Shown piece after piece: positions 1 to 64,000 of a stretch of DNA of 64,000 bases. The translations under genes and the position numbers were made by a program. This DNA is from a virus. Its lineage: Duplodnaviria > Caudoviricetes. Under the pieces are notes generated by a model. It did no database searches. It was not told the DNA's origin and was given only the letters and a program-made list of their open reading frames with translations. Each line of letters begins with the position of its first letter. Position 1 is the stretch's first letter. Location of the stretch: IMG/VR virus record IMGVR_UViG_2974723664_000001, positions 1 to 64,000 of that record; one strand, 5' to 3'.

Positions 1-80
1 GTGTACACGGTACACCCTACACTTTATACACCCCCCCGGGGTCTCTCCTAGCCCACACCTACCCTACCCCCCATGTTTCT

Positions 81-100
81 GACGCTCCGCGTCTTCTGGG
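81..100 (+). promoter_or_regulatory. N4-type virion RNAP hairpin promoter
   Basis: GACGC-TCC-GCGTC inverted repeat; template strand reads CCCAGAA-GACGC-GGA-GCGTC, a 5-bp stem with C(GGA)G triloop like N4 early promoters; lies upstream of the first gene. Confidence 0.8.
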
Positions 101-161
101 TATGTTGCCCATGATGCACTCGTGCATCTCTACGATCTATCTTTCTTTAGGAGTATCAACT

Positions 162-482
162 ATGTCCACGTCCACCGCTCGCCTGACCATCGGCTCTCTG
201 CTCGGTACCGTGAATACTGCTGCCATCACTGTCTCGTCCACTCTGGATGCTGCTGGTGCTGCTGTCGGTATGCTCAACTCTGCTGTCTCCAAGGCAGCTA
301 AAGAGCAAGCCATCCGTCACAAGGTTGACGTCAACGAGTTCAAGAACCGCCTGATCATGGAAGTCTCCATGGCTCGTGCTCAACGTGAGCGTCAAGTAGT
401 AGAGTTCTGCAAGGACTCTGTCAACGAGAAGCTCTTCAAAGAAGCTCACGACGAACTCTCCAAGCTGCTTCAGGACAACTAA
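162..482 (+). CDS. early protein, N4 gp1-like position
   Basis: AGGAG RBS before ATG 162; first gene after the hairpin promoter. Confidence 0.7.
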   Translation: MSTSTARLTIGSLLGTVNTAAITVSSTLDAAGAAVGMLNSAVSKAAKEQAIRHKVDVNEFKNRLIMEVSMARAQRERQVVEFCKDSVNEKLFKEAHDELSKLLQDN

Positions 483-492
483 GTCCTAGCTA

Positions 493-530
493 ACTTCCAC
501 TGGTCTTCGGATCAGTGGGAGTATTCTCTT
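493..530 (+). terminator. stem-loop, probable terminator
   Basis: ACTTCCACTGGTC-TTCG-GATCAGTGGGAGT followed by a pyrimidine-rich tail. Confidence 0.6.
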
Positions 531-563
531 CAGATAGTTCCTTCAGATAGTCCCACTAGGGAC

Positions 564-580
564 GACGAACTTCGTTCGTC
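564..580 (+). promoter_or_regulatory. second N4-type vRNAP hairpin promoter
   Basis: GACGAAC-TTC-GTTCGTC; template loop C(GAA)G; upstream of the gp2-like gene. Confidence 0.65.
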
Positions 581-692
581 AGATTGATAGTTCAACTTTA
601 CCTACTCTCCACTTCTACTTTTATCCCTTTGTTTGGGTGCAGCTACCGACCAGCGAATCCCAATCCCTCTTACTTATTCAAGGAGTATTACC

Positions 693-1118
693 ATGTCGAT
701 CACTCAATTCGATGGCAAGTTCGGTCAAACCGTGGCCCAAGTTCGTGGCGAAGGACAGTCCAAGAAGGACTTGCCCAAGGCACAAATCTGGATGAACATC
801 GGCTACCAACAGCCGTTCACCAATCCGGAATCCCAGGAAGAAGAAACCCGCTTCATCTCGCTGCCGCAGGGCCTGCCCATCGACACGATGGAAAAGCTGG
901 AAGAGAAAGGCAACTCCGACATCTTCCGCGCCATCCGCAACGGCCAGAACAACCTGCTCGACCAGATCATCGCCAAGGGCAAGACCCTGCAACCGGGCGA
1001 AGAAGTCATCATCGCCATGGGCGAAAACGGTCTGGCCATTCAACTGCGCCGTGTCAAGGCCGAGCAAGCGCCGATCGATCCGTCGCACAACCCGCTGGTT
1101 CGCCAACTGTCCCTGTAA
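693..1118 (+). CDS. N4 gp2-like ssDNA-binding RNAP II cofactor
   Basis: PKAQIWMNIGY and FISLPQGLPIDT motifs resemble gp2 homologues; AGGAG RBS; position. Confidence 0.7.
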   Translation: MSITQFDGKFGQTVAQVRGEGQSKKDLPKAQIWMNIGYQQPFTNPESQEEETRFISLPQGLPIDTMEKLEEKGNSDIFRAIRNGQNNLLDQIIAKGKTLQPGEEVIIAMGENGLAIQLRRVKAEQAPIDPSHNPLVRQLSL

Positions 1119-1140
1119 TCCCAGGGGCATCGTGGCAGTA

Positions 1141-1173
1141 GGAGTCACTCACAAGTTGAGTGGCTCCTTTTTT
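1141..1173 (+). terminator. rho-independent terminator
   Basis: GGAGTCACTCA-loop-TGAGTGGCTCC then T6. Confidence 0.85.
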
Positions 1174-1289
1174 ATTTCTACTGGACTAATAACCAGTGTC
1201 TACTTTATTCAACCTTTCGGCTAAATGAACCGAAGGACTGAACCAAGTGGACTAATAGTCAAACTAGCAGATAACTTATAGGAGCAATC

Positions 1290-1493
1290 ATGCTGTTCAA
1301 AGCCCTGAAAATCGGTGCTCAATTCGTTGCTGGCATGACCAGCTTTGAGAAGATTGAGCCTGTGGAACTGGATGGCTACATGCGTACTGCTGTGGTCATC
1401 TCCGACAACTCCGGTCCCTTACTTCCCAAGGGGCTGATGATTGGCATCCATGGTGACGTGATCGTGGATCAAGTCCTGGAGGTTGAAGAATGA
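1290..1493 (+). CDS. hypothetical protein
   Basis: AGGAG RBS; ATGA overlap with next gene. Confidence 0.7.
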   Translation: MLFKALKIGAQFVAGMTSFEKIEPVELDGYMRTAVVISDNSGPLLPKGLMIGIHGDVIVDQVLEVEE

Positions 1494-1846
1494 AACTCAT
1501 CATTGCAGGTGGTCGTGACTTCACGAACACGGAGTACATGATGGAATCGCTGGTCAGTTTGCTGAACCAAGGGCTGATTCCTGACAGTCCTGTGCTCGTG
1601 TGTGGTATGGCACGGGGTGCTGATCTCACTGCTCATGATCTGTGGTCCAAGTATGGAATGGAGATCATTGAGGTGCCTGCTGATTGGGCAACGCTTGGTC
1701 GTAGTGCTGGTCACATCCGCAATGCCAAGATGGGCAAGCTTGCAGATGCATGCGTGGCTTTCTGGGACGGCAAATCCTCTGGAACCAAGGGCATGATTGA
1801 CTACATGAATAAGGCCGGTAAGCCCTGCTGGGTATTCAATTATTAG
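1490..1846 (+). CDS. SLOG-family (YspA/DUF2493-like) protein
   Basis: IIAGGRDF, GMARGAD, AGHIRNAKM and AFWDGKSSGT motifs. Confidence 0.85.
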   Translation: MKLIIAGGRDFTNTEYMMESLVSLLNQGLIPDSPVLVCGMARGADLTAHDLWSKYGMEIIEVPADWATLGRSAGHIRNAKMGKLADACVAFWDGKSSGTKGMIDYMNKAGKPCWVFNY

Positions 1847-1862
1847 AGGTAATTTAGATGAA
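1840..1862 (+). repeat. 23-bp direct repeat, copy 1
   Basis: TTATTAGAGGTAATTTAGATGAA, identical to 2251-2273. Confidence 0.95.
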
Positions 1863-2247
1863 GACAAACACAATTACCTGGGAGCGCACAGGTGGCTACG
1901 AGGTGAGCAGCCAAGGAGATAAACGATTCAGTGCTCTGTATGCACAGATGCCTGATGGACGAACCATTGAACAATGGTATCAGTGCGATGTGAAAGGCTA
2001 TGAGATTGGTGGTCGTAGCTGGAAGCTGGGCAAAGGCAAGCCTTCGTTGTTGAATTACGAAGGTGACATGCAGTGGCAGATGTATCTCAACCTGTGGCGC
2101 TTCTGGGCTATTCACCACATGACAGAGATGAATGAGCTTGCTGCTGCTGTAAAGCAGGCAGGCAATGTGATCAGTGATCGCTTTGCCAAAACACCCATCA
2201 ATCAGGCACATGCTTTGGCAGTGATCCTGAATGAGTGGTTTAGCTAA
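1858..2247 (+). CDS. hypothetical protein, possibly divergent NADAR-like
   Basis: RFSALYA..DGRTIEQWYQ..K resembles the NADAR FSNFY...TVEHYYQAQK pattern. Confidence 0.6.
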   Translation: MKTNTITWERTGGYEVSSQGDKRFSALYAQMPDGRTIEQWYQCDVKGYEIGGRSWKLGKGKPSLLNYEGDMQWQMYLNLWRFWAIHHMTEMNELAAAVKQAGNVISDRFAKTPINQAHALAVILNEWFS

Positions 2248-2250
2248 TTC

Positions 2251-2273
2251 TTATTAGAGGTAATTTAGATGAA
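2251..2273 (+). repeat. 23-bp direct repeat, copy 2
   Basis: identical to 1840-1862; includes RBS and start codon. Confidence 0.95.
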
Positions 2274-2415
2274 AGAACTCATCGTGTTCATTGTCTTCCT
2301 GCTGCTCTTGAAGCTGGCAGGTCCTGTGGTCTCCGGTGCGTTCTTCATCATCGGAGCATTGTTCACTCGTGGTCTCAGCCTGCGTGCTGATGGCAAAGGA
2401 GAAGCAGATGCGTAA
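2269..2415 (+). CDS. small membrane protein (48 aa, not in ORF track)
   Basis: MKELIVFIVFLLLLKLAGPVVSGAFFIIGALF...; GAGG RBS in the repeat. Confidence 0.65.
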   Translation: MKELIVFIVFLLLLKLAGPVVSGAFFIIGALFTRGLSLRADGKGEADA

Positions 2416-2578
2416 TGTCCGTGACGTGTGTACCGAGTGCAGTGTTGCTACTGCCACCAAGGATGGGATGTGTCCATCCTGCTGGTCCAAAGAGAACAGC
2501 TTCACCTTCAACCTGTGGGAGAGGGATGAAGCTGACATGATTAAACCCGAAGATAAATTAGAAGGAACCAAGAAATGA
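2408..2578 (+). CDS. small Zn-finger protein
   Basis: CTEC...CPSC; AAGGAG RBS. Confidence 0.6.
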   Translation: MRNVRDVCTECSVATATKDGMCPSCWSKENSFTFNLWERDEADMIKPEDKLEGTKK

Positions 2579-2913
2579 AATACCTTATCGCTGTACTCAT
2601 GCTGGTCATTAGTCAACCAACCTTGGCCGCTAAGAACACTCCCAAGGACGGCATCGAAATGTGCATCGTCCAGGGTGAATTTGCCAACACGGTGCAGAAG
2701 CTGCGCCAACAACATATCACTCTGACTTTGAGTATCGCCAAGGCCATTGTGGACAATGAGATGGGTGGTACTGAAGTCCAACGCACGATGTTCAAGCACA
2801 CGCTTGAATTCATGTGGGGTATGGATCGTCGCCTGCATCCTAACAACGTTCAAGATACCGTAACGGCTACCTGCCTCAAGGGTGTCTATGAAGCAATCCA
2901 AGGAGAGAAATAA
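2575..2913 (+). CDS. hypothetical exported protein
   Basis: signal-peptide-like N-terminus; two Cys. Confidence 0.7.
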   Translation: MKYLIAVLMLVISQPTLAAKNTPKDGIEMCIVQGEFANTVQKLRQQHITLTLSIAKAIVDNEMGGTEVQRTMFKHTLEFMWGMDRRLHPNNVQDTVTATCLKGVYEAIQGEK

Positions 2914-3197
2914 TGGATACCTTTCTGACTGTACTGGCGGTAACGGCTGTGGTTGTTGGTGTACTCCTGTCTTATTGGGACGACATTATGATCACCATCT
3001 TCCAATGGTCCTTCGGCAAGCTGACTGAACAGCAAGCCTGGGACATGCACTACTTCCACGAAGAGAAGGCTCACTTCTTCAATCGCTTGGGAGTGTCCGA
3101 CCAGTACGAGATCCACAAGTCTCGTTCCATCGCTCACTATCACTACGCTGTGCGTATGCATGAGCGCAACCTTCGCAAATCCAAGCACAAGGACTGA
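2913..3197 (+). CDS. hypothetical membrane protein
   Basis: N-terminal hydrophobic helix; coupled start. Confidence 0.65.
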   Translation: MDTFLTVLAVTAVVVGVLLSYWDDIMITIFQWSFGKLTEQQAWDMHYFHEEKAHFFNRLGVSDQYEIHKSRSIAHYHYAVRMHERNLRKSKHKD

Positions 3198-3199
3198 TC

Positions 3200-3385
3200 A
3201 TGCTCAATCACAATCCGATCCTGTTCGTCCTCGGGTACATCCTGGTGGCGATCATCGTCATCGCAGTGGAACCACTGCGTGACTTCGTACTCCTGGCTGC
3301 TCAGGTGCTGGCTGCCGTGGCATTCCTTGCCTTCATCGCAGCCATCACCCTGGAGGCCATTCAAAGCAGGAAGCGCCATGAATGA
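3200..3385 (+). CDS. small membrane protein
   Basis: two hydrophobic segments. Confidence 0.65.
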   Translation: MLNHNPILFVLGYILVAIIVIAVEPLRDFVLLAAQVLAAVAFLAFIAAITLEAIQSRKRHE

Positions 3386-3683
3386 CCTGCAACTGTTCTT
3401 CGCTGCCTACTGGCAGTGGGTAATGGAAGGAGCACCTGAAGGCAAGCCCTTCAACAGGGGCCATGATCTCTCGGGTGCTCTGACCGACTATGCCTACAAG
3501 CATGGTCTCTCGCTCAACGGAACCCAGATCGACTATCGCAGCTTGCTTGCGAAGGAAGGTCTGGACCCGTTGAATCCGTTCAACGATGGCGTGCATCAAC
3601 CCGCATTCCCCATCGAATCCAAACTGGGCCGCTGCTACCTCAATGGTGCTCGGCTCAATTTCGTGCATAAGCACAAAGGCTGA
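3378..3683 (+). CDS. hypothetical protein
   Basis: ATG 3378 overlapping the upstream gene end; tight packing. Confidence 0.65.
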   Translation: MNDLQLFFAAYWQWVMEGAPEGKPFNRGHDLSGALTDYAYKHGLSLNGTQIDYRSLLAKEGLDPLNPFNDGVHQPAFPIESKLGRCYLNGARLNFVHKHKG

Positions 3684-3686
3684 ATC

Positions 3687-3902
3687 ATGACTCTCTATGC
3701 GTTCTACAACATGCTGGCCGTCATTATCGCGTGTGGTGCTCTCGGCTATATCATCCACTGGTTTGCCTCGCACAAGCTGGTGATGGCTATCGCCAAGCAC
3801 GAGGAACCGCTCACCTTCTTGAAGCTCTTGCAGCAGCGGATGGTCACGGTCTTCGTGTGCGTGGGCATCCTGATTGCCTTCTGCATCATGCCGCTGGGCT
3901 GA
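3687..3902 (+). CDS. small membrane protein
   Basis: two hydrophobic segments. Confidence 0.65.
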   Translation: MTLYAFYNMLAVIIACGALGYIIHWFASHKLVMAIAKHEEPLTFLKLLQQRMVTVFVCVGILIAFCIMPLG

Positions 3903-3906
3903 ACCA

Positions 3907-4221
3907 ATGAAGCCCATCCTCATCATCAACGACTGTGGTGAGGTCACTGATGATATGTGCTTGCACATGATCAACTATCCCAACCCGCTCGGGAATCCTC
4001 TCAGGGTGAACGAGCGTTGGGATGCTGACTTCATCAAGGAGATGTACAGCAAGTTCATCCTGACCAAGATTAGGGACAAGGACGAGGCTGTCATCAATGA
4101 GCTTGACCTGATTGCCTCTCGTGTCATGGATGGGCATCAGGTTGTTTTCTACCAGGACGACTATGAGGTTCATGGTCAGGTGCTGGCAGACTTCATCATG
4201 GGGACCATCAATGCTGCGTAA
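3907..4221 (+). CDS. degenerate DUF4326-like protein
   Basis: NPLGNP and HGQVL motifs; the usual CxC/C residues appear absent. Confidence 0.5.
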   Translation: MKPILIINDCGEVTDDMCLHMINYPNPLGNPLRVNERWDADFIKEMYSKFILTKIRDKDEAVINELDLIASRVMDGHQVVFYQDDYEVHGQVLADFIMGTINAA

Positions 4222-4324
4222 GATCGCTGCTGTCGTCGTGGCCATTGCCCTCACCTGGGCAGTGGTCACTTTCTTTATCTCGCTGGGTTGGGCCTGGCAC
4301 ATCTACTGGGAGTATCTGAAATGA
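4211..4324 (+). CDS. small membrane protein
   Basis: 37-aa hydrophobic ORF overlapping both neighbours. Confidence 0.55.
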   Translation: MLRKIAAVVVAIALTWAVVTFFISLGWAWHIYWEYLK

Positions 4325-4716
4325 TCTTCGTCTTCGGAAGCAATACCGCAGGTATCCACGGTGGTGGTGCTGCACACCACGCCTACAAGAAGGAAGGTGC
4401 TCGCTGGGGCATGGGCTACGGCCACTATGGAAACAGCTTCGCCATTCCCACCAAGGGCCACACTGGAACTGTGGAGACGCGCATAGGGAACACACTTCCC
4501 TTGAAGGAAATCGAAGATTTTGTTCGTGGTTTCCTCGCATACGCTCGGGCCAATCCGGTCATGCTGTTCCAGGTCACCCGCATCGGCTGCGGATTGGCAG
4601 GGTTGAATGACTATGACATGGCCATGATGTTCCAACATGCACCAGCCAACTGCTTCTTCGACACCTACTGGAAGCCCTACCTGGGTGAGCATGCCTCGTA
4701 CTGGGGCACTTTCTAA
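4321..4716 (+). CDS. macrodomain-like phage protein
   Basis: IFVFGSNTAGIHGGGAA, FAIPTK and FQVTRIGCGLAG motifs. Confidence 0.75.
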   Translation: MIFVFGSNTAGIHGGGAAHHAYKKEGARWGMGYGHYGNSFAIPTKGHTGTVETRIGNTLPLKEIEDFVRGFLAYARANPVMLFQVTRIGCGLAGLNDYDMAMMFQHAPANCFFDTYWKPYLGEHASYWGTF

Positions 4717-4738
4717 ATCATCACAAGGACTATTCAAC

Positions 4739-5575
4739 ATGAACCAAGACGCCCAAGCAGTACAGATGCAGGGTCATGAACTCCAGAAACAACTGGAACG
4801 TGAATACAGCAACAATCAACTCATGCGTCGTATGCGCAAAGAGTTCACTGACTGCAAGTCTCCAGACTTCGTGGCTTACTTCGAGCACAAGCAGTGGGAT
4901 GTGGACTTCTGCATCGATGCCATGGTGCAGATTGCACTGCATAAGCGTGCTGATCTGCCCACCATGATCGGCACTCTGCGTCACCATTGTGCTACGGCAC
5001 AGGATGTTGCCAATGGTCTGCTGAATCTGGCCATTGCTGACATCATGGACTGGGTGCCTGAACTGGAAATCTTCGTGGTCAAGTTCGGCATCAGTGAAGA
5101 CGTACAGCACGAGATCGACAAGTATCAATATCCTCTGCCCATGGTAGTGGAACCCAAGCATCTGAAGAACAATCTCAGTTCGGGTTATCTCACCACCAAC
5201 GGCAGCTTGATCCTGAAGAAGAACCATACGGATGATGATGTGTGTCTCGACCACATCAATCGAATGAACCGTGTGCGTCTCTCCATCAATCCTGACACTG
5301 TTCTCATGGTGCAGAACAAGTGGAAAGGGCTGGACAAGATCAAGGATGGTGAGACTCATGAAGACTTCGAGAAGCGCAAGCGTGCTTTCGAGAAGTATCA
5401 ACGCACTGCTTATGAGGTCATGGACATTCTCTATGCCGCTGGCAATGAGTTCTTCCTGACTCACAAGTACGACAAGCGTGGGCGTACCTATGCTCAGGGC
5501 TACCACGTTAACTATCAGGGCACTCCTTGGAACAAAGCTGTCCTGGAATTTGCAGAGAAGGAGTTCATTCAATGA
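4739..5575 (+). CDS. RNA polymerase II subunit 1 (N4 gp15-like)
   Basis: THKYDKRGRTYAQGYHVNYQG (T7-like DxRGR motif). Confidence 0.9.
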   Translation: MNQDAQAVQMQGHELQKQLEREYSNNQLMRRMRKEFTDCKSPDFVAYFEHKQWDVDFCIDAMVQIALHKRADLPTMIGTLRHHCATAQDVANGLLNLAIADIMDWVPELEIFVVKFGISEDVQHEIDKYQYPLPMVVEPKHLKNNLSSGYLTTNGSLILKKNHTDDDVCLDHINRMNRVRLSINPDTVLMVQNKWKGLDKIKDGETHEDFEKRKRAFEKYQRTAYEVMDILYAAGNEFFLTHKYDKRGRTYAQGYHVNYQGTPWNKAVLEFAEKEFIQ

Positions 5576-5859
5576 GCATGCCGAAAGCTGTAATCCACTT
5601 GCACCAGTTCACCTTCCACGTCGATACGACCAATGGTGAGGTAACGCAATTTCTGGCCAAGCCGAAAGGTGCAAGCGTGGTATTGCACAAGTCCCATCCC
5701 ATGATTCCGAAGGTGTATGCAGCTTACGCCCGTAACAAGGGCATGAGCGGGACTGTGTTCAACGGCCATCCCTACGTGAAACTGTGGGGACGTGTCGTCA
5801 ATCTCAACAACGGGAACCAAGTCCAGGACAGGAGCATCCTGTCCATGTTCGAGGAATGA
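5572..5859 (+). CDS. hypothetical protein between RNAP subunits
   Basis: ATGA overlap; AAGGAG RBS. Confidence 0.65.
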   Translation: MSMPKAVIHLHQFTFHVDTTNGEVTQFLAKPKGASVVLHKSHPMIPKVYAAYARNKGMSGTVFNGHPYVKLWGRVVNLNNGNQVQDRSILSMFEE

Positions 5860-6008
5860 TTATGGACATCGCAGATGCTTTCCAAATAGTGATCGATCTT
5901 GCCAAGCAGAACATGGCACCAACAGACATGTCGGAGGAACGAGCACGTCAGCAAGAAGCAATCAACATGATCGAAGACATCGCCGTGAATGAATACGGTG
6001 ACGAGTAA
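5856..6008 (+). CDS. hypothetical protein
   Basis: GAGG RBS; coupled start. Confidence 0.55.
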   Translation: MIMDIADAFQIVIDLAKQNMAPTDMSEERARQQEAINMIEDIAVNEYGDE

Positions 6009-6041
6009 TCAACCATTCTCAAGACGCTAGGAGCAGAGAAC

Positions 6042-7256
6042 ATGCAACTTTTTACCGCAATCGAAAACCTGAAGATCGATATCAGCAACAACTTCGGCAA
6101 TGACAAGATGGACTGGCTGGAGCGTATCCAGTGGTTCGACGCCAATGAAGGCAATCTGGAGAACCTGATTGCCGAGGCTGATGAACCTGCCCTGTTCCAT
6201 GCTGGTGTCATGGCCTACCGGGCTGTGCAACGCAAGGAAGCCATCGGCTATCCGGTGGCCTTCGACGCTACCAACTCGGGCATGCAGATTCTGGCTTGCT
6301 TGACTGGCTGCCGCAAGACTGCTGAACTGTGCAACGTGGTGGACGTGGGTCGTCGTGTTGACGGCTACATGGAAATCTATGGTGGCATGATGAGTGCCAC
6401 TGGTGGCCAAGCCAAGATCGACCGCAAGGAAGTGAAGTCGGCGGTCATGACTGCCTTCTACGGCTCGGAAGCCATCCCCAAGCAGGTGTTCGGTGAAGGT
6501 GCTCTGCTGCGTGTGTTCGAGCAGACCATGGGGACCATGGCTCCTGGTGCATGGCAGTTGAACCAGTTCTTCCTGGACATCTGGAACCCGGAAGCCACTG
6601 CCTACCACTGGGTTCTGCCGGACAACTTCCACGTCCACACCAAGGTCATGGCCAAGCAGGGCGAGATCGTTCACTTCCTGGACAAGCCCTACGAGACCTT
6701 CCGTGAAGTGCAGGGAACCAAGGAGAAGGGGCGTAGCCTGTCTGCCAACAGTGTGCATAGCATTGACGGCATGGTGGTCCGTGAAATGGTACGTCGCTGC
6801 GACTACAGCGATGCCAAGGTCAAGCTGCTGCTCTCGCATATCACCGCCATCAAGATGGGGGCTGTGGTCTGCGGGCAGGCTCCCTGCACGGACAAGGACT
6901 CCCAACTGGTGGAGACCCTCTGGGGTCACTACAAGAGCACAGGCTTCCTGTCGGCACGCATTATCGACTGCCTGCACCTGCACAACCTGCATCTGGTTGA
7001 CATGGATGTGGTGCTGGAACTGTTGGCAAGCCTGCCGCCGAAGCCCTTCAAGGTGCTCACGGTGCATGACTGCTTCCGGTGCCTGCCCACCTATGTCAAT
7101 GACCTGCGTAAGCAGTACAACCTGATCCTGGCCAAGATCGCACGCAGCGACCTGCTGACTTCGATCCTGTCTCAGATCATGGGGCGTGTCTTCCGTGTGG
7201 AGAAGATGGAAGACCTGCACGACGATATCCTTCAGACCAACTACGCTTTGTCCTAA
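6042..7256 (+). CDS. RNA polymerase II subunit 2 (N4 gp16-like)
   Basis: motif A FDATNSGMQI, motif B RKEVKSAVMTAFYG, motif C VHDCF. Confidence 0.93.
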   Translation: MQLFTAIENLKIDISNNFGNDKMDWLERIQWFDANEGNLENLIAEADEPALFHAGVMAYRAVQRKEAIGYPVAFDATNSGMQILACLTGCRKTAELCNVVDVGRRVDGYMEIYGGMMSATGGQAKIDRKEVKSAVMTAFYGSEAIPKQVFGEGALLRVFEQTMGTMAPGAWQLNQFFLDIWNPEATAYHWVLPDNFHVHTKVMAKQGEIVHFLDKPYETFREVQGTKEKGRSLSANSVHSIDGMVVREMVRRCDYSDAKVKLLLSHITAIKMGAVVCGQAPCTDKDSQLVETLWGHYKSTGFLSARIIDCLHLHNLHLVDMDVVLELLASLPPKPFKVLTVHDCFRCLPTYVNDLRKQYNLILAKIARSDLLTSILSQIMGRVFRVEKMEDLHDDILQTNYALS

Positions 7257-7365
7257 AATACGGCCAATCCTCTGTCAAGAGGGTTGGCCAACTTTTTTAG
7301 AACACGGATAGATACTGAGGATAAAATAGGTATTCTTATCCACACCTTTCTTTGAGGTACTTGTC

Positions 7366-7950
7366 ATGCCCCTGATGCAAATTTCCATCAATGTCGCCAA
7401 CCCGCTCAAACGGTTGGTTAAAGTCGATCCGGATGGTACGGCCCTGGAATCGGGATACACCAAAATCGGCACTTTCGATCACCCGTCCACGGAAGATGAC
7501 ATCGATCCGCTCGGCCCTGCCGAAAATCACGTCATCTACCACCACGTCCAGGAAGCCCTGTACCACGTCAAGGCCGGTGTGACGCCTTCGATCGCTGGCT
7601 TCTGGCCCGACAACATCACGGACATGCAGTCGGTGTCCATCAGCTATACGGCTCCGCCTGAAGAAGTGGTCATTGACTTCATCTCTCTGGACAGCCCCAC
7701 GGTTTCCGTAGCTGTCGGTGCGACGGTGCAGAATCTTATCTTCTACAATCCGGACACGGCCACCAACAAGACCCTCACGGTGTCGTCCAGCGATCCCACC
7801 AAGGCCACGGCTGTCTACGACGGTCCTCTGGGCGGTGATTCCCTGGCAACCGGTGTGACGGTCACGGGTGTGGCTGCCGGTACGGCCACCATCACGGTGA
7901 CCACGGCAAACGGCAAGACGGCCACTTTCGACGTGACGGTTACGGCGTAA
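7366..7950 (+). CDS. Ig-like (Big_2) capsid decoration protein, gp17-like
   Basis: C-terminal SSSDPTKAT...VTGVAAGTATITVTTANG; position after RNAP2. Confidence 0.8.
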   Translation: MPLMQISINVANPLKRLVKVDPDGTALESGYTKIGTFDHPSTEDDIDPLGPAENHVIYHHVQEALYHVKAGVTPSIAGFWPDNITDMQSVSISYTAPPEEVVIDFISLDSPTVSVAVGATVQNLIFYNPDTATNKTLTVSSSDPTKATAVYDGPLGGDSLATGVTVTGVAAGTATITVTTANGKTATFDVTVTA

Positions 7951-7999
7951 GTTGTCAGAGGTTTTGTGGGGTGAGATCACCCTGTAGAAACTCTTCACG

Positions 8000-8023
8000 G
8001 CCCCTCTTCGGAGGGGCTTTTTT
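8000..8023 (+). terminator. rho-independent terminator
   Basis: GCCCCTC-TTCG-GAGGGGC-T6. Confidence 0.9.
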
Positions 8024-8036
8024 GCATCTGTTCACC

Positions 8037-8249
8037 ATGCAACCCAACAAGAAAACCGACAAGCACATTCAACGATACATCACTGAAGTGACCAGCAAGC
8101 CTGGTCAATGGGTGTATGTGTCGAGAGCCAAGCACTCCAAGAACGCTCGTGATTACATCGTGGATACCGTGAAGAGCATCATCGAAATGATGGGCGTCTC
8201 GGTTGAAGTCGATGGCTATCACAAGTGCCGTCTCCGCATCAAACCCTGA
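8037..8249 (+). CDS. hypothetical protein
   Basis: ORF with phage-like codon usage. Confidence 0.6.
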   Translation: MQPNKKTDKHIQRYITEVTSKPGQWVYVSRAKHSKNARDYIVDTVKSIIEMMGVSVEVDGYHKCRLRIKP

Positions 8250-8263
8250 ACCAAGGAACCAAG

Positions 8264-9037
8264 ATGAAAAACGTCTCCCTGAACCTGTCGTACAACAAGC
8301 AACGCCTGTATCGCAACATCCTGGTTGACCTCGGTCTGGTCTCCAAGGATGCGAAGTATGGTGACTACCTGCAAGTGGTGTTCACCGAATCCCAGTTCGT
8401 CGCCTTCGTGGCTGCGGCCCTGGCCAACACGGAAGCGGTGTTCAGTCTCCGCGCCATGGGCTTCCGTGCGTTCGAGGTGGAAGAGAATCCCCAACAGGAA
8501 CTCCCCCTGAACCAAGAAGAAGAACCTTCGGCCAAACGTGGAGAAGACGCCATCATGGCCATGCTGGAAACCCTCTTCGGCGTCCCCGTCATCAAGATCG
8601 ATGGCAGCAATCTGCCCCCGATCAACGAGGAATGCGGCTGCCCGGCCTGCACCCTGGGTGTGACCCTGGAAGAAGCTCTGCGTGGCAACCTGCGTGCTAC
8701 GCAGATGTCCCAGAACCAACCCAGCAAGCGTGACACTGGTGCATCGCCTGCCTTCGAGGCCAAGTACGGCCAAGAGCAGATCGATGACCTGCACGAAAAA
8801 GCTCTGGCCTGGAACAAGAAAGTCGATGACGCCACCAAACTGGCCTTCGAGCAGTTCTACGTCATGCGTCAAGGTGATGTGTCCGTCTGGCAAGCGTGGC
8901 GCTTTCTCGAAAAGAACGAAGGCCGTGTCATGTGGCCGGAATTCATCCCCAACGCCGCCTACAAGGACATGTCCCTGCGTAACGTCTGGGCCATGGCTCA
9001 GAACATGCGTGGCAGCCTCCTGGAGTACATGCGGTAA
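8264..9037 (+). CDS. hypothetical protein with CGCPAC motif
   Basis: AAGGA RBS; 257 aa. Confidence 0.75.
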   Translation: MKNVSLNLSYNKQRLYRNILVDLGLVSKDAKYGDYLQVVFTESQFVAFVAAALANTEAVFSLRAMGFRAFEVEENPQQELPLNQEEEPSAKRGEDAIMAMLETLFGVPVIKIDGSNLPPINEECGCPACTLGVTLEEALRGNLRATQMSQNQPSKRDTGASPAFEAKYGQEQIDDLHEKALAWNKKVDDATKLAFEQFYVMRQGDVSVWQAWRFLEKNEGRVMWPEFIPNAAYKDMSLRNVWAMAQNMRGSLLEYMR

Positions 9038-9375
9038 TGGAAAAGAACCGGCGTAACGCCATCATCGAAAAGATCGAAGCCCGCTGTGACATCGTAGACA
9101 AGGGCTTTGTGATTGGGATGAAACCGAGTCCCTGTCACTTGTGGCAAGGGCCGACCTCGGGTAACGGTCGAGGTGGCGGTTACGGCCGGATGAGTCTGAA
9201 CGGCCACACTGTGGCCGTCCACCTCGTAGTCTTCACCCACTACTTCGGGTACATCCCTGGCAACAAACAAGTCGATCACCTGTGCAACCAACGACTCTGC
9301 TGCAATCCACAGCACTTGGAGTTGGTGACACACCTGACCAACCAGCGGCGTCGTGCTGCACGGAGTAAATCATGA
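9037..9375 (+). CDS. HNH endonuclease (N4 gp22-like)
   Basis: CHLWQG, VDHLCNQRLCCNPQHLELVT motifs. Confidence 0.9.
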   Translation: MEKNRRNAIIEKIEARCDIVDKGFVIGMKPSPCHLWQGPTSGNGRGGGYGRMSLNGHTVAVHLVVFTHYFGYIPGNKQVDHLCNQRLCCNPQHLELVTHLTNQRRRAARSKS

Positions 9376-9638
9376 AGCAACCCGATCAATGGGTTTTGGA
9401 CTACATCCATCAGGAACTGTGCCGCTTGATCCAAACGGCACAGCAAGCTGGTGTTGTGTGTCGTGTTGACTTGGTTCCCACCAAACCTTTGCGTATGGGC
9501 GGATACACCATGGTGGCTGATGTTCGCCCCGCTCGTCAGATGGAAGAACCCATTACCGAGTACGAGCGACTGGAGAACCAACACATGGGTAATCCTGAAC
9601 TCAAAAACGGCATCTACAGCGAGGAAAGCCATGACTGA
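9372..9638 (+). CDS. hypothetical protein
   Basis: GGAG RBS; ATGA overlap. Confidence 0.65.
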   Translation: MKQPDQWVLDYIHQELCRLIQTAQQAGVVCRVDLVPTKPLRMGGYTMVADVRPARQMEEPITEYERLENQHMGNPELKNGIYSEESHD

Positions 9639-10524
9639 GAACAACGCCGCCCAGCCCGTGCTGACGGATGACGAAGTCCGCGCCATCATAACCGACGCGC
9701 ACCAATCGCACGGGGCATTCAAGACCGGCTACGGCCTCTCGCTTGGCCGCGCCATCGAGCAAGCCGTGCTGTCCAAGCTGCGCGCGGAGGGCGTGCAGGC
9801 GGGCGATGAGCGGGCGGCCCTGGCCTGGTACGCGGAGCAGGTCGCTGGCTGCCGAAAGTTTGGCGCAGACGGCGATGCCGCGCGCCAAGCGCTGGACAAA
9901 GACGGTGGCAGGCGTGCCCGCGCCGCCCTGGCGAGCACCCCTGTAGCCGCAATCCCGCCCGAAAAGCCGCTGCCTGATCTGATGATGGCCACCTACCACG
10001 AGGCGGTAGGCTGGAACGCGTGCCGCGCCGCGATGCTGCGGTCTATGCCCCTGGCAAGCGCCCCGGTAGCTGATGACTGGACGCCCACCCCTGCCAACAT
10101 CAACGCTTTACCTGAACGGGTGCGTGCCTACATTCACGATCTGGTGGCGAACGCCGACCCGTCCGGGATGGTGGCGGAAAACACCCTGCTCCGGGACCAG
10201 ACCAAGCAACTTGATGCCATGATCGGGCGTCTGAAACGTGAGCTTGCAAGCGCCCCTGTAGCCGGGGAGGTGCAGGAGCGTATCGAGCAGATGGCCGTGA
10301 ATCGGTATCGGCCGGTCCCTGATGGCAAGTTCAGCTACAAGGTCGTCGCGGGCGATGGAAGTCGGTCGCTTTACACCGGAACGAAGGATTCTTGCTTGCG
10401 GGTTGCTGCAAAGCTGACGGAAGCATTTCTTGATGGCGCGTTTGTTGCGTCAGATGCCGCGCCCCAGGCCAGCGAGGCGGTGCGCCCCTGCACATGCCAA
10501 CCTGATTGGGGTGCAAAGAAATAG
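9631..10524 (+). CDS. high-GC modular hypothetical protein with AS[AT]PVA linkers
   Basis: GAGG RBS; visibly higher GC than flanks; three repeated linkers. Confidence 0.75.
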   Translation: MTENNAAQPVLTDDEVRAIITDAHQSHGAFKTGYGLSLGRAIEQAVLSKLRAEGVQAGDERAALAWYAEQVAGCRKFGADGDAARQALDKDGGRRARAALASTPVAAIPPEKPLPDLMMATYHEAVGWNACRAAMLRSMPLASAPVADDWTPTPANINALPERVRAYIHDLVANADPSGMVAENTLLRDQTKQLDAMIGRLKRELASAPVAGEVQERIEQMAVNRYRPVPDGKFSYKVVAGDGSRSLYTGTKDSCLRVAAKLTEAFLDGAFVASDAAPQASEAVRPCTCQPDWGAKK

Positions 10525-10526
10525 CC

Positions 10527-10832
10527 ATGGACTGCCCTATTCCTCTGATGGATGACCCACTCAGTGTGTATTGGGACCAGCCCTCACACAACCAACTCTT
10601 CTTCACTGAAGAGGCTGTCATTGTCCCACGTCATGCCTTCAATATGTTGAAGGAGTATTCCTCTTCTAACCCCAGTGGTGCCTATCACGGGAAGATGTGG
10701 AAGTGCTATTTCGATGGTCAATGGGAGTTGTGTTGGTTTGGTATTCATACTACCGATCCCAAGCTGGTAACCATCAACCGTATGTCCCTCATCGTTGACG
10801 ATGTTGGGGTCACCACACTCATGGATGGATAG
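10527..10832 (+). CDS. hypothetical protein
   Basis: WDQP and YSSSNPSGAYHGKMWK motifs seen in small phage proteins. Confidence 0.65.
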   Translation: MDCPIPLMDDPLSVYWDQPSHNQLFFTEEAVIVPRHAFNMLKEYSSSNPSGAYHGKMWKCYFDGQWELCWFGIHTTDPKLVTINRMSLIVDDVGVTTLMDG

Positions 10833-11096
10833 ATGCGTCCTTATGGAGAACCGGTCAAAGAGACCTTACCCAATGCCTGGGGGCGTGATCGTACCGTCAC
10901 CAAACAGGCATTCATCATCGAACCAAGTGATGTGGGAACTTTCCGTCACCACTACCTTGGCTACAACCACCGCAGCCATCGCTTCACTTCTGAAGAGGTT
11001 GGTTGCTCCATCGTCGTCTATACCGACGGCACTGGCTGGACCTCTTGGGTCTTTGCCCTGAACTGGGAGTCTGAAGAATGCAAGAAGCTGCATTGA
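10833..11096 (+). CDS. hypothetical protein
   Basis: abuts upstream stop. Confidence 0.6.
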   Translation: MRPYGEPVKETLPNAWGRDRTVTKQAFIIEPSDVGTFRHHYLGYNHRSHRFTSEEVGCSIVVYTDGTGWTSWVFALNWESEECKKLH

Positions 11097-11122
11097 ATAC
11101 TGGTCCGTGGCATCCACCCACG

Positions 11123-11533
11123 ATGAATCAAAAACCGGTCCATCGTGGCTTTTACGACAGTACCACCTGGGACCCGCACCGCAAGGATGGTTTCATGCCG
11201 TCCCCGATTCGTACCTATTGGGATGGTGCCCAATGGCTCTGGGAAAAAGGTGGTCTGCCCTGCAAGTTCCAGGTGCGTTCCTGGCGTGGTTCCACGAAGG
11301 TCAATGAAAAGGCCCAACTGGATGGACCGACCACGATCATCGCTTCCAAGGGCGGCAACATCGAACTGGTGGAAGTGGTGGAACGGTTCGCCGACTCGCT
11401 GCACTTCCGCCGCATCGGAAGCGGCACCACGAGCGTTCTTCGCAAGAAGGGCGTGCAATACCACAAGGAATTCAAGACGACGGAAGCTGCCATCGCTTGG
11501 ATCGAAAGCTGCCAGAAGGCGAAGAAGAAATGA
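11123..11533 (+). CDS. hypothetical protein
   Basis: ORF; start uncertain. Confidence 0.55.
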   Translation: MNQKPVHRGFYDSTTWDPHRKDGFMPSPIRTYWDGAQWLWEKGGLPCKFQVRSWRGSTKVNEKAQLDGPTTIIASKGGNIELVEVVERFADSLHFRRIGSGTTSVLRKKGVQYHKEFKTTEAAIAWIESCQKAKKK

Positions 11534-11718
11534 ACTCCGCTGCTCTCCAAATCGAACTGCAAGCTGCCCTGAACCAACTGGGCAAGCTCACTCGTTCCGG
11601 TGCCACCTCCGAAGCTGCTCTGAAGCAAGCCAAAGTCGTGGTGCAGATAGCTCAGTACCTGGCCAACGCCATCGGTGCTGAACTCGTTCACTACCAACAA
11701 GCTACCAAGCGAGGCTGA
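11530..11718 (+). CDS. hypothetical protein
   Basis: ATGA overlap. Confidence 0.6.
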   Translation: MNSAALQIELQAALNQLGKLTRSGATSEAALKQAKVVVQIAQYLANAIGAELVHYQQATKRG

Positions 11719-11719
11719 T

Positions 11720-11941
11720 ATGTCGCGTCAATTCGAGGACCCGTTGGATCAACGTGCCTACCGTGAACTGCGGAGGAAGGGCATGAAGTCCGACGAAGCA
11801 TTCAGGGCCGTCGAATTGATGACCGGCCATAAGCCCGTGAACATCTCTGCTGGTCCTGACACTGATATGTGGGGCTACTCCTACAAGGGCAAGGACCAGA
11901 AAGCAGAACTTCCCTATTACCACGGCAACCGCCGTTTCTGA
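11720..11941 (+). CDS. hypothetical protein
   Basis: GAGG RBS. Confidence 0.6.
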   Translation: MSRQFEDPLDQRAYRELRRKGMKSDEAFRAVELMTGHKPVNISAGPDTDMWGYSYKGKDQKAELPYYHGNRRF

Positions 11942-11958
11942 ACCAAGGAAAACAAGCA

Positions 11959-13041
11959 ATGTCTTTCGCTCTCGCCAACTCGCGTCAGGTGCGTTCCATG
12001 ATCGAGCGTGCGGTTCTGTCCAACCTCGTGCTGATGATCACTTCCAGCCCCGGCATGGGCAAGTCCGCTCTCGTCAAGAGCGTGGCCGAACAATACAACC
12101 TCAAGCTCATCGATCACCGCCTGTCCACGTCGGCACCGGAAGACCTGACGGGCTTGCCGTTCCGTCGTGCCGACGGACGTGCCGAATTCGCTCCCTTCGC
12201 TGACCTGTTCCCGCTGGAAGGCGACGAACTGCCGATCAAGCAGATCATCAAGAAGGAAGGCGAAGAAGACCAGATCATCCGTTACGACGGTTGGCTCCTG
12301 TTCCTGGACGAACTCAACTCGGCCAGCAAGAGCGTCATGGCCGCCGCCTACAAGCTGATCCTGGATCGCCAAGTCGGCCAGAAGAACCTGCATGAACGTG
12401 TCGCCATCGTGGGCGCTGGCAACCTGATGACCGACCGGGCCATCGTCAACAACATGGGGACTGCTCTGCAATCCCGCGTGGTTCACGCCACCATGGAAGT
12501 CAACCAGAAGGTCTGGCTGGAAGACGTGGCCCTGCCCCAGAAGTGGGACAGCCGTGTCGTCGCCTACCTCCAGACGTACCCGACCAAGCTGTCGGACTTC
12601 GATCCCGAACACAAGGATCGTACCTTCTGCTGCCCGCGTACCTGGGACATGGTGAACAAGTATCTCAAGACCCGTCCGGGTCCTCTGGATGCTGCGGATC
12701 GTCTGTTCATCAGCGGCACCATCTCGGCTGAAGAAGGCAACAGCTTCGTGCAGTTCACGAAGGTCTTCGACACCATGATCACGGTCGCCGATGTGGTCCG
12801 CAATCCCGATTCGGCCAAGGTTCCCGAGGACAATCCCACCCGCTGGGCTATCGTCATGGCCATGGTCGAAGGAACCAACGAGGCCAACTACGACGCCATC
12901 ATGACCTATATCGAGCGATTCGATATGGGCTACCGTGTCGTGTACACCCGGGCGCTGATGGCACAGCAACCGGCCCTGCGCAAGCATCCGCGTTTCGCGG
13001 AAGCCTGCATCAACATCACGCAGTATCTGACTGCTCCCTGA
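11959..13041 (+). CDS. MoxR-like AAA+ ATPase (N4 gp24-like)
   Basis: Walker A SSPGMGKS, Walker B LLFLDELN, PRTW. Confidence 0.9.
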   Translation: MSFALANSRQVRSMIERAVLSNLVLMITSSPGMGKSALVKSVAEQYNLKLIDHRLSTSAPEDLTGLPFRRADGRAEFAPFADLFPLEGDELPIKQIIKKEGEEDQIIRYDGWLLFLDELNSASKSVMAAAYKLILDRQVGQKNLHERVAIVGAGNLMTDRAIVNNMGTALQSRVVHATMEVNQKVWLEDVALPQKWDSRVVAYLQTYPTKLSDFDPEHKDRTFCCPRTWDMVNKYLKTRPGPLDAADRLFISGTISAEEGNSFVQFTKVFDTMITVADVVRNPDSAKVPEDNPTRWAIVMAMVEGTNEANYDAIMTYIERFDMGYRVVYTRALMAQQPALRKHPRFAEACINITQYLTAP

Positions 13042-13043
13042 TC

Positions 13044-13229
13044 ATGGCTGAACCTACCATCATCAACAAGCCGGGCTACAACGACCGTCCTTACATTGCC
13101 GGATTCGACGGCAAGCAGGTCGGTCTGTACGCCTGCTCCTTGGCGGAAGCCAAGCAACGTGCCATCGAGCACTTCAAGCCCAAGAAGTCCAAGAAGGGAC
13201 TGCTCTGGGTGGAACTCGCAGAGGAATGA
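13044..13229 (+). CDS. hypothetical protein
   Basis: short ORF in operon. Confidence 0.65.
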   Translation: MAEPTIINKPGYNDRPYIAGFDGKQVGLYACSLAEAKQRAIEHFKPKKSKKGLLWVELAEE

Positions 13230-13232
13230 ACC

Positions 13233-13595
13233 ATGGAAAACGGAATCTGGTATCGCTATGAGGACAGAGTGGAATCTGTCGGTGGATATGATCTTGACGG
13301 TGAATACCGTCAGACAGGCTCCAAGGTAGTCCTCCAGTGTTTCCAGTTCCGTGTCCTGCGCTACACCCCGAAAGGGGTGTGGTTGACTCATTGCTTCGGC
13401 AATGAACGATTCGTTCTGCGAGGAACACGAAAGCAATTCGCACACCCTACCAAGGCAGAAGCCTTGGACTCATTCATCCACAGAAAAGAGCGCCAAGCTG
13501 CGATACTCAGTAGCCGACTTCGCAATGCTGAAGTGGCCAAAGAGAAGGCGATTCATCAACTGAAAATAGAGGACCCCACATGGCAGTCGATCTGA
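13233..13595 (+). CDS. hypothetical protein
   Basis: GAGG RBS; TPKGVWL motif. Confidence 0.65.
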   Translation: MENGIWYRYEDRVESVGGYDLDGEYRQTGSKVVLQCFQFRVLRYTPKGVWLTHCFGNERFVLRGTRKQFAHPTKAEALDSFIHRKERQAAILSSRLRNAEVAKEKAIHQLKIEDPTWQSI

Positions 13596-14737
13596 CCCGA
13601 GAAATGGACCGGGTGAAAGCTCGTGCATTTCTGAATTCCAACTCGGCATTCCTGGGACCGATCGTGGTCAGTCTGCGGTTTCACTGGGATGAAAACGAAG
13701 CCACGGCAAGCACCAACGGGATTGACCTAAAATGGAACCCCGATTGGTTCATGTCTCTGACACCCCCGTCTCGTGCCATCGTGCTGCTGCACGAACTCTG
13801 GCACGTAGCCCGCATGCACATGCTGCGTATGGGTGCTCGTGATCCCCTCTGGTGGAACTACGCCTGCGATATCTGGATCAACAACATGCTGGAGAAGGAA
13901 GGCTCTGACTTCCGTGATCTCCAGAACTGTTGGAAGAATCGTCAGTACGATGGCATGACCGAAGAGGAAATCTACGATGCCATCTATAACCCCCAGTCTC
14001 CGCCGAGTCCGCCCCCTTCGGGGGCATTCGGCGATCCTGGGGGTGGCGGTGACATGAAGGAAGAAGAAGGCGGCATGACCGATTCCCAGAAGGAAGAAGT
14101 CATCAACACCGTCGTTCAGGCCATGCACCAAGCCAAGATGTCCAATCCTGGCAGCATGCCCGGTGATACGGAAACACTCATCACCCAATTCCTGAAGCCC
14201 GTCGTGCCTTGGCAACAAGTGCTCCAGCGTTTCTTCAACGACTTGCAGGAAGAGGACTACTCGTGGTCCCGTCCCAATCGTCGTTTCGATGATATCTACT
14301 TGCCCCATCGCTATCTGGATGATGGCAAGCTGGAACATCTGGCGTACTACCTGGACGTGTCCGGGTCGATCACGCAGAAAGACCTGCTCCGCTTCAACTC
14401 CGAAGTGAAGCACGTCTGGGATCATTACCAACCCCAGAAGATGAGCCTGATCCAGTTCGATACACGCATTAGCCATGAGGAAGAAATCCTCGAAGGCCAG
14501 CGTCTGGATGAAGTCACCATCAAGGGTGGTGGTGGTACGTGCCTGCGTCCTGTGCGTGAGCACATCATCAAGAATCGTCCCACGGCTGCGATCATCTTCT
14601 CGGATATGGAAGTGGCTCCAATGGAGAAGCTCCCCTTCGATATCCCTGTGATCTGGGTTGTCTTGGGGGGTCGTTCCTCTCATAAGCCCTCCTTCGGGGA
14701 GGTCATTCTGATTCCCAATGGAGGACAAACGTCGTGA
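13580..14737 (+). CDS. metallopeptidase-like/vWA protein (DUF2201, N4 gp25-like)
   Basis: HELWH (HExxH); MIDAS-like DVSGS; GGGGT. Confidence 0.88.
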   Translation: MAVDLTREMDRVKARAFLNSNSAFLGPIVVSLRFHWDENEATASTNGIDLKWNPDWFMSLTPPSRAIVLLHELWHVARMHMLRMGARDPLWWNYACDIWINNMLEKEGSDFRDLQNCWKNRQYDGMTEEEIYDAIYNPQSPPSPPPSGAFGDPGGGGDMKEEEGGMTDSQKEEVINTVVQAMHQAKMSNPGSMPGDTETLITQFLKPVVPWQQVLQRFFNDLQEEDYSWSRPNRRFDDIYLPHRYLDDGKLEHLAYYLDVSGSITQKDLLRFNSEVKHVWDHYQPQKMSLIQFDTRISHEEEILEGQRLDEVTIKGGGGTCLRPVREHIIKNRPTAAIIFSDMEVAPMEKLPFDIPVIWVVLGGRSSHKPSFGEVILIPNGGQTS

Positions 14738-15231
14738 TCATCAACGGACAACCCCTGCTTTCCTTGGCTCCGATCAAGGACATGCAGGGAGACAAAATTG
14801 CCAGGGGTGGCACCACCTTTGGCCTGGGTGAAGCGGGCTATGACATCCGCATCAAACAGGGCGTCGTCTTTCACAAGCTGGGCGGCGGCCACATCCAGAA
14901 CCCGGACGGAACCCGTGAGCACTTCACGGGACGTTTCGTCCTGGCTTCGGCTATCGAAGAATTCGACATGCCGACCAATCTGGTCGGTGTGGTGCATGAC
15001 AAGTCCTCCTGGGCGCGTCGTGGCCTGTCGGTCTTCAACACGGTCATCGAGCCAGGCTGGAAAGGTTTCCTGACGCTGGAACTCGTCTACCATGGCGAGG
15101 GAGGTCTGTACATTCCTCCTGGTTCCGGCATTGCTCAGGTGCTGTTCTCCGATCTGCATGAACGGTCCAGCTACACGGGCCGATACCAGAACCAAGAGGA
15201 CAAGCCCACACCTGCCAAGGATGCGGCCTGA
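14734..15231 (+). CDS. dcd: dCTP deaminase / dUTPase family
   Basis: GYDIR, KSSWARRG and VIEPGWKGFLTLEL motifs. Confidence 0.85.
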   Translation: MIINGQPLLSLAPIKDMQGDKIARGGTTFGLGEAGYDIRIKQGVVFHKLGGGHIQNPDGTREHFTGRFVLASAIEEFDMPTNLVGVVHDKSSWARRGLSVFNTVIEPGWKGFLTLELVYHGEGGLYIPPGSGIAQVLFSDLHERSSYTGRYQNQEDKPTPAKDAA

Positions 15232-15466
15232 ACTGTTGTGTGAGGTCTGTTGGGAAACCAACGTCTGGTTCCTCTTCGATCCCCGATACGAATACGTCTG
15301 CAAACCTTGTGTGGAGGTGGGCGACGATGTTGGGTTCGATGAGGAATCCGGCCACTATCGACGGCTAGAGCGTTGTCCTGGTTGTGGAGCAACTGGTTTG
15401 GTGAACTTCGGCAGGGATGGCCGTCAGGTCTACTACTGCGGCGGTTCACCGTCATGTTGCTCTTGA
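15221..15466 (+). CDS. Cys-rich Zn-finger protein
   Basis: CEVC, CKPC, CPGC. Confidence 0.55.
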   Translation: MRPELLCEVCWETNVWFLFDPRYEYVCKPCVEVGDDVGFDEESGHYRRLERCPGCGATGLVNFGRDGRQVYYCGGSPSCCS

Positions 15467-15528
15467 ACGAAAGTTAGGCTATTGTGAAGTCTTTCTTGGG
15501 GTTGAGACACCCCTGAAGGAGAAATGGC

Positions 15529-15690
15529 ATGTTCTTCGGTTTGTTCAAGCTGTTCCGCTTTGCCTTCCTACGGCTGGTTGCCCCGGTCACGGAAGCTCTG
15601 CGTACCGAAATGCATATGGTTCGACATGCCGCCTTCCATATTCATCGCCTCATGCTGGTCAGACGACCGGAACAAGATGATTATGGTTAG
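15529..15690 (+). CDS. 53-aa Phe-rich peptide (not in ORF track)
   Basis: AAGGAG 7 nt before ATG 15529; MFFGLFKLFRFAFLRLV...DDYG; followed by a hairpin. Confidence 0.5.
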   Translation: MFFGLFKLFRFAFLRLVAPVTEALRTEMHMVRHAAFHIHRLMLVRRPEQDDYG

Positions 15691-15726
15691 GTACGTTCAA
15701 ACGTGAGAAACCATACATAGACGCCG

Positions 15727-15760
15727 GAAGCCCAGGGCAAATCCCTGGGCTTCGTGCTTT
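15727..15760 (+). terminator. strong hairpin, possible terminator or processing site
   Basis: GAAGCCCAGGG-CAAAT-CCCTGGGCTTC, weak U tail. Confidence 0.55.
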
Positions 15761-16365
15761 CAGACTCTTGAGTCTGCGCTTTAGTGATACGTAATTCTTG
15801 TCAAGGACTGCACCGTAAGGAGCACTGCCGCGACATCGAGTAGGGTCGGTCACGCTAGTAGAGTGCAGATCAAAGGGCGGCAGACAGGGTAGCTCCCTAT
15901 GCCAATCTGGATGGGTTCGATTCCCAGAAGTTCCGTGGTCGGAAACATAAATCAGCCCCCTTGTTGTTAGGGCCAGTACGCGAAAGCCTCTGCTGGGAAA
16001 CACTTCAGTAACCTGAAGGAGAACTTTGAGTAAATCAGCCGGCAGAAATAATGCCGACTGTTGGGTGTTCAAGTCACCCCGCTACGGGAAACCATAGCGT
16101 AGGCAAATCTGGAAAAGCACTCAAAAGCATCTGTGTAGGGCGTAGGACCGTTAGTGTTGACTGTACGGTGCGGAAGCAGAAAAAATCAACCCGAGGCCGC
16201 AAGGCCCGGTCTGCGCATTGAAAGGATGCACGTATTGGAACCCTGGCTCTATGGGGGGCTTCTACGTTCTCGCTGACAGTGTGCAGACCGAGCCTTGCTC
16301 CGGAGTTACGAATCTCTGTTGAAAATCGTAGAGGGGCGCTTGGCTTAATCCTTGCCCCCTCGCAA
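15761..16365 (+). ncRNA. putative large structured ncRNA(s)
   Basis: no credible ORF; dense hairpins with GNRA loops; T-arm motifs at 15912-15926 and 16063-16079; long-range stems 16025-16031/16119-16125 and 16207-16220/16277-16290. Confidence 0.6.
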
Positions 16366-16371
16366 ATTATC

Positions 16372-16457
16372 CCCAAGGTAGCTCAGTTGGTTTAGAGCAC
16401 ATCAAGCACCGAAAGGTGATGGTGCGGTCAGTGGTTCGAGTCCACTCCGAGGGGCCA
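16372..16457 (+). tRNA. tRNA-like element lacking a canonical anticodon loop
   Basis: D arm GCTC-AGTTGGTTTA-GAGC, T arm AGTGG-TTCGAGT-CCACT, encoded CCA; anticodon arm capped by CACC-GAAA-GGTG; two acceptor mismatches. Confidence 0.7.
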
Positions 16458-16520
16458 ACACAGTTTTGATCCAGAAGCGACGGCTTCTGGTTCGGACAGG
16501 GCTGTACGCGACAGCTCCTG

Positions 16521-16618
16521 GGGCGTAGTGATGGAAGGGTAGACATAGAGTCTGTTCAAAGACTCAGAGCGTAGCCGCGAGGTGCTCGTGCGGGTTCAAC
16601 CCCCGCCTACAATGCCCG
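16521..16618 (+). tRNA. atypical class II tRNA-like element (Leu/Sec-like, 8-nt loop)
   Basis: D arm ATG-GAAGGGTAGA-CAT; GAGTC-TGTTCAAA-GACTC; long variable arm; T arm GCGGG-TTCAACC-CCCGC; bulged acceptor stem; no CCA. Confidence 0.65.
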
Positions 16619-16628
16619 AATCAATCAA

Positions 16629-16732
16629 TGTGGTCACATACAGTGTATCGGTCTGATCAGCCGTGTGTTCTGTAGCCGGGGAGACCGGTGGCTTTACAAG
16701 CAACGGAGGTGAAAACCCTTCAGGCCACACCA
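16629..16732 (+). ncRNA. CCA-ended structured RNA
   Basis: TGTGGTC pairs with GGCCACA, then CCA; internal hairpins include GGAGG-TGAAAAC-CCTTC. Confidence 0.45.
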
Positions 16733-16825
16733 AACAGAATTCGCTCGAAGCTTCGGCTTGAGAGGTAGACCACTGAGAAATCCAGGTGGGCAGTCCGGTG
16801 GAAACCCGGCAAGTTCAACAACAAG

Positions 16826-16855
16826 AAGCCAGAGCAGCCTTTGCTCTGGCTTTTT
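16826..16855 (+). terminator. rho-independent terminator closing the RNA locus
   Basis: GCCAGAGCA-loop-TGCTCTGGC-T5. Confidence 0.85.
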
Positions 16856-16870
16856 CTATTTCACATCATC

Positions 16871-17194
16871 ATGTACCAAGAACTGAACCAAGAAGCCCTC
16901 GATACCATCCTGCAAGAACATGCGGAGGTGGTCATTCGCTTTACCGCTGAATGGTGTGGTCCGTGTAAGCAATTCGCACCGGCCTTCCATGAAGTGGCAG
17001 AAGCCCACATCAACAAGCCCACGATCTTCGGCATCATCGACGCCGACAAGGAGCGTGATCTCGCAGTGAAGTATGGTGTCCGTGGCTTGCCCTCGGTGCT
17101 GTTCTTCGTCCATGGTCAAGTAGTTGGCCGTGTGTCCGGTGCCATGACTGCCGAGAAGTTCGCTGAAGTCGTGAACAAGCAATTCAACCGTTAA
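16871..17194 (+). CDS. trxA: thioredoxin
   Basis: FTAEWCGPCK active site; GVRGLPS. Confidence 0.92.
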   Translation: MYQELNQEALDTILQEHAEVVIRFTAEWCGPCKQFAPAFHEVAEAHINKPTIFGIIDADKERDLAVKYGVRGLPSVLFFVHGQVVGRVSGAMTAEKFAEVVNKQFNR

Positions 17195-17204
17195 GGAGCC
17201 ATCC

Positions 17205-17738
17205 ATGGCTAAGGATTATTACGACCTAGAGGCGAGAATCATGGCCATGGATGCTGCTTCCAACGCGCACATCACTAAGTCGATGATAGGGATGGGGCGC
17301 ATCCACCAGAAAGATCGACTTGAACGCTTGCTGGACTTGTATGGTACGCCCCAGTTCGGTAAGGAATATCAACAAGCATCCCACGCAGAGGGGCTATCCC
17401 ACCACGGGATAAAAATCCTGCGTGCTGTTGAAGCATTGTGGATGCCTGACATCATCAAGCTACAGGGTCAGATTGCAGCCGCCGAGCGAGAAGAATCCAA
17501 TCGCAGACGCCTGGAAATGCTCAGAGAAGCAGAGCAGAGGATGAGTGGTAAGTTGTTTAATAACGTCTTCTTGGATTCCGTCCAGGATGGCGGCTGGTAC
17601 GAACAAGCAGACCAGATAGCCAAGCTGTTTGAGCCGCCCAAGCAAGCAACTATCGAACCCCAACAGCAGCAACTACCCGAACCTAAGCCTCCTGCCAAGA
17701 AAGGCTTCCCTTGGTTCTTTGGAAAAAGGAGATGGTAA
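17205..17738 (+). CDS. hypothetical protein
   Basis: AAGGAG RBS. Confidence 0.7.
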   Translation: MAKDYYDLEARIMAMDAASNAHITKSMIGMGRIHQKDRLERLLDLYGTPQFGKEYQQASHAEGLSHHGIKILRAVEALWMPDIIKLQGQIAAAEREESNRRRLEMLREAEQRMSGKLFNNVFLDSVQDGGWYEQADQIAKLFEPPKQATIEPQQQQLPEPKPPAKKGFPWFFGKRRW

Positions 17739-17938
17739 TGCGTCATCGTTTTCTCATGCCCATGCCTGCTGGGCAAGCAGCCAGCAACACGCTTGGCCGT
17801 ATGCGGGAAATGGCTGCCAAGCACGGCTGGAAGCGCAATTGTTCCTTGATCGAGTGGCTGGATAAGCAACTCACCGAAGGGAACCAAGCGAAGCAATTGG
17901 TCAGCCGCTGGGAAGAAGATTCCCTGAAGGGTCAGTAA
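17738..17938 (+). CDS. hypothetical protein
   Basis: AGGAG RBS; TAATG coupling. Confidence 0.6.
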   Translation: MRHRFLMPMPAGQAASNTLGRMREMAAKHGWKRNCSLIEWLDKQLTEGNQAKQLVSRWEEDSLKGQ

Positions 17939-18153
17939 TGACCCGAAGACAAGACCCCTGGAGTGGTAATCACGACCATGACTTCCACTCCAGTCATCCC
18001 ACCAGACTCCAGGAGATACGGGAGCGTACCAATACGCTGATCCCGTACAACTGGACAACCCGGAAGTGTGTGTGCTGTAAGCGTTCACGGAGTCTCCGGC
18101 AATTTAAAGGCGACAGCACCACATGCGTGCGTTGCCCACCACAGGAGCAGTAA
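17938..18153 (+). CDS. small Zn-finger protein
   Basis: CVCC...CVRC; TAATG coupling. Confidence 0.6.
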   Translation: MTRRQDPWSGNHDHDFHSSHPTRLQEIRERTNTLIPYNWTTRKCVCCKRSRSLRQFKGDSTTCVRCPPQEQ

Positions 18154-18620
18154 TGCGTACTCCCTTCTTTCGTCCCCGGCCCAAGAAGCCGGTGAAACTA
18201 CCGATCATGTTCCGTGGTTCCAAAGCCATGGAAGACGAACTTCGTTTGGTTCCATTCGCATTCATGGATGCAATCGCACGAGGCGATGGGGATATCGAAG
18301 CATTCCTCACTCTGGTGTTCCGTGTCCTTTGTGGACTGGGAATGTGCCAACACGTAGATCAAGGCGAGGTGGTTCGCCCGCATATCCTGAAGGCACTGGG
18401 TGCCTTGTGGCATGTCGGTGATCGAATGATCAAGAAGCACCGAGTTGGTTTCAGTGGTGATGAGCGAAACTGTATTCGCTCTGCCCTCGTCATGATTGAC
18501 GACATGCATGTTCTGGTCACACGAAAGGAACACCGAGAGATCATCAGCATCGTCGGCATGCAGGTCGGAGGCACTACCCTCACCATGCAAACGCTGGAAC
18601 CCTACAAGGAACACCTATGA
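18153..18620 (+). CDS. hypothetical protein
   Basis: AGGAG RBS; TAATG coupling. Confidence 0.7.
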   Translation: MRTPFFRPRPKKPVKLPIMFRGSKAMEDELRLVPFAFMDAIARGDGDIEAFLTLVFRVLCGLGMCQHVDQGEVVRPHILKALGALWHVGDRMIKKHRVGFSGDERNCIRSALVMIDDMHVLVTRKEHREIISIVGMQVGGTTLTMQTLEPYKEHL

Positions 18621-19528
18621 GCCAGATCAAGGCAACTGTCATCGCTGACAGCATCAGTCCCCAAGGCATCCGATTGACCACTTTCGAGTTGGTCTACCAC
18701 CGCTACATCCATTCGGAATTCATGACCCATCGCATGGTGTCGAAGAACTCCGCCAGCAGTCGTGCCATTCCCACGGCCAAGCTGCTGGAACAGGTTCGCA
18801 CCAGTCCGATGATGCCGCTGCACTGGGGGCAGAACCAAAAGGGAATGCAAGCAGGCCAGGAACTCACGGCCCGTGGTCGTGAAGAAGCCGAGGCGCGGTG
18901 GCTGTGGGCCGCAGGCCAAGCAGCCGACGCAGCCGAAGGCATGCTGGAAGCCGGTCTTCACAAACAGGTGGCCAACCGTGTGCTGGAACCCTTCGTTGCC
19001 ATGCGTGTCATCGCTACAGCCACCGAGTGGAACAACTTCTTCCACCTGCGACTGCATCCCGATGCCCAGCCTGAAATCCAGGAACTGGCCAAGCAGATGC
19101 GTATCGCTCGTGAAGCGGCTACGCCCACTCTGCTGCATCCGGGCATGTGGCATCTGCCGTATGTCACTCCGAAGACCACGGTGGAAGTCCACAACCACCT
19201 GAAACATGGACGCATCACCCGTGACGAACCCCGTCCGTCTGAAGTACTCACCCTGCTGAAGCAGATCAGCGTGGCTCGTTGTGCTCGTGTCAGCTACAAC
19301 AACTTCGAGGGGCGCCCCAGCACCATCGAAGAGGACCTGGCACTGTTCGATAAGTTGGTTGGCAGCAGTCCCCTGCACGCCAGTCCGACGGAACATCAGG
19401 CATCCCCGGATAGCCGAATGCAACTAGACAGCGGCGAATACGACTGGATGTCACCGCAACTGCACGGCAACCTGAAGGGCTGGATTCAGTATCGCAAGAT
19501 GCTGTCTGGCGAAAACGTTCCCGGTTAA
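18617..19528 (+). CDS. thyX: FAD-dependent thymidylate synthase
   Basis: EFMTHRMVSKNSASSRAIP; LRLHPDAQPEI; HASPTEHQA. Confidence 0.9.
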   Translation: MSQIKATVIADSISPQGIRLTTFELVYHRYIHSEFMTHRMVSKNSASSRAIPTAKLLEQVRTSPMMPLHWGQNQKGMQAGQELTARGREEAEARWLWAAGQAADAAEGMLEAGLHKQVANRVLEPFVAMRVIATATEWNNFFHLRLHPDAQPEIQELAKQMRIAREAATPTLLHPGMWHLPYVTPKTTVEVHNHLKHGRITRDEPRPSEVLTLLKQISVARCARVSYNNFEGRPSTIEEDLALFDKLVGSSPLHASPTEHQASPDSRMQLDSGEYDWMSPQLHGNLKGWIQYRKMLSGENVPG

Positions 19529-19542
19529 ATCGGGTTGTTTGG

Positions 19543-19569
19543 AGAGGGCATCCGCCCTCTTTTCTTTTT
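19543..19569 (+). terminator. rho-independent terminator
   Basis: GAGGGC-ATCC-GCCCTC then T-rich tail. Confidence 0.75.
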
Positions 19570-19590
19570 ATCCACTCATGGAGAATTCAA

Positions 19591-22146
19591 ATGCAGGTAA
19601 CTCACGAGAATTCCAACATCACCCACGTCGCCATGGGTGGACTGGAAGCTATCGAATGTGGCATCACTGGTGATGCACACTTCATGCACATGCTGTCCGC
19701 GTCTCTTTACAAAGACCAGCAACTCGCCATGGTCCGCGAGACGGTGTGCAATGCTCTTGATGCTCACATCATGGTCGGAAAGACCGATCCCATCGAGATC
19801 ACGCTCAACAACGAAGAACTGATCATCAAGGACTTCGGACCCGGCATCGCTCATGACATGATCGGCCCGATCTATGGCGTGTATGGAGCCAGTACCAAGA
19901 AGAACGACGGCAAGCAGACCGGTGGCTTCGGCCTGGGCTGCAAGTCGCCCTGGTCTTACACGGACACCTTCGAGGTCATCTCCTGCCACGAAGGTAAGAA
20001 AGCCGTCTACCAGATGACCAAATCGTCTGCCGAGAAGGCAGGCAAGCCGAGCATCAAACCCATCGTGGCCAATTTGCCTACGACGGAAACCGGCATCACG
20101 GTCAAGATTCGCATGAAGAGCTGGGCAGACTCCGGCGAGATCATGAAGAAGCTGCGCAACGTGCTGTACTACGGTGGCATCCCCTGCATCCTCAACGGGA
20201 AGCTGGTGGAGACCATCGAGTACGAAAAGATGGTCAGCAACTGGGTGGTAGTCAACCACCGGGAAAGCAACTTGAACCGTCCGTTGCTGATGGTCCGTTA
20301 TGGCAACGTGACGTACCCCATCACCGAGCACGCTGCATACCAGAAGCAGATGCGCGTGATCAGCCAGTTCATGAAGAACCTGCCCACCTGCAATACCGGG
20401 TACGCCATGATCTTCCAGGCTCCCCCGGACTCCTTGGCTCCCACCCCGAGCCGAGAAGAACTGTCCATGATCGACATGACCGTCGATACCTTGAGCAAGC
20501 TATTGCAGGTATTCGTGGACGAACTGAACCAAGACGGCCAAACACTGGTGGAAGAACGGGCCTTGGCTCGCATTCGTGCTGCCGGTGAAGCGAACGTCAA
20601 TGACCTGCTGGAATTCGGTGAAGTCGTCCCGAAGCGGAAGGGCTACGAACTGATCTCGTCGCAGAGCTACTACGACACCAAGCTGGCACGCCCCATCACC
20701 GAACTCGGTGACTTGGCAGACCTGACGATTGACAATACCTACCCGGGTCGTCATATCCCAGGCTTCCGTAAGAAGGACCTGTCCACTCGCTTCGAGGTTG
20801 TGAAGAAAAAGCTCAAGAGCCAATGGAATGATCGTCTGCTCAAGAGCTACGAGAAGGCATTCGCCTCCAGCTACGGTGATCAGAGCAAGATGCAACGCCA
20901 ATGGGCCACCAGGAATGTACTGGGTTGGTTCGTGAAGAAGATGCTGAAGCACGCCCCCAACATGAAGATGTCCGAACTCTACGTGCTGGGGCAAGGAAGC
21001 CACAACAGCTACCGATATCGTTATTCGGAACTGTCGAATGTCCTGGTGGAGTTCAACCAGTTCTGTCCGGCTGGCTTCTACCACATGCTGCCGTTCCTCT
21101 TCAACCGAGTGATCCTGACCCACAGCCGAACCACCATCGTGGACCGTATGTGGAGCCACAAGGACTACCGCCACACTCCGGGCCGTGCATTCGGTTCCAT
21201 CGTGGTGGTATTGCCCCGCTCTCCCAAGCGTGTGCAAGAAGCCAGGGACTTCCTGTCCACCATTGGTGCCTCGGTCATCGACATGACCAGCATCCATGAG
21301 TGGGAGGCGGATGCGTTCAAACCCAAGGCACGTCCGGCCAAGGACCCCAATGCTCCGAAGGCACCGAAGCGTGTCAAGAAGAAGGGCTTCCTGTGTCTGG
21401 CTGCTGCGGTGAACGAACACGGTACTTACCAACCGTATGAGTTCGCTCGTGACAACCCGGATGCTATCCGCATCGAAGTCCCGAAGTTCCAGGTCACTCT
21501 TCGTGGAAAGTCCCGCGATGGATACGACCACACTCTGGGCGACTTCCGGCTGCATGACTCCAGGCTGATCGCAAGGCTGTATGGCGAGTATGGTGCCATC
21601 TGCCAGAAACAGACGGAGATCGAAGCGGCAGAGAAGTTGGGTGCTGGAAATATTGAACCCTGGGTCCTGGACCGAGTGTTCAAGGAAATGAAGACCAACA
21701 AGCGTATCCGTCATCACCTGATGTACTCCATCGGGAAGGTACGCAGGCTCACCGCAAACGAACTCGGTGTGGGCGGAATGTTGTCTTTCCTGCTGGACGA
21801 TCCTGTTCTGTGCGGGCACTACAAGATGCAGAACCAACTCTCCAAGAGAGATGAACTGCTGCTGGCACTCTACGAGAGTATCAGCGAGGCTGTTGCCGAT
21901 CCCTGGGGACGTTTCCGTCACCAACCCGGTAATCAGAAGCGTGCTCAGGAATGGAAGAAGCTGGCTGAGGTGTTGGCCGCTATTCCACCGGCCCCCCATC
22001 TGGTTTCATTGGCTCAGAAACTTGTGGGTAATGTGCAAGTCGAGCTACTCAACACCAGCAATGCTGGCAATCTCCTGCGAAGCAAGGATACGTCCGACGA
22101 GAAGAAGGACTACATCCGAAACTTCATCATCAACGCCATTGGCTAA
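19591..22146 (+). CDS. rIIA: rIIA-like protein (N-terminal GHKL ATPase)
   Basis: RETVCNALDAH, DFGPGI, GGFGLGCKSP. Confidence 0.88.
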   Translation: MQVTHENSNITHVAMGGLEAIECGITGDAHFMHMLSASLYKDQQLAMVRETVCNALDAHIMVGKTDPIEITLNNEELIIKDFGPGIAHDMIGPIYGVYGASTKKNDGKQTGGFGLGCKSPWSYTDTFEVISCHEGKKAVYQMTKSSAEKAGKPSIKPIVANLPTTETGITVKIRMKSWADSGEIMKKLRNVLYYGGIPCILNGKLVETIEYEKMVSNWVVVNHRESNLNRPLLMVRYGNVTYPITEHAAYQKQMRVISQFMKNLPTCNTGYAMIFQAPPDSLAPTPSREELSMIDMTVDTLSKLLQVFVDELNQDGQTLVEERALARIRAAGEANVNDLLEFGEVVPKRKGYELISSQSYYDTKLARPITELGDLADLTIDNTYPGRHIPGFRKKDLSTRFEVVKKKLKSQWNDRLLKSYEKAFASSYGDQSKMQRQWATRNVLGWFVKKMLKHAPNMKMSELYVLGQGSHNSYRYRYSELSNVLVEFNQFCPAGFYHMLPFLFNRVILTHSRTTIVDRMWSHKDYRHTPGRAFGSIVVVLPRSPKRVQEARDFLSTIGASVIDMTSIHEWEADAFKPKARPAKDPNAPKAPKRVKKKGFLCLAAAVNEHGTYQPYEFARDNPDAIRIEVPKFQVTLRGKSRDGYDHTLGDFRLHDSRLIARLYGEYGAICQKQTEIEAAEKLGAGNIEPWVLDRVFKEMKTNKRIRHHLMYSIGKVRRLTANELGVGGMLSFLLDDPVLCGHYKMQNQLSKRDELLLALYESISEAVADPWGRFRHQPGNQKRAQEWKKLAEVLAAIPPAPHLVSLAQKLVGNVQVELLNTSNAGNLLRSKDTSDEKKDYIRNFIINAIG

Positions 22147-22155
22147 GGAAACACC

Positions 22156-23748
22156 ATGCAGCAATCCACTCCCCTGACCATCGTGGTCTGCGCGTTCGTC
22201 CTGGACCAACGCGAACTGACCCTGTACTCGCCGACCGGTGAGTCCGTGGTCATCAAGCAGGGTGATCCCCGTGTCGCTCCCATCCTCGAAAAGATTCAGC
22301 CGTTCATGGCTGCTCAACAGACGGTGGAAGTGAACCTGGGCGAGCACCACACTCCCACTCCCACGCCGGTCATCTCGGAAGAAGAGAACGGCAACTATTT
22401 CGGTGAAGCCGAGAAGAAGTCCGGTGGCGTCGTCCGCTTCTTCCGTGTGGCCCGTTCGGCTGTCCGCAAGTTCTTCGGAGCCAAGGACACCCCGACCACT
22501 CCGGTGCAAGACGAACAGCCCAAGGTGGAAATCCTGGCTCCGTGCCAGGGTGGCGTCATTCCCTCCAAGGAACAAGCCGCCATCGAAGAAGTCATGGCCA
22601 ACGCCATTCCCTCGTCGTCGCCGGACTTCAAGGTCCCGGCCGGTGCTGAAGCCGATGACACCACGGGTGATACCGTGGTCGCCGTCGTCGGTGACACGCT
22701 GATCCCGAACGTGGAGGCCCTGGCTCCCCAGATCAAGCACGCCGTGAAGTCCAACAGCACCATCGGCGTTCAACGTCTGATGGAGCGCATCGCTGCTGTC
22801 GCCAAGAAGCGCCATCACTCGGTGGAAGACCTCATGAAGTTCATGCGTCTGGGCGACCTGCCGGTCAACGACAACGGGGATATCGTTGCCTTCAAGGCAC
22901 TGAAGACCCGTTCGTTCGGCAACCGCTACGACGAACGCTTCAAGTGGGCTGACATCCACTCGGGCAACGTTCCGCAACGCCTGGGTTCCCTCGTCTACAT
23001 GGACGAGTCCCTGGTGGACCCGGATCGCCGCAACGACTGCTCCAACGGCCTGCACATCGCCAGCCGCTCGTACCTGAGCGGATTCCGTGGTGACGTGTGC
23101 GTCGTGGTGCTAATCCGCCCGGAAGACGTGATCGCCGTCCCCGAGTACAGCCACAACAAGATGCGGGTGTGTGCCTACCACATCGTGGCCGAACTCAGCA
23201 GGGACCAGTACCAGAAGCTCCTGGCCGACAAGTCGTTCACCGACGACAAGGAAGGCCAACTGCTGCTGGGCCGCATCATGGAAGGTCGCCACATCCCGGT
23301 GACCAACAAGGTGCGGATCACGGCTGAACGCGGTGGCGGCATCGTCATCGAAGACGTGGACAAGACGGCATCCGTCCCCGATATCCAGCCGGAAAACGCT
23401 CCGGTCCCGGAGAAGCCCTCCAAGGCTCCGAAACGTCTGGCCACGTCCCTCGACAACCCCAACGTCAAGAAAACGGCACAGCGGCCCACTACGCAAGCCG
23501 CAGCGGCACCCGTGGCCGTCAAGGATGTGCTGAAGAAGGCGGACACTCTCAAAAAGGGTGGTCAAGTAGCCCAAGCTGCTGAACTGTTCAAGGCATTCAC
23601 CGATGCCAAGACCAAGCAAGCGGAAAAGGACGCTGCCCAGGCTCTGCTGGACTTCAAGAAGAAGGCCAAGAAGGGTTGGGCCGTCCTGGGCCTGCCGGAA
23701 GACACCGGCACGGAGTTGACGAAGGTGGTCAGCCCCAAGCTGCCCTGA
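22156..23748 (+). CDS. rIIB: rIIB-like protein
   Basis: CSNGLHI and AVPEYSHNKMRVC motifs; follows rIIA. Confidence 0.88.
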   Translation: MQQSTPLTIVVCAFVLDQRELTLYSPTGESVVIKQGDPRVAPILEKIQPFMAAQQTVEVNLGEHHTPTPTPVISEEENGNYFGEAEKKSGGVVRFFRVARSAVRKFFGAKDTPTTPVQDEQPKVEILAPCQGGVIPSKEQAAIEEVMANAIPSSSPDFKVPAGAEADDTTGDTVVAVVGDTLIPNVEALAPQIKHAVKSNSTIGVQRLMERIAAVAKKRHHSVEDLMKFMRLGDLPVNDNGDIVAFKALKTRSFGNRYDERFKWADIHSGNVPQRLGSLVYMDESLVDPDRRNDCSNGLHIASRSYLSGFRGDVCVVVLIRPEDVIAVPEYSHNKMRVCAYHIVAELSRDQYQKLLADKSFTDDKEGQLLLGRIMEGRHIPVTNKVRITAERGGGIVIEDVDKTASVPDIQPENAPVPEKPSKAPKRLATSLDNPNVKKTAQRPTTQAAAAPVAVKDVLKKADTLKKGGQVAQAAELFKAFTDAKTKQAEKDAAQALLDFKKKAKKGWAVLGLPEDTGTELTKVVSPKLP

Positions 23749-23777
23749 TTGGTTCCATGGGGGTAACTCTGTAGAAT
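23749..23777 (+). promoter_or_regulatory. possible sigma70-like promoter
   Basis: TTGGTT-17 nt-TAGAAT in the intergenic gap. Confidence 0.35.
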
Positions 23778-23804
23778 AGAGGTATCTTTTACGGAGATAC
23801 CCTC

Positions 23805-24308
23805 ATGGCCAACGTCAACCGCCCGAACCGGAAAGCTTCGGACACGGACATCCTGCGTATGAACTACGTGGGGATGTCCCTTGGCACTATTGCCAAAACT
23901 TTGGGGATACACCCCACCACAGTCACCCTGCGTTTGCAGAACCTTGGGGTTTACCCGGCAGACACACGTCGCACCTTCATGGAAAACGTGCTGACGCCGC
24001 TACCCGAGGATGTGGCTGAATGGCTGGCCGACCAACTCGGCCCAACCTATCAGATTCGTGAGTACGTCCGTGACCTGCTGAAAGCAGCGTATGACGCACG
24101 ATTCGATAACCAAAGGACCGCATATGAGCGACACCTTGCAAAATACGGCGGAGTGGTTCCGCCAAGCCTCGCCCACACCTTCCGCCCAGAACCAGTCCAC
24201 GCAGATGGGGGTTCACTTCGAGGAAGTGCGGGAGATGCTGATGGAACTGACGCCCCGGACTCCGGAAGCGGCAGCGATCCTGGAAGCGGCGAACAATGCC
24301 CTGGATAA
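23805..24308 (+). CDS. HTH DNA-binding protein
   Basis: GMSLGTIAKTLGIHPTTVTLRL; GGAG RBS; long 3' overlap with next gene. Confidence 0.7.
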   Translation: MANVNRPNRKASDTDILRMNYVGMSLGTIAKTLGIHPTTVTLRLQNLGVYPADTRRTFMENVLTPLPEDVAEWLADQLGPTYQIREYVRDLLKAAYDARFDNQRTAYERHLAKYGGVVPPSLAHTFRPEPVHADGGSLRGSAGDADGTDAPDSGSGSDPGSGEQCPG

Positions 24309-24582
24309 TCTGCAAGCCCTGCTGAAGCGTGATGCCACGGCCATCGGCGTCCACCCGAGCAACATTCCGATGTTCCTGGACAGCCTGTGCGATCAGATCG
24401 TTACGGCGACCGGCGTCGGAACTTTCTTCGGGGTGGATGTACCCGGGGCGATGGCTGAAGTCAATGCCTCGAACTGGTCGAAGTTCGTGGACGGCAAGCC
24501 CGTCCGTGATCCGGTCAGCCAGAAGATTCTGAAAGGCCCGGACTACTTCAAGCCGGACCTGACGAAGTACATCCCGCAGTAA
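24124..24582 (+). CDS. MazG-like NTP pyrophosphohydrolase
   Basis: EEVRE, DSLCDQIVT, EVNASNWSK, KILKGPDY. Confidence 0.82.
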   Translation: MSDTLQNTAEWFRQASPTPSAQNQSTQMGVHFEEVREMLMELTPRTPEAAAILEAANNALDNLQALLKRDATAIGVHPSNIPMFLDSLCDQIVTATGVGTFFGVDVPGAMAEVNASNWSKFVDGKPVRDPVSQKILKGPDYFKPDLTKYIPQ

Positions 24583-24592
24583 GCCAACCAAC

Positions 24593-24618
24593 AGAGCCTC
24601 CCTTCGGGGAGGCTTTGT
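24593..24618 (+). terminator. terminator hairpin
   Basis: GCCTCCC-TTCG-GGGAGGC-TTTGT. Confidence 0.7.
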
Positions 24619-24636
24619 CATTCCTGGAACCAAGAG

Positions 24637-25944
24637 ATGGATAAGTCCACAACTACCAAGCCGCTGAATGCAGACCAACAGGCGGCAGCAGAGGGATTCT
24701 TCAAGTCCCTCTTCGACCCCAACATCAAGGAGATGAACATCAGCGGCCCTGGTGGTGTGGGCAAAACCTTTCTGATGGCACACATCATTGACGAGGTGAT
24801 GCCACAGTATGAGGAAGCCTGCAAGCTGATGGGGGTCAAGTCTGAATTCGACACGGTGGTCATGACGGCCACCACGAACAAGGCTGCTGAGGTTCTGGCT
24901 CAAGCCACGAACCGCCCAACCAGCACTATCCAGTCCCACCTGGGGCTGACGATCCGCAACAACTTCCAGACCGGTGAAACCGATCTGATCAAGTCCCGTA
25001 ACTGGGACGTGAAGGAGCGACAGATCGTCTTCGTGGATGAAGCCTCCATGATCGATACGAAGCTCCGCTCGTACATTCTGGAAGGCCAGTCCAAGTCCAA
25101 GATCGTCTACGTTGGTGATCACTGTCAGTTGCCTCCGATTAAGGAAGAACTGTCGCCGATCTACACCAACAACCTGCCGATGTTCAAGCTCCTGACGCCC
25201 ATGCGAACGGACAAGCCGGAACTGCTGGCACTGAACCAGATGTACCGAGACATCGTGGAAGGCAAGCGTGACTTCGGCAACATCCAGTGCTACCCCGGCA
25301 TCATCGATCACGTCGATGGTGAGCAGATGGAAGAACTGCTGCGGACTCACTTCAATGGTCCCAACAAGAACCGTGTGCTTGCCTACAGCAATCGCCAAGT
25401 GCTGCTGTATACGGATCACATCCGTGAGCAGCAAGGCTATCGAGGAGAGTTCGATATCGGTGAAGAACTGGTCGTGAACCAAGGGTTCCAACGTGGGCAA
25501 GATCGTCTGTCCAACGAGCAAGAAGTCACCATCATCGAGAAGTCGTCCATTCTGGACAACGTTCGCATCGACGTAGACGTGACCCTGGAATGCCGTCGTG
25601 TCGGCCTGGACACCGGTTACGGTGGCGTCATGCACGATGTGCTGCTGCCCATCGACCGTGATCACTACACGGCACTGTGCAAGTATTACGCGAAGCAGAA
25701 GAACTGGGAACGCTACTTCTATCTGAAGGATGGTTTCCCTGACCTGCGAGCCAAGGATGCCTGCACGGTACACAAGGGCCAAGGCTCTTCCTACGATACG
25801 GTGTTCATCGATCTCGGTGACCTGTCCACCTGCAACAACCCAACCGTTGCAGCCCGCCTGTTCTACGTGGCCGTTTCCCGTGCTCGCAACCGTGTTGTGA
25901 TGTACGGCAATCTGGCTCCGAAGTACGGGCAGATAGTTCATTAA
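24637..25944 (+). CDS. Dda/RecD-like SF1 DNA helicase
   Basis: GPGGVGKT, VDEASM, GDHCQLPP, TVHKGQGS, YVAVSRA. Confidence 0.92.
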   Translation: MDKSTTTKPLNADQQAAAEGFFKSLFDPNIKEMNISGPGGVGKTFLMAHIIDEVMPQYEEACKLMGVKSEFDTVVMTATTNKAAEVLAQATNRPTSTIQSHLGLTIRNNFQTGETDLIKSRNWDVKERQIVFVDEASMIDTKLRSYILEGQSKSKIVYVGDHCQLPPIKEELSPIYTNNLPMFKLLTPMRTDKPELLALNQMYRDIVEGKRDFGNIQCYPGIIDHVDGEQMEELLRTHFNGPNKNRVLAYSNRQVLLYTDHIREQQGYRGEFDIGEELVVNQGFQRGQDRLSNEQEVTIIEKSSILDNVRIDVDVTLECRRVGLDTGYGGVMHDVLLPIDRDHYTALCKYYAKQKNWERYFYLKDGFPDLRAKDACTVHKGQGSSYDTVFIDLGDLSTCNNPTVAARLFYVAVSRARNRVVMYGNLAPKYGQIVH

Positions 25945-25953
25945 GGAGCAGAC

Positions 25954-26475
25954 ATGCAACTGAAGGGAAGTATCCTGAACAACCTGACCAATGCAATGGG
26001 CATCGTCCAATTGCTGTTCGAGGGCGACAGCCGTCGAATGGATAAGGCTCTGGAGGAACTGGTGTCAGCCAATGACCGGCTGAACAACACACCACCCTCC
26101 GCAGGGTTCATGTTCAACGGGGAGTTTTACATGCGTGCGAACGCATCGAAGGCTCCCATGCACGGTGAACGCCGTGTGTTGCACGAGGACTTGTGGGACC
26201 AGATGATGGAATACCTCAAGGACGTTGCTGCTCTCATCATGGACGTTCACATGATCAACCAGATGACACACCGACTCGTCGGTAAGTGTCAGACGGAGCA
26301 AGACCTCCGGGATGCATTGCCTGATTCCATGGTGATGCTCTCGGATACCCTGAATGCGTTGCCCAGGACTCGTCCTGTGGCGTATACGCTGGAAGGAGAT
26401 GAACGGGCGCAGCGACAGTTCGCCAAGGTGAAACCCTTGATGGACACCTATGCTGCCACCCGTCTGCTGTTCTAG
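25954..26475 (+). CDS. conserved N4-like protein (gp38-like)
   Basis: synteny between helicase and polymerase; AAGGAG RBS. Confidence 0.7.
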   Translation: MQLKGSILNNLTNAMGIVQLLFEGDSRRMDKALEELVSANDRLNNTPPSAGFMFNGEFYMRANASKAPMHGERRVLHEDLWDQMMEYLKDVAALIMDVHMINQMTHRLVGKCQTEQDLRDALPDSMVMLSDTLNALPRTRPVAYTLEGDERAQRQFAKVKPLMDTYAATRLLF

Positions 26476-26483
26476 GAGGAAGC

Positions 26484-29144
26484 ATGCGCTATCTCATCTA
26501 CAATCAAGACGGCCATTACCCATTGGTCTTCTTGGTTCCTGCCATCTTCAAGCAGGAGTTGGAACAAGCCTACATCGAACCCTTTGGGATTGATAAAGAG
26601 AAAGTGTTGGTCCTCGACCTGCACAACTCTCCGGGCAAGAAAGCAACTCCTGTGAGGGAGATCAAGGAATACATCGAAGAGGAACTGTATCCGGCCATCC
26701 TGGACGCCAAGGCTGAGTACATTGTGTGTGCCGATTCCGGTTACTACAAGGTGCTTGCCAAGGTAGGAAAGGCGGATGCAAACCTGGGCTATGTCACCGA
26801 CTCCATCATCGATGGGGTCAAGATAATCTACGTTCCGAACTATCGGGCGATCTTCTATGATCCTCCGAAGGTGAAGGCGAAGATAGCTCTTTCGATGAAT
26901 GCTCTTCAGAACCACCGCTCGGGTTGCTATATGGACCCGGGGTCGGACATCATCAAGCACGCAGAGTATCCGCAAAGTGTTGAGGCAATTGCCGCAGCAC
27001 TGGATAAGCTGCTTGCGATGAACTGTCCGTTGACGGTGGACATTGAAGCGTTCGACCTCAAGCACCACAAGTCTGGAATCGGCACGATTGCTTTCGCATG
27101 GAACCAAGGGGAAGGAATAGCCTTCGCCGTGGACTACCAGCCGATTCATGACGCAACAGAAGCGCCGTATGGCAAGCAGGTTCGCAATGAACCAGTGAGA
27201 GCACTGCTCCGGGACTTCTTCGAGAAGTTCATGGAAACTGCGATCTATCACAATGCTGCCTTTGACATGTACATCCTGGTCTACCAGTTGTTCATGACAG
27301 ACCTCATCGACACAGAAGGCATGCTCAATGGCTTCGATGTGATGATGCGTAATTGGGACTGCACCAAGCTCATTACGTATTTGGCAACCAACTCCTGTGC
27401 GGGCAACAAGCTGGGCCTGAAGGACCAAGCACAAGAGTTCGCAGGCAACTATGCGGAGTCCGAGATCAAGGACATTACCCGCATCCCGCTGCCTCAGCTT
27501 CTGCGGTACAACCTCGTGGATACCCTCTCCACTTGGTTCGTCCATACCAAGCACTGGTCAACCATGGTGCATGACCAACAGGAAGATATCTATGAGACGC
27601 TGTTCAAGAAGGCGTCCAAGGACATCATCCAAATGCAGCTTACCGGCATACCATTGCACATGCCTACTGTGCTGAAAGTGGAAAATGCTTTGCAAGGTGT
27701 GTTCGATGATGCGATCACTCGCATTGAACAGACCAAGTGTGTGCAGCAGTATCAGTACACACTGAAAGAGAAGTACATCGAAAAGATGCACGCCAAGTGG
27801 AAGAAGAAGCGCATCACGCTTGCTGAGGTTCCGGAGGAAGAGAAGTTCAATCCTCGATCACCTCTTCAATTGCAAGGGCTGCTGTATGACCAATTGGGCT
27901 TACCCATATTGGCTCTGACAGACACCAAGCAACCAAGCTGCGATGGTGACACCATCAGTAAGCTGCTTCACCACACCAAGGACCCTGATGTTCTGGACCT
28001 GCTGCGAGCACTACAAGACTTCGCAGCGGTGGATAAGATTCTCGGATCGTTCATCCCTGCTTTCAAAGAAGCAGCCCAAGGGCCTGATGGATGGTGGTAT
28101 CTGTTCGGTAACTTCGTGCTGGGAGGCACTGTATCGGGACGGTTGAGTTCCAACTCACCGAACCTGCAAAACCTCCCTGCCAACGTCATGATGAAAGTCA
28201 GTGATGAACTGCTTGAGCGGTTCCCGTTGCTGAAGGACTTTATGAAGAAGGGAATGCTCAGTCTGGGCAAGCTGATCAAGTTCTGTTTCCAGGCACCGCC
28301 TGGATGGATTTTCGCAGGACTGGATTTCGCATCCCTTGAGGATCGCATTTCTGCCCTCACAACCAAAGACCCGATGAAGCTGAAGGTGTACACCGATGGC
28401 TACGACGGTCACTGTCTCCGAGCGTACTCGTACTTCGGAGATCAGATGGAAGGGATTGATCCTGAATCGGTGGAGTCCATCAACTCCATTGAATTGAAGT
28501 ACAAGGATTTGCGGCAGGAAAGTAAGGCTCCCACTTTTGCCTTGACCTATCTAGGCACCTACATCACCTTGATGAAGAACTGCGGCTTCTCGGAAGAGAA
28601 GGCAAAGATGGTGGAAGCAAAACACCACGAGATGTACCGGGTGAGCATTGAATGGGTGCAAGCCAAGCTGAACCAAGCTGCCAAGGATGGATACGTCACC
28701 ACAGCTTTCGGGCTGCGTGTGAGAACACCCCTCTTGGCTCAGGTCATTCGTGGGAACAGCAAGACGCCTTATGAGGCAGAAGCTGAAGGGCGAACTGCTG
28801 GCAATGCTCTCGGGCAGGGCTGGTGTTTGCTTAATAGCCGTGCATGGGTTGAGTTCATGGAAAAGGTACGTGATAGCGATCAACGCTTGAACATCCGTCC
28901 GTGTGCGCAGATTCATGATGCGGGCTATGCACTCATTCGTGATGACATGGACACTGTCCTGTACATGAATGAGCATCTGGTCAATGCAGTGAACTGGAAC
29001 GACCACCCCGACATCTACCATCCAGATGTTGGTTTGGGCGGTAATCTCTCTCTGTTTTACCCCACTTGGGCAACCGAGATCGAAATAGAGAACGGCGCTA
29101 CCGCTGAAGAAATAACCTCAACTATCCAAGAGGCATTCGCATGA
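26484..29144 (+). CDS. family A DNA polymerase with 3'-5' exonuclease
   Basis: DIE exo motif; GRLSSNSPNLQN; DFASLE; RQESKAPTFALTY; QIHD. Confidence 0.95.
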   Translation: MRYLIYNQDGHYPLVFLVPAIFKQELEQAYIEPFGIDKEKVLVLDLHNSPGKKATPVREIKEYIEEELYPAILDAKAEYIVCADSGYYKVLAKVGKADANLGYVTDSIIDGVKIIYVPNYRAIFYDPPKVKAKIALSMNALQNHRSGCYMDPGSDIIKHAEYPQSVEAIAAALDKLLAMNCPLTVDIEAFDLKHHKSGIGTIAFAWNQGEGIAFAVDYQPIHDATEAPYGKQVRNEPVRALLRDFFEKFMETAIYHNAAFDMYILVYQLFMTDLIDTEGMLNGFDVMMRNWDCTKLITYLATNSCAGNKLGLKDQAQEFAGNYAESEIKDITRIPLPQLLRYNLVDTLSTWFVHTKHWSTMVHDQQEDIYETLFKKASKDIIQMQLTGIPLHMPTVLKVENALQGVFDDAITRIEQTKCVQQYQYTLKEKYIEKMHAKWKKKRITLAEVPEEEKFNPRSPLQLQGLLYDQLGLPILALTDTKQPSCDGDTISKLLHHTKDPDVLDLLRALQDFAAVDKILGSFIPAFKEAAQGPDGWWYLFGNFVLGGTVSGRLSSNSPNLQNLPANVMMKVSDELLERFPLLKDFMKKGMLSLGKLIKFCFQAPPGWIFAGLDFASLEDRISALTTKDPMKLKVYTDGYDGHCLRAYSYFGDQMEGIDPESVESINSIELKYKDLRQESKAPTFALTYLGTYITLMKNCGFSEEKAKMVEAKHHEMYRVSIEWVQAKLNQAAKDGYVTTAFGLRVRTPLLAQVIRGNSKTPYEAEAEGRTAGNALGQGWCLLNSRAWVEFMEKVRDSDQRLNIRPCAQIHDAGYALIRDDMDTVLYMNEHLVNAVNWNDHPDIYHPDVGLGGNLSLFYPTWATEIEIENGATAEEITSTIQEAFA

Positions 29145-29545
29145 AAGAACAAACCAATACCCCCGTCAAAAAGCACCACTGGCTGTTCGCTGCTCAGATG
29201 GTCTTCGTCAAGGTTGACGAAAGCGGTCAACCGACCGGTGACGGTGCGGCCCTGCTGCTGAACGGTATGCTCCTGACGGACGAGAAGCAGATCAAGCATC
29301 GTGATCTGGCCCGTGCTCAGATGCAAGCCGTCGCCAACCTGAACGAGCGCTTCAAGGGCGAACGCATCCAGATCGTGGACTGCGTGTTCACGTCGGGCTT
29401 CAGCCACTTGGGTTACATGACCCAGGAAGAATACGCTGTGGCTCCGGAAGGCCAGGTCCTGGTCAAAACGGAAGTCGATGTCGCTCCGAAGAAGTCGCAC
29501 CTGTCGGTCGTGCCGAAGGAAGGCGACCCGGTATCGGGGGACTGA
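29141..29545 (+). CDS. hypothetical protein
   Basis: ATGA overlap; GAGG RBS. Confidence 0.7.
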   Translation: MKEQTNTPVKKHHWLFAAQMVFVKVDESGQPTGDGAALLLNGMLLTDEKQIKHRDLARAQMQAVANLNERFKGERIQIVDCVFTSGFSHLGYMTQEEYAVAPEGQVLVKTEVDVAPKKSHLSVVPKEGDPVSGD

Positions 29546-29547
29546 TC

Positions 29548-29823
29548 ATGTCTGCGGAGAACTCCGGAGGTCTGGTAAATTATTACCTGATCGAAGTGAA
29601 GCATCCGCAGCGTGAAGAGCAGCCGCCATATCAAGCGGAGTGCGAAGATATCATCGAAGCTCTGGAACTCAACTTCGATGAAGCCAACATCTTCAAGGAA
29701 ATCTGGCGTACCGCTCGTGCTCGCCAGGGAACCAAGAAGGAAGGCAACACAGTACTTCGTGCTGCTCAGAAGATTGCGCATTACGCCAGTCGAATTCTGA
29801 AGCGTGCTCAACGCAACGCCTAA
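29548..29823 (+). CDS. DUF3310-like protein
   Basis: GG..YY, ECEDII, FDEANIFK..WR pattern. Confidence 0.6.
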   Translation: MSAENSGGLVNYYLIEVKHPQREEQPPYQAECEDIIEALELNFDEANIFKEIWRTARARQGTKKEGNTVLRAAQKIAHYASRILKRAQRNA

Positions 29824-29829
29824 TCCATG

Positions 29830-29851
29830 ACCCCTCTTCGGAGGGGTTTTT
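29830..29851 (+). terminator. rho-independent terminator
   Basis: CCCCTC-TTCG-GAGGGG-T5. Confidence 0.85.
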
Positions 29852-29868
29852 CAACCTATGGAGGAACC

Positions 29869-30861
29869 ATGCGTATCACCAATACTGCACAGGTATCCTT
29901 GCCCGTAGCAGTCTGGCTTGTCCATGACGAATACGACTACAGCAAAGAGAACAACTACATCAGTGCCACTGGCCTGTTGAAGCCCACTCGCCAAATCGTA
30001 CTCGCCAGCCGTGTCGATCCCGAAACTCAGGTGATCGACGTGATGGACATGCTGAAGACTTCCTTGGGTCATGCAATCCATGACTCCATCGAAAAGGCAT
30101 GGACCCGTGGTGCTGAACGCAGCCTGCGCTTGCTGGGGTATCCCCAGTCGGTGCGTGACCGTATCCGCATCAACCCCACCGATGATGTGCTGGCCAAGCA
30201 CCCGGACTGTATACCCGTCTACATGGAGCAACGTGTCAAGAAGACGATCAACGTCAACGGCACGGACTATGTGGTCGGAGGAAAGTACGACATTGTGACC
30301 GAAGGTCTGTTGCAAGACTATAAGTCCACGTCGGCTTTTGTTTGGGTCAAAGGGTCCCGTGACGATGAACATCGTCTGCAAGGCAGCATCTATCGCTGGC
30401 TGAACCCCGAGAAGATCAAGGAAGACTACATCCGGATCAACTACATCTTCACCGACTGGAAACGTGGTGATGCTCGTCGTGATCCGAAGTATCCGCAACA
30501 CCCGATCATGCACAAGGACATCCAACTGTTGTCCCCTGCTGAGACGGAAAAGTGGGTGCGTGGTCGTATCGCCGAGATCATCAAATACCAGGATGCACCC
30601 GAGAACCAAGTTCCGGAATGCACCGATGAAGAGCTTTGGCGCTCCGATACCGTCTACAAGTATTTCTCCGATCCGGAGAAAGCGAAACAGCCGGGAGCCA
30701 GGAGCACGAAGAACTTCGAGCATCTCCATGAAGCCCGGATGTTCCAGTCCGAAAAAGGCGGCAAAGGTGTCATCGTCCCCGTAGAGGGCGTACCCAAACG
30801 GTGCGACTACTGCGGCGTCTATGACGTGTGTAAACAAAAAGACAGGTACTTTTCGACATGA
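29869..30861 (+). CDS. PD-(D/E)XK exonuclease (N4 gp42-like)
   Basis: GKYD...DYKST, QGSIY; C-terminal CDYC...C. Confidence 0.8.
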   Translation: MRITNTAQVSLPVAVWLVHDEYDYSKENNYISATGLLKPTRQIVLASRVDPETQVIDVMDMLKTSLGHAIHDSIEKAWTRGAERSLRLLGYPQSVRDRIRINPTDDVLAKHPDCIPVYMEQRVKKTINVNGTDYVVGGKYDIVTEGLLQDYKSTSAFVWVKGSRDDEHRLQGSIYRWLNPEKIKEDYIRINYIFTDWKRGDARRDPKYPQHPIMHKDIQLLSPAETEKWVRGRIAEIIKYQDAPENQVPECTDEELWRSDTVYKYFSDPEKAKQPGARSTKNFEHLHEARMFQSEKGGKGVIVPVEGVPKRCDYCGVYDVCKQKDRYFST

Positions 30862-33005
30862 TCGACCTCACCGGGGTTCAGCACCACCCCGCAATCGAAG
30901 AGATTGTGAACGTGCTCTGCAATAAAACGCAGAACACCGACCGGGGTTTCTTCCGCGTGGAAGCAGCCTACTTTCTGGCCAAGATGGCGAGTTCCATGGG
31001 AGCTACCATCGTCACGGCAGATCGTGGGGATATCCCGGTGAACATCTACGCACTGGCTCTGGCCACCTCTGGGTATGGCAAGGGCCACAGTGTCAACATC
31101 GTGGAGAACGATTTCCTGAAGGGCTTCAAGAAGCGCTTCATGGAAGACACGATGCCTGTCATCGCAGATGCCAACCTCTGGAAGATCGCCAACGAGCGAG
31201 CGGCCAAGAACGGCACGGACCAGCAGGAAGAGTACGACAAGGTGTCGGCAGAGTATCGCCGTGCGGGTGCATTCCCGTTCACCTTCGACAGTGGCACTGC
31301 TCCGGCAGTGAAGCAGTTGCGTCAGAAACTCTTGCTGGCAACCTGCGGCTCCATCAACCTTCAGATTGACGAGATTGGTTCCAACCTGATCGAGACGACT
31401 GAAGTGCTGACCCTGTTCCTGGAGTTGTATGACCAGGGGCTGGTCAAGCAGAAGCTGACCAAGAACACCGCCGAGAACACCCGAGGCGAGGAACTGGACG
31501 GCAAGACCCCCACCAACATGCTGCTCTTCGGCACCCCGTCGAAGCTGCTGGACGGTGGCCAGACCGAGGATGCTTTCTACAGCTTCCTGGACACTGGCTA
31601 TGCTCGTCGTTGTCTGTTTGGCATCGGCCAGCCTGTCCGCATGGCTCACAACTCGCAAACGCCGGAAGAAATCTACGACCGGCTGACCCAACCGGGGAAC
31701 CAAGCGGCTGTGAGCAAGTGGGCCAATCACTTTCACTCACTCGCTGATGCTGGCAAGTTCGGCTGGCGGATGGTTGTGGAACGTGATGTGGGTATCGAAC
31801 TGATCGCCTACAAAGCACACTGCGAGAAACAGGCTGAAGAGATGGCCGAACACGAAGAGATTCGCAAGGCCGAGATCAGCCACCGCTATTTCAAGGCACT
31901 GAAGCTGGCCGGAGCATTGGCCTTCGTAGATGAGTCTGTGCTGGTGGACATGGATCACTTGAAGCAAGCAATCCTGTTGGTCGAAGAGTCTGGTGCAGCT
32001 TTCCAGACGATCCTGACTCGTGAGAAAGCCTACGTCAAGCTGGCCAAGTACATCGCCAGTGTGGGGACGGAAGTCACCCATGCGGACCTCGTTGAAGCGC
32101 TGCCGTTCTACAAGAGTGGCAATGCGTTCCGCAACGAGATCATGACCCTGGCAACCGCCTGGGGCTACAAGCAGCACATCATCATCAAGAAGACCTTCGC
32201 TGATGGTATTGAGTTCTTCCGTGGGGAGACCCTGAAGGAGACCAATACCGAAGAGATGCTGGTGTCCTACTCGGACAACTTTGCCTACGACTATGTGACG
32301 GAGCGTGCTCCCTTCGAGCAGTTGCACCAGATGACCCAAGCCAAGGGAATGCACTGGGCCAACCATGCATTCAAGCGCGGGCATCGTGCGGAAGAGAACG
32401 TGATCCCCGGCTTCAACATGATCGTGATCGACGTTGATGGTGGCGTGTCGCTGACAGCAGTTCATGAGCTGATGAAGGACTACAAGTTCATGACCTACAC
32501 CACCAAGCGTCATACAGATGAAGAGAACCGATTCCGTCTGATGCTGCCCATGAACTACGAGCTTCAGCTTGATGCTGATGAGTACAAGGAGTTCATGAAC
32601 AACGTCATGCAGTGGCTGCCGTTCACCACGGATGAGTCTGCCAACCAGCGATCCAAGAAGTGGGAATGCCATGATGGCGACTACTTCGTTAACCCGGATG
32701 GCGTGCTTCTGGATGTGCGGGATTTCATTCCGCGAACCACGAAGAACGAACAGTTCCAGGCCAGCATGCAAGCTGTGCAGAACCTGGACAATCTGGAACG
32801 TTGGTTTGCCCAACGCATGGCCCAAGGCAACCGGAACAACAACATGCTCCGTTTCGCCATGGCTCTGGTGGACAGCGGTATGGACTTCAATGAAGTCTCT
32901 CAGCAAGTCCACTCGTTCAACAAGAAACTGTCTGCTCCCTTGGACAGTGAAGAGTTGAACACGACCGTCCTCGTCTCTGTTGCGAAGAAGTACACGCGAC
33001 AGTGA
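30858..33005 (+). CDS. DNA primase-like protein (N4 gp43-like)
   Basis: SGYGKG P-loop; IDVD and YTTKRH motifs; PriCT-like GNRNN. Confidence 0.85.
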   Translation: MIDLTGVQHHPAIEEIVNVLCNKTQNTDRGFFRVEAAYFLAKMASSMGATIVTADRGDIPVNIYALALATSGYGKGHSVNIVENDFLKGFKKRFMEDTMPVIADANLWKIANERAAKNGTDQQEEYDKVSAEYRRAGAFPFTFDSGTAPAVKQLRQKLLLATCGSINLQIDEIGSNLIETTEVLTLFLELYDQGLVKQKLTKNTAENTRGEELDGKTPTNMLLFGTPSKLLDGGQTEDAFYSFLDTGYARRCLFGIGQPVRMAHNSQTPEEIYDRLTQPGNQAAVSKWANHFHSLADAGKFGWRMVVERDVGIELIAYKAHCEKQAEEMAEHEEIRKAEISHRYFKALKLAGALAFVDESVLVDMDHLKQAILLVEESGAAFQTILTREKAYVKLAKYIASVGTEVTHADLVEALPFYKSGNAFRNEIMTLATAWGYKQHIIIKKTFADGIEFFRGETLKETNTEEMLVSYSDNFAYDYVTERAPFEQLHQMTQAKGMHWANHAFKRGHRAEENVIPGFNMIVIDVDGGVSLTAVHELMKDYKFMTYTTKRHTDEENRFRLMLPMNYELQLDADEYKEFMNNVMQWLPFTTDESANQRSKKWECHDGDYFVNPDGVLLDVRDFIPRTTKNEQFQASMQAVQNLDNLERWFAQRMAQGNRNNNMLRFAMALVDSGMDFNEVSQQVHSFNKKLSAPLDSEELNTTVLVSVAKKYTRQ

Positions 33006-33068
33006 TGGGCCTGGCAGTTCTTTTGCTTGGTCTTTAGGACTGTCGAAATCCCTTTGGGAGAGCATTCA

Positions 33069-33836
33069 ATGAGTGATCAGAACGAACTCATCCCGGAAAA
33101 CACCAATGACCAACTGCTGTTGGTTGTCGGGTATTCCTCGACGGGTAAGAGCGCATCCTTGCGCAACATCCGTGATCAGGAACAATGGCTGTACCTGAAC
33201 ACGGAGAGCGGCAAGCGTTTGCCGTTCAAGAACAAGTTCAGCAGCCACGTCATCACCGATCCGTATCAGGTGATCGACGCATTCAAGGCGTCTTACGAAA
33301 GTCCGGAAGAAACCATCGGCTTCAAGCCGAAGGGCATCATCGTGGATTCGCTGACGTTCTTGATGGACATGTATGAATCCCGCTATGTCATCAACGCCGC
33401 CAACACCATGATGGCCTGGGGTGCCTACCAGCAGTTCTTTAAGGAACTGATGCAGTTGCACGTCCCGCTGTGTGGCATCCCGGTGATCTTCACCGCCCAC
33501 GTCAAGGACGAACTCGATGAGAAAGCCATGGAGTTGAAAACCTCCGTGCCGATCAAGGGTTCGCTGAAGAACAACGGCATCGAAGCCTACTTTTCCACCA
33601 TCGTTGCGTGCAAGCGCATTCTCCTGAAGGAAATGGAGAAGATGACCAACGGCATGTTGGAAATCACGGAGGACGAGAAGGAGCTTGGCTTCAAGCATGT
33701 CTTCCAGACTCGCCTTACGGCGAAGACCACCGGTGAGCGCATCCGTGCTCCGATGGGCATGTTCTCCCGCCAGGAGACCTACATCGACAACGACTGTCAA
33801 AAGTTGTTGGACCACCTCACCTCGTTCTATGCGTAA
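33069..33836 (+). CDS. AAA/Sak4-like ATPase (N4 gp44-like)
   Basis: GYSSTGKS; IIVDSLT. Confidence 0.82.
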   Translation: MSDQNELIPENTNDQLLLVVGYSSTGKSASLRNIRDQEQWLYLNTESGKRLPFKNKFSSHVITDPYQVIDAFKASYESPEETIGFKPKGIIVDSLTFLMDMYESRYVINAANTMMAWGAYQQFFKELMQLHVPLCGIPVIFTAHVKDELDEKAMELKTSVPIKGSLKNNGIEAYFSTIVACKRILLKEMEKMTNGMLEITEDEKELGFKHVFQTRLTAKTTGERIRAPMGMFSRQETYIDNDCQKLLDHLTSFYA

Positions 33837-33878
33837 GCATAGGGCATTGCAGCAAATCCATTCAGCAAGGAAAGTATC

Positions 33879-34646
33879 ATGAGCAATTTGTTCGGCAACC
33901 TGAAAGAAAAGACCCAGAACATGGAAGCAGCCCAGGACCGCATCGGCGGTGGCGGCTTCATCCTGGATACCGACATCTACGAGATGACCGTCAAGGTCGC
34001 CTATGTGGGCAAGGCCAAGTCCGGTGCGGACTTCATGTCGGTCATCCTGACCCGCGAAGGCAGCGACACGGAATACCGTGAAGACCTGTACTTCACCTCG
34101 GGCAACGACAAGGGCAACACCCCGTACTACGTCAAGGGCGACAAGCAACTGCCCTTGCCCGGCTACACGGTCGTCAGCGACCTGTGCTTGGTCCTCGGCG
34201 GCGCCCCGCTGGAAGAGACCGAGTTCGAGGAAAAGACGGTCAACGTCTACGACTTCGACCAGAAGAAGGAACTGCCCAAGTCGGTCATGGTTCCCACGGC
34301 TCTGATCGGTGGCAAGTGCCTCGTGGCCATCCAGAAGGCGCTGGAAACCAAGCAGGCCAAGAACGCCCAGGGCGTCTATGTCGATACCGACGAGACCCGC
34401 GAAACCAACAGCATCGAGAAGATCATGGATCTGGGTTCTCGCCTGACGGTCGTGGAAGCCATGGCCCAGGCCACCGAGCCGGTCTACCACGATGCGTGGC
34501 TGGAAAAGAACAAGGGCAAGGTCTACGACAAGACCAAGAAGAAGGGCGACGGCAAGCCCGCCCCCGGTGGCGCTGCCGGTGCTCCCCCGAAGGCTGCCGG
34601 TGCGGCTGCTCCGGCTGCTCGTCCGTCGCTGTTCGGCAAGAAGTAA
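33879..34646 (+). CDS. N4-type single-stranded DNA-binding protein (gp45-like)
   Basis: synteny; LPLPGY; Ala/Pro tail ending SLFGKK. Confidence 0.85.
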   Translation: MSNLFGNLKEKTQNMEAAQDRIGGGGFILDTDIYEMTVKVAYVGKAKSGADFMSVILTREGSDTEYREDLYFTSGNDKGNTPYYVKGDKQLPLPGYTVVSDLCLVLGGAPLEETEFEEKTVNVYDFDQKKELPKSVMVPTALIGGKCLVAIQKALETKQAKNAQGVYVDTDETRETNSIEKIMDLGSRLTVVEAMAQATEPVYHDAWLEKNKGKVYDKTKKKGDGKPAPGGAAGAPPKAAGAAAPAARPSLFGKK

Positions 34647-34649
34647 GCC

Positions 34650-35210
34650 ATGCGAATCCCGGTACTGGGTTGCGACCCCAGCATGCGTAATTGGGGTCTT
34701 GCGTTCAGTTACCTGGACCTGGAGGATGGGGTGCTCGACACCCCTACTCTCTCGCTGGTAAGAACGGCGGAGGAACCAAAGGGGAAACAAGTCCGGATGA
34801 ACAGCTACGACATCGAAGCTGCCGAGACGCTTTACAGTGAAGTGCTTCCCTTGGCTCAAAAGGCCAAGGTGATCTTCATTGAAGTTCCCGTTGGTTCCCA
34901 AAGTGCTGCGGCGATGAAAGGATACGGAATGTGCATCGGAATTCTCGGTGCCATCCGGGCCACTGGCATTCCCTTCATCGAAGTCTCCGAAGCGGAGTCG
35001 AAGAAGATCATGACCGGAAAGCGTACCGCTACGAAGGAAGAGATGATCACCGCAGGCATGGCATGGTATCCCCAGGCCAACTGGCCGATGCACGCCGGAA
35101 AGATCAGCGCCGGGAAGGCTGAACACATGGCAGATGCAATCGCTGCCATCCACGCTGGTGTGCAAACCCAGCAATTTCTGAACCTCATGAGACTGTTGAA
35201 AGCAGTCTGA
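34650..35210 (+). CDS. RuvC-like Holliday junction resolvase
   Basis: LGCDPSMRNWG; FIEVP; EHMADAI. Confidence 0.8.
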   Translation: MRIPVLGCDPSMRNWGLAFSYLDLEDGVLDTPTLSLVRTAEEPKGKQVRMNSYDIEAAETLYSEVLPLAQKAKVIFIEVPVGSQSAAAMKGYGMCIGILGAIRATGIPFIEVSEAESKKIMTGKRTATKEEMITAGMAWYPQANWPMHAGKISAGKAEHMADAIAAIHAGVQTQQFLNLMRLLKAV

Positions 35211-35220
35211 AGGAACCAAG

Positions 35221-35664
35221 ATGCAGATCACTCTGGTCCAGAGCGAAATCGAACAAGCTCTGAAGAACTACATCAATGAACAGGTCAATGTGAAGGAAGG
35301 CATGGAAATCACCATCGCCTTCAAGGCGACCCGTGGCGAAGAAGGCAACACCGCCGTCATCGACATCGTGCCGTCCACGGTCAAGCCTGTCGCCCCGGCC
35401 ACGCCTACCAAGCGTGCGGCTCCGGCCAAGGTCGAACCCAAGGTGGAACAGCCGAAGGAAGAACCGAAGCCCGCCGATCCCCCGTTCGAGCCGGACCCCA
35501 AGCCGGAAACGGGAAACCAGGAAGCAGCTTCCGTGCAAGAATCCTCGGCATCGACCGCTGGTGCGGCTGCGGAACCGCAGAATGCCGAAACTGCTTCGGC
35601 TGAAGCTGCCCCCCGTCGCCCGAGCCTGTTCGGCAACCTGGGCCAAGCCAAGTCCGCCCAGTAA
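35221..35664 (+). CDS. conserved N4-like hypothetical protein
   Basis: folded N-terminus plus disordered Pro/Glu/Ala tail. Confidence 0.75.
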   Translation: MQITLVQSEIEQALKNYINEQVNVKEGMEITIAFKATRGEEGNTAVIDIVPSTVKPVAPATPTKRAAPAKVEPKVEQPKEEPKPADPPFEPDPKPETGNQEAASVQESSASTAGAAAEPQNAETASAEAAPRRPSLFGNLGQAKSAQ

Positions 35665-35680
35665 GCCCTGGGGCTGACTC

Positions 35681-35860
35681 ATGACGGGCAATGTGCTTGC
35701 AATTGTGGTGATTTGCATCCTGGCGTTCTTACTCCTTTCCGCCTGGGTGCATGCGTCGGCACCATACATTGCACTGGCCATCATTGCCTTCGTCCTCTGG
35801 AAGCTCAGGGGGCTGCTTTTCCCTGGCACCAAGGGACGAAGCCCCGACAGCAGTGAATGA
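35681..35860 (+). CDS. 59-aa membrane protein (not in ORF track)
   Basis: MTGNVLAIVVICILAFLLLSAW...; two hydrophobic segments; fills the gap before the terminator. Confidence 0.55.
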   Translation: MTGNVLAIVVICILAFLLLSAWVHASAPYIALAIIAFVLWKLRGLLFPGTKGRSPDSSE

Positions 35861-35892
35861 AGAAAGCCCCTCAACTGAGGGGCTTTCTTTTA
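35861..35892. terminator. bidirectional terminator between convergent arms
   Basis: AGAAAGCCCCTCA/TGAGGGGCTTTCT. Confidence 0.85.
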
Positions 35893-38800
35893 TTACCAGA
35901 CCAGGTTATGCCAGGGGTTCAACGTGGGAGCACGAAGCCCCATTGCAGGACCCATCGACATGCCCAGCTTGCCTTCAGCCAGGACCGAGAACAGGTTGTC
36001 CTCAATCGGCAGGCCCACGTTACCGAACATGGTGGGAGTCGGAGCCAAGCCAGCGATCAACGCATGGACAGGGTTGTTCCGGATCATGCTCATAGCCACC
36101 TTCGCAGAACGAATCTTGAAGTTGTAGAACCAGAGCAGGCCCATGCTCTCCATGTACCCACGGAAGCGGCCAGGGAGTCGGTCGTAGTTGATGAACTCTT
36201 CCGTGACACGGCTATCGGCATCTTCCTTGGTGCGACCTTGACGCTTGATCATGTCGTCATGGATCAGTGCCTTGGCGATGAAGTCACTGTACTCAACAGC
36301 CTTCTGAATGCCTTGGAACAGAGCCGTATCCTTCGTGATCAGTGCATAGCGACCAGCGTTACGGATGGACTTCGGCAGCTTCTCAGCCAGCTTGTCCATG
36401 TAGTCGTTGATCTTGCCATCGGTGATCAGCAGATCATCACGGGAGATACCGGCATCAGCGATGCTGGAGAACTCACCACGTTCGATCAAAGGCCAGATGG
36501 ACAGACGCTTATGGGCATCAGTGATGGACTGAATCTCAGCATTGATCTTCCGTTCCTTCACCGGGTCACCTTCAGCAGCACGAAGTTCAGCTTCAAGCTC
36601 CACTTGACGGAGACGACTGTTCACATAGTTGTGGATTTCAGCAGTCTTCTTGGGCAGACCCATGACGATGTTCTTGATGGGAACGCCACGACCAACCATC
36701 TGGTAGATGTTGGCCAGGAAGTTCACCACCGGTATCATCACAGACTTCACAACGATCAAGGTTTTCGCAGTCTTCACTGCACCTTGGATTGCTTGTTCCG
36801 TGTTCATCACGTACTTGTAGGCTTCATTGCCGAAGAGACCCAAGGCCATCTTCTTGATTGCTTCCTGGGTAGGAGCAGACAAGCGGCTATTGCCAGTCCA
36901 TGCATCACCAACCGAAGCCATGCGGTAACCGAAGGCATCGTTCAGCATGTCCTTGCGAACCCAGAACTCACCTTTGCCGAAGAGACCCTCAGCACGGTCT
37001 TGCGTTGCTTGGTTCACCAGCTTCCAGGCATCAGCCAGCACTGGGTCCTTGACATCGAACATATTGACGTACTCGTTGGCACGGCCAGCAGCCGCATCCT
37101 TCTCGTACATCTTGTGCAGGTTGTCCACCAGGGCATCGTTGAAGAACTGTGCCTTCGCCTCTTCCATCTGACGACCACGCCATGCACCGACCATGTTGGC
37201 GAAGTGCTGATCCTTGTTGATACGGTCGAACTGCACCAGGTCAACAGAACGCTCATACGCCACCACCGAACCGTCCTGTGCATAGACAGGCAGCAGGTTT
37301 TCCACACCACGCTCACCGGACTGGAGAGCCTGGGTGATACGTTGCACGGAAGGCTTGTCCACGATGCGACCAGCAGTCGGCATGTTCATGGTGTAACCAG
37401 TCGTGGTATCCACACCACCCGCAGTGTTTCGCACGTTCTGCATGATCCCTTGAGAGAAAGCAGTACGGCTGGACACGGGCAGGAAGTAGTAGCCACGCTT
37501 GCCAGTGAAACGATCGGCAGAAGAGCCACGGTAGTCGCCCACACGGACGTAGGACTTCTGGGTCAGCTCGTTGTACTGGGTGTCCTCAGCAACAATCATC
37601 TGCATGCCTTGCTTGCCCTCCGAGGGGATGTATCCCTTGTAGGAATTCAGGCGAGCAGCATCCGACTGGGCAGCCTTGGCGGACTCATCGGTACGCTGGC
37701 CAACCATGTAGGCAATGCTGAAGTCCAGGCCAGCCGCTTCGCTTTGAACCAAGGAGGACAATGCCTCACGCTGGGTCTTCGGCATGGCTTCCAGGGCGTA
37801 CAGCGAGGTCAGTTGGTCCACTGCCTTGATCATGGCATCCGTGGGCAGAGCACGGCCCTTGCGAGCACGCTCACCGAACAGACGAGCCACGGACTCCGCA
37901 TTACGCAGCAGGTTCTGTCCAGGCTTGCCCGTAACCATGTAGGTAGCCAGTTGCTTGGCCTTCTTCATGATCAAGGGAGCATGTGCAGCATCCATCTTGC
38001 CCAGTTCGATTTCCAGATCGTTGATCTTGGAGTCCACTGCCTTCTGGTCTCCCAGAAGAGAGCGGATTTCATCCATGGACATGGATTCACGCAGCGATGC
38101 AATGTCCGTCTTGCCCAGGCCAGTGTGCAGAGCCGTCCACTCGCTGGCTTCCAGCTTGCGGGAGAACTTCTCGGCAATGGTCGTGGGCAGGTGCTCACGG
38201 AACTGCTGACGGTCCTGCTGAACCTGGGAACGCACCGACTTGATCATGTCGTACACATCAGCGTTTTCGCTGGTACGACCAACCAGATCGTTGATGAAGT
38301 CGTGGAACGGCTTCCACTTGTTCCCTTGGTTCATCTGGCTCATCAAGCCCTTGCTGACTTCAGTACCGTTCTTCTCGGTAGCCACAGCAGCAACACCCTT
38401 CAGAGCCTGGGCAGCCAGCTTCATGCCCTTGCTGGTCGTGGGATTCGCCAAGATGCCATTCGCCTTGTCGATGGCAGCATCAGACAGACGGGAGACACCG
38501 TTGACCACGATGTCATTGGCACGGTCGATCATGTTGCCGGTCGGGGTAGCGACAGCATCATAGAAGGACTGAGTGTCCTGCGACGTTTCGGCAATGGTCT
38601 CCGACAGAGCATCCAGTGCAGCCGTGACGTTATCCGCCTTGGTATCACCAGCCAGTCGGCGATTCAGTGCTTCCATTGCCTTGGTTCCAGCATTGGTCAG
38701 CAGGGCATCGATACTGTTGCCGAGCACCTTGTCCTTCTTGGGGACAGGCAGTTTGGCCAGCACAGCACGCAGATCGTCATGCACCATGGATAGAGCCAAG

Positions 38801-41800
38801 AAGGTAGGCAGCAGGGAACTACGGCCAGCCTCGTCCGTCGTGGTCAGGTAGTTGCCCATGATCACGTCGTACTTCTCTTGAGCGTAGTAGCGGTCAGCCG
38901 GATCATTCCCTTGAGGATCGGCCATGAAGTCTTCCACCTTCACCGTCTTGGTGACATGAGAGTAGAGTTCCTGAGCACGAGCCAGAGCATGGGGATCGAC
39001 AGCCACTTCGGTTGCCAGAGCAGCCACGACATTACGGAACACGCCCTGCTCCTGCATGGTCATGGGGAACCCATGGGCCTGCACGTTGCGGGACAGTGCC
39101 AATGCTTGCGTGAGAGCGAGGCGATGCTTACCCATACGCTCGAAGGACTGCACCGGAGAACCAGTGAGGTAATCCGAGATCAGGGAATCAAACGTACCCT
39201 TCAGTTGAGCCAGACGCTCAGAGTCACCGTAGGCACGGCTCATGAAGAGGGTGCTGTCCTTGGTCACCGCAGCAGTGCTAGGTTGAGCACGCATGATGAT
39301 GGCCGAGTTGAACAGCAAGTTGCTGAACATGTCATCGCCCACATTCGGCACAACCTTACGGCCCCAGATCAGGGACTTGATACCTGCCAGCACTTCCTTG
39401 GCAATGCGAACCAAGGGGTTCACAGCAGTGGCCTTCTGGCGTGCAGTGAGTTCACGGTTGGTCAATGCCCAGGCCATGAATTCATTCAGAGCACCAGCCT
39501 TCGACAGAGAGGGATCGATGAACCCGTCCTGATGGAAAGAGGTGATGGCATCCATGGCATCAGCATGAGCCGATTGGAACTCAGGAGAAAGACTTTCGGT
39601 GTCCAGCTTGGTGAACTGATCCATCAGCTTCTCGATGCGGCCGATAGCCTGCGCTACCACGATATCCGAGGAACCGTTGTAGTGGGCGTACACCTTCTCG
39701 AACGTGGCAGCATGAACCATTTCATGAATGAGCGTCTCATTGCTGGGACGAGTCATGTACATGGTCTTGTCATCGAACGTAGTCCAACCGTCGATGTTGC
39801 CCTTCTTGGCTTCTGCCAAGTCTTCACTGGTCAGAGACTGCTTGCCCGTCAACTGAGCGTACAGGTTCACCTGCTCAGGAGTACCCAGGATCATCTTGTA
39901 ATCCTTGGCAGCCAGAGACTTCTGGATTTCGTTCAAGACAGCAGCTTGCTCCGGAGAGAACTTACTGATCTTGCCCAGGTTCTTGATGGCAGTCACCGAC
40001 AGGATGCGAGCACCCGACTTCTTATGGACACGTCCCACCGCTTCAAAAGCAGGGTTCAGCTTCTCGGGAGCTACGGTAGACGCAACAGGTTCAGCCTTCT
40101 TCGACGGCGATTGGAGTTTGTTCAACTCTTCGTTGTAGAGACGGTTGAGGGTTGCGACTTGCTCATCGAGAGTCAGCAGGGACAAGTCCAGTTTGCCAGT
40201 GGTCTGGTAGGGAACACCCACGGCAGCCATCTGGTCGATGGACAGGTTCACTCGATCCAAGGCACGATGACGAGCCTCAGCTTCCATGGCCGATTGCTTC
40301 AGACGCTCACCCAGAGCGATAGCAGCAGCTTCCAGGACTTCCGGCTTCACATCTTCCTTCCACTGCTTGGGTTCCAGCAACGAACGCTTCAGACCAGTGG
40401 TCAGATCGTCATTCATGTTGCTGAAGTCAGCAGCCTTCAAGAACTTCTGGTACGAGTCCGAAACAGCCTGGAGGGGATTGCCCATCCAGCTTTCGTAGAC
40501 CGCTTGGTTCGCCTTCTGAGCATCAGCTTCGATGGAAGACAGCTTCATGTTCATGCCGTCGAAAATCTTCAGCGTGCCAGTGGGCTTGCCCTTCATGGTA
40601 GCCAGGGTCTGCATCATCTGGCCGTCACCGGTGCCGATGGTCATGACAGGGATACCTGCCACACCAGCATCGGAGGGACCATAGACCTGAGCAGCCACAC
40701 GCATCTTGCCATTCAAAGCACGAGCGTAGTCCATACCAGCCACTTCACTGTTCTGCGAGCCAGCGATGTAGAAGTTCTGGGAGCCAGTCTCCACCAGAGG
40801 GGCGTACTTGCCCAGGCTCTTTTGGATGGAGTCCAGTTCTGCTTGGCTCAGGAAGTCACCCTTCTTCCAGTTGGGGTCCTTCGCCTTCTCTTCCAGTTTC
40901 GCTTGCACAGCATCACGGAAAGCTTCTTGCAGGAACAGAGACTGAACCTGGGTAGCCTTCTGGAGTTGCTTGGTCGAATCCATGAGGGACGAACCAATGG
41001 TTTTGGTGATGGCGTCACGCATCGGATTCACGAACAGATGCAGCATGTTGGTCTGCATGGTGTTCAGTTCATCCGGAGTCAGCGTAAAGGTCTGGGGATT
41101 CAGGCCCGAACGCTTGGGTGCGTCAACACTTTCCAGGACCATACGATCCTTGCGAACTGCCGGTTGTGCCGTCGTCAGTGCTTCCAGGGAAGTGGCGAAC
41201 TGCTCCATCATCTGGTTGGCGTGTTCGACCGATTCAGCCTGGGAACCAAAGAGGGCCATTGCAGGAGTCAGCGAGGGGTCTTCCGTCACAGCTTGGACAG
41301 CAGCGCTCATGCGTTCGTAGATCGAGTCAACGACAGACGAAACCATCTTGCCAGCGATACCCTTTGCTCCCGATCCATAAATGGTGATCGTGAGGGGGTT
41401 CTTGGCGATACCACGCTTCAGTTCCAGGTTGCCGTTCTCATCCACCGACAGGTCGGGGAGGAAAAGGTCCATGATCCGTTGCAGTTGGTTCAACTGGTTC
41501 GTCATACCAGCATCACTCGACACTTGCTGACGCAGAGCCTTCAGACCTTCAGCCAGAGCATCGGTCGAAGTTTGGTACAGGTCTCGACCATCGATCTTGG
41601 AGCGATGTTCGTTCATGGTCATGCCAGGAGTCAGGAACAGGCCACCCTTGGCAGAGTTGCGGATGAAGTCCGCATCGAAGGGACCAGCAGACATCAACAC
41701 CATGGCATTGATGGGACCGTTGGTCACACCGTCAGCTTCCACATACAGCGGAGTCTCGAAGGATGCACGAGCAGCAGCATCCGCACGTTGGTAGCGAGCG

Positions 41801-44800
41801 TACTCAACGAGAGCATGCAGAGCCACAAACGACAGATCACTACCCAGACCTTCCTTGAGGGTAGAGACTGCATCAGCAGGAAGATCACCGGAAGTTTCCA
41901 GCCACTGGTTCAGCATATCCACCGAGGGCTTCAGCTTGCCATTCAGGTCAGCCATCAGCTTTTCGGTAGCAGCTTCACGGCTCATGTTGTGAACCTTGAT
42001 GCCCAGTGCTTGAGCCAAGCCCAATGCAAAGCGGCTGAAGTCACGACCATTCTCACTAGACAGGTCCAGCGTGGATTGAGTCGGCAGCAGGGCTTCACGC
42101 ACCAGCTTGGTGGATTGGGGGTTGTACTTGCCCAGCATCTGCATACGACCGACACGGGTCATGTTGTAGCCGAAGTGCATCGGGACGGAGGTAATGTCCT
42201 CTGCTTGGTTCGACACTTGAGCAACCAGACCTTCCAGGTGGTTGTACGCAGCAGCGAGGGAACGGTTCTGACCTTCCAGGCTGATGGCATGGTTGACGTT
42301 GAGCATGTTCTCGTTGATGCGGCCAGCACCCATCAGTTCCAGAACACGATCTTGGCCCAGACCAGCGAAGAAATCCACCATTGGCTTGTGCAGACGGAAC
42401 GGGGTATCGATCTCGTTCTTCAAAGCTGCACGATCTTCGGGAGTGTTGGCCGTACCCGGGTTGCGGAGTTGGTCATGCGGTACAGCAGGACGCTCGTCAC
42501 CAAAGTAGGTCTTCTCTTCCGGAGTCATCAGAACAGCTTCTTCGATGGCCGTGGGGAAAGCACGGATGATCGAATCCTTGTCTTGCTTCATCGGACGGTA
42601 AATGTCGATGGTCTTGGAGGCACCCTTCTCGTCTTGCAGCATGACGCCAGTGTCCGACAGGTAGATGCGTTCGACTTCCACACCACCAGCAGCCACGAGA
42701 GCCTGGAGCATTTCAGCAGCCATGGCCAGGGGGATACCACGCACGTACCCCAGAGGGGCATTGCGATTGCGATTGAAGCCCCAGTAGGCTTCGATCTTCT
42801 GAGCCAGGGAGTTAGCAGCTTCGGTCAGGGTAAGACCGGAGTTCAGCTTCTCCACCAGACCAGCAGGCTGTTCACCTTCTTCCAGGCCCGTCAGTGCCTT
42901 CGCATCCTTGGCATCCTTGATGGCACCACGATCAACAGCCGTGAGTTGCCATTGCAGACCAGCCAGAACAGCCGATTGCAACAGGCTTTCGTCATAGGCG
43001 AAGGAACCATCAGACGGACGGACGATATTCAGGAGCTTGCCTTCTGCCCAGCGGTTTGCCTCGGTTCCCTTTGCGAAACGCTCACCGACGTTCTTCTCGG
43101 CCAGGAACTTGGCGAGGCTGGAACGCAGAGAGGAAGCAAGGGTTTCCCCGTAGGAAAACACAGCTTTGTAGGCACGAACGAGATCGGTGTCAAAATCTTT
43201 CGACACTTCTTGTCCCATGAAAGCAGCCATACGCTCCTTGGAACCAAGGGCTTGACGGACAGTCGTGAGGGGCGCTTCATCGCCCGTGATACGGGTTTTC
43301 GGCTCTTCAGGCAGGGAGAACGACTGTTTGAAGTAGTTCTTGATGCCTTCAGCCTGGGGATCGATGGAACCAACCAGATCGGGGAAAGCAGCATCGATAC
43401 CTTCACGCTTCACTTCCGGAGCAGGCTCTTGCTGAACCTCAGTGACTTTGGTCACAGGTTCTTGCACCTGTTCCTGCACAGGAGCAGTTTCCGGGGTTAC
43501 AGTAGGGGCGTCTTCGACCACAGGGGTCTTAGGCGCTTCTTCTTTAACCTTCGCGGGTTCAGGTTTCATCTCGGGCGTAACGACAGCAGAATCGGCCTGC
43601 TTGAACTCCTGAACCACTTGGGCAGCAGGTTTGTCCAGACGCGAGTCCAACGGAACCAATTCAACATGACCGACCTGCAACTCCGGGTAAGCCGAAGCAA
43701 GGTTATTTGCGATCTGACCAACGGTCGCAGCTTCAAGTGCAACTTGCTGGGCAAACTGAACCGACTTGGCATTTTGAGGATTGACCCCCAGTCCCTTCTT
43801 GCTCTCGACCCACTCTCGGGAGGGAGTCAAAGCCTGGTACTTGACCGAACGATTCGCGTCACCATTCCCCGTAGCGAGATGGGTGTTCAGCGCTCCGACC
43901 TTGTTCTGCATGTGCTGCGCGAACTTGACGAAGTCGTCAAGGCGAGCGGAGGCCAAGTCGAAGTTACCCGCGTTGTACGCCGACCGAATCCCCTTCGCAT
44001 GTTGAAGCGCCGAATACTGTCCTTCGCCCGAGCGGCTCTCGTCCGTCTTAATCTGCATCGACACCACGTCTTGAGGACGTAGGCCCAACTTCTGGGCTTG
44101 AGCGTCATACTCACGAGCACCCTGCAACAGAGCCGATGCACTCTTCAGTGCGGCAATCTGCGGGTTGCTCAGAGAAATCTTCCCTTCCGACGCATGCTTG
44201 AGAATCTGGCCAATCACTTCGGGGTTGGCCTTTTCCGGTACAACTTCAGCTTGTGCCACAGCGACACGAACGTTCTGTTCACCTTCAGGCGTAGCCAACG
44301 ACTCTTCCGTGACCGGTGCCACTTGGGCATCAGCCAGCATGTTCTGGATGGTGCGGTATGCACGCAGAACCTTGGGAGTGTTGGCCAAGTTGCCGATCAG
44401 ACCGGAGAACTGGTCCAGCACAGCATTGGCTTCATGACCCTTGGGCATCTGATCCAGGGCAGCAGGACTACGCTCGATGAACGAGCTGACGTTGTTCGTC
44501 ATGTCATGCAGAGCCAGAGCAGCACCCAGTTGATCCATGGAGCCTTCTTCCGCTTGGTTCACGAAGTCAGCCAGACGGTTGAATGCTTCGGTGCGAGTGG
44601 TTGCGTCACCCACAGCAGTACGGACAGCATCCGAGATCATCGGGCTATCCAGTTCGGCCGGATTGAAGCGGGTAGCTTCCATCAGGTCCGTGATGTACTG
44701 GTTCGCAGCAGCCTTTTCTTCCGGAGTAGCAGTGGATGCTTCCACACCAGCACGCAGGGTTTCTTCTGCCTGGGGAGCAGTAGCCACAGCTTCAGCATTG

Positions 44801-46179
44801 GCTTCAGCCATGACCGTATCCGAGATGGGCGAAGCCTTCTCGTTTTGTGCCATGACAGCTTCACCACGCTTGATGAGGGCTTCACGGGCAGGAGCAGTAG
44901 CAGCATTCACCACATTGCCCACACCACGAGCAGCAGCCATCGTGGTACGTCCGATGGGGGCAGCAGCCTTGGCAGCACCACCAGGAACCTGGACAGCACC
45001 AGCCGTACCCATACCGTACAGAGCACCCATACCAGCTTGCTCACCGACACCTTCCAGCAGGTCTTGGTTCTTGTCCACCTTGGCTTGCGTGGCAACGTTC
45101 TGTGTCAGTTGACCAGTACCGGACTGGATGCCTTCTTCCACCGTCTCACGCAGCATGTTGCTTGCGATGGAACCAAGGGAACCCACAGAGAAGGGGGCCG
45201 ATTCTAGACGGCCAACCAGCGGACCAGTTGCAGCACCGATGGGAGCTTGGATGGCAGCAGCGATCTGACCGGCTTGACCAGCCAGACGACGCTTGGCTTC
45301 ATCTTGCGTGAAGCCCTGATCCAAGAATGCACGGTAGTCCTCGGAAGTCTTCATGAGTTCATCATGGGACTTCTTCATCACGTCAGCAGCGGTTTGCTGA
45401 TATGCACCACCACCTTCCATGGCACCGATAGCCACAGCAGCCTGACCAGCAGTGGAGGTCATGCCAGTGGCAGCACCGACTGCTTTCATCAGAGGCCCGG
45501 CAGCCAGCAGGCTACCGACACCCTGGGAAATGCCAGAGGTCAAGGTAGTGGGATCGGAGGCAGCGATGCCGACCGAAGAGATGATGTCACGACCCAGACG
45601 TTCCAGACCAGCGACGAAGCCGGGAGTACCAGAAGCGATGGATTCTTCCTGCTTCTTCTTGTTGTCCCGGCTGGCTTGTGCCACTTGTGCAGCTTGCACA
45701 CGGCGTTTCGCCTGGAGGGCAGGCGATTGAGTACCTTGAGCGAATTCATTCATGTCGCCCAGGGCTTCAGCGATACGAGCACCGGCATTGTTCGAGACGA
45801 GGCCCGTACCTAGAGCAGCGATACCGCCCACGGCATTGGCCAAGCCAGTACCGATATCGGTCACTGCATCAGCAGCACCTTGGGAGAAGGTGCGAGGTTG
45901 GGATTGATCACCGATCAATTGACCGGCAGCATCACCACGACGCATCAGAGCGTCGAAACCATACTTGCGTCCATAGGATGCGGCATCCATGGTTCGCATG
46001 TCTTGTTCTTGTTGGGAACCGGAATCCAGCCCGTAGCCAGCCTGTTGACCAGCCAGAGCCTGATATTCCATTCCACCAGCTTCCGCTTTCTTCTGCTCAG
46101 TGGCAGAGGCTACTTCCGAGCGCTTGGTGTCGTGAATCGCATCTGCGAAACCCGCCAAACGGTCAAAGATCGAAGTCAT
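35893..46179 (-). CDS. virion-encapsidated RNA polymerase (N4 gp50-like)
   Basis: 3428 aa; YVEADGVTNGP, KRGIAKNPLTITIYGSG, LKIFDG; no Cys seen on reading. Confidence 0.96.
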   Translation of the reverse strand: MTSIFDRLAGFADAIHDTKRSEVASATEQKKAEAGGMEYQALAGQQAGYGLDSGSQQEQDMRTMDAASYGRKYGFDALMRRGDAAGQLIGDQSQPRTFSQGAADAVTDIGTGLANAVGGIAALGTGLVSNNAGARIAEALGDMNEFAQGTQSPALQAKRRVQAAQVAQASRDNKKKQEESIASGTPGFVAGLERLGRDIISSVGIAASDPTTLTSGISQGVGSLLAAGPLMKAVGAATGMTSTAGQAAVAIGAMEGGGAYQQTAADVMKKSHDELMKTSEDYRAFLDQGFTQDEAKRRLAGQAGQIAAAIQAPIGAATGPLVGRLESAPFSVGSLGSIASNMLRETVEEGIQSGTGQLTQNVATQAKVDKNQDLLEGVGEQAGMGALYGMGTAGAVQVPGGAAKAAAPIGRTTMAAARGVGNVVNAATAPAREALIKRGEAVMAQNEKASPISDTVMAEANAEAVATAPQAEETLRAGVEASTATPEEKAAANQYITDLMEATRFNPAELDSPMISDAVRTAVGDATTRTEAFNRLADFVNQAEEGSMDQLGAALALHDMTNNVSSFIERSPAALDQMPKGHEANAVLDQFSGLIGNLANTPKVLRAYRTIQNMLADAQVAPVTEESLATPEGEQNVRVAVAQAEVVPEKANPEVIGQILKHASEGKISLSNPQIAALKSASALLQGAREYDAQAQKLGLRPQDVVSMQIKTDESRSGEGQYSALQHAKGIRSAYNAGNFDLASARLDDFVKFAQHMQNKVGALNTHLATGNGDANRSVKYQALTPSREWVESKKGLGVNPQNAKSVQFAQQVALEAATVGQIANNLASAYPELQVGHVELVPLDSRLDKPAAQVVQEFKQADSAVVTPEMKPEPAKVKEEAPKTPVVEDAPTVTPETAPVQEQVQEPVTKVTEVQQEPAPEVKREGIDAAFPDLVGSIDPQAEGIKNYFKQSFSLPEEPKTRITGDEAPLTTVRQALGSKERMAAFMGQEVSKDFDTDLVRAYKAVFSYGETLASSLRSSLAKFLAEKNVGERFAKGTEANRWAEGKLLNIVRPSDGSFAYDESLLQSAVLAGLQWQLTAVDRGAIKDAKDAKALTGLEEGEQPAGLVEKLNSGLTLTEAANSLAQKIEAYWGFNRNRNAPLGYVRGIPLAMAAEMLQALVAAGGVEVERIYLSDTGVMLQDEKGASKTIDIYRPMKQDKDSIIRAFPTAIEEAVLMTPEEKTYFGDERPAVPHDQLRNPGTANTPEDRAALKNEIDTPFRLHKPMVDFFAGLGQDRVLELMGAGRINENMLNVNHAISLEGQNRSLAAAYNHLEGLVAQVSNQAEDITSVPMHFGYNMTRVGRMQMLGKYNPQSTKLVREALLPTQSTLDLSSENGRDFSRFALGLAQALGIKVHNMSREAATEKLMADLNGKLKPSVDMLNQWLETSGDLPADAVSTLKEGLGSDLSFVALHALVEYARYQRADAAARASFETPLYVEADGVTNGPINAMVLMSAGPFDADFIRNSAKGGLFLTPGMTMNEHRSKIDGRDLYQTSTDALAEGLKALRQQVSSDAGMTNQLNQLQRIMDLFLPDLSVDENGNLELKRGIAKNPLTITIYGSGAKGIAGKMVSSVVDSIYERMSAAVQAVTEDPSLTPAMALFGSQAESVEHANQMMEQFATSLEALTTAQPAVRKDRMVLESVDAPKRSGLNPQTFTLTPDELNTMQTNMLHLFVNPMRDAITKTIGSSLMDSTKQLQKATQVQSLFLQEAFRDAVQAKLEEKAKDPNWKKGDFLSQAELDSIQKSLGKYAPLVETGSQNFYIAGSQNSEVAGMDYARALNGKMRVAAQVYGPSDAGVAGIPVMTIGTGDGQMMQTLATMKGKPTGTLKIFDGMNMKLSSIEADAQKANQAVYESWMGNPLQAVSDSYQKFLKAADFSNMNDDLTTGLKRSLLEPKQWKEDVKPEVLEAAAIALGERLKQSAMEAEARHRALDRVNLSIDQMAAVGVPYQTTGKLDLSLLTLDEQVATLNRLYNEELNKLQSPSKKAEPVASTVAPEKLNPAFEAVGRVHKKSGARILSVTAIKNLGKISKFSPEQAAVLNEIQKSLAAKDYKMILGTPEQVNLYAQLTGKQSLTSEDLAEAKKGNIDGWTTFDDKTMYMTRPSNETLIHEMVHAATFEKVYAHYNGSSDIVVAQAIGRIEKLMDQFTKLDTESLSPEFQSAHADAMDAITSFHQDGFIDPSLSKAGALNEFMAWALTNRELTARQKATAVNPLVRIAKEVLAGIKSLIWGRKVVPNVGDDMFSNLLFNSAIIMRAQPSTAAVTKDSTLFMSRAYGDSERLAQLKGTFDSLISDYLTGSPVQSFERMGKHRLALTQALALSRNVQAHGFPMTMQEQGVFRNVVAALATEVAVDPHALARAQELYSHVTKTVKVEDFMADPQGNDPADRYYAQEKYDVIMGNYLTTTDEAGRSSLLPTFLALSMVHDDLRAVLAKLPVPKKDKVLGNSIDALLTNAGTKAMEALNRRLAGDTKADNVTAALDALSETIAETSQDTQSFYDAVATPTGNMIDRANDIVVNGVSRLSDAAIDKANGILANPTTSKGMKLAAQALKGVAAVATEKNGTEVSKGLMSQMNQGNKWKPFHDFINDLVGRTSENADVYDMIKSVRSQVQQDRQQFREHLPTTIAEKFSRKLEASEWTALHTGLGKTDIASLRESMSMDEIRSLLGDQKAVDSKINDLEIELGKMDAAHAPLIMKKAKQLATYMVTGKPGQNLLRNAESVARLFGERARKGRALPTDAMIKAVDQLTSLYALEAMPKTQREALSSLVQSEAAGLDFSIAYMVGQRTDESAKAAQSDAARLNSYKGYIPSEGKQGMQMIVAEDTQYNELTQKSYVRVGDYRGSSADRFTGKRGYYFLPVSSRTAFSQGIMQNVRNTAGGVDTTTGYTMNMPTAGRIVDKPSVQRITQALQSGERGVENLLPVYAQDGSVVAYERSVDLVQFDRINKDQHFANMVGAWRGRQMEEAKAQFFNDALVDNLHKMYEKDAAAGRANEYVNMFDVKDPVLADAWKLVNQATQDRAEGLFGKGEFWVRKDMLNDAFGYRMASVGDAWTGNSRLSAPTQEAIKKMALGLFGNEAYKYVMNTEQAIQGAVKTAKTLIVVKSVMIPVVNFLANIYQMVGRGVPIKNIVMGLPKKTAEIHNYVNSRLRQVELEAELRAAEGDPVKERKINAEIQSITDAHKRLSIWPLIERGEFSSIADAGISRDDLLITDGKINDYMDKLAEKLPKSIRNAGRYALITKDTALFQGIQKAVEYSDFIAKALIHDDMIKRQGRTKEDADSRVTEEFINYDRLPGRFRGYMESMGLLWFYNFKIRSAKVAMSMIRNNPVHALIAGLAPTPTMFGNVGLPIEDNLFSVLAEGKLGMSMGPAMGLRAPTLNPWHNLVW

Positions 46180-46229
46180 GGGAATTCCTTGATAAGCAGG
46201 TATGTTTGTAGGGAGTTTACCACTCCCAA

Positions 46230-46259
46230 ATGAAAACGCCCACTCCGAAGAGTGGGCGT
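46230..46259 (-). terminator. rho-independent terminator
   Basis: minus strand CGCCCACTC-TTCG-GAGTGGGCG-TTTT. Confidence 0.85.
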
Positions 46260-46277
46260 CGAAGTGGCTGGGCCAGT

Positions 46278-48329
46278 TTAGTCGATCCAGCGCATTTCAG
46301 CAGGTGTCGGGTTGATACCAGGAACCAGGTTCAGAGAATTGAAGTCCTGAAGCGGCTGGGAGCGGGAACCAGTCTGAGCAACAGTACCGGCCTTCTTAGG
46401 GGCGGCCTGGATAGCACGTTGCTGGGCCAATTCTTCATTGGAGTTCGCCAGTTCCATCGTGAGGGCAGCTTGCCGCTGTTGGGCTTGTGCCACACGTTGT
46501 TGCAGGCGGGGGATCGTAGCATGAACCGCAGGGTTGGTGGCAGCCACTTCCATGGCACGGGCCAGTTCAGCAGAAGCCTCATCAGCAGCCTTGCGTGCCG
46601 TGTCGATCTGGTTGGCCAGACCGGTACGGTAGTTGGCACTTGCCACACGTTCCGGGGACATACCCTGAGCGTATTCCTGCTGGATGAGTTGCTTCACCCG
46701 ATCAGCGTTGACGCCACGGCCAGTCTGCGGATCGTTGTCCGTCGGACCCCCACCAATCCAAGACGTGAAAGCATCCCAGTTGCGACCAATGCCAGAAGTA
46801 CGACCGGACCCAGCAGACTGGGCAATGGCCTGTAGTGCAACGGCAGGAGGCACCTCCACCCCCAGACTGCGACCATATTCCTGAGCACGCTCGACTTGTT
46901 GAGCGATCCAGGTATTCGATGCACCCTCGAAAGCACCACCCTTGCCGGTAGCTTCGTTCAGGATTTCAGCAGTGGAACGCTTGTCCAGGATGGCCTTGTC
47001 GAAGTTGTTCGACAGGGAGTTGGTAGCTTCCTGGCTGGCACGGTTCAGTACCGAGCGTTGGGCGATATCAGCATAGGCCGAGTTCTCCCGTGCCGGAGTG
47101 ATCTCCACACCAGCATCAGTTGCACCAACTTCACCACCAGCGATCTCCTTGCGAGCTTCACTCCAGGGAATGTCCTTGTAGTGGCCAGCTTTGCTGTTGT
47201 TCAGTGCAGCCCAGGTCTTGGTGAGATCACCACCCTTGCGGTCGTTGTACAGAGCTTCAGCCAGCTTCTCCTGGTTCTCGGGAGTCAGCGGCTCATTACG
47301 CCAGTTCTCACCCAGCACCTTGGGACCGTACTGTTCCAGAGTGGCCTTCGTGAACTGATAGCGGCCCACAGGGGAACCGCCCAGGTCACGGATCATGCCA
47401 GTCTGCATATCCAGCACATCACCCATGGACATGGAAGTCAGGGGACGATCGGTCGGACGGAACTGGTAGGTAACGTCATAGCTGTTGCCCTGACGAGTAC
47501 CAGCAGTGCCAGGAGCCGAAGGAGCACCAGCACCCGAGGAACCAGGAATACCACCACTGCCACCACCGAAGCCCAGACCCAATTGGGAACCAACCAGACG
47601 CTTGGCTTCCGGGGAGAGACGGTCGTACATACCACCCAGGTTCTCCTGGAACTGACGATCTGAGACAGCACCCTGACGAGCAGCCAGGATGGCATCCTGT
47701 GCTTCTGCCTTGGCAGCATCATTGGCCATGGCCTGGGAAAGCTGGTAGCTGCCCTGGGTATTGCTGATCATCCGTCCTTGGTTCCCCAAGGTGGCACCTT
47801 GCACTCCCTGACCTTGCTTGGTGACATCCACCAACTGATCCGCCCGCAGGCCGGAATTGGCCAGGGCAGCATAGGCAGCCTGCATCTGACGGGGATCGCC
47901 CGACATGGCAGCAGCGTTGAATGCACGAATGGCATTGTCGGCACCAGCAGCACGGGTATCCGTGTCCTGCTGACGGTTGAAGTCGTACTGGCCTTTCTGG
48001 AGGTTCAGGTTCTGGCCAGCCTGACGGATCAGATCGCCCTGGCGGGAACCAAGGGCAGCCAGAGTATCCGGAGACAGGCGGGAAGTATCCACACCACCCA
48101 GGATCGAACCGTCAGAGAGGGCACGATTGTAGGCAGTGGGATCATTGATTTGCAGAGCACGCTGGAGCACTTCATTACCTGCCGCAGCCTGATCAGCAGC
48201 TTGGAAACCGCTGAGGGCTTTGGTCAGGTTATCAGTGCTGTTACCCAGCATGGCTCCGAACGCGCGAATACCGTCAAGCGCCCCCGAGAATTGAGGGGCG
48301 TCAACGTTTCGCCAAGTGATTTGAGCCAT
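46278..48329 (-). CDS. ejection protein with lysozyme-like domain (gp51-like)
   Basis: MAQITWRNV start; VGRYQF...TL, PENQEKLA, WAAL motifs. Confidence 0.8.
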   Translation of the reverse strand: MAQITWRNVDAPQFSGALDGIRAFGAMLGNSTDNLTKALSGFQAADQAAAGNEVLQRALQINDPTAYNRALSDGSILGGVDTSRLSPDTLAALGSRQGDLIRQAGQNLNLQKGQYDFNRQQDTDTRAAGADNAIRAFNAAAMSGDPRQMQAAYAALANSGLRADQLVDVTKQGQGVQGATLGNQGRMISNTQGSYQLSQAMANDAAKAEAQDAILAARQGAVSDRQFQENLGGMYDRLSPEAKRLVGSQLGLGFGGGSGGIPGSSGAGAPSAPGTAGTRQGNSYDVTYQFRPTDRPLTSMSMGDVLDMQTGMIRDLGGSPVGRYQFTKATLEQYGPKVLGENWRNEPLTPENQEKLAEALYNDRKGGDLTKTWAALNNSKAGHYKDIPWSEARKEIAGGEVGATDAGVEITPARENSAYADIAQRSVLNRASQEATNSLSNNFDKAILDKRSTAEILNEATGKGGAFEGASNTWIAQQVERAQEYGRSLGVEVPPAVALQAIAQSAGSGRTSGIGRNWDAFTSWIGGGPTDNDPQTGRGVNADRVKQLIQQEYAQGMSPERVASANYRTGLANQIDTARKAADEASAELARAMEVAATNPAVHATIPRLQQRVAQAQQRQAALTMELANSNEELAQQRAIQAAPKKAGTVAQTGSRSQPLQDFNSLNLVPGINPTPAEMRWID

Positions 48330-48341
48330 GAGGTTCTCCGG

Positions 48342-48875
48342 TTAGCGGGACAGGCGGTTACGGTCGATGTATTCCTGGGCGGATTCTTGACTACGCCCTT
48401 CCTGGACAGCACGACTACGAGACCGATCTTCCAGAGCCGTGTTGTACGACTTGATCTGGTTGTTCAGGTTCGTGTTCGTCACGTCCTTGGTGAAGTTGAA
48501 CGAGTCACGGGCCAGCTTGTTGGCCTGGGATGCTCCGTAGAGGCCACCCAGAGAAGACAGCAAACCCAGCCCCAGTTGAAGGGTAGGAATGTTCATTCCC
48601 AAGCCGCCAAGGATACCACCACCCGAAGCAGCGTCACCGGCACCACTCAGCATGGAGAGCGGGCCACCGCCACCGATACCAGGAGCAGCACCAGCAATGG
48701 TGCCACCAGCACCCGGCATTTGGAGACCCAGGTTGCCACCACCCATGCCACCGAACATGGAGGCTCCCTGGGTCGAGTAGGAAGAGAGGGAACCAAAGTC
48801 CATACCATTGCCCCCGCCCAGTTGATACTGGAACGGGGGGATGGTCAGACCGGACCCGGCAAAAGAAGTAGCCAT
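48342..48875 (-). CDS. small Gly-rich virion protein (gp52-like)
   Basis: SYNTALEDR motif; synteny. Confidence 0.8.
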   Translation of the reverse strand: MATSFAGSGLTIPPFQYQLGGGNGMDFGSLSSYSTQGASMFGGMGGGNLGLQMPGAGGTIAGAAPGIGGGGPLSMLSGAGDAASGGGILGGLGMNIPTLQLGLGLLSSLGGLYGASQANKLARDSFNFTKDVTNTNLNNQIKSYNTALEDRSRSRAVQEGRSQESAQEYIDRNRLSR

Positions 48876-48887
48876 AAGACTCTCCGG

Positions 48888-51539
48888 TTAATAGTCCAGT
48901 TGAAGATTCATTTCCGAGAAGTTCGAGATCATGGAATTGGACATATCCGCGATATCACTCCCCGTCATCAGCGTTCGGGACAAGAAAGAATCCCGGGACT
49001 CAGAGGACAGAGCAAAGGCATCCGTCATGCTGAGGGGATTGATGGTCCCATTGCTGTATCCGAATTCCTGCTCATACTTCCGCTGGAGTTCGGTCATATC
49101 CCTATTGTAAGCCTGCATCATGTCTTCAGTCTTCCGCATCAGGTCCTGGGTCCCTGCGTTGATGTACTGAGAGACAGCATTGCCCATGGTGGAGGTCAGC
49201 TTCAGCAGGTTATCAGCCCGCATCATCTGTCCCATCATAGTGCTCATGGTCTGCCCGTTGGCCATGGCAGTACCCACTTGGATCGCAATTAGGGACGCAA
49301 TGGTTCCAATGATGGCACCCAGCTTCTCCCCGAAGAGCATGGTAGCGCCCTTCTGGATGATGGCTGTCAGGATCATGGCAGCAAGAGCATTAGCAATTGC
49401 CCCCACGATCAAAGCAGCCAGCCCAGTGAAACCGAGGGCAGCACCCACAGCAACGTTGGCACCAAGCAGACCAGCACCTGCACCACCAGAGTAAATGGTG
49501 ATGACGATGATGACCACGATGACGACAACCTGGAAGATGCCGGTCTGATACCACTTCTTCTTCACCTTCTTGTAGCTGTTGAGCACAAGGTAGTTGGAAG
49601 CAGTAGCCATCTGAGTGGACCGAACCAAGGGCATGGAACGGAAGATGTCTTCATGCAGCGGGATGATGAAGCCAGATTCCTCAGCATCACCCAGAGCTTC
49701 ACGACCATCAATGTCCACAGACTTGCCATCGTAGACACGATTCTTATGGTGCGTGCCATAGACGACCATCTGTCGCCATTGGTTCATGGAAACCTGCCAC
49801 TGAAGAATGATCTTCTCGATCTTCTTCTCGCCCTTGTAGACACCGACTCCGCCGTAGTCATCGTAGGACTGGTACAGGATCGGGTATTTCTCCCGGCCAC
49901 CATCCAGGAAACGAAGAGTCCCAGGCTTGGCATCCGTCCAGAGCTTGCCAGTACCAGTGGTGAATTCCAGCATGTTCCAGGAGATTTCCATGTCGTACTC
50001 CATACCAGTGGAGGAACGGATACGGAAAGACTTGGAAGGCATAACAGGATACGAACCACGGGGAGGCTCAGGCTTCCCGTACAGGGGGTTTTCCCAGTCA
50101 CGTTGGGCGTTGTACCAATAGGTCCACTCCTGATCCTGCTTGTACGCCAAATTCCAGGCTGCCTTCCATTGGTTCATGGTTGGATAGTCTGGATGGGGCG
50201 GACTGGATTCCAACATCAACTCATAGAAGCGGAATATGTACTCCCGTGCAGTGTTCTCCGGAGTGTTCAGCGAAGCACCAAAGACACCGTAGATGTACTG
50301 GATATCACCAATGTCCTTGTTCTTCTTCAGTTCAGTGACGACCTTGGAGAGCTTCCCACCAGTAGCCTTCTTGAAGGCACGAGTGGTCTTCTCTTGGAGA
50401 TCACCACCCACCCAGCTTTTCAGCTTGATGGGGATGAACGGGAAGAAGCGTTGGCCGGAGTTCTGAGTCTGGAACATGGCATCCAGAACTGCATTGCCAC
50501 TGCCTTGCTTGTAGATGAATACACGCAGAGGACCGACAGGATTGCTGACAGTCTCTTGGTAATCAGTACGCCAAGTACGGTTGAACTGCTGCACATCCTT
50601 GGTGGTCTTGCGATGAGTAGTCTTGGTGACACCCCCATCATCTTCAACCACAGTCTCTTCACTCACGTCCTGAATCTTCGGACCCAGTTGGTGGTCAAGG
50701 AACATATAGTTCTTTCGGCGAAGAATGCCAGAAGTCCCAGGCTGCACACCCAGGTAGTCCGTCTTGGTCCACACAGCAGAAGTCACAGTGTAGGTATCGG
50801 TGTAGTCACCTTCCCACACGTCACTGTAAGGAGGACGACCGTCACTCCAGGTGATGGAAGTCTCGACCTTGGTATGGATCACAACATCAACGTTGTGTGC
50901 ATCTTCCGATACTCGATCCCATCCAGTGGTGGAGGGGAACGGATCAGTAGGACCAATGGTGTTCACTGCACCCGTGATGTACGGCCCCACCGTATCAGGT
51001 GCAGCAAGGTTGTACATCGCATAGAGGTACAGAGAGGACGGGTTGTAGTCCAGAGGGGCGAATTGGTTCTTGGAGCCATCAGGATAGGTGATCGTGATGA
51101 GTCCATTGTTGAAGTCGGATTCCCAGGTTCCGGAAGACTTGTCAGGCCGGTTGTTGATGACGTACTGGTCAGCCCAATACGTGAAGTCACCATAGCCAAT
51201 TTCCGCAGTCTGGATCGTGGTCTTGAATCCAGGAGCCACAGGAATCTGCTGGGCAATCACATCGTTGTTCAACCGACCGACAGTGGAGAGAGCACCATAT
51301 GCAATCCCCACTGCCTGCTCATAGCCGTTCCTTGCCCAGCGGGCAAAGCTACGCATCCGGATTCCAGGCCCATTGAGGTACGACTTCGGAATGAGTTCAC
51401 CCATGCCGAAGGACGAGTCAGACAGCATCGAACCAATCACGTTGGTCTTCAGGTAGTCTGCTCGGTCCTTGATGTCCCCGGCCAAGTTATAGACCGAGGA
51501 CGCCACGTACACTTTGGTGGAGCCAGAGAAGAATCCCAT
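48888..51539 (-). CDS. structural protein (gp53-like)
   Basis: synteny; C-terminal hydrophobic helices. Confidence 0.8.
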   Translation of the reverse strand: MGFFSGSTKVYVASSVYNLAGDIKDRADYLKTNVIGSMLSDSSFGMGELIPKSYLNGPGIRMRSFARWARNGYEQAVGIAYGALSTVGRLNNDVIAQQIPVAPGFKTTIQTAEIGYGDFTYWADQYVINNRPDKSSGTWESDFNNGLITITYPDGSKNQFAPLDYNPSSLYLYAMYNLAAPDTVGPYITGAVNTIGPTDPFPSTTGWDRVSEDAHNVDVVIHTKVETSITWSDGRPPYSDVWEGDYTDTYTVTSAVWTKTDYLGVQPGTSGILRRKNYMFLDHQLGPKIQDVSEETVVEDDGGVTKTTHRKTTKDVQQFNRTWRTDYQETVSNPVGPLRVFIYKQGSGNAVLDAMFQTQNSGQRFFPFIPIKLKSWVGGDLQEKTTRAFKKATGGKLSKVVTELKKNKDIGDIQYIYGVFGASLNTPENTAREYIFRFYELMLESSPPHPDYPTMNQWKAAWNLAYKQDQEWTYWYNAQRDWENPLYGKPEPPRGSYPVMPSKSFRIRSSTGMEYDMEISWNMLEFTTGTGKLWTDAKPGTLRFLDGGREKYPILYQSYDDYGGVGVYKGEKKIEKIILQWQVSMNQWRQMVVYGTHHKNRVYDGKSVDIDGREALGDAEESGFIIPLHEDIFRSMPLVRSTQMATASNYLVLNSYKKVKKKWYQTGIFQVVVIVVIIVITIYSGGAGAGLLGANVAVGAALGFTGLAALIVGAIANALAAMILTAIIQKGATMLFGEKLGAIIGTIASLIAIQVGTAMANGQTMSTMMGQMMRADNLLKLTSTMGNAVSQYINAGTQDLMRKTEDMMQAYNRDMTELQRKYEQEFGYSNGTINPLSMTDAFALSSESRDSFLSRTLMTGSDIADMSNSMISNFSEMNLQLDY

Positions 51540-51542
51540 GGT

Positions 51543-52442
51543 TTATCCGAGAGCGTTGTTCGACTTCAGCGTACCGAGGATGGCATCCAAGGACGGGTTG
51601 GCGAAGTTGTTGGGAGGCGAGAGACCTTCGTCAATCGTCTTCTGGGTGATCCAGGCATCGGTGAACAGCTTGGCAGCCTTCACTTCCGCATCACGCTTGT
51701 AGGACGTGATCTGCTGATCATACAGTTGCTTCTGCTTACCAGTCAGGCCGGTCACCGGCAGACCATCCGAGCGAACATCCGTGGTCTGGGAACGCTGGCT
51801 TTCCATCTGCTCACGGACCATAGCGATCTGGCCGGTGGTCAGTTTGGTGGTTTCGACAGCATTGGCCGTCTGTTCCTTCAGCAGAATGAACTGCTGCGGC
51901 AGCATGGTGGACAGGTTGTACTGTGCCGTGCAGTAGCCAGCCGATTCCGTGGAGAGCTTGAGCTTGGTGAGTGCGTAGTTGGACTTCGCAGTCAGAGCTT
52001 CAAACTTCATGTTCACGAACTGGGCCTTGGCAATTGCCAGCGCAGCACGTTGGTTCAATACCTGCATCTGAACCAAGGCAGCCTGATAGAAGGCACCGTC
52101 ACGCTGCACCAGGAACTGGGTAGCGTTGTTCATTGCGGCTTCGGTGAGTTCGATGTACGCACGCACGTAATCCGCACCGGTGATGCGGTTGGCCTTGAAT
52201 TCAGCCTTCAGGTGTTCGGACACGGACTTCATCAGGTAGTCGAACGTACCCGTTCCGTCCACCGACTTGGTGGTCAGGTCATCATTGGTCAGCCGGGGAA
52301 TCTCCCCCAAGACGGGGTTGTTGATGCCTCCGGGCAAGTCCCAGTCAGTCCCCGACATGTCGATATCGGGGAGTTCAAAGTTCTCGCCTTGTAGAAGAGC
52401 AGTCAACAGGGAGTTGGCTTCGAGTTCAGCACCACATGCCAT
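51543..52442 (-). CDS. structural protein (gp54-like)
   Basis: GTGTFD...ITGADY; AGGAG RBS. Confidence 0.8.
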
Positions 52443-52463
52443 GGTGTGCTCCTGTTCTTGGTT

Positions 52464-52497
52464 CAAAAAGAAACGGCCCACAGTATCTGTGAGCCGT
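52464..52497 (-). terminator. rho-independent terminator
   Basis: minus strand ACGGCTCACAG/CTGTGGGCCGT then TTCTTTTT. Confidence 0.75.
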
Positions 52498-52518
52498 GGT
52501 CAGGGTAGATCGTAACCC

Positions 52519-53232
52519 TTACAGAGCGGAATCGCCACTCGTGCTGCCCGCAGCGATCTGGGCTTGGCCCAGCTTGTGGATTTCTTCAGCCGTCAGCGGC
52601 GGGAGGATTTCCAGGGCGAATTCACGCGCCCAGCGGGATTGGACGGTCGGCGTGCCGGTCTTGCGGTCCTTGCCGGTACGGATGGACAGGAACATCTTGT
52701 CCTTCAGGAACGTGTACAGGCAGTAGGGGATGTGGTAGCCGTTGTCGCTGGCATCGCCGTAGGGAATGAACTTGCGGACGGTGCCGATGTACTCGTTGGC
52801 GACCGTGAAGATTTCACCGGGCAGGTTCTTCTTCTTGTCATCCAGGTTCTGGATGCGGACACGGACCAGCTTCATCTGCTGTTCGACCAGCACTTGGCGG
52901 AGCGACTTGGGCTTGGCCTTGACGACCGGAGCGGGAGCTTCATCGCTCTGAACCAAGGGGTTCACCTTGGCACCGGCTTCTTGGCCGTCCACCGCACCGG
53001 TAGCGGGAACGTCGGTGTTGGTTTCTTGGGCAGCTTGGTGCTCTTCGATCTTCTTCTTCAGAGCTTCCAGGCCGATGTTGTTGGAGAAGTTCAGGCCCAT
53101 CAGACGGGCACGTTGTTTCAGGACGGTCAGTTCGTCCGGCATTTGCAGATCGGTGGCCGTGTCATCGTTGCTCTGGCTGACGGCCTTGGGGTCGTCTTGG
53201 CTCGGAGTCGGGGTCAGGTCATTGATGCTCAT
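52519..53232 (-). CDS. N4 gp55-like protein
   Basis: synteny; LPPLT motif. Confidence 0.78.
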   Translation of the reverse strand: MSINDLTPTPSQDDPKAVSQSNDDTATDLQMPDELTVLKQRARLMGLNFSNNIGLEALKKKIEEHQAAQETNTDVPATGAVDGQEAGAKVNPLVQSDEAPAPVVKAKPKSLRQVLVEQQMKLVRVRIQNLDDKKKNLPGEIFTVANEYIGTVRKFIPYGDASDNGYHIPYCLYTFLKDKMFLSIRTGKDRKTGTPTVQSRWAREFALEILPPLTAEEIHKLGQAQIAAGSTSGDSAL

Positions 53233-53254
53233 GGTAGTTCCAGTAGGGGATAGA

Positions 53255-53281
53255 GAAATGGGAAGGGGTTTCCCCCTTCCC
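53255..53281 (-). terminator. terminator after major capsid gene
   Basis: GGGAAGGGG/CCCCTTCCC hairpin. Confidence 0.7.
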
Positions 53282-53298
53282 TTGGTTCACCCGATGGC

Positions 53299-54522
53299 TT
53301 AGATCGGGGCGACGGTCTTGATCAGACCCAGGCGCTCGGAGCGCTTGATCAGGATACCGTAGTACCACTTGATCGAGCTGAACCCGGTTTCGCCATACGG
53401 ATCGTTGCGATCCGCCGTTTCACGGCCCGGCATCTTGGTCATGACGGTGAATTTGACCGTCTTGCCATCCGTCTGGAAGCCGATGGTGGTGAAGGAGTCT
53501 TCACCGACGACCAGCATCGGGAACACGTCGTAGTGCTCGGCACCGTTCTTCATCGAGCTACGGAAGCCCGGGTTGTCGGTCACGGCAGCACCGGCACCGG
53601 CCCAGTGCAGCATTTCCGGCACTTGGATGATGCGGAACTTGTCGATGGAGCCGACTTCGCCATTCAGCAGCGTACCGGCGTCACCGTAGTGCTGGACTTC
53701 GATGAACGCCTTGTTGCCGAACAGGTCCTTCATGGCCTTCAGCAGCGGAACCAGTTCCGAACCGACGTACATGACACGGGTGGCACCGATGACCTTGGTG
53801 TCGATCATGCGGGAACCCGTGATGATCGTGGTCTGGGTGGGCGTGCGGTTGTCGGTCAGGATCTGATCCAGACGCATCAGGTTCTTGTAGCTGACGATGG
53901 ACGCCGGAACGGTCACACCGCCGACGGTGGTTTCTTCACCGGTGATCGTGTCGTCCGACGTGGCAGCACCGGCGTACAGGACGGTAGCGGCACCAGCCAG
54001 CAGGTCACGTTGCAGGACGGCTTCGGTCAGTTGCACGGCACCGTTCATCAGTTCACGGGACAGGTGGTCCTTGAGGCCGTCGTCCGAATCGAAGTCCATC
54101 GATTCCTGGGTGAACTCGTAGAAGAAGCCGAACTTGTGGATCGAACCTTCCAGAGCCAGACGGGTGAAGCCGACGCGGTTCACGCGGCCGCCGTTTTCCG
54201 TCAGGGTCGGCAGCTTGCCGGTGATGGTGCCGATGTCCTTGGACGAACCGTACAGGTTGCCGTTGGCGATGGTCACACCGTTGGCGTCGATGCCTTGGTC
54301 GTTGATGTTGCGGTCGTCCAGCAGCGGCACGTATTCGTAGACCTTGATGGTCTTGCCGAAGTGCTTGGGCATGTTCGTGACGTTGGCCAGGGGCATGAAA
54401 TACTGGTCCTTGCGCGATTGGATGATCGCCTTCTTGAGCCAGTAGAAGGTGTTCATCTGGTCGGAACCAGCACCGTCGATGCTCGACTTTTGGCCGTCGA
54501 TGGGAGCGTTGTAGTTCAACAT
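53299..54522 (-). CDS. major capsid protein (N4 gp56-like)
   Basis: [15 protein letters not shown]; [16 protein letters not shown]. Confidence 0.93.
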
Positions 54523-54534
54523 GGTCTTGTACCT

Positions 54535-55839
54535 TTATGCGCCTTTCGGCACAGGGAGTTTGAGAAAATCCTCGTCGCTCATTCCGAGCAAGTTAACGAG
54601 AGCTTCGGCCTTACGCGGAGCATTCCGACTCGGAGATGCCGCACTTGCTTGTTCCCCGTTTTTCACCACCGGCTTGGGGGTGAGAACACGGGTTGCAACC
54701 GGAGCAACTTCAGCCTTGGCAACTGCCGGGGCCGTAGCAGCCGGAGCCGCACTGTTCTTCTGAACCAAGTCTGCGAAAGCACCCTGCTGTTGCAGGAAAT
54801 CCCCCACAGCCTTATAGGCTTGGATGAACGGTACGTTGGCATCGATCTTGCCGAGAGTCTTCAGATGTTCGATCTCCGACGTGATGCGGTCATAGATACC
54901 GTTCTCACGTTGTTCATGGATCGTGTTCATCAGACCAGCGGTCTCGAACAATGCCTGCTTGCTGGCGTCATCCCAGGTCTGGTGGATCACTCCGAGAGTG
55001 GCGTTGCCTTCGGGGGTGGACTTCAAGTCTCCCAGTTCAGCATTGAAACGCACTTCGGCATCCGAAACCCGGTGATTGCCTTCCTTGTACTGCACTTCAG
55101 CATTGACATCGATATCCATCGGGTCAATGCCGGAGTCCTTCACCAACTTCTTGATGGCTTCCGGATTCTTCTTCACCAGATCGATGGCGAAGCTGAGTTG
55201 TCCTTCATCCAGCAAGTCGTTGTTCTGAAGCATCTGGATCAGCTTACGGTGCGGAGCAAGCTCCTGCATCTTTCGCGTGAAGTTGGCACCTTGTTGCATC
55301 AGGGCGATGGCTTCTTCCGCATTGCGTACTTGAACCATCTTCCCGTTGGCCTTGAAGGGAGCCATCAGTGCTTCGTAACCTGCCTTGTAGTCGAAGTCGG
55401 CGGGCAGACCATTGGACTTGGGGGAGTCTTCACCCTGCTTGTCCTTACCTTCACCTTCCTGTACTTGGCCGGTGGGCTTGGAGGCATCCTGTTGAACCTG
55501 CTTGCCGTTACTGTCAACTTCAGTTGACGCAACTTTACCACCATTTTCTACTTGTTGAGTAGCGGTGGTATTGGGTTCAACATTCTCCTTGCCCTGTTCA
55601 GCAGCTTCCAGAGCGGCCAAACGTTCTGCTTCAGCAGCCTGAGCGTCTGCTTCAGCTTGTGCAGCAGCCGCTTCAGCATCGGCTTGGGCCTGTGCTTCGG
55701 CAGCGAGTTCTTCTTCGGTCTTGCCCGTGGTGGGTTCCGAGTTGTTCTGAGGGACCACTTCAGGAGCGGTCATATTCAGAATTTCTTCATCCGACATTTG
55801 GGAAATGTCGGAAGCCGGGGTGTTGGCTTCCGTGGTCAT
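54535..55839 (-). CDS. N4 gp57-like protein (scaffold/tape-measure-like)
   Basis: PFKANGK, MQQGANFTRKMQ; synteny. Confidence 0.82.
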   Translation of the reverse strand: MTTEANTPASDISQMSDEEILNMTAPEVVPQNNSEPTTGKTEEELAAEAQAQADAEAAAAQAEADAQAAEAERLAALEAAEQGKENVEPNTTATQQVENGGKVASTEVDSNGKQVQQDASKPTGQVQEGEGKDKQGEDSPKSNGLPADFDYKAGYEALMAPFKANGKMVQVRNAEEAIALMQQGANFTRKMQELAPHRKLIQMLQNNDLLDEGQLSFAIDLVKKNPEAIKKLVKDSGIDPMDIDVNAEVQYKEGNHRVSDAEVRFNAELGDLKSTPEGNATLGVIHQTWDDASKQALFETAGLMNTIHEQRENGIYDRITSEIEHLKTLGKIDANVPFIQAYKAVGDFLQQQGAFADLVQKNSAAPAATAPAVAKAEVAPVATRVLTPKPVVKNGEQASAASPSRNAPRKAEALVNLLGMSDEDFLKLPVPKGA

Positions 55840-55864
55840 GGATTATCTCCAGTGGGGTAGGTGG

Positions 55865-56239
55865 TTATTCGGTTTCAACCGAACCCTCGAAATCCTCGTC
55901 CGACTGGACACGGAGTTGTTCGAGGTTGTCTTCGAGGCCCGGGATGCTATCCATGGCCTGCTTGGCCTGACGCTCCACGACGCTGATCCAGCGACGGAGA
56001 TGGCCAGCCGCTTGGGCAATGCCCAGGGAATCGGCACGGGCTTCAGCCGGAATCGACGGGTCAGCCGACAGTTGCGCATAGCGAGCGCATTCTTCCACGC
56101 AGAAGCGTTGGAGGATGACTTTCTTGAAGAGGGGGCTGTTGACCAGTTTGCGGAGTTCTTCCGCTTCCTGGATTTGCTGCTTGGCCGCAGCGAGTTGACG
56201 CTCGTGACCGTCGATGTGTTGTTCACGGGTGAGTTGCAT
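55865..56239 (-). CDS. N4 gp58-like protein
   Basis: synteny; GAGG RBS. Confidence 0.75.
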   Translation of the reverse strand: MQLTREQHIDGHERQLAAAKQQIQEAEELRKLVNSPLFKKVILQRFCVEECARYAQLSADPSIPAEARADSLGIAQAAGHLRRWISVVERQAKQAMDSIPGLEDNLEQLRVQSDEDFEGSVETE

Positions 56240-56249
56240 GGTCTGCCTC

Positions 56250-58532
56250 TTAGTTGGTCAGTCGGATTGCCGGGTTCATGGCAGGGTCCTGACTGGGATC
56301 GTAACTGGAGGAACCAAGATTGGCAGGGGTACTTCCTTGCGCAGCTTGGTCCCGTTCAATGGTGCTCAAAGGAGCACTGGACTGCTTCGTGAGCGCATTA
56401 TACGCCACAGCAGCAGGAATGTTGGGGGAACCTTCTCCCTCTTTCTTCGGAGCCAAGAGAGCCTTGGTGACCTGGAGGTCTTGGTTCCCTTCGGCTTGTG
56501 CCTGTTGAGCTTGCATATTGCGAGCGTGAGTCGTGCCGGTTTCCTGTTCCAGATAATCCAGATTGGTCTTATCCGTCTGAGCACCCTTGAGACCAGCTTC
56601 CGCAGCATTCTTCTGTGCCTTGGAGCGAATCTCCATGACTTCAGCACGCAGCTTCTCCAGTTCCAGTTGCCGCATTTCTTCAGCGACCGGATCAGGTTGA
56701 GGCTCGAAAGTCTTGATGGCGTGAGCCAGGACAGGCATACGCTTCAGCTTGGCAATCTCGGACAGGATCATCTTGGTGATGCCGAAGTCCATGGTATTGC
56801 CCAGAGTCTGGAGCATGAAGGAGAGGTCTTGAGCCTTCTGGTTATCGACCTCAGCAGTGGCAATGTCCACTTCCAGATCGAAGTTACCAGCCAAGTCTTC
56901 ACGTTTGACCGTGACGTACTCGGAGTTGGTAACCCGGATGACTTCCTCTTCCGACATGAAGACAGCGTTCATGGCGATGATCTTCATGCCAACTTCGGTC
57001 ATACCCTTGGCCAGACGGCGAAGGATTGCCATCTCCCGCTTGGAAGAAGCATCCAGCACACCACGGATACCGGCAGCCACATCTCCGTATGCCTCACCGG
57101 AGACACCACCAGCGAAGGACTTCACGCCAGTCAGTGCTTCAGCCTCTTGGTTCTGGAGGTTCAGCATGACGATGGCAGACTGAGGCAGTTCAGGGAACTT
57201 GTGCTCAATCAGCCCTTGGTTCGGGTTCAGAGTCGGGTTGTACTCGTAGTCCTTGCCGTCGTCGTAGCGTTTGCGGTTCAGGGCATCCAGCATCCCCTTG
57301 GCGAAACCTTGCTGGCCATTGGCACTGCGACCCAAAAGGTCGATCATGCCTCGGGTGACAGCACCCAGAATCTTCTGGTTGTCTTCCAGGAGTTCGGCAT
57401 CTGGTTCACCGTACAGTTCACGTTTGACCGGCATGTAGGGAACCAAGACGAACGGAAGCTTCCCATCAGGGAAGGGGTTCAGTTCCATGCGGATCAGTAC
57501 GGAACCGATCCAAGTGGCCACGATGGGATGCATTTCCCCGTTGCCATAAATATCCCAGTAGCCCCAATACTCGTAGGCCACAACACGTTTCCGGGTTGCA
57601 TCACGGAATTGGAAGTCCTGGGGAGTCTTGGTCTCGTGGTCAGGCTCGGTCAGGGGGGAAGCATCATTCCAGACCACCTTGTCCAGATTCTTGTAGCGTC
57701 CCTCTTTTTGGAGTTCATGTTGCGAAGTCTCGAAAGAGACGATGGCGAACATGGCCTTCTCGATATCGCCCTGGCAGGACGGATCGATAGTGACGTTGGC
57801 CGGGTTCATGACTTCGATAGTGGGGCGGTTTTCCAACACCTGCTCCACTTCGATTTCCTGCTCACCCGTCTGGATGGCGAAGGTGGCCTCTCCACTTTCC
57901 TTGTAGTAAGCGACAGCTTGCTTCAGTTCCTCTGAAGCTTGCTCATCAAATCCACGGGGATTGGCGTTTTCAGCTTCGATGGCCTGCTGCAACTGATCGA
58001 ATTGTTCCTGCTCCTGAATGGGGAAGAAGGAATAGACCGGGGCCATCTGCTTGACCTTCTTGGTCACACGCTTCCAACCCAAACGCAGTACCGAAGTGCC
58101 TTCGTCCACAGTTGCACGAACGAAGTCATCGATCAGCTTGACTCGGTTGAACTTGGTTCGGAATTGCCAGTTGAGCACCAGTTCGTTCTGGACAGCAGCA
58201 TCCTCATCCTCGAAGGTAACCGGAGTCACCTTGTACAGCTTGTCCGAACCAAGGAAAGGCTCCGTCAAGGCAGAGTAACGCCACTCGGCCTGACGACGGA
58301 CGAGTTTGGGTTGGACCTGGGAGCGGCCCTTCACGACAGGGGGACGGGCCTTGCCCTTCACCTGCATCTGGTCATTCCAGTTCTGGATCTTGGAAATCTG
58401 AGCATCGTGCTCAGGCTTCGCTGCTTCATGATCCATCTTCAGAGCTTGCAGACTCGGTTCATTGGGCCAGTCCGTCAGCTTGGCAGACTGCGCCGGATCG
58501 GGCAGAGGCAAGCCAGTGTTCTGGTGTTCCAT
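56250..58532 (-). CDS. portal protein (N4 gp59-like)
   Basis: 760 aa; [12 protein letters not shown]; synteny. Confidence 0.92.
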
Positions 58533-58540
58533 GTGGATTC

Positions 58541-59050
58541 CTATTTCATGAGTTCTCGGTCAGCACGGATTTGCGCTGCAAGAGATTTTAGTTGTTCGTC
58601 ACGGAGTCCAATAGTAGCCCGGAGTTCAGCAACCAATCGTCGGCCCTCTTCAAGAGATCGATCGAGTTTGGCTGCATGGCTTGCAAGACGGTTTCGCTCA
58701 ACGGCTCCACCTTCGGCTTGACGTTGATATATGCTCGCTCGGGTGTCGCTGTTCCGCAGCCGGACAGTGAACTCGCCAGAAAGGCGATCAAGCTCCATGC
58801 GATGGCGTGTTTTAGCATTACGTAGCTCCCCTTCGAGGGATGTGACTTGAAGGCGATGTTGGGATTCAGCTTGGGAAAGTTCATCTCGTACTTTCTGAAT
58901 AGCGAGTAGATCCTTGGCCTTTTGTGCATCCCATTGTTGTTGTACGTGGGCTTCGCCTGAACTGGAACCAAGGGAATAAGTACCCCAGAGGGTAAGAGCC
59001 GTAGCCGCTACCACTCCGAGGTAAACCCATCCTTTAGGGATTGAGGGCAT
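58541..59050 (-). CDS. i-spanin (Rz-like)
   Basis: N-terminal TM plus coiled coil; downstream of endolysin. Confidence 0.85.
58588..58818 (-). CDS. o-spanin lipoprotein (Rz1-like), embedded
   Basis: [21 protein letters not shown] lipobox in another frame within Rz. Confidence 0.82.
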   Translation of the reverse strand: MLKHAIAWSLIAFLASSLSGCGTATPERAYINVKPKVEPLSETVLQAMQPNSIDLLKRADDWLLNSGLLLDSVTNN

Positions 59051-59666
59051 CTTCATCACACGCTTCCAGGGGGACATTGCCGATCCGGTTGTTGATCCAA
59101 CCAGGAACGAAATCATCCATGTTGATGGAGAGATAGTGAACAGTCTGCTTGCCATCCAGCATCTTGATCACCATCTTGCAGGCCACCACTGCTCCCCGCT
59201 TTTTCTGGAGAGCCTGGTATGCCTGGATCGTGGCAGGACCAACTTTACCATCCGAGGTAATTTTTAGGTAGTCCTTGCCACCACGGGAGGCAGAGTTCAG
59301 GGCGTCCTGAAACCACTTCCCAGCACGGGAAGTACCGGTATTCACCCCAGCATCCACCAGTTTTTCAGCCACAGCAGGAGACAGGGGGATCATCAGGTCG
59401 AAGCCAGGACCGGAGATGTAGTCCTTCACATAGACCGATTCAGCCATAGATTTGGTGAGATTCTTCATCTTGCCATCCCATCCCTGCTCGACCAATGCTT
59501 GGCGGTGCTTGGCGGCTGTCGCCGCCGTCACGCCATAATTGGTCTCGCCACCAGGATCAAGGGGGTTGTTGACATAGCCCCCCTCTACGGCAAACACGGC
59601 AGTAAGGATGGCGGCGATCACCCCAGCCTTACCCTTGTTTGCATACAGCTTTTTCGTCACTGCCAT
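59034..59666 (-). CDS. endolysin, GH108 N-acetylmuramidase
   Basis: EGGYVNNPLDPGGETNYGVT; SAR-like N-terminus; DGKVGPAT. Confidence 0.9.
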   Translation of the reverse strand: MAVTKKLYANKGKAGVIAAILTAVFAVEGGYVNNPLDPGGETNYGVTAATAAKHRQALVEQGWDGKMKNLTKSMAESVYVKDYISGPGFDLMIPLSPAVAEKLVDAGVNTGTSRAGKWFQDALNSASRGGKDYLKITSDGKVGPATIQAYQALQKKRGAVVACKMVIKMLDGKQTVHYLSINMDDFVPGWINNRIGNVPLEACDEDALNP

Positions 59667-59916
59667 GATCTTTCCTTTTCCAGTTGAAGAGACGAGCCAC
59701 CTGAACGATGGCCCATGCGGTGAGAGCCAAGGAAGACCCATAGGGAATCTTCTCCAGCAAGTGCTTGGGCAGACTGAAGAATCCCATTTGAAGGAACTCA
59801 GCAGTAGCAAAGATAATGCCTCCCAGAGCCGAAGTGCTCCAGGAGGCACGCTTTAACCGGCACCGCCAGTCATGCTTGGGCGTCACCTTGGGGATCAGTT
59901 TCCTCCGCCCAGCCAT
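59629..59916 (-). CDS. holin-like membrane protein
   Basis: two hydrophobic segments; upstream of endolysin. Confidence 0.65.
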   Translation of the reverse strand: MAGRRKLIPKVTPKHDWRCRLKRASWSTSALGGIIFATAEFLQMGFFSLPKHLLEKIPYGSSLALTAWAIVQVARLFNWKRKDHGSDEKAVCKQG

Positions 59917-60230
59917 GATGCAATCTCCTTTCGTGCAGACCACAAGAAGGTGATGATGCCACCTGCAATGGCCCATACCCATTTACCCATGAGTCCTGCC
60001 CCGACCATCTTGTGCTTGATGGTTATGAATTCTTCAATGGTCGGTGCCGAATTGGCGAGGCTGGACTCTACGTTACCCAGGCGGTGGCCGAAGGTGGTCA
60101 TGTTGGTGGAGATGTTCTGAAGCTCCTTGTAGACATTGAGTCGGGAGTCTCGCTCTTGTTCCAAGATGCGGAAGAGCGTCTTCAGTTGTTCCTCCAAGCG
60201 TGCGATCTGGACTTCAGATGATTCGCTCAT
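59895..60230 (-). CDS. holin-like protein (N4 gp63-like)
   Basis: coiled coil plus C-terminal TM; lysis cassette position. Confidence 0.65.
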   Translation of the reverse strand: MSESSEVQIARLEEQLKTLFRILEQERDSRLNVYKELQNISTNMTTFGHRLGNVESSLANSAPTIEEFITIKHKMVGAGLMGKWVWAIAGGIITFLWSARKEIASWLGGGN

Positions 60231-60240
60231 GAGTGCTTCC

Positions 60241-60271
60241 AAAAGAAAGGACCGGGAGAGTATCCCGGTCC
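60241..60271 (-). terminator. terminator hairpin
   Basis: minus strand GGACCGGGA/TCCCGGTCC then TTTCTTTT. Confidence 0.7.
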
Positions 60272-60333
60272 ACGTTATGTCCCTATTAAGGGTCCGGTAG
60301 CTAAGTGCTACCGAATCATAACCGACTCACCTT

Positions 60334-61611
60334 TCAGCATCCACACACTTTGGGCCGAGCGAAGTAGACACCATCCCGCATCACCTGGGTGTAGGACCAG
60401 GGATAGATGATCTTGATGCCTGCTTCCTGTGCCAATGCCCATGCCTTGTCAGTATTTCCCCAGATGCGTTTTGCATCCTCCGGCAACAGAGTGAAGCCGA
60501 TGAAGTAGTGAACCACTTCAAGGGGGTACTTCAGCAGTTCAGTGGCAGCAGTGAACGTCTGCGGAACCAAGTCAAGACGACCATCAATGATCCAGTCATA
60601 GTCTTCAATCTGCACGAACTCATAGTTCGGGTACACCCACTCATCCATCGGGAAGTTCAAACGGAAGGTGAGATCAGAAGCAGGAGACATCACCTGCGGA
60701 CTGAAGAACAGAAGGGTAGCCTGAGCATCAGGGAAAGTCGCCTTCACCTTGTCTCGGACATAGTTGGTGCTGTCTCCCAGCTTGGTTCGGAGCCAATCAA
60801 TGTAGGGCCACTGGTTATCTGCCACCGGGTCGAAGATCGATTTGATCATCGGCATCGGAACATCATTGCCAGTCTCCTGCTTGTAGAGGTCCATGGTTCG
60901 TTGGTCATACAGGCAGGGAGCATTCTTGCCTTCCCCGTTGTTGTACGAGCCATCCCACCACCACGGTTCTCCGATCTGGAAGTATGGCACCATGCCAATC
61001 TCTTGGCCTGCCTTCAGGATTTGAACCTGTACCTTGGCGATGTAATCCAGGGGTGCTTCATTGGCAGGCTGGATGAACGAGGACGGCGGATACCATCCGG
61101 ACTGTGCGGGAAGGCCCAGCCAGTTCCGTTGCTTCCACTCTTCCGGCATGAAGAAATCCAGGATTTCATACGCCACCGAGTTCACGAACTTGAAGTTGCG
61201 TTCATGCAACAGTCGCAAGAATCGGCGATAGTATTCCATCGTGGGCCAGTTCACCGGCTCCGGCTCATTGACCGGATCAATACCCAGACGGCCCACAAAC
61301 TCGTAGGAATCACGGGTAGGTTTGATCGGGGACACCAGCGGGTAGTCACCAATCAGAGCCAGGTAGGATTGAGCCAAGTCCTTGCAGATACGCTGGGAAG
61401 TGGCAGGAAGGTAGTGAATCTGCCCAATGCCAGGCTCAAAAGCATAGTCATTGGGTCCATATTGAACAGTGTGAGCACCGAGGATCAGCCCGGGCATCTC
61501 AGCCACCAGTTCCGCTTGCATCTGACGGATCAGGACTTGCTGCTCTTCCAGGGCAGCTTCGGGCATCACCACCACTGCATCTTGAGTTGCCATATCGATA
61601 GCCGCCCCCAT
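60334..61611 (-). CDS. tail protein (N4 gp64-like, TIM-barrel-like)
   Basis: FQIGEPWWW and QIEDYDW motifs; size and synteny. Confidence 0.75.
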
Positions 61612-61630
61612 TGCTGGGGGCGGTTCCTTT

Positions 61631-64000
61631 TTATTCCGGCACAGCCGTAGCCGAGAAGTCCGATTTTACGTTGGATGCTCCATCAGCACGACGAGGACGG
61701 ACACGCCACATCATGAAGGTGGACACGAAGCCATACAGGGCAATCATCTCCGCAGCAGTGAAAATGGTCTGGGGAACAGTGACAGTTTCAGTGCGGTACA
61801 TCGAAGAGTCATTGGCGTTCAGCAGTTCCACATCCCATTCCGCAGCATCGTTGGCATCCCACGTCATGGTCACGTCACCAGCAGCATTGTGAGTTGCGGC
61901 AGGATTCGTGGCCACTTCGCAGGATTCCGGAGGTCCTTCCAGAGTCACCGGATTGCCGAGAGTACCATCCGAGATCAGATGTTCCTGTGCCACAACCTTC
62001 ACCGTGGTAGCAGTGAAGCCGTAGGCAGCAACCTGTTGTTCTCGGGTGAAGAACAAGTAGTTGTCGGAACCAACGAAGTCAGTGGAAATCGGGTCACCGG
62101 AACTCAGATGGTAGTTGACCACCTTCACGTCACGACCAGCCTTGGTAGGTGCATCCCACATGAACTTGATGTCCGAGTTATTCGGATCACCAGCAAACAC
62201 TGCCTTCAGCCCCGTGATGTCATCCATGGGGTTTTCAGGAGGAATCGGTTCACCGTTGTACTCAGCACCAATGGAAGTCACATCCATGGCGGGATCGTAT
62301 TCCGAGACACGGAAAACAACATACCCAGCACCAGTGCTGTTCTGGTAGTAGGCACGTTGATCTTCAATGGTCCAGGTGATCGACTGGTTCGTCCAGCGGC
62401 GTGCATAGATTGCCTTCGAGACGTTGGACACATCCAGGTTCTCGATCCAAAAGTCCTGATAGTCAGGACGACCTTCCCAAGAGAAGACGATATCTCCGTT
62501 CAGTTGCTTCTTGGCTTGCACATTGGTCGGGGTGACCAGATGCTTACCCGTCACAACTTCAGCATTCCAGTTTGCGGCAGGGCCAACAGTCTGGGTTGCA
62601 GGCATGTATTCAGCAACCGAGAAGTCCATCAGGATCGTATCTTGGTTGTATGCCTGCTGCTGTGCCTGGAGAGTGAAAGTCCAGGTCGGGTCTTCCAGAA
62701 CACCCTGGCTGATAACAGCACCAGTGTCCAGACGGCGGTTGACGTAGTACCAGCCGAAGATACCAGGACGGGAATCCCAGGTGACCACGATATCCCGATT
62801 CGCCTTCTTCACAGGACGCACGCCAGTGGGCGGACGCAGGAAGGTCCAATCCGGGGGATTGTAGGCACGGTTGATATCGAGAGCCAAAGCTTCACCCATC
62901 TCAGCAGCAGCCGCATGGTAGGTTTCCAGGCTGTAGTGAATCCAGCCCACTCCACGGTCCATCTCGTTGTAGTAGGCCGTGTACAGGTTGGAGCCAGGAA
63001 CATAGGAACCCATCTTGAAGCCGATGCCTTCCTTCGACATTTCCGTGGCCAGATCACGCAGCAGGCGAGAGCCTTCAGCGTTCGATTCGACCGGAGGAAT
63101 CTCGTTGCCCCAGAAGGAGGTCGTGGCACCTTGGAACCACATCTCCAGGTTCGGGTTGCCCCAGTTCGCACGGCACCACGCCAACATCTCGATGTTGGAT
63201 TGTCGCCACGCAGCCAGGATGGCCGGACGGTCTGCTTCCGGAGCATAGGCAATACCGGTCGATTCACCAGGGCCAGACTGGATCAGATAGTCAGGAACCT
63301 TCGGGGACGACTTGACGATGGCATCCGCCAGAACCAAGGAAGGACCAGGAGTCTTGGTATCCGGATTCCACCAGTGCAATCCAGGCGGAAAGCCCGGCTG
63401 GTACGGCATCGGGTTCACAGGACTGGAACCAACGACGATCATCACAGGGATCACCTGCACATCACGCAGCCCTGCCTTTTGGGCAAAGGTGCGACGGAAC
63501 GTCGAAGCTGCCACCAAGTCCTTGCGGCCTTCCTTGCCAGTACCACCATGATCGCTGGGATCAGACAAGTCGTTGAAGTAGCCACCAATCAGAGAGTTCA
63601 TGGAGCACAGAATGCGCTTCTTGACCATGCCCACATCATCCAGAGGAACAAAATCTTCCCAGGGATGAGCCTTGATTTCACGGCCTTGGTACAGAGTCGT
63701 CACACGCCAGCGCATGAAACCCCATGCTTGTTGGTTGCCCATGTACTCCAGCATGGGAGCAGTGTTCCGCTCCACAGAGAAGTCGGCATACACATAACCG
63801 TCTTCCACCTGCGTACCAGGGACTTCCCAAGAGTAGGCAATCTCCTTCCGTTCCTTGGGATCATAGATTTCCACTCGGTAGCGACACAGAGCAGGATCAA
63901 TGCCATAGGACTTCCAGCGAAGTTCAACGTCACCCCAGCTATTGCGACGTGCCTTCAGATACGTGGCAATACCCTCACGCACCGGAACCTGCGGGTCCTC
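61631..64000 (-). CDS. non-contractile tail sheath/receptor-binding protein (gp65-like), 5' truncated
   Basis: frame open to the window end; repeated FN3-like modules (GDIVFSW, DIKFMW, GDVTMTW). Confidence 0.7.

What the first reader, a model, noticed from the sequence alone, without database searches (positions are those of the whole stretch)
15755..16855. ~1.1 kb structured non-coding RNA locus built from tRNA-like modules
Seen: the only long gap without a credible ORF in a tightly packed genome. It is bounded by a strong hairpin and a terminator and filled with stems, GNRA/UUCG loops, four TTCRA T-arm motifs (15912, 16063, ~16430, 16590) and three acceptor-stem-like units, two ending in CCA. 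Known: phages carry tRNA clusters and large ncRNAs (GOLLD, ROOL) near them. Inference: a polycistronic precursor processed into non-canonical tRNA mimics plus a larger ncRNA, possibly decoys for host anticodon nucleases or translation modulators. None of the units is a normal tRNA.
Basis: partly seen in the sequence, partly recalled or inferred. Interest (0 to 1): 0.88.

Follow-up and report, generated by a model that had tools for sequence, protein, structure and literature searches.

The report
Phage RNA island of tRNA mimics
An Achromobacter N4-like phage carries a 1.1-kb gene-free stretch that encodes several conserved tRNA-shaped RNAs that cannot decode codons, one of them built like the tRNA-like part of bacterial Y RNAs, which points to an undescribed kind of phage RNA mimicry.

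Summary
Window 15691-16870 is an ORF-free gap in an Achromobacter N4-like phage (Dongdastvirus). It lies between a 53-aa gene and thioredoxin. The gap holds a modular array of structured RNAs on the + strand.

They are the only four on the + strand of the 64-kb window.

Three modules are tRNA-shaped and supported by compensatory changes across three phage genera:
- M2 (16026-16124) is a circularly permuted tRNA-like domain with a capped acceptor stem, the topology of the bacterial Y RNA YrlA.
- TL1 (16372-16457) has a tRNA body and an encoded CCA. It has conserved A.A and A.G acceptor mismatches, and a GAAA-capped rod replaces the anticodon loop.
- TL2 (16521-16617) has a long variable arm, a bulged 8-bp acceptor stem and a 6-nt "anticodon" loop.

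None of the three can decode. Two relatives carry an unannotated two-piece tmRNA in the same locus; this phage does not.

Not shown: transcription, processing and function. The best reading is a processed array of tRNA mimics that engage host tRNA-handling proteins. A decoy for anticodon nucleases is unlikely, because the anticodon arms are the least conserved part. No Ro/TROVE protein is encoded. I rate it a new variant of a known kind.

The parts
15727..15753 (+). Boundary hairpin, 11 bp with a 5-nt loop, followed by GTGCTTTC. It is probably the terminator of the upstream genes.
   Evidence: Read. It is kept in all 9 genomes. Pourcelvirus shows a change on both sides of the stem (GG/CC to AG/CU), seen in the alignment. 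The terminator scan did not list it.
15773..15869 (+). P1, a long-range helix (15773-15783 pairs with 15859-15869). It encloses a variable hairpin region and marks the 5' part of the RNA.
   Evidence: It appears in the MFE fold. Of the 5 inner pairs, 4 are invariant and 1 is compensatory (C-G to U-A) across 9 genomes. I read the outer half as covarying between genera from the strands printed; this was not counted by a tool.
15879..15944 (+). M1, a T-loop domain with three parts: a hairpin at 15879-15903; a T-arm UGGG/UUCGAUU/CCCA at 15912-15926; and a hairpin with an invariant UGGU loop at 15931-15944.
   Evidence: T stem: 2 of 4 pairs compensatory. UGGU hairpin: 4 of 5 pairs compensatory. Both counted on 9 genomes. 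The fold energy of the module alone is no better than shuffles (z = +0.10). No closing helix is conserved, so the overall architecture is open.
16026..16124 (+). M2, a circularly permuted, acceptor-capped tRNA-like domain. In order: closing helix 16026-16030 with 16120-16124; AAAU; variable-arm hairpin 16036-16060; T-arm 16063-16079; capped 'acceptor' hairpin 16080-16099 with a GAAA loop; UA; D-arm 16102-16119 with GG in its loop.
   Evidence: The MFE fold equals this structure, z = -3.06. A model built from the 4 Dongdastvirus sequences alone finds the element at the predicted place in the 2 Jwalphavirus genomes (51-52 bits) and the 3 Pourcelvirus genomes (28.5-31.7 bits, filters off). On 9 sequences, 96.6% of cells pair and 16 of 29 pairs are compensatory. 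0 of 500 shuffles reach this; slid controls pair 24-56%. An independent count agrees.
16125..16300 (+). M3, a structured region with a 10-bp long-range helix (16208-16217 pairs with 16280-16289).
   Evidence: The helix is in the MFE fold. Its sequence is shared with JWAlpha and JWDelta, with one mismatch (read). Pourcelvirus has different sequence here. No covariation was counted.
16301..16361 (+). M4, with two parts. First, hairpin 16301-16318, whose loop bases 16307-16311 can pair with 16326-16330 (a candidate H-type pseudoknot). Second, hairpin 16331-16361.
   Evidence: z = -2.32. It differs from Pourcelvirus at only 4 of 62 sites, while the flanking genes differ by 27-36%. The pseudoknot is my reading of the sequence and was not tested. 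Axy04 has a different hairpin sequence at the same place.
16372..16457 (+). TL1, a tRNA-like RNA without an anticodon. Its parts: acceptor 16372-16378 with 16447-16453, carrying A.A and A.G mismatches at tRNA positions 4:69 and 5:68; a canonical D-arm; a canonical T-arm 16430-16446; the anticodon arm replaced by a 5-bp + 4-bp rod capped by GAAA (16400-16424); G73 and an encoded CCA (16454-16457).
   Evidence: Rfam tRNA scores 37.2 bits with a 15-nt insert at the anticodon loop. ARAGORN does not call it. It is present in 8 of 9 genomes and absent in phiAxp-3. T stem: 3 of 5 pairs compensatory. The two mismatches are unpaired in 10 of 10 rows; only the 5 Achromobacter-phage rows are free of selection by my search pattern. 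Relatives annotate the same element as tRNA-Cys, tRNA-Gln or tRNA-Phe.
16471..16515 (+). Two spacer hairpins between TL1 and TL2: 16471-16490 (8 bp) and 16501-16515.
   Evidence: First hairpin: 5 of 8 pairs compensatory in 9 genomes. The second is present in 6 of 9 genomes and absent in the 3 Pourcelvirus genomes.
16521..16617 (+). TL2, a class-II tRNA-like RNA. Its parts: an 8-bp acceptor interrupted by a 3-nt AAU bulge in the 3' strand; a 3-bp D stem; a 6-bp 'anticodon' stem with a 6-nt loop; a long variable arm; a canonical T-arm. No CCA is encoded.
   Evidence: ARAGORN calls it 'tRNA-???'. Rfam tRNA-Sec scores 18.7 bits. It is present in 9 of 9 genomes. 97.1% of cells pair and 10 of 27 pairs are compensatory. 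0 of 500 shuffles reach this; slid controls pair 30-42%. 6 of 8 relatives carry longer inserts, about 27-39 nt, in the anticodon loop.
16629..16732 (+). M8, a candidate branched module closed by a 7-bp stem (16629-16635 with 16723-16729) and followed by CCA. It is accessory, shared only with Axy04 and in part with Axy24.
   Evidence: MFE fold, z = -0.69, which is not better than shuffles. There are no diverged homologues, so no covariation can be counted. It is weakly supported. It sits at the site where Axy11 carries its tmRNA.
16734..16825 (+). M9, a conserved 3' module of three hairpins just upstream of the terminator.
   Evidence: z = -2.52 with the terminator included. It differs from Pourcelvirus at 9 of 121 sites. 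I read one compensatory change in each of two hairpins (A-U to G-C; C-G to G-C) from the strands printed. The helix registers set in that script were off by one, so its own counts for M9 are not valid.
16826..16857 (+). Intrinsic-terminator-like hairpin plus a U-tract. It ends the locus 14 nt before the thioredoxin ATG.
   Evidence: Read and present in the MFE fold. The scanner listed the hairpin on the - strand only. It is conserved in the Dongdastvirus and Pourcelvirus loci.

Best explanation
The gap is an RNA gene island on the + strand. It ends at its own terminator and encodes an array of tRNA-derived RNAs that cannot decode, together with other structured RNA.

Shown:
- Three modules (M2, TL1, TL2) keep the tRNA elbow (T-arm plus D-arm) and an acceptor-type helix through compensatory changes.
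- The position of the anticodon arm is free to vary. In TL1 it is a capped rod, in TL2 a 6-nt loop, and in M2 it is the helix that ties the domain into the transcript.
- M2 has the same order of parts as the tRNA-like domain of the bacterial Y RNA YrlA.

Inferred:
- The transcript is cut by the host tRNA-processing enzymes: RNase P at the 5' side of TL1 and TL2, and 3' trimming at the encoded CCA of TL1.
- This would release small stable tRNA mimics and a roughly 600-nt 5' RNA (P1 to M4) whose 3' end is made by that cut, as with MALAT1 and mascRNA (recalled).
- The products act by molecular mimicry. They would occupy or divert host proteins that read the tRNA body and acceptor end rather than the anticodon. 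Candidates are processing and modification enzymes, the CCA-adding enzyme, Ro/PNPase-type RNA surveillance, and defence toxins that attack tRNA acceptor ends.

Module content differs between close relatives, which fits accessory, host-interaction genes.
For: Identity and setting.
- The locus is syntenic in 8 of 8 fetched Achromobacter N4-like relatives from three genera.
- It is absent at the same place in 3 of 3 N4-like phages of other genera that I examined.

Structure.
- M2: 16 of 29 pairs compensatory, 96.6% paired.
- TL2: 10 of 27 compensatory, 97.1% paired.
- TL1 T stem: 3 of 5 compensatory.
- M1 hairpins, spacer hairpin and P1.
- In every case 0 of 500 shuffles reach the observed covariation score, and slid controls pair 24-56%.
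- G.U pairs occur in the + sense, which points to RNA of the + strand rather than DNA hairpins.
- All four + strand T-arm motifs of the window lie here.
- Both halves fold better than shuffles (z = -3.0 and -3.2).

Selection.
- Between the window and phiAxp-3, the 5' domain differs at 5.2% of sites (31 of 601).
- Third codon positions differ by 10.2%, 16.7% and 22.5% in three flanking genes, and by 3.7% in the 53-aa ORF.
- There is no conserved reading frame.

Y-RNA link.
- The M2 model also hits two elements in an unrelated metagenomic contig, L211 (28.3 and 21.6 bits).
- Rfam YrlA aligns to the second of these at 38.5 bits and shows the order T-arm, capped acceptor, UA, D-arm.
- The YrlA paper describes that topology. 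[quoted passage not shown]

Precedent for a phage tRNA-like decoy. Mycobacteriophage DS6A carries a tmRNA reduced to its tRNA-like domain. PMC4131195 says a similar molecule strongly inhibits tmRNA; PMC11915505 says the DS6A form inhibits the endogenous tmRNA in E. coli (passages read in both).

A related island elsewhere. L211 holds 7 T-arm motifs on one strand in 12 kb. They include a CCA-ending tRNA-like whose anticodon arm is lengthened and capped by GCAA.
Against: - No transcription, processing or binding data exist. Contigs from RNA libraries cover pieces of the locus but also the flanking genes, and may come from DNA.
- No promoter was identified. The one + strand promoter-like site lies inside the locus, and the site count equals shuffles.
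- The phage encodes no Ro/TROVE protein, and I found no RNA-handling enzyme among the 20 neighbouring and early proteins scanned.
- TL1 is missing in phiAxp-3, M8 is found only in close relatives, and the tmRNA is in only 2 of 8 relatives, so no single module is essential.
- M1 and M8 do not fold better than shuffles.
- Only three genera supply the covariation. The shuffle control ignores relatedness, and the M2 alignment was fitted to the structure.
- The conserved acceptor mismatches of TL1 and the acceptor bulge of TL2 are not explained, and they might impair RNase P or CCA-enzyme recognition.
Confidence: 0.5

Rival explanations
1. Purely cis-acting punctuation. The tRNA-like units exist only as RNase P and 3'-processing signals and stabilisers. 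They define the ends of the neighbouring RNAs (the 5' large RNA, the tmRNA in relatives, the thioredoxin mRNA), and the excised mimics have no function of their own.
For: The acceptor, T and D parts are the ones conserved, and the anticodon arms vary freely; I recall that RNase P reads the acceptor and T parts. In the relatives that have a two-piece tmRNA, that RNA lies in the same array and needs tRNA-type processing (PMC11915505 introduction passage). The MALAT1/mascRNA precedent is recalled.
Against: M2 and M1 are capped or embedded, so they offer no RNase P substrate end (in 5 of 9 genomes the M2 'acceptor' is only 3-4 bp), yet they are conserved just as strongly. TL1 keeps an encoded CCA and two invariant mismatches, which a mere cleavage signal does not need.
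Confidence: 0.15
2. Y-RNA-like ribonucleoprotein. M2 (and perhaps M1) recruit a host Ro60/Rsr protein and an exoribonuclease such as PNPase, to remodel RNA decay during infection.
For: M2 has the YrlA order of parts, and its model cross-detects a YrlA-like element. Phages with Ro and Y RNAs are known (PMC4201824 abstract and passages; PMC12135203 seen in a search listing only).
Against: - The phage has no TROVE gene.
- Rfam YrlA gives no match in the genome, even at E up to 10.
- No GNCGAAN0-1G motif is present (0 of 3 representative loci).
- The closing helix of M2 is only 5-7 bp, with no extended Ro-type stem.
- The L222 locus (7.4 kb of its contig), which carries a TL1-like element, shows no TROVE among the 6 ORFs scanned.
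- Whether Achromobacter has Rsr could not be tested.
Confidence: 0.12
3. One giant RNA. The whole 1.1 kb, or its 5' 600 nt, works as a single large folded RNA that displays several tRNA elbows, comparable in scale to GOLLD and ROOL, which also sit near tRNAs in phages (recalled).
For: A long-range helix P1 and a 10-bp helix in M3 are predicted. M1 and M2 are embedded domains, not free ends. There are conserved single-stranded linkers (AUCAAAGG, AAAUCAG).
Against: Modules are gained and lost independently between close relatives, which is unlike a single integrated fold. No Rfam match to GOLLD or ROOL. TL1 and TL2 have open acceptor ends that a cell's RNase P would be expected to cut.
Confidence: 0.08
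4. Decaying remnants of a former tRNA/tmRNA gene cluster, with no present function.
For: TL1 scores as tRNA in Rfam. The TL2 D-arm resembles tRNA-Leu (recalled). Relatives retain an intact tmRNA. Module loss does occur (phiAxp-3 lacks TL1).
Against: Helices are maintained by compensatory changes across genera. The locus evolves more slowly than third codon positions in 3 of 4 flanking genes. The anticodon arms have become stable capped helices rather than random decay. The same mismatch-type acceptor recurs in unrelated metagenomic contigs.
Confidence: 0.07
5. Small protein-coding genes, as annotated in JWAlpha (three hypothetical ORFs inside the region).
For: The GenBank record of JWAlpha lists ORFs there. 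The JWAlpha paper reports that tRNAscan-SE found no tRNAs (PMC3915230 passage).
Against: No frame is conserved between genera. Indels of 1 and 2 nt separate close relatives. The RNA structures account for the conservation.
Confidence: 0.02

Closest known systems
YrlA, the tRNA-like bacterial Y RNA (Rfam RF02553; Chen et al. 2014, PMC4201824)
   Same: M2 has the same order of parts: a closing helix in place of the anticodon stem, T-arm, loop-capped acceptor helix, UA, and a D-arm with GG. The M2 model cross-detects an element that Rfam aligns to YrlA.
   Different: No Rfam YrlA match. No Ro/TROVE gene in the phage. No GNCGAAN0-1G motif. M2 has an extra variable-arm hairpin, a 3-bp D stem and a short closing helix, and it is embedded in a 1.1-kb multi-module locus rather than lying beside rsr.
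Phage tRNA gene clusters
   Same: Tandem tRNA-shaped genes in a phage, on the same strand as the neighbouring genes. TL1 passes the Rfam tRNA gathering score.
   Different: No unit has a 7-nt anticodon loop. TL1 has tandem acceptor mismatches and a capped rod. TL2 has a bulged 8-bp acceptor. ARAGORN assigns no amino acid, and database annotations of the same element disagree (Cys, Gln, Phe).
Two-piece (permuted) tmRNA, and the TLD-only tmRNA of mycobacteriophage DS6A
   Same: Relatives Axy11 and JWDelta carry a permuted tmRNA (97.6 and 95.8 bits) in this same locus. It has degradation tags ANDDYIRVAA and ANDDYIRLAA. DS6A shows that a phage can carry a non-coding tRNA-like derivative that inhibits a host system (PMC4131195 and PMC11915505 passages).
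   Different: This phage has no tmRNA. M2 has a real D-arm and a tetraloop-capped acceptor, so it cannot be charged. No tag reading frame was found.
MALAT1-mascRNA / MEN-beta tRNA-like 3'-end processing
   Same: A tRNA-like unit with a non-conserved anticodon arm directly follows a long structured RNA, and would give that RNA its 3' end through RNase P.
   Different: That system is eukaryotic. Here there are several units, an encoded CCA and a phage setting, and processing has not been shown.

Membership tests
tRNA (RF00005), tested on TL1 | Covariance-model score at or above the gathering score | tested here: met
   37.2 bits against a gathering score of 29 in the sensitive scan of 15600-17000. 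It was not reported in the whole-window scans because of the speed filters.
tRNA (RF00005), tested on TL1 | A 7-nt anticodon loop on a 5-bp stem that can present an anticodon | tested here: not met
   15 nt sit where the loop should be. They form a 4-bp extension capped by GAAA. ARAGORN makes no call. The arm differs in length and sequence in relatives.
tRNA (RF00005), tested on TL1 | A fully paired 7-bp acceptor stem | tested here: not met
   A.A at 4:69 and A.G (A.A in Axy22) at 5:68 in 5 of 5 distinct Achromobacter-phage versions.
tRNA / tRNA-Sec, tested on TL2 | Model score at gathering, a regular acceptor stem and a 7-nt anticodon loop | tested here: not met
   tRNA-Sec scores 18.7 bits against 47. 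There is a 3-nt bulge in the acceptor 3' strand in all 9 genomes (4 nt in Axy24). The loop is 6 nt here and about 33-45 nt in 6 of 8 relatives.
YrlA (RF02553), tested on M2 | Order of parts: stem, T-arm, capped acceptor, UA, D-arm, stem | tested here: met
   compared with the Rfam consensus printed.
YrlA (RF02553), tested on M2 | Covariance-model score at or above gathering (69 bits) | tested here: not met
   No match at E up to 10.
YrlA (RF02553), tested on M2 | Encoded next to a Ro60/Rsr (TROVE) gene and bound by it | tested here: not met
   No TROVE match in the 74-kb phage genome at E up to 1. Binding cannot be tested with these tools, and the host genome could not be reached.
YrlA (RF02553), tested on M2 | Conserved GNCGAAN0-1G motif (named in PMC4201824) | tested here: not met
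   0 occurrences in the loci of the window, Axy10 and JWAlpha.
Permuted tmRNA (RF04321) | Model score at gathering, a G3.U70 acceptor with ACCA, and a tag reading frame | tested here: not met
   0 matches in the window and in the whole genome. The features are met in relatives Axy11 and JWDelta.
GOLLD / ROOL and other large Rfam ncRNAs | Covariance-model match | tested here: not met
   No match.

The most novel reading that the evidence does not exclude
Achromobacter N4-like phages, and unrelated uncultured phages such as the one behind contig L211, carry a previously unrecognised class of modular 'tRNA-mimic islands'. These are arrays of anticodon-less tRNAs, Ro-independent Y-RNA-like permuted tRNA domains and, optionally, a two-piece tmRNA. 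The host tRNA machinery would process them into decoys. The decoys would neutralise host factors that act on the tRNA body or CCA end, including anti-phage toxins that modify or cut acceptor ends. The hypervariable arms and the swapping of modules would record an arms race.
Probability: 0.22. Interest if true: 0.85.

Novelty: new variant of a known kind. Interest (0 to 1): 0.72.

Why it matters
Phage tRNA genes are usually read as codon-usage helpers or as replacements for tRNAs cut by host defences. Here the tRNA shape is kept under selection while the ability to decode has been removed, so the shape itself must be what matters.

A Y-RNA-type tRNA domain in a phage that has no Ro protein also loosens the assumed tie between YrlA-like RNAs and Ro.

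If the RNAs act as decoys or recruiters, they would be an RNA-based form of host takeover or counter-defence, and a source of compact, stable tRNA-mimic scaffolds.

In practical terms, the GenBank records of these therapy-candidate phages mis-annotate the locus. They list it as tRNA-Cys, tRNA-Gln or tRNA-Phe, or as hypothetical ORFs, and they miss a two-piece tmRNA in Axy11 and JWDelta.

Tried and rejected
- Known RNA families. Nothing reaches threshold in the window except tRNA for TL1 in the sensitive local scan. The weak hits (an HCV stem-loop at 16.7 bits, a trypanosome snoRNA at 15.4 bits) are chance.

- Homologues by thioredoxin. 80 loci were returned. Apart from Axy10 (66% identity) the best matches were 40% identity or less. 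I did not open any of them, so they gave no further homologues.

- Pattern scans.
  - GTAGGCAA..AAAAGC gave more than 119 hits. I did not inspect them and took them for chance matches of too loose a pattern; that scan was wasted.
  - The M1 pattern found only JWAlpha, and the M2 pattern found only Axy10 and JWAlpha.
  - The TL2 5' 17-mer gave 11 stretches. 2 are known relatives and 9 are chance hits with no tRNA-like continuation.

- Expression. Contigs of 4 runs were laid on the locus. Three RNA-library runs hold pieces of the locus (for example 16045-16214, 16367-16439, 16575-16772, 15838-15992), but also pieces of the flanking genes. Some pieces come from relatives with other module content. 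Contigs cannot show transcription, strand or ends.

- Ro/TROVE search. No match in the phage or in the IMG/VR record of L010. The metagenome records are not held, so they were not searched.

- Host Achromobacter genomes could not be reached.

- Neighbouring and early genes. 20 proteins were scanned (Pfam and PHROGs). They are RNAP II subunits, MoxR-like AAA, VWA/metallopeptidase, dCTP deaminase, thioredoxin, ThyX and unknowns. None is an RNA-processing enzyme.

- MAFFT alignments of M2 (A1, A4) were out of register with the structure and were not used for counts. I replaced them with a model-based alignment.

- The closing helix for M1 suggested by the MFE fold is not conserved in the other genera, so I dropped it. 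The P-a and alt-2 pairings around M2 were also dropped, for lack of positional conservation (reasoned).

- My M9 helix counts used wrong registers and are not valid.

- Literature. 'N4-like' with 'tRNA-like' gave 0 papers. 'Achromobacter phage' with 'tmRNA' gave 19 papers; the 15 I saw in the listing do not describe this locus. The supplements of PMC4201824, which list the phage YrlA RNAs, are closed and may hold related phages.


Full report
WHAT THE WINDOW IS

The window is an N4-like podovirus of Achromobacter (Schitoviridae, Rothmandenesvirinae). The query region matches 14 phage records, all from Achromobacter. The best are Dongdastvirus Axy04, Axy24 and phiAxp-3, at 95-99% identity. A 3428-aa ORF on the - strand fits the N4-type virion RNA polymerase (this assignment is recalled, not tested). 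The genome record is 74,096 bp with terminal repeats.

The finding lies between a 53-aa gene (15529-15690, PHROG 27287) and thioredoxin (16871-17194). Upstream are a MoxR-like AAA gene, a VWA/metallopeptidase gene and dCTP deaminase.

THE OBSERVATION

The gap of 1180 nt has no credible ORF. Peptide matches between genera occur in all six frames over the same nucleotide patches, and indels of 1-2 nt separate close relatives.

A scan for a 5-bp stem, a UUYRANN loop and a G-C closing pair finds only these four on the + strand of the whole 64 kb. Random sequence gives 1.7 (sd 1.2) per 64 kb on both strands.

Both halves of the region fold better than dinucleotide shuffles: z = -3.03 and -3.16, with 0 of 100 shuffles as good. 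Single modules vary. M2 gives -3.06, M4 -2.32 and M9 -2.52, but M1 gives +0.10 and M8 -0.69.

The boundary hairpin (15727-15753) and the terminator-like hairpin (16826-16852, then UUUUU) are in the sequence. The consensus scanner gave them no statistical support.

COMPARATIVE ANATOMY

I fetched the syntenic locus from 8 relatives in three genera:
- Dongdastvirus: Axy04, Axy24, phiAxp-3.
- Pourcelvirus: Axy22, Axy10, Axy11.
- Jwalphavirus: JWAlpha, JWDelta.

All have an ORF-poor gap of 1.0-2.2 kb at this place. Three N4-like phages of other genera (G7C, Pokken, Kpn16-P2) have ordinary protein genes there.

The gap is a mosaic.
- Shared by all 9 genomes: P1, M1, M2, a spacer hairpin and TL2.
- TL1 is in 8 of 9; phiAxp-3 lacks it.
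- M4 and M9 are shared by Dongdastvirus and Pourcelvirus at 93-94% identity, although the flanking genes differ by 27-36%.
- Absent from this window: a 230-266-nt module in front of TL1, a roughly 190-nt insert behind TL1, long inserts in the TL2 anticodon loop, an HNH gene, and a two-piece tmRNA.

M2 (16026-16124)

Reading the three genus versions side by side gives one architecture:
- a 5-7-bp closing helix;
- AAAU;
- a hairpin that starts CAG and ends CUG;
- two unpaired bases;
- a 5-bp T stem with a 7-nt T-loop;
- directly after it, a hairpin capped by GAAA or UUCG (8, 4 or 3 bp);
- UA;
- a 3-bp stem around a 10-12-nt loop (it carries GG in Dongdastvirus and Jwalphavirus, not in Pourcelvirus);
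- the closing strand.

This is a tRNA opened in the anticodon loop and closed at the acceptor end.

The MFE fold of the window sequence gives exactly this structure. A covariance model built only from the four near-identical Dongdastvirus sequences finds the element at the predicted coordinates in Jwalphavirus (51-52 bits). With filters off it also finds it in Pourcelvirus (28.5-31.7 bits), and it finds nothing else in the window.

On the resulting alignment:
- 96.6% of cells pair;
- 16 of 29 pairs change on both sides;
- all 5 closing-helix pairs covary;
- 0 of 500 shuffles reach the observed covariation;
- slid controls pair 24-56%.

The alignment was fitted to the structure, so it leans toward it. 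My independent coordinate-based count gave 12 of 22 compensatory pairs.

LINK TO Y RNAs

The same model hits two elements in an unrelated metagenomic contig, L211 (28.3 and 21.6 bits), and one in L221. Rfam aligns YrlA to the second L211 element at 38.5 bits, below its gathering score of 69. The printed consensus shows the same order: stem, T-arm, capped acceptor, UA, D-arm, stem.

The YrlA paper describes this mimicry. [quoted passage not shown]

M2 itself is not a YrlA member by test:
- no Rfam match at E up to 10;
- no TROVE gene in the phage;
- no GNCGAAN0-1G motif.

So it works like, or at least looks like, the YrlA tRNA domain. Family membership is not shown.

TL1 (16372-16457)

Rfam tRNA scores it at 37.2 bits, but with 15 nt in place of the anticodon loop. 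The arm reads CAUCA-AG-CACC-GAAA-GGUG-A-UGGUG, a rod capped by a GNRA tetraloop.

In relatives the arm is a different helix with a 9-nt or a 14-nt loop. The acceptor, D-arm, T-arm and CCA stay the same. This explains why GenBank calls the same element tRNA-Cys, tRNA-Gln or tRNA-Phe, and why the JWAlpha authors found no tRNA with tRNAscan-SE (PMC3915230 passage).

The T stem has 3 of 5 compensatory pairs. Positions 4:69 and 5:68 are purine-purine mismatches in every version. The five metagenomic rows in that alignment were picked by a pattern covering both strands, so only the five Achromobacter-phage rows are independent evidence for the mismatches.

The 19-mer search returned 18 new loci beyond the two known relatives L009 and L011. 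I sorted them by reading the sequences printed:
- 6 are open mismatch-type elements (L010, L219, L220, L212, L222, L223);
- 2 are capped, permuted elements (L211, L221);
- 8 look like ordinary tRNAs with a complementary or nearly complementary 3' strand;
- 2 are unrelated.

L222 places the TL1-like element beside a permuted tmRNA and five tRNAs in a phage that has a 5-hmdU DNA kinase.

TL2 (16521-16617)

The nine versions align well. On this alignment 97.1% of cells pair and 10 of 27 pairs are compensatory. These lie in the D stem, the 'anticodon' stem, the variable arm and the T stem. 0 of 500 shuffles reach this, and slid controls pair 30-42%.

The acceptor is 4 + 4 bp with an A/U-rich 3-4-nt bulge in the 3' strand in all nine. 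No CCA is encoded.

The loop on the anticodon stem is 6 nt here and in JWAlpha, and about 33-45 nt in the other six relatives. The D-arm sequence recalls tRNA-Leu; that is my recollection and was not tested.

OTHER PARTS

- M1 has a T-arm (2 of 4 pairs compensatory) and a hairpin with an invariant UGGU loop (4 of 5 compensatory). It has no conserved closing helix.
- P1 joins 15773-15783 to 15859-15869.
- The spacer hairpin 16471-16490 has 5 of 8 compensatory pairs.
- M4 may form a pseudoknot; this is my reading only.
- M8 is a branched fold ending in a 7-bp stem plus CCA. It has no energetic or comparative support.

STRAND AND SELECTION

G.U pairs occur in the + sense in several helices, and the T-loop consensus is strand-specific. 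Both point to a + strand RNA.

Between the window and phiAxp-3, the 5' domain differs at 5.2% of sites. Third codon positions differ at 10.2% in dCTP deaminase, 16.7% in thioredoxin and 22.5% in the next gene, but only 3.7% in the 53-aa ORF. This fits purifying selection, although recombination blurs such comparisons. For example, Axy04 is 1.1% different in the RNA but 38% different at third positions of dCTP deaminase.

HOW IT MOST LIKELY WORKS

Shown: a conserved + strand array of tRNA-shaped, non-decoding RNAs.

Inferred from what is known of RNase P and tRNA 3' processing (established knowledge, not tested here): TL1 and TL2 are cut out of the transcript, which also sets the 3' end of the roughly 600-nt 5' RNA.

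Inferred further: the products act by mimicry of the tRNA body. The parts that are conserved are those read by enzymes that ignore the anticodon.

A cis-only processing role, a Ro-type RNP, a single giant RNA and a decaying gene cluster remain as rivals. The last is the least likely, given the compensatory changes.

NOVELTY

The searches 'N4-like' with 'tRNA-like' (0 papers), 'Achromobacter phage' with 'tmRNA', and the JWAlpha paper show no description of this locus.

tRNA mimics, YrlA and phage tmRNAs are known kinds. What is new is the combination: anticodon-less tRNAs with conserved acceptor defects, a Ro-less YrlA-type domain and optional modules, all in one island. L211 suggests that similar islands exist in unrelated phages. 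I rate it a new variant of a known kind.

LIMITS

- There are no expression data. The RNA-library contigs are not decisive.
- Only three genera supply covariation.
- The shuffle controls ignore phylogeny.

Noticed in passing
L006 (Axy11) 2397-2686 and L008 (JWDelta) 2974-3358: Both loci hold a two-piece (permuted) tmRNA, scoring 97.6 and 95.8 bits against RF04321, in the same intergenic locus. It has a G3.U70 acceptor with ACCA and tags ANDDYIRVAA and ANDDYIRLAA. The GenBank records do not annotate it; one lists a hypothetical - strand ORF there and the other a 'terminator'. It is absent from the window's genome.
   Followed up: partly
L008 (JWDelta) about 2277-2880: An HNH endonuclease gene (2423-2845) sits directly behind TL2. 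Behind the HNH gene is a second copy of the T-arm 3' half and acceptor 3' strand of TL2. This looks like a homing or replacement event that used the 3' end of TL2 as its target.
   Followed up: no
L005/L006 (Axy10, Axy11), intergenic positions about 917-1085 (locus about 1897-2065): A roughly 190-nt insert follows TL1. It is flanked by a near-identical direct repeat (CTTTATATGAA / CTTTTATATGAA), like a small mobile insertion.
   Followed up: no
L001 1634-1899, with equivalents in L002 and L004-L006 and a shorter form in L007/L008: A further module of 230-266 nt begins GTCTACAGACCCC in front of TL1. It is absent from the window and from phiAxp-3. It was not characterised.
   Followed up: no
L211 (metagenome contig), - strand, about 4450-10800: About 6 kb has no ORF of 130 aa or more. 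The 12-kb locus holds 7 T-arm motifs on one strand, all between 4761 and 10274. Among them are two YrlA-topology elements, a CCA-ending tRNA-like whose anticodon arm is lengthened and capped by GCAA, and a repeated linker motif (TTTTGG..CCTACAGCAG) that resembles the AGTTTTGATCCA and CTACAGACC linkers of the Achromobacter phages. This may be a related RNA island in an unrelated phage.
   Followed up: partly
L222 (metagenome contig) 5226-7015, - strand: Five tRNAs, a permuted tmRNA (101.3 bits) and a TL1-like element with the mismatch-type acceptor lie in a row, next to a helicase and a 5-hmdU DNA kinase gene.
   Followed up: partly
window 16301-16361 and 16734-16857, compared with L004-L006: M4 and M9 are 93-94% identical between Dongdastvirus and Pourcelvirus, although the flanking genes differ by 27-36%. 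Either constraint is strong or these modules were exchanged recently.
   Followed up: partly
GenBank records MK962626, MK962641, MK962639, MK962629, MK962630: The same element (TL1) is annotated as tRNA-Cys-GCA, tRNA-Gln-CTG or tRNA-Phe-GAA in different phages. None of these has a regular anticodon loop.
   Followed up: yes
L010 318-583: A group I intron-like match (42.5 bits, below the gathering score of 50) lies 5 kb upstream of a TL1-like element, in a 33-kb IMG/VR contig.
   Followed up: no
M2 T-loop and D-loop, window 16068-16074 and 16105-16116, compared with L004-L006: In Pourcelvirus the T-loop reads UUUGAAU instead of UUCAAGU (tRNA position 56 C to U), and the D-loop loses its GG. This may be covariation of the tertiary G19-C56 contact.
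   Followed up: no
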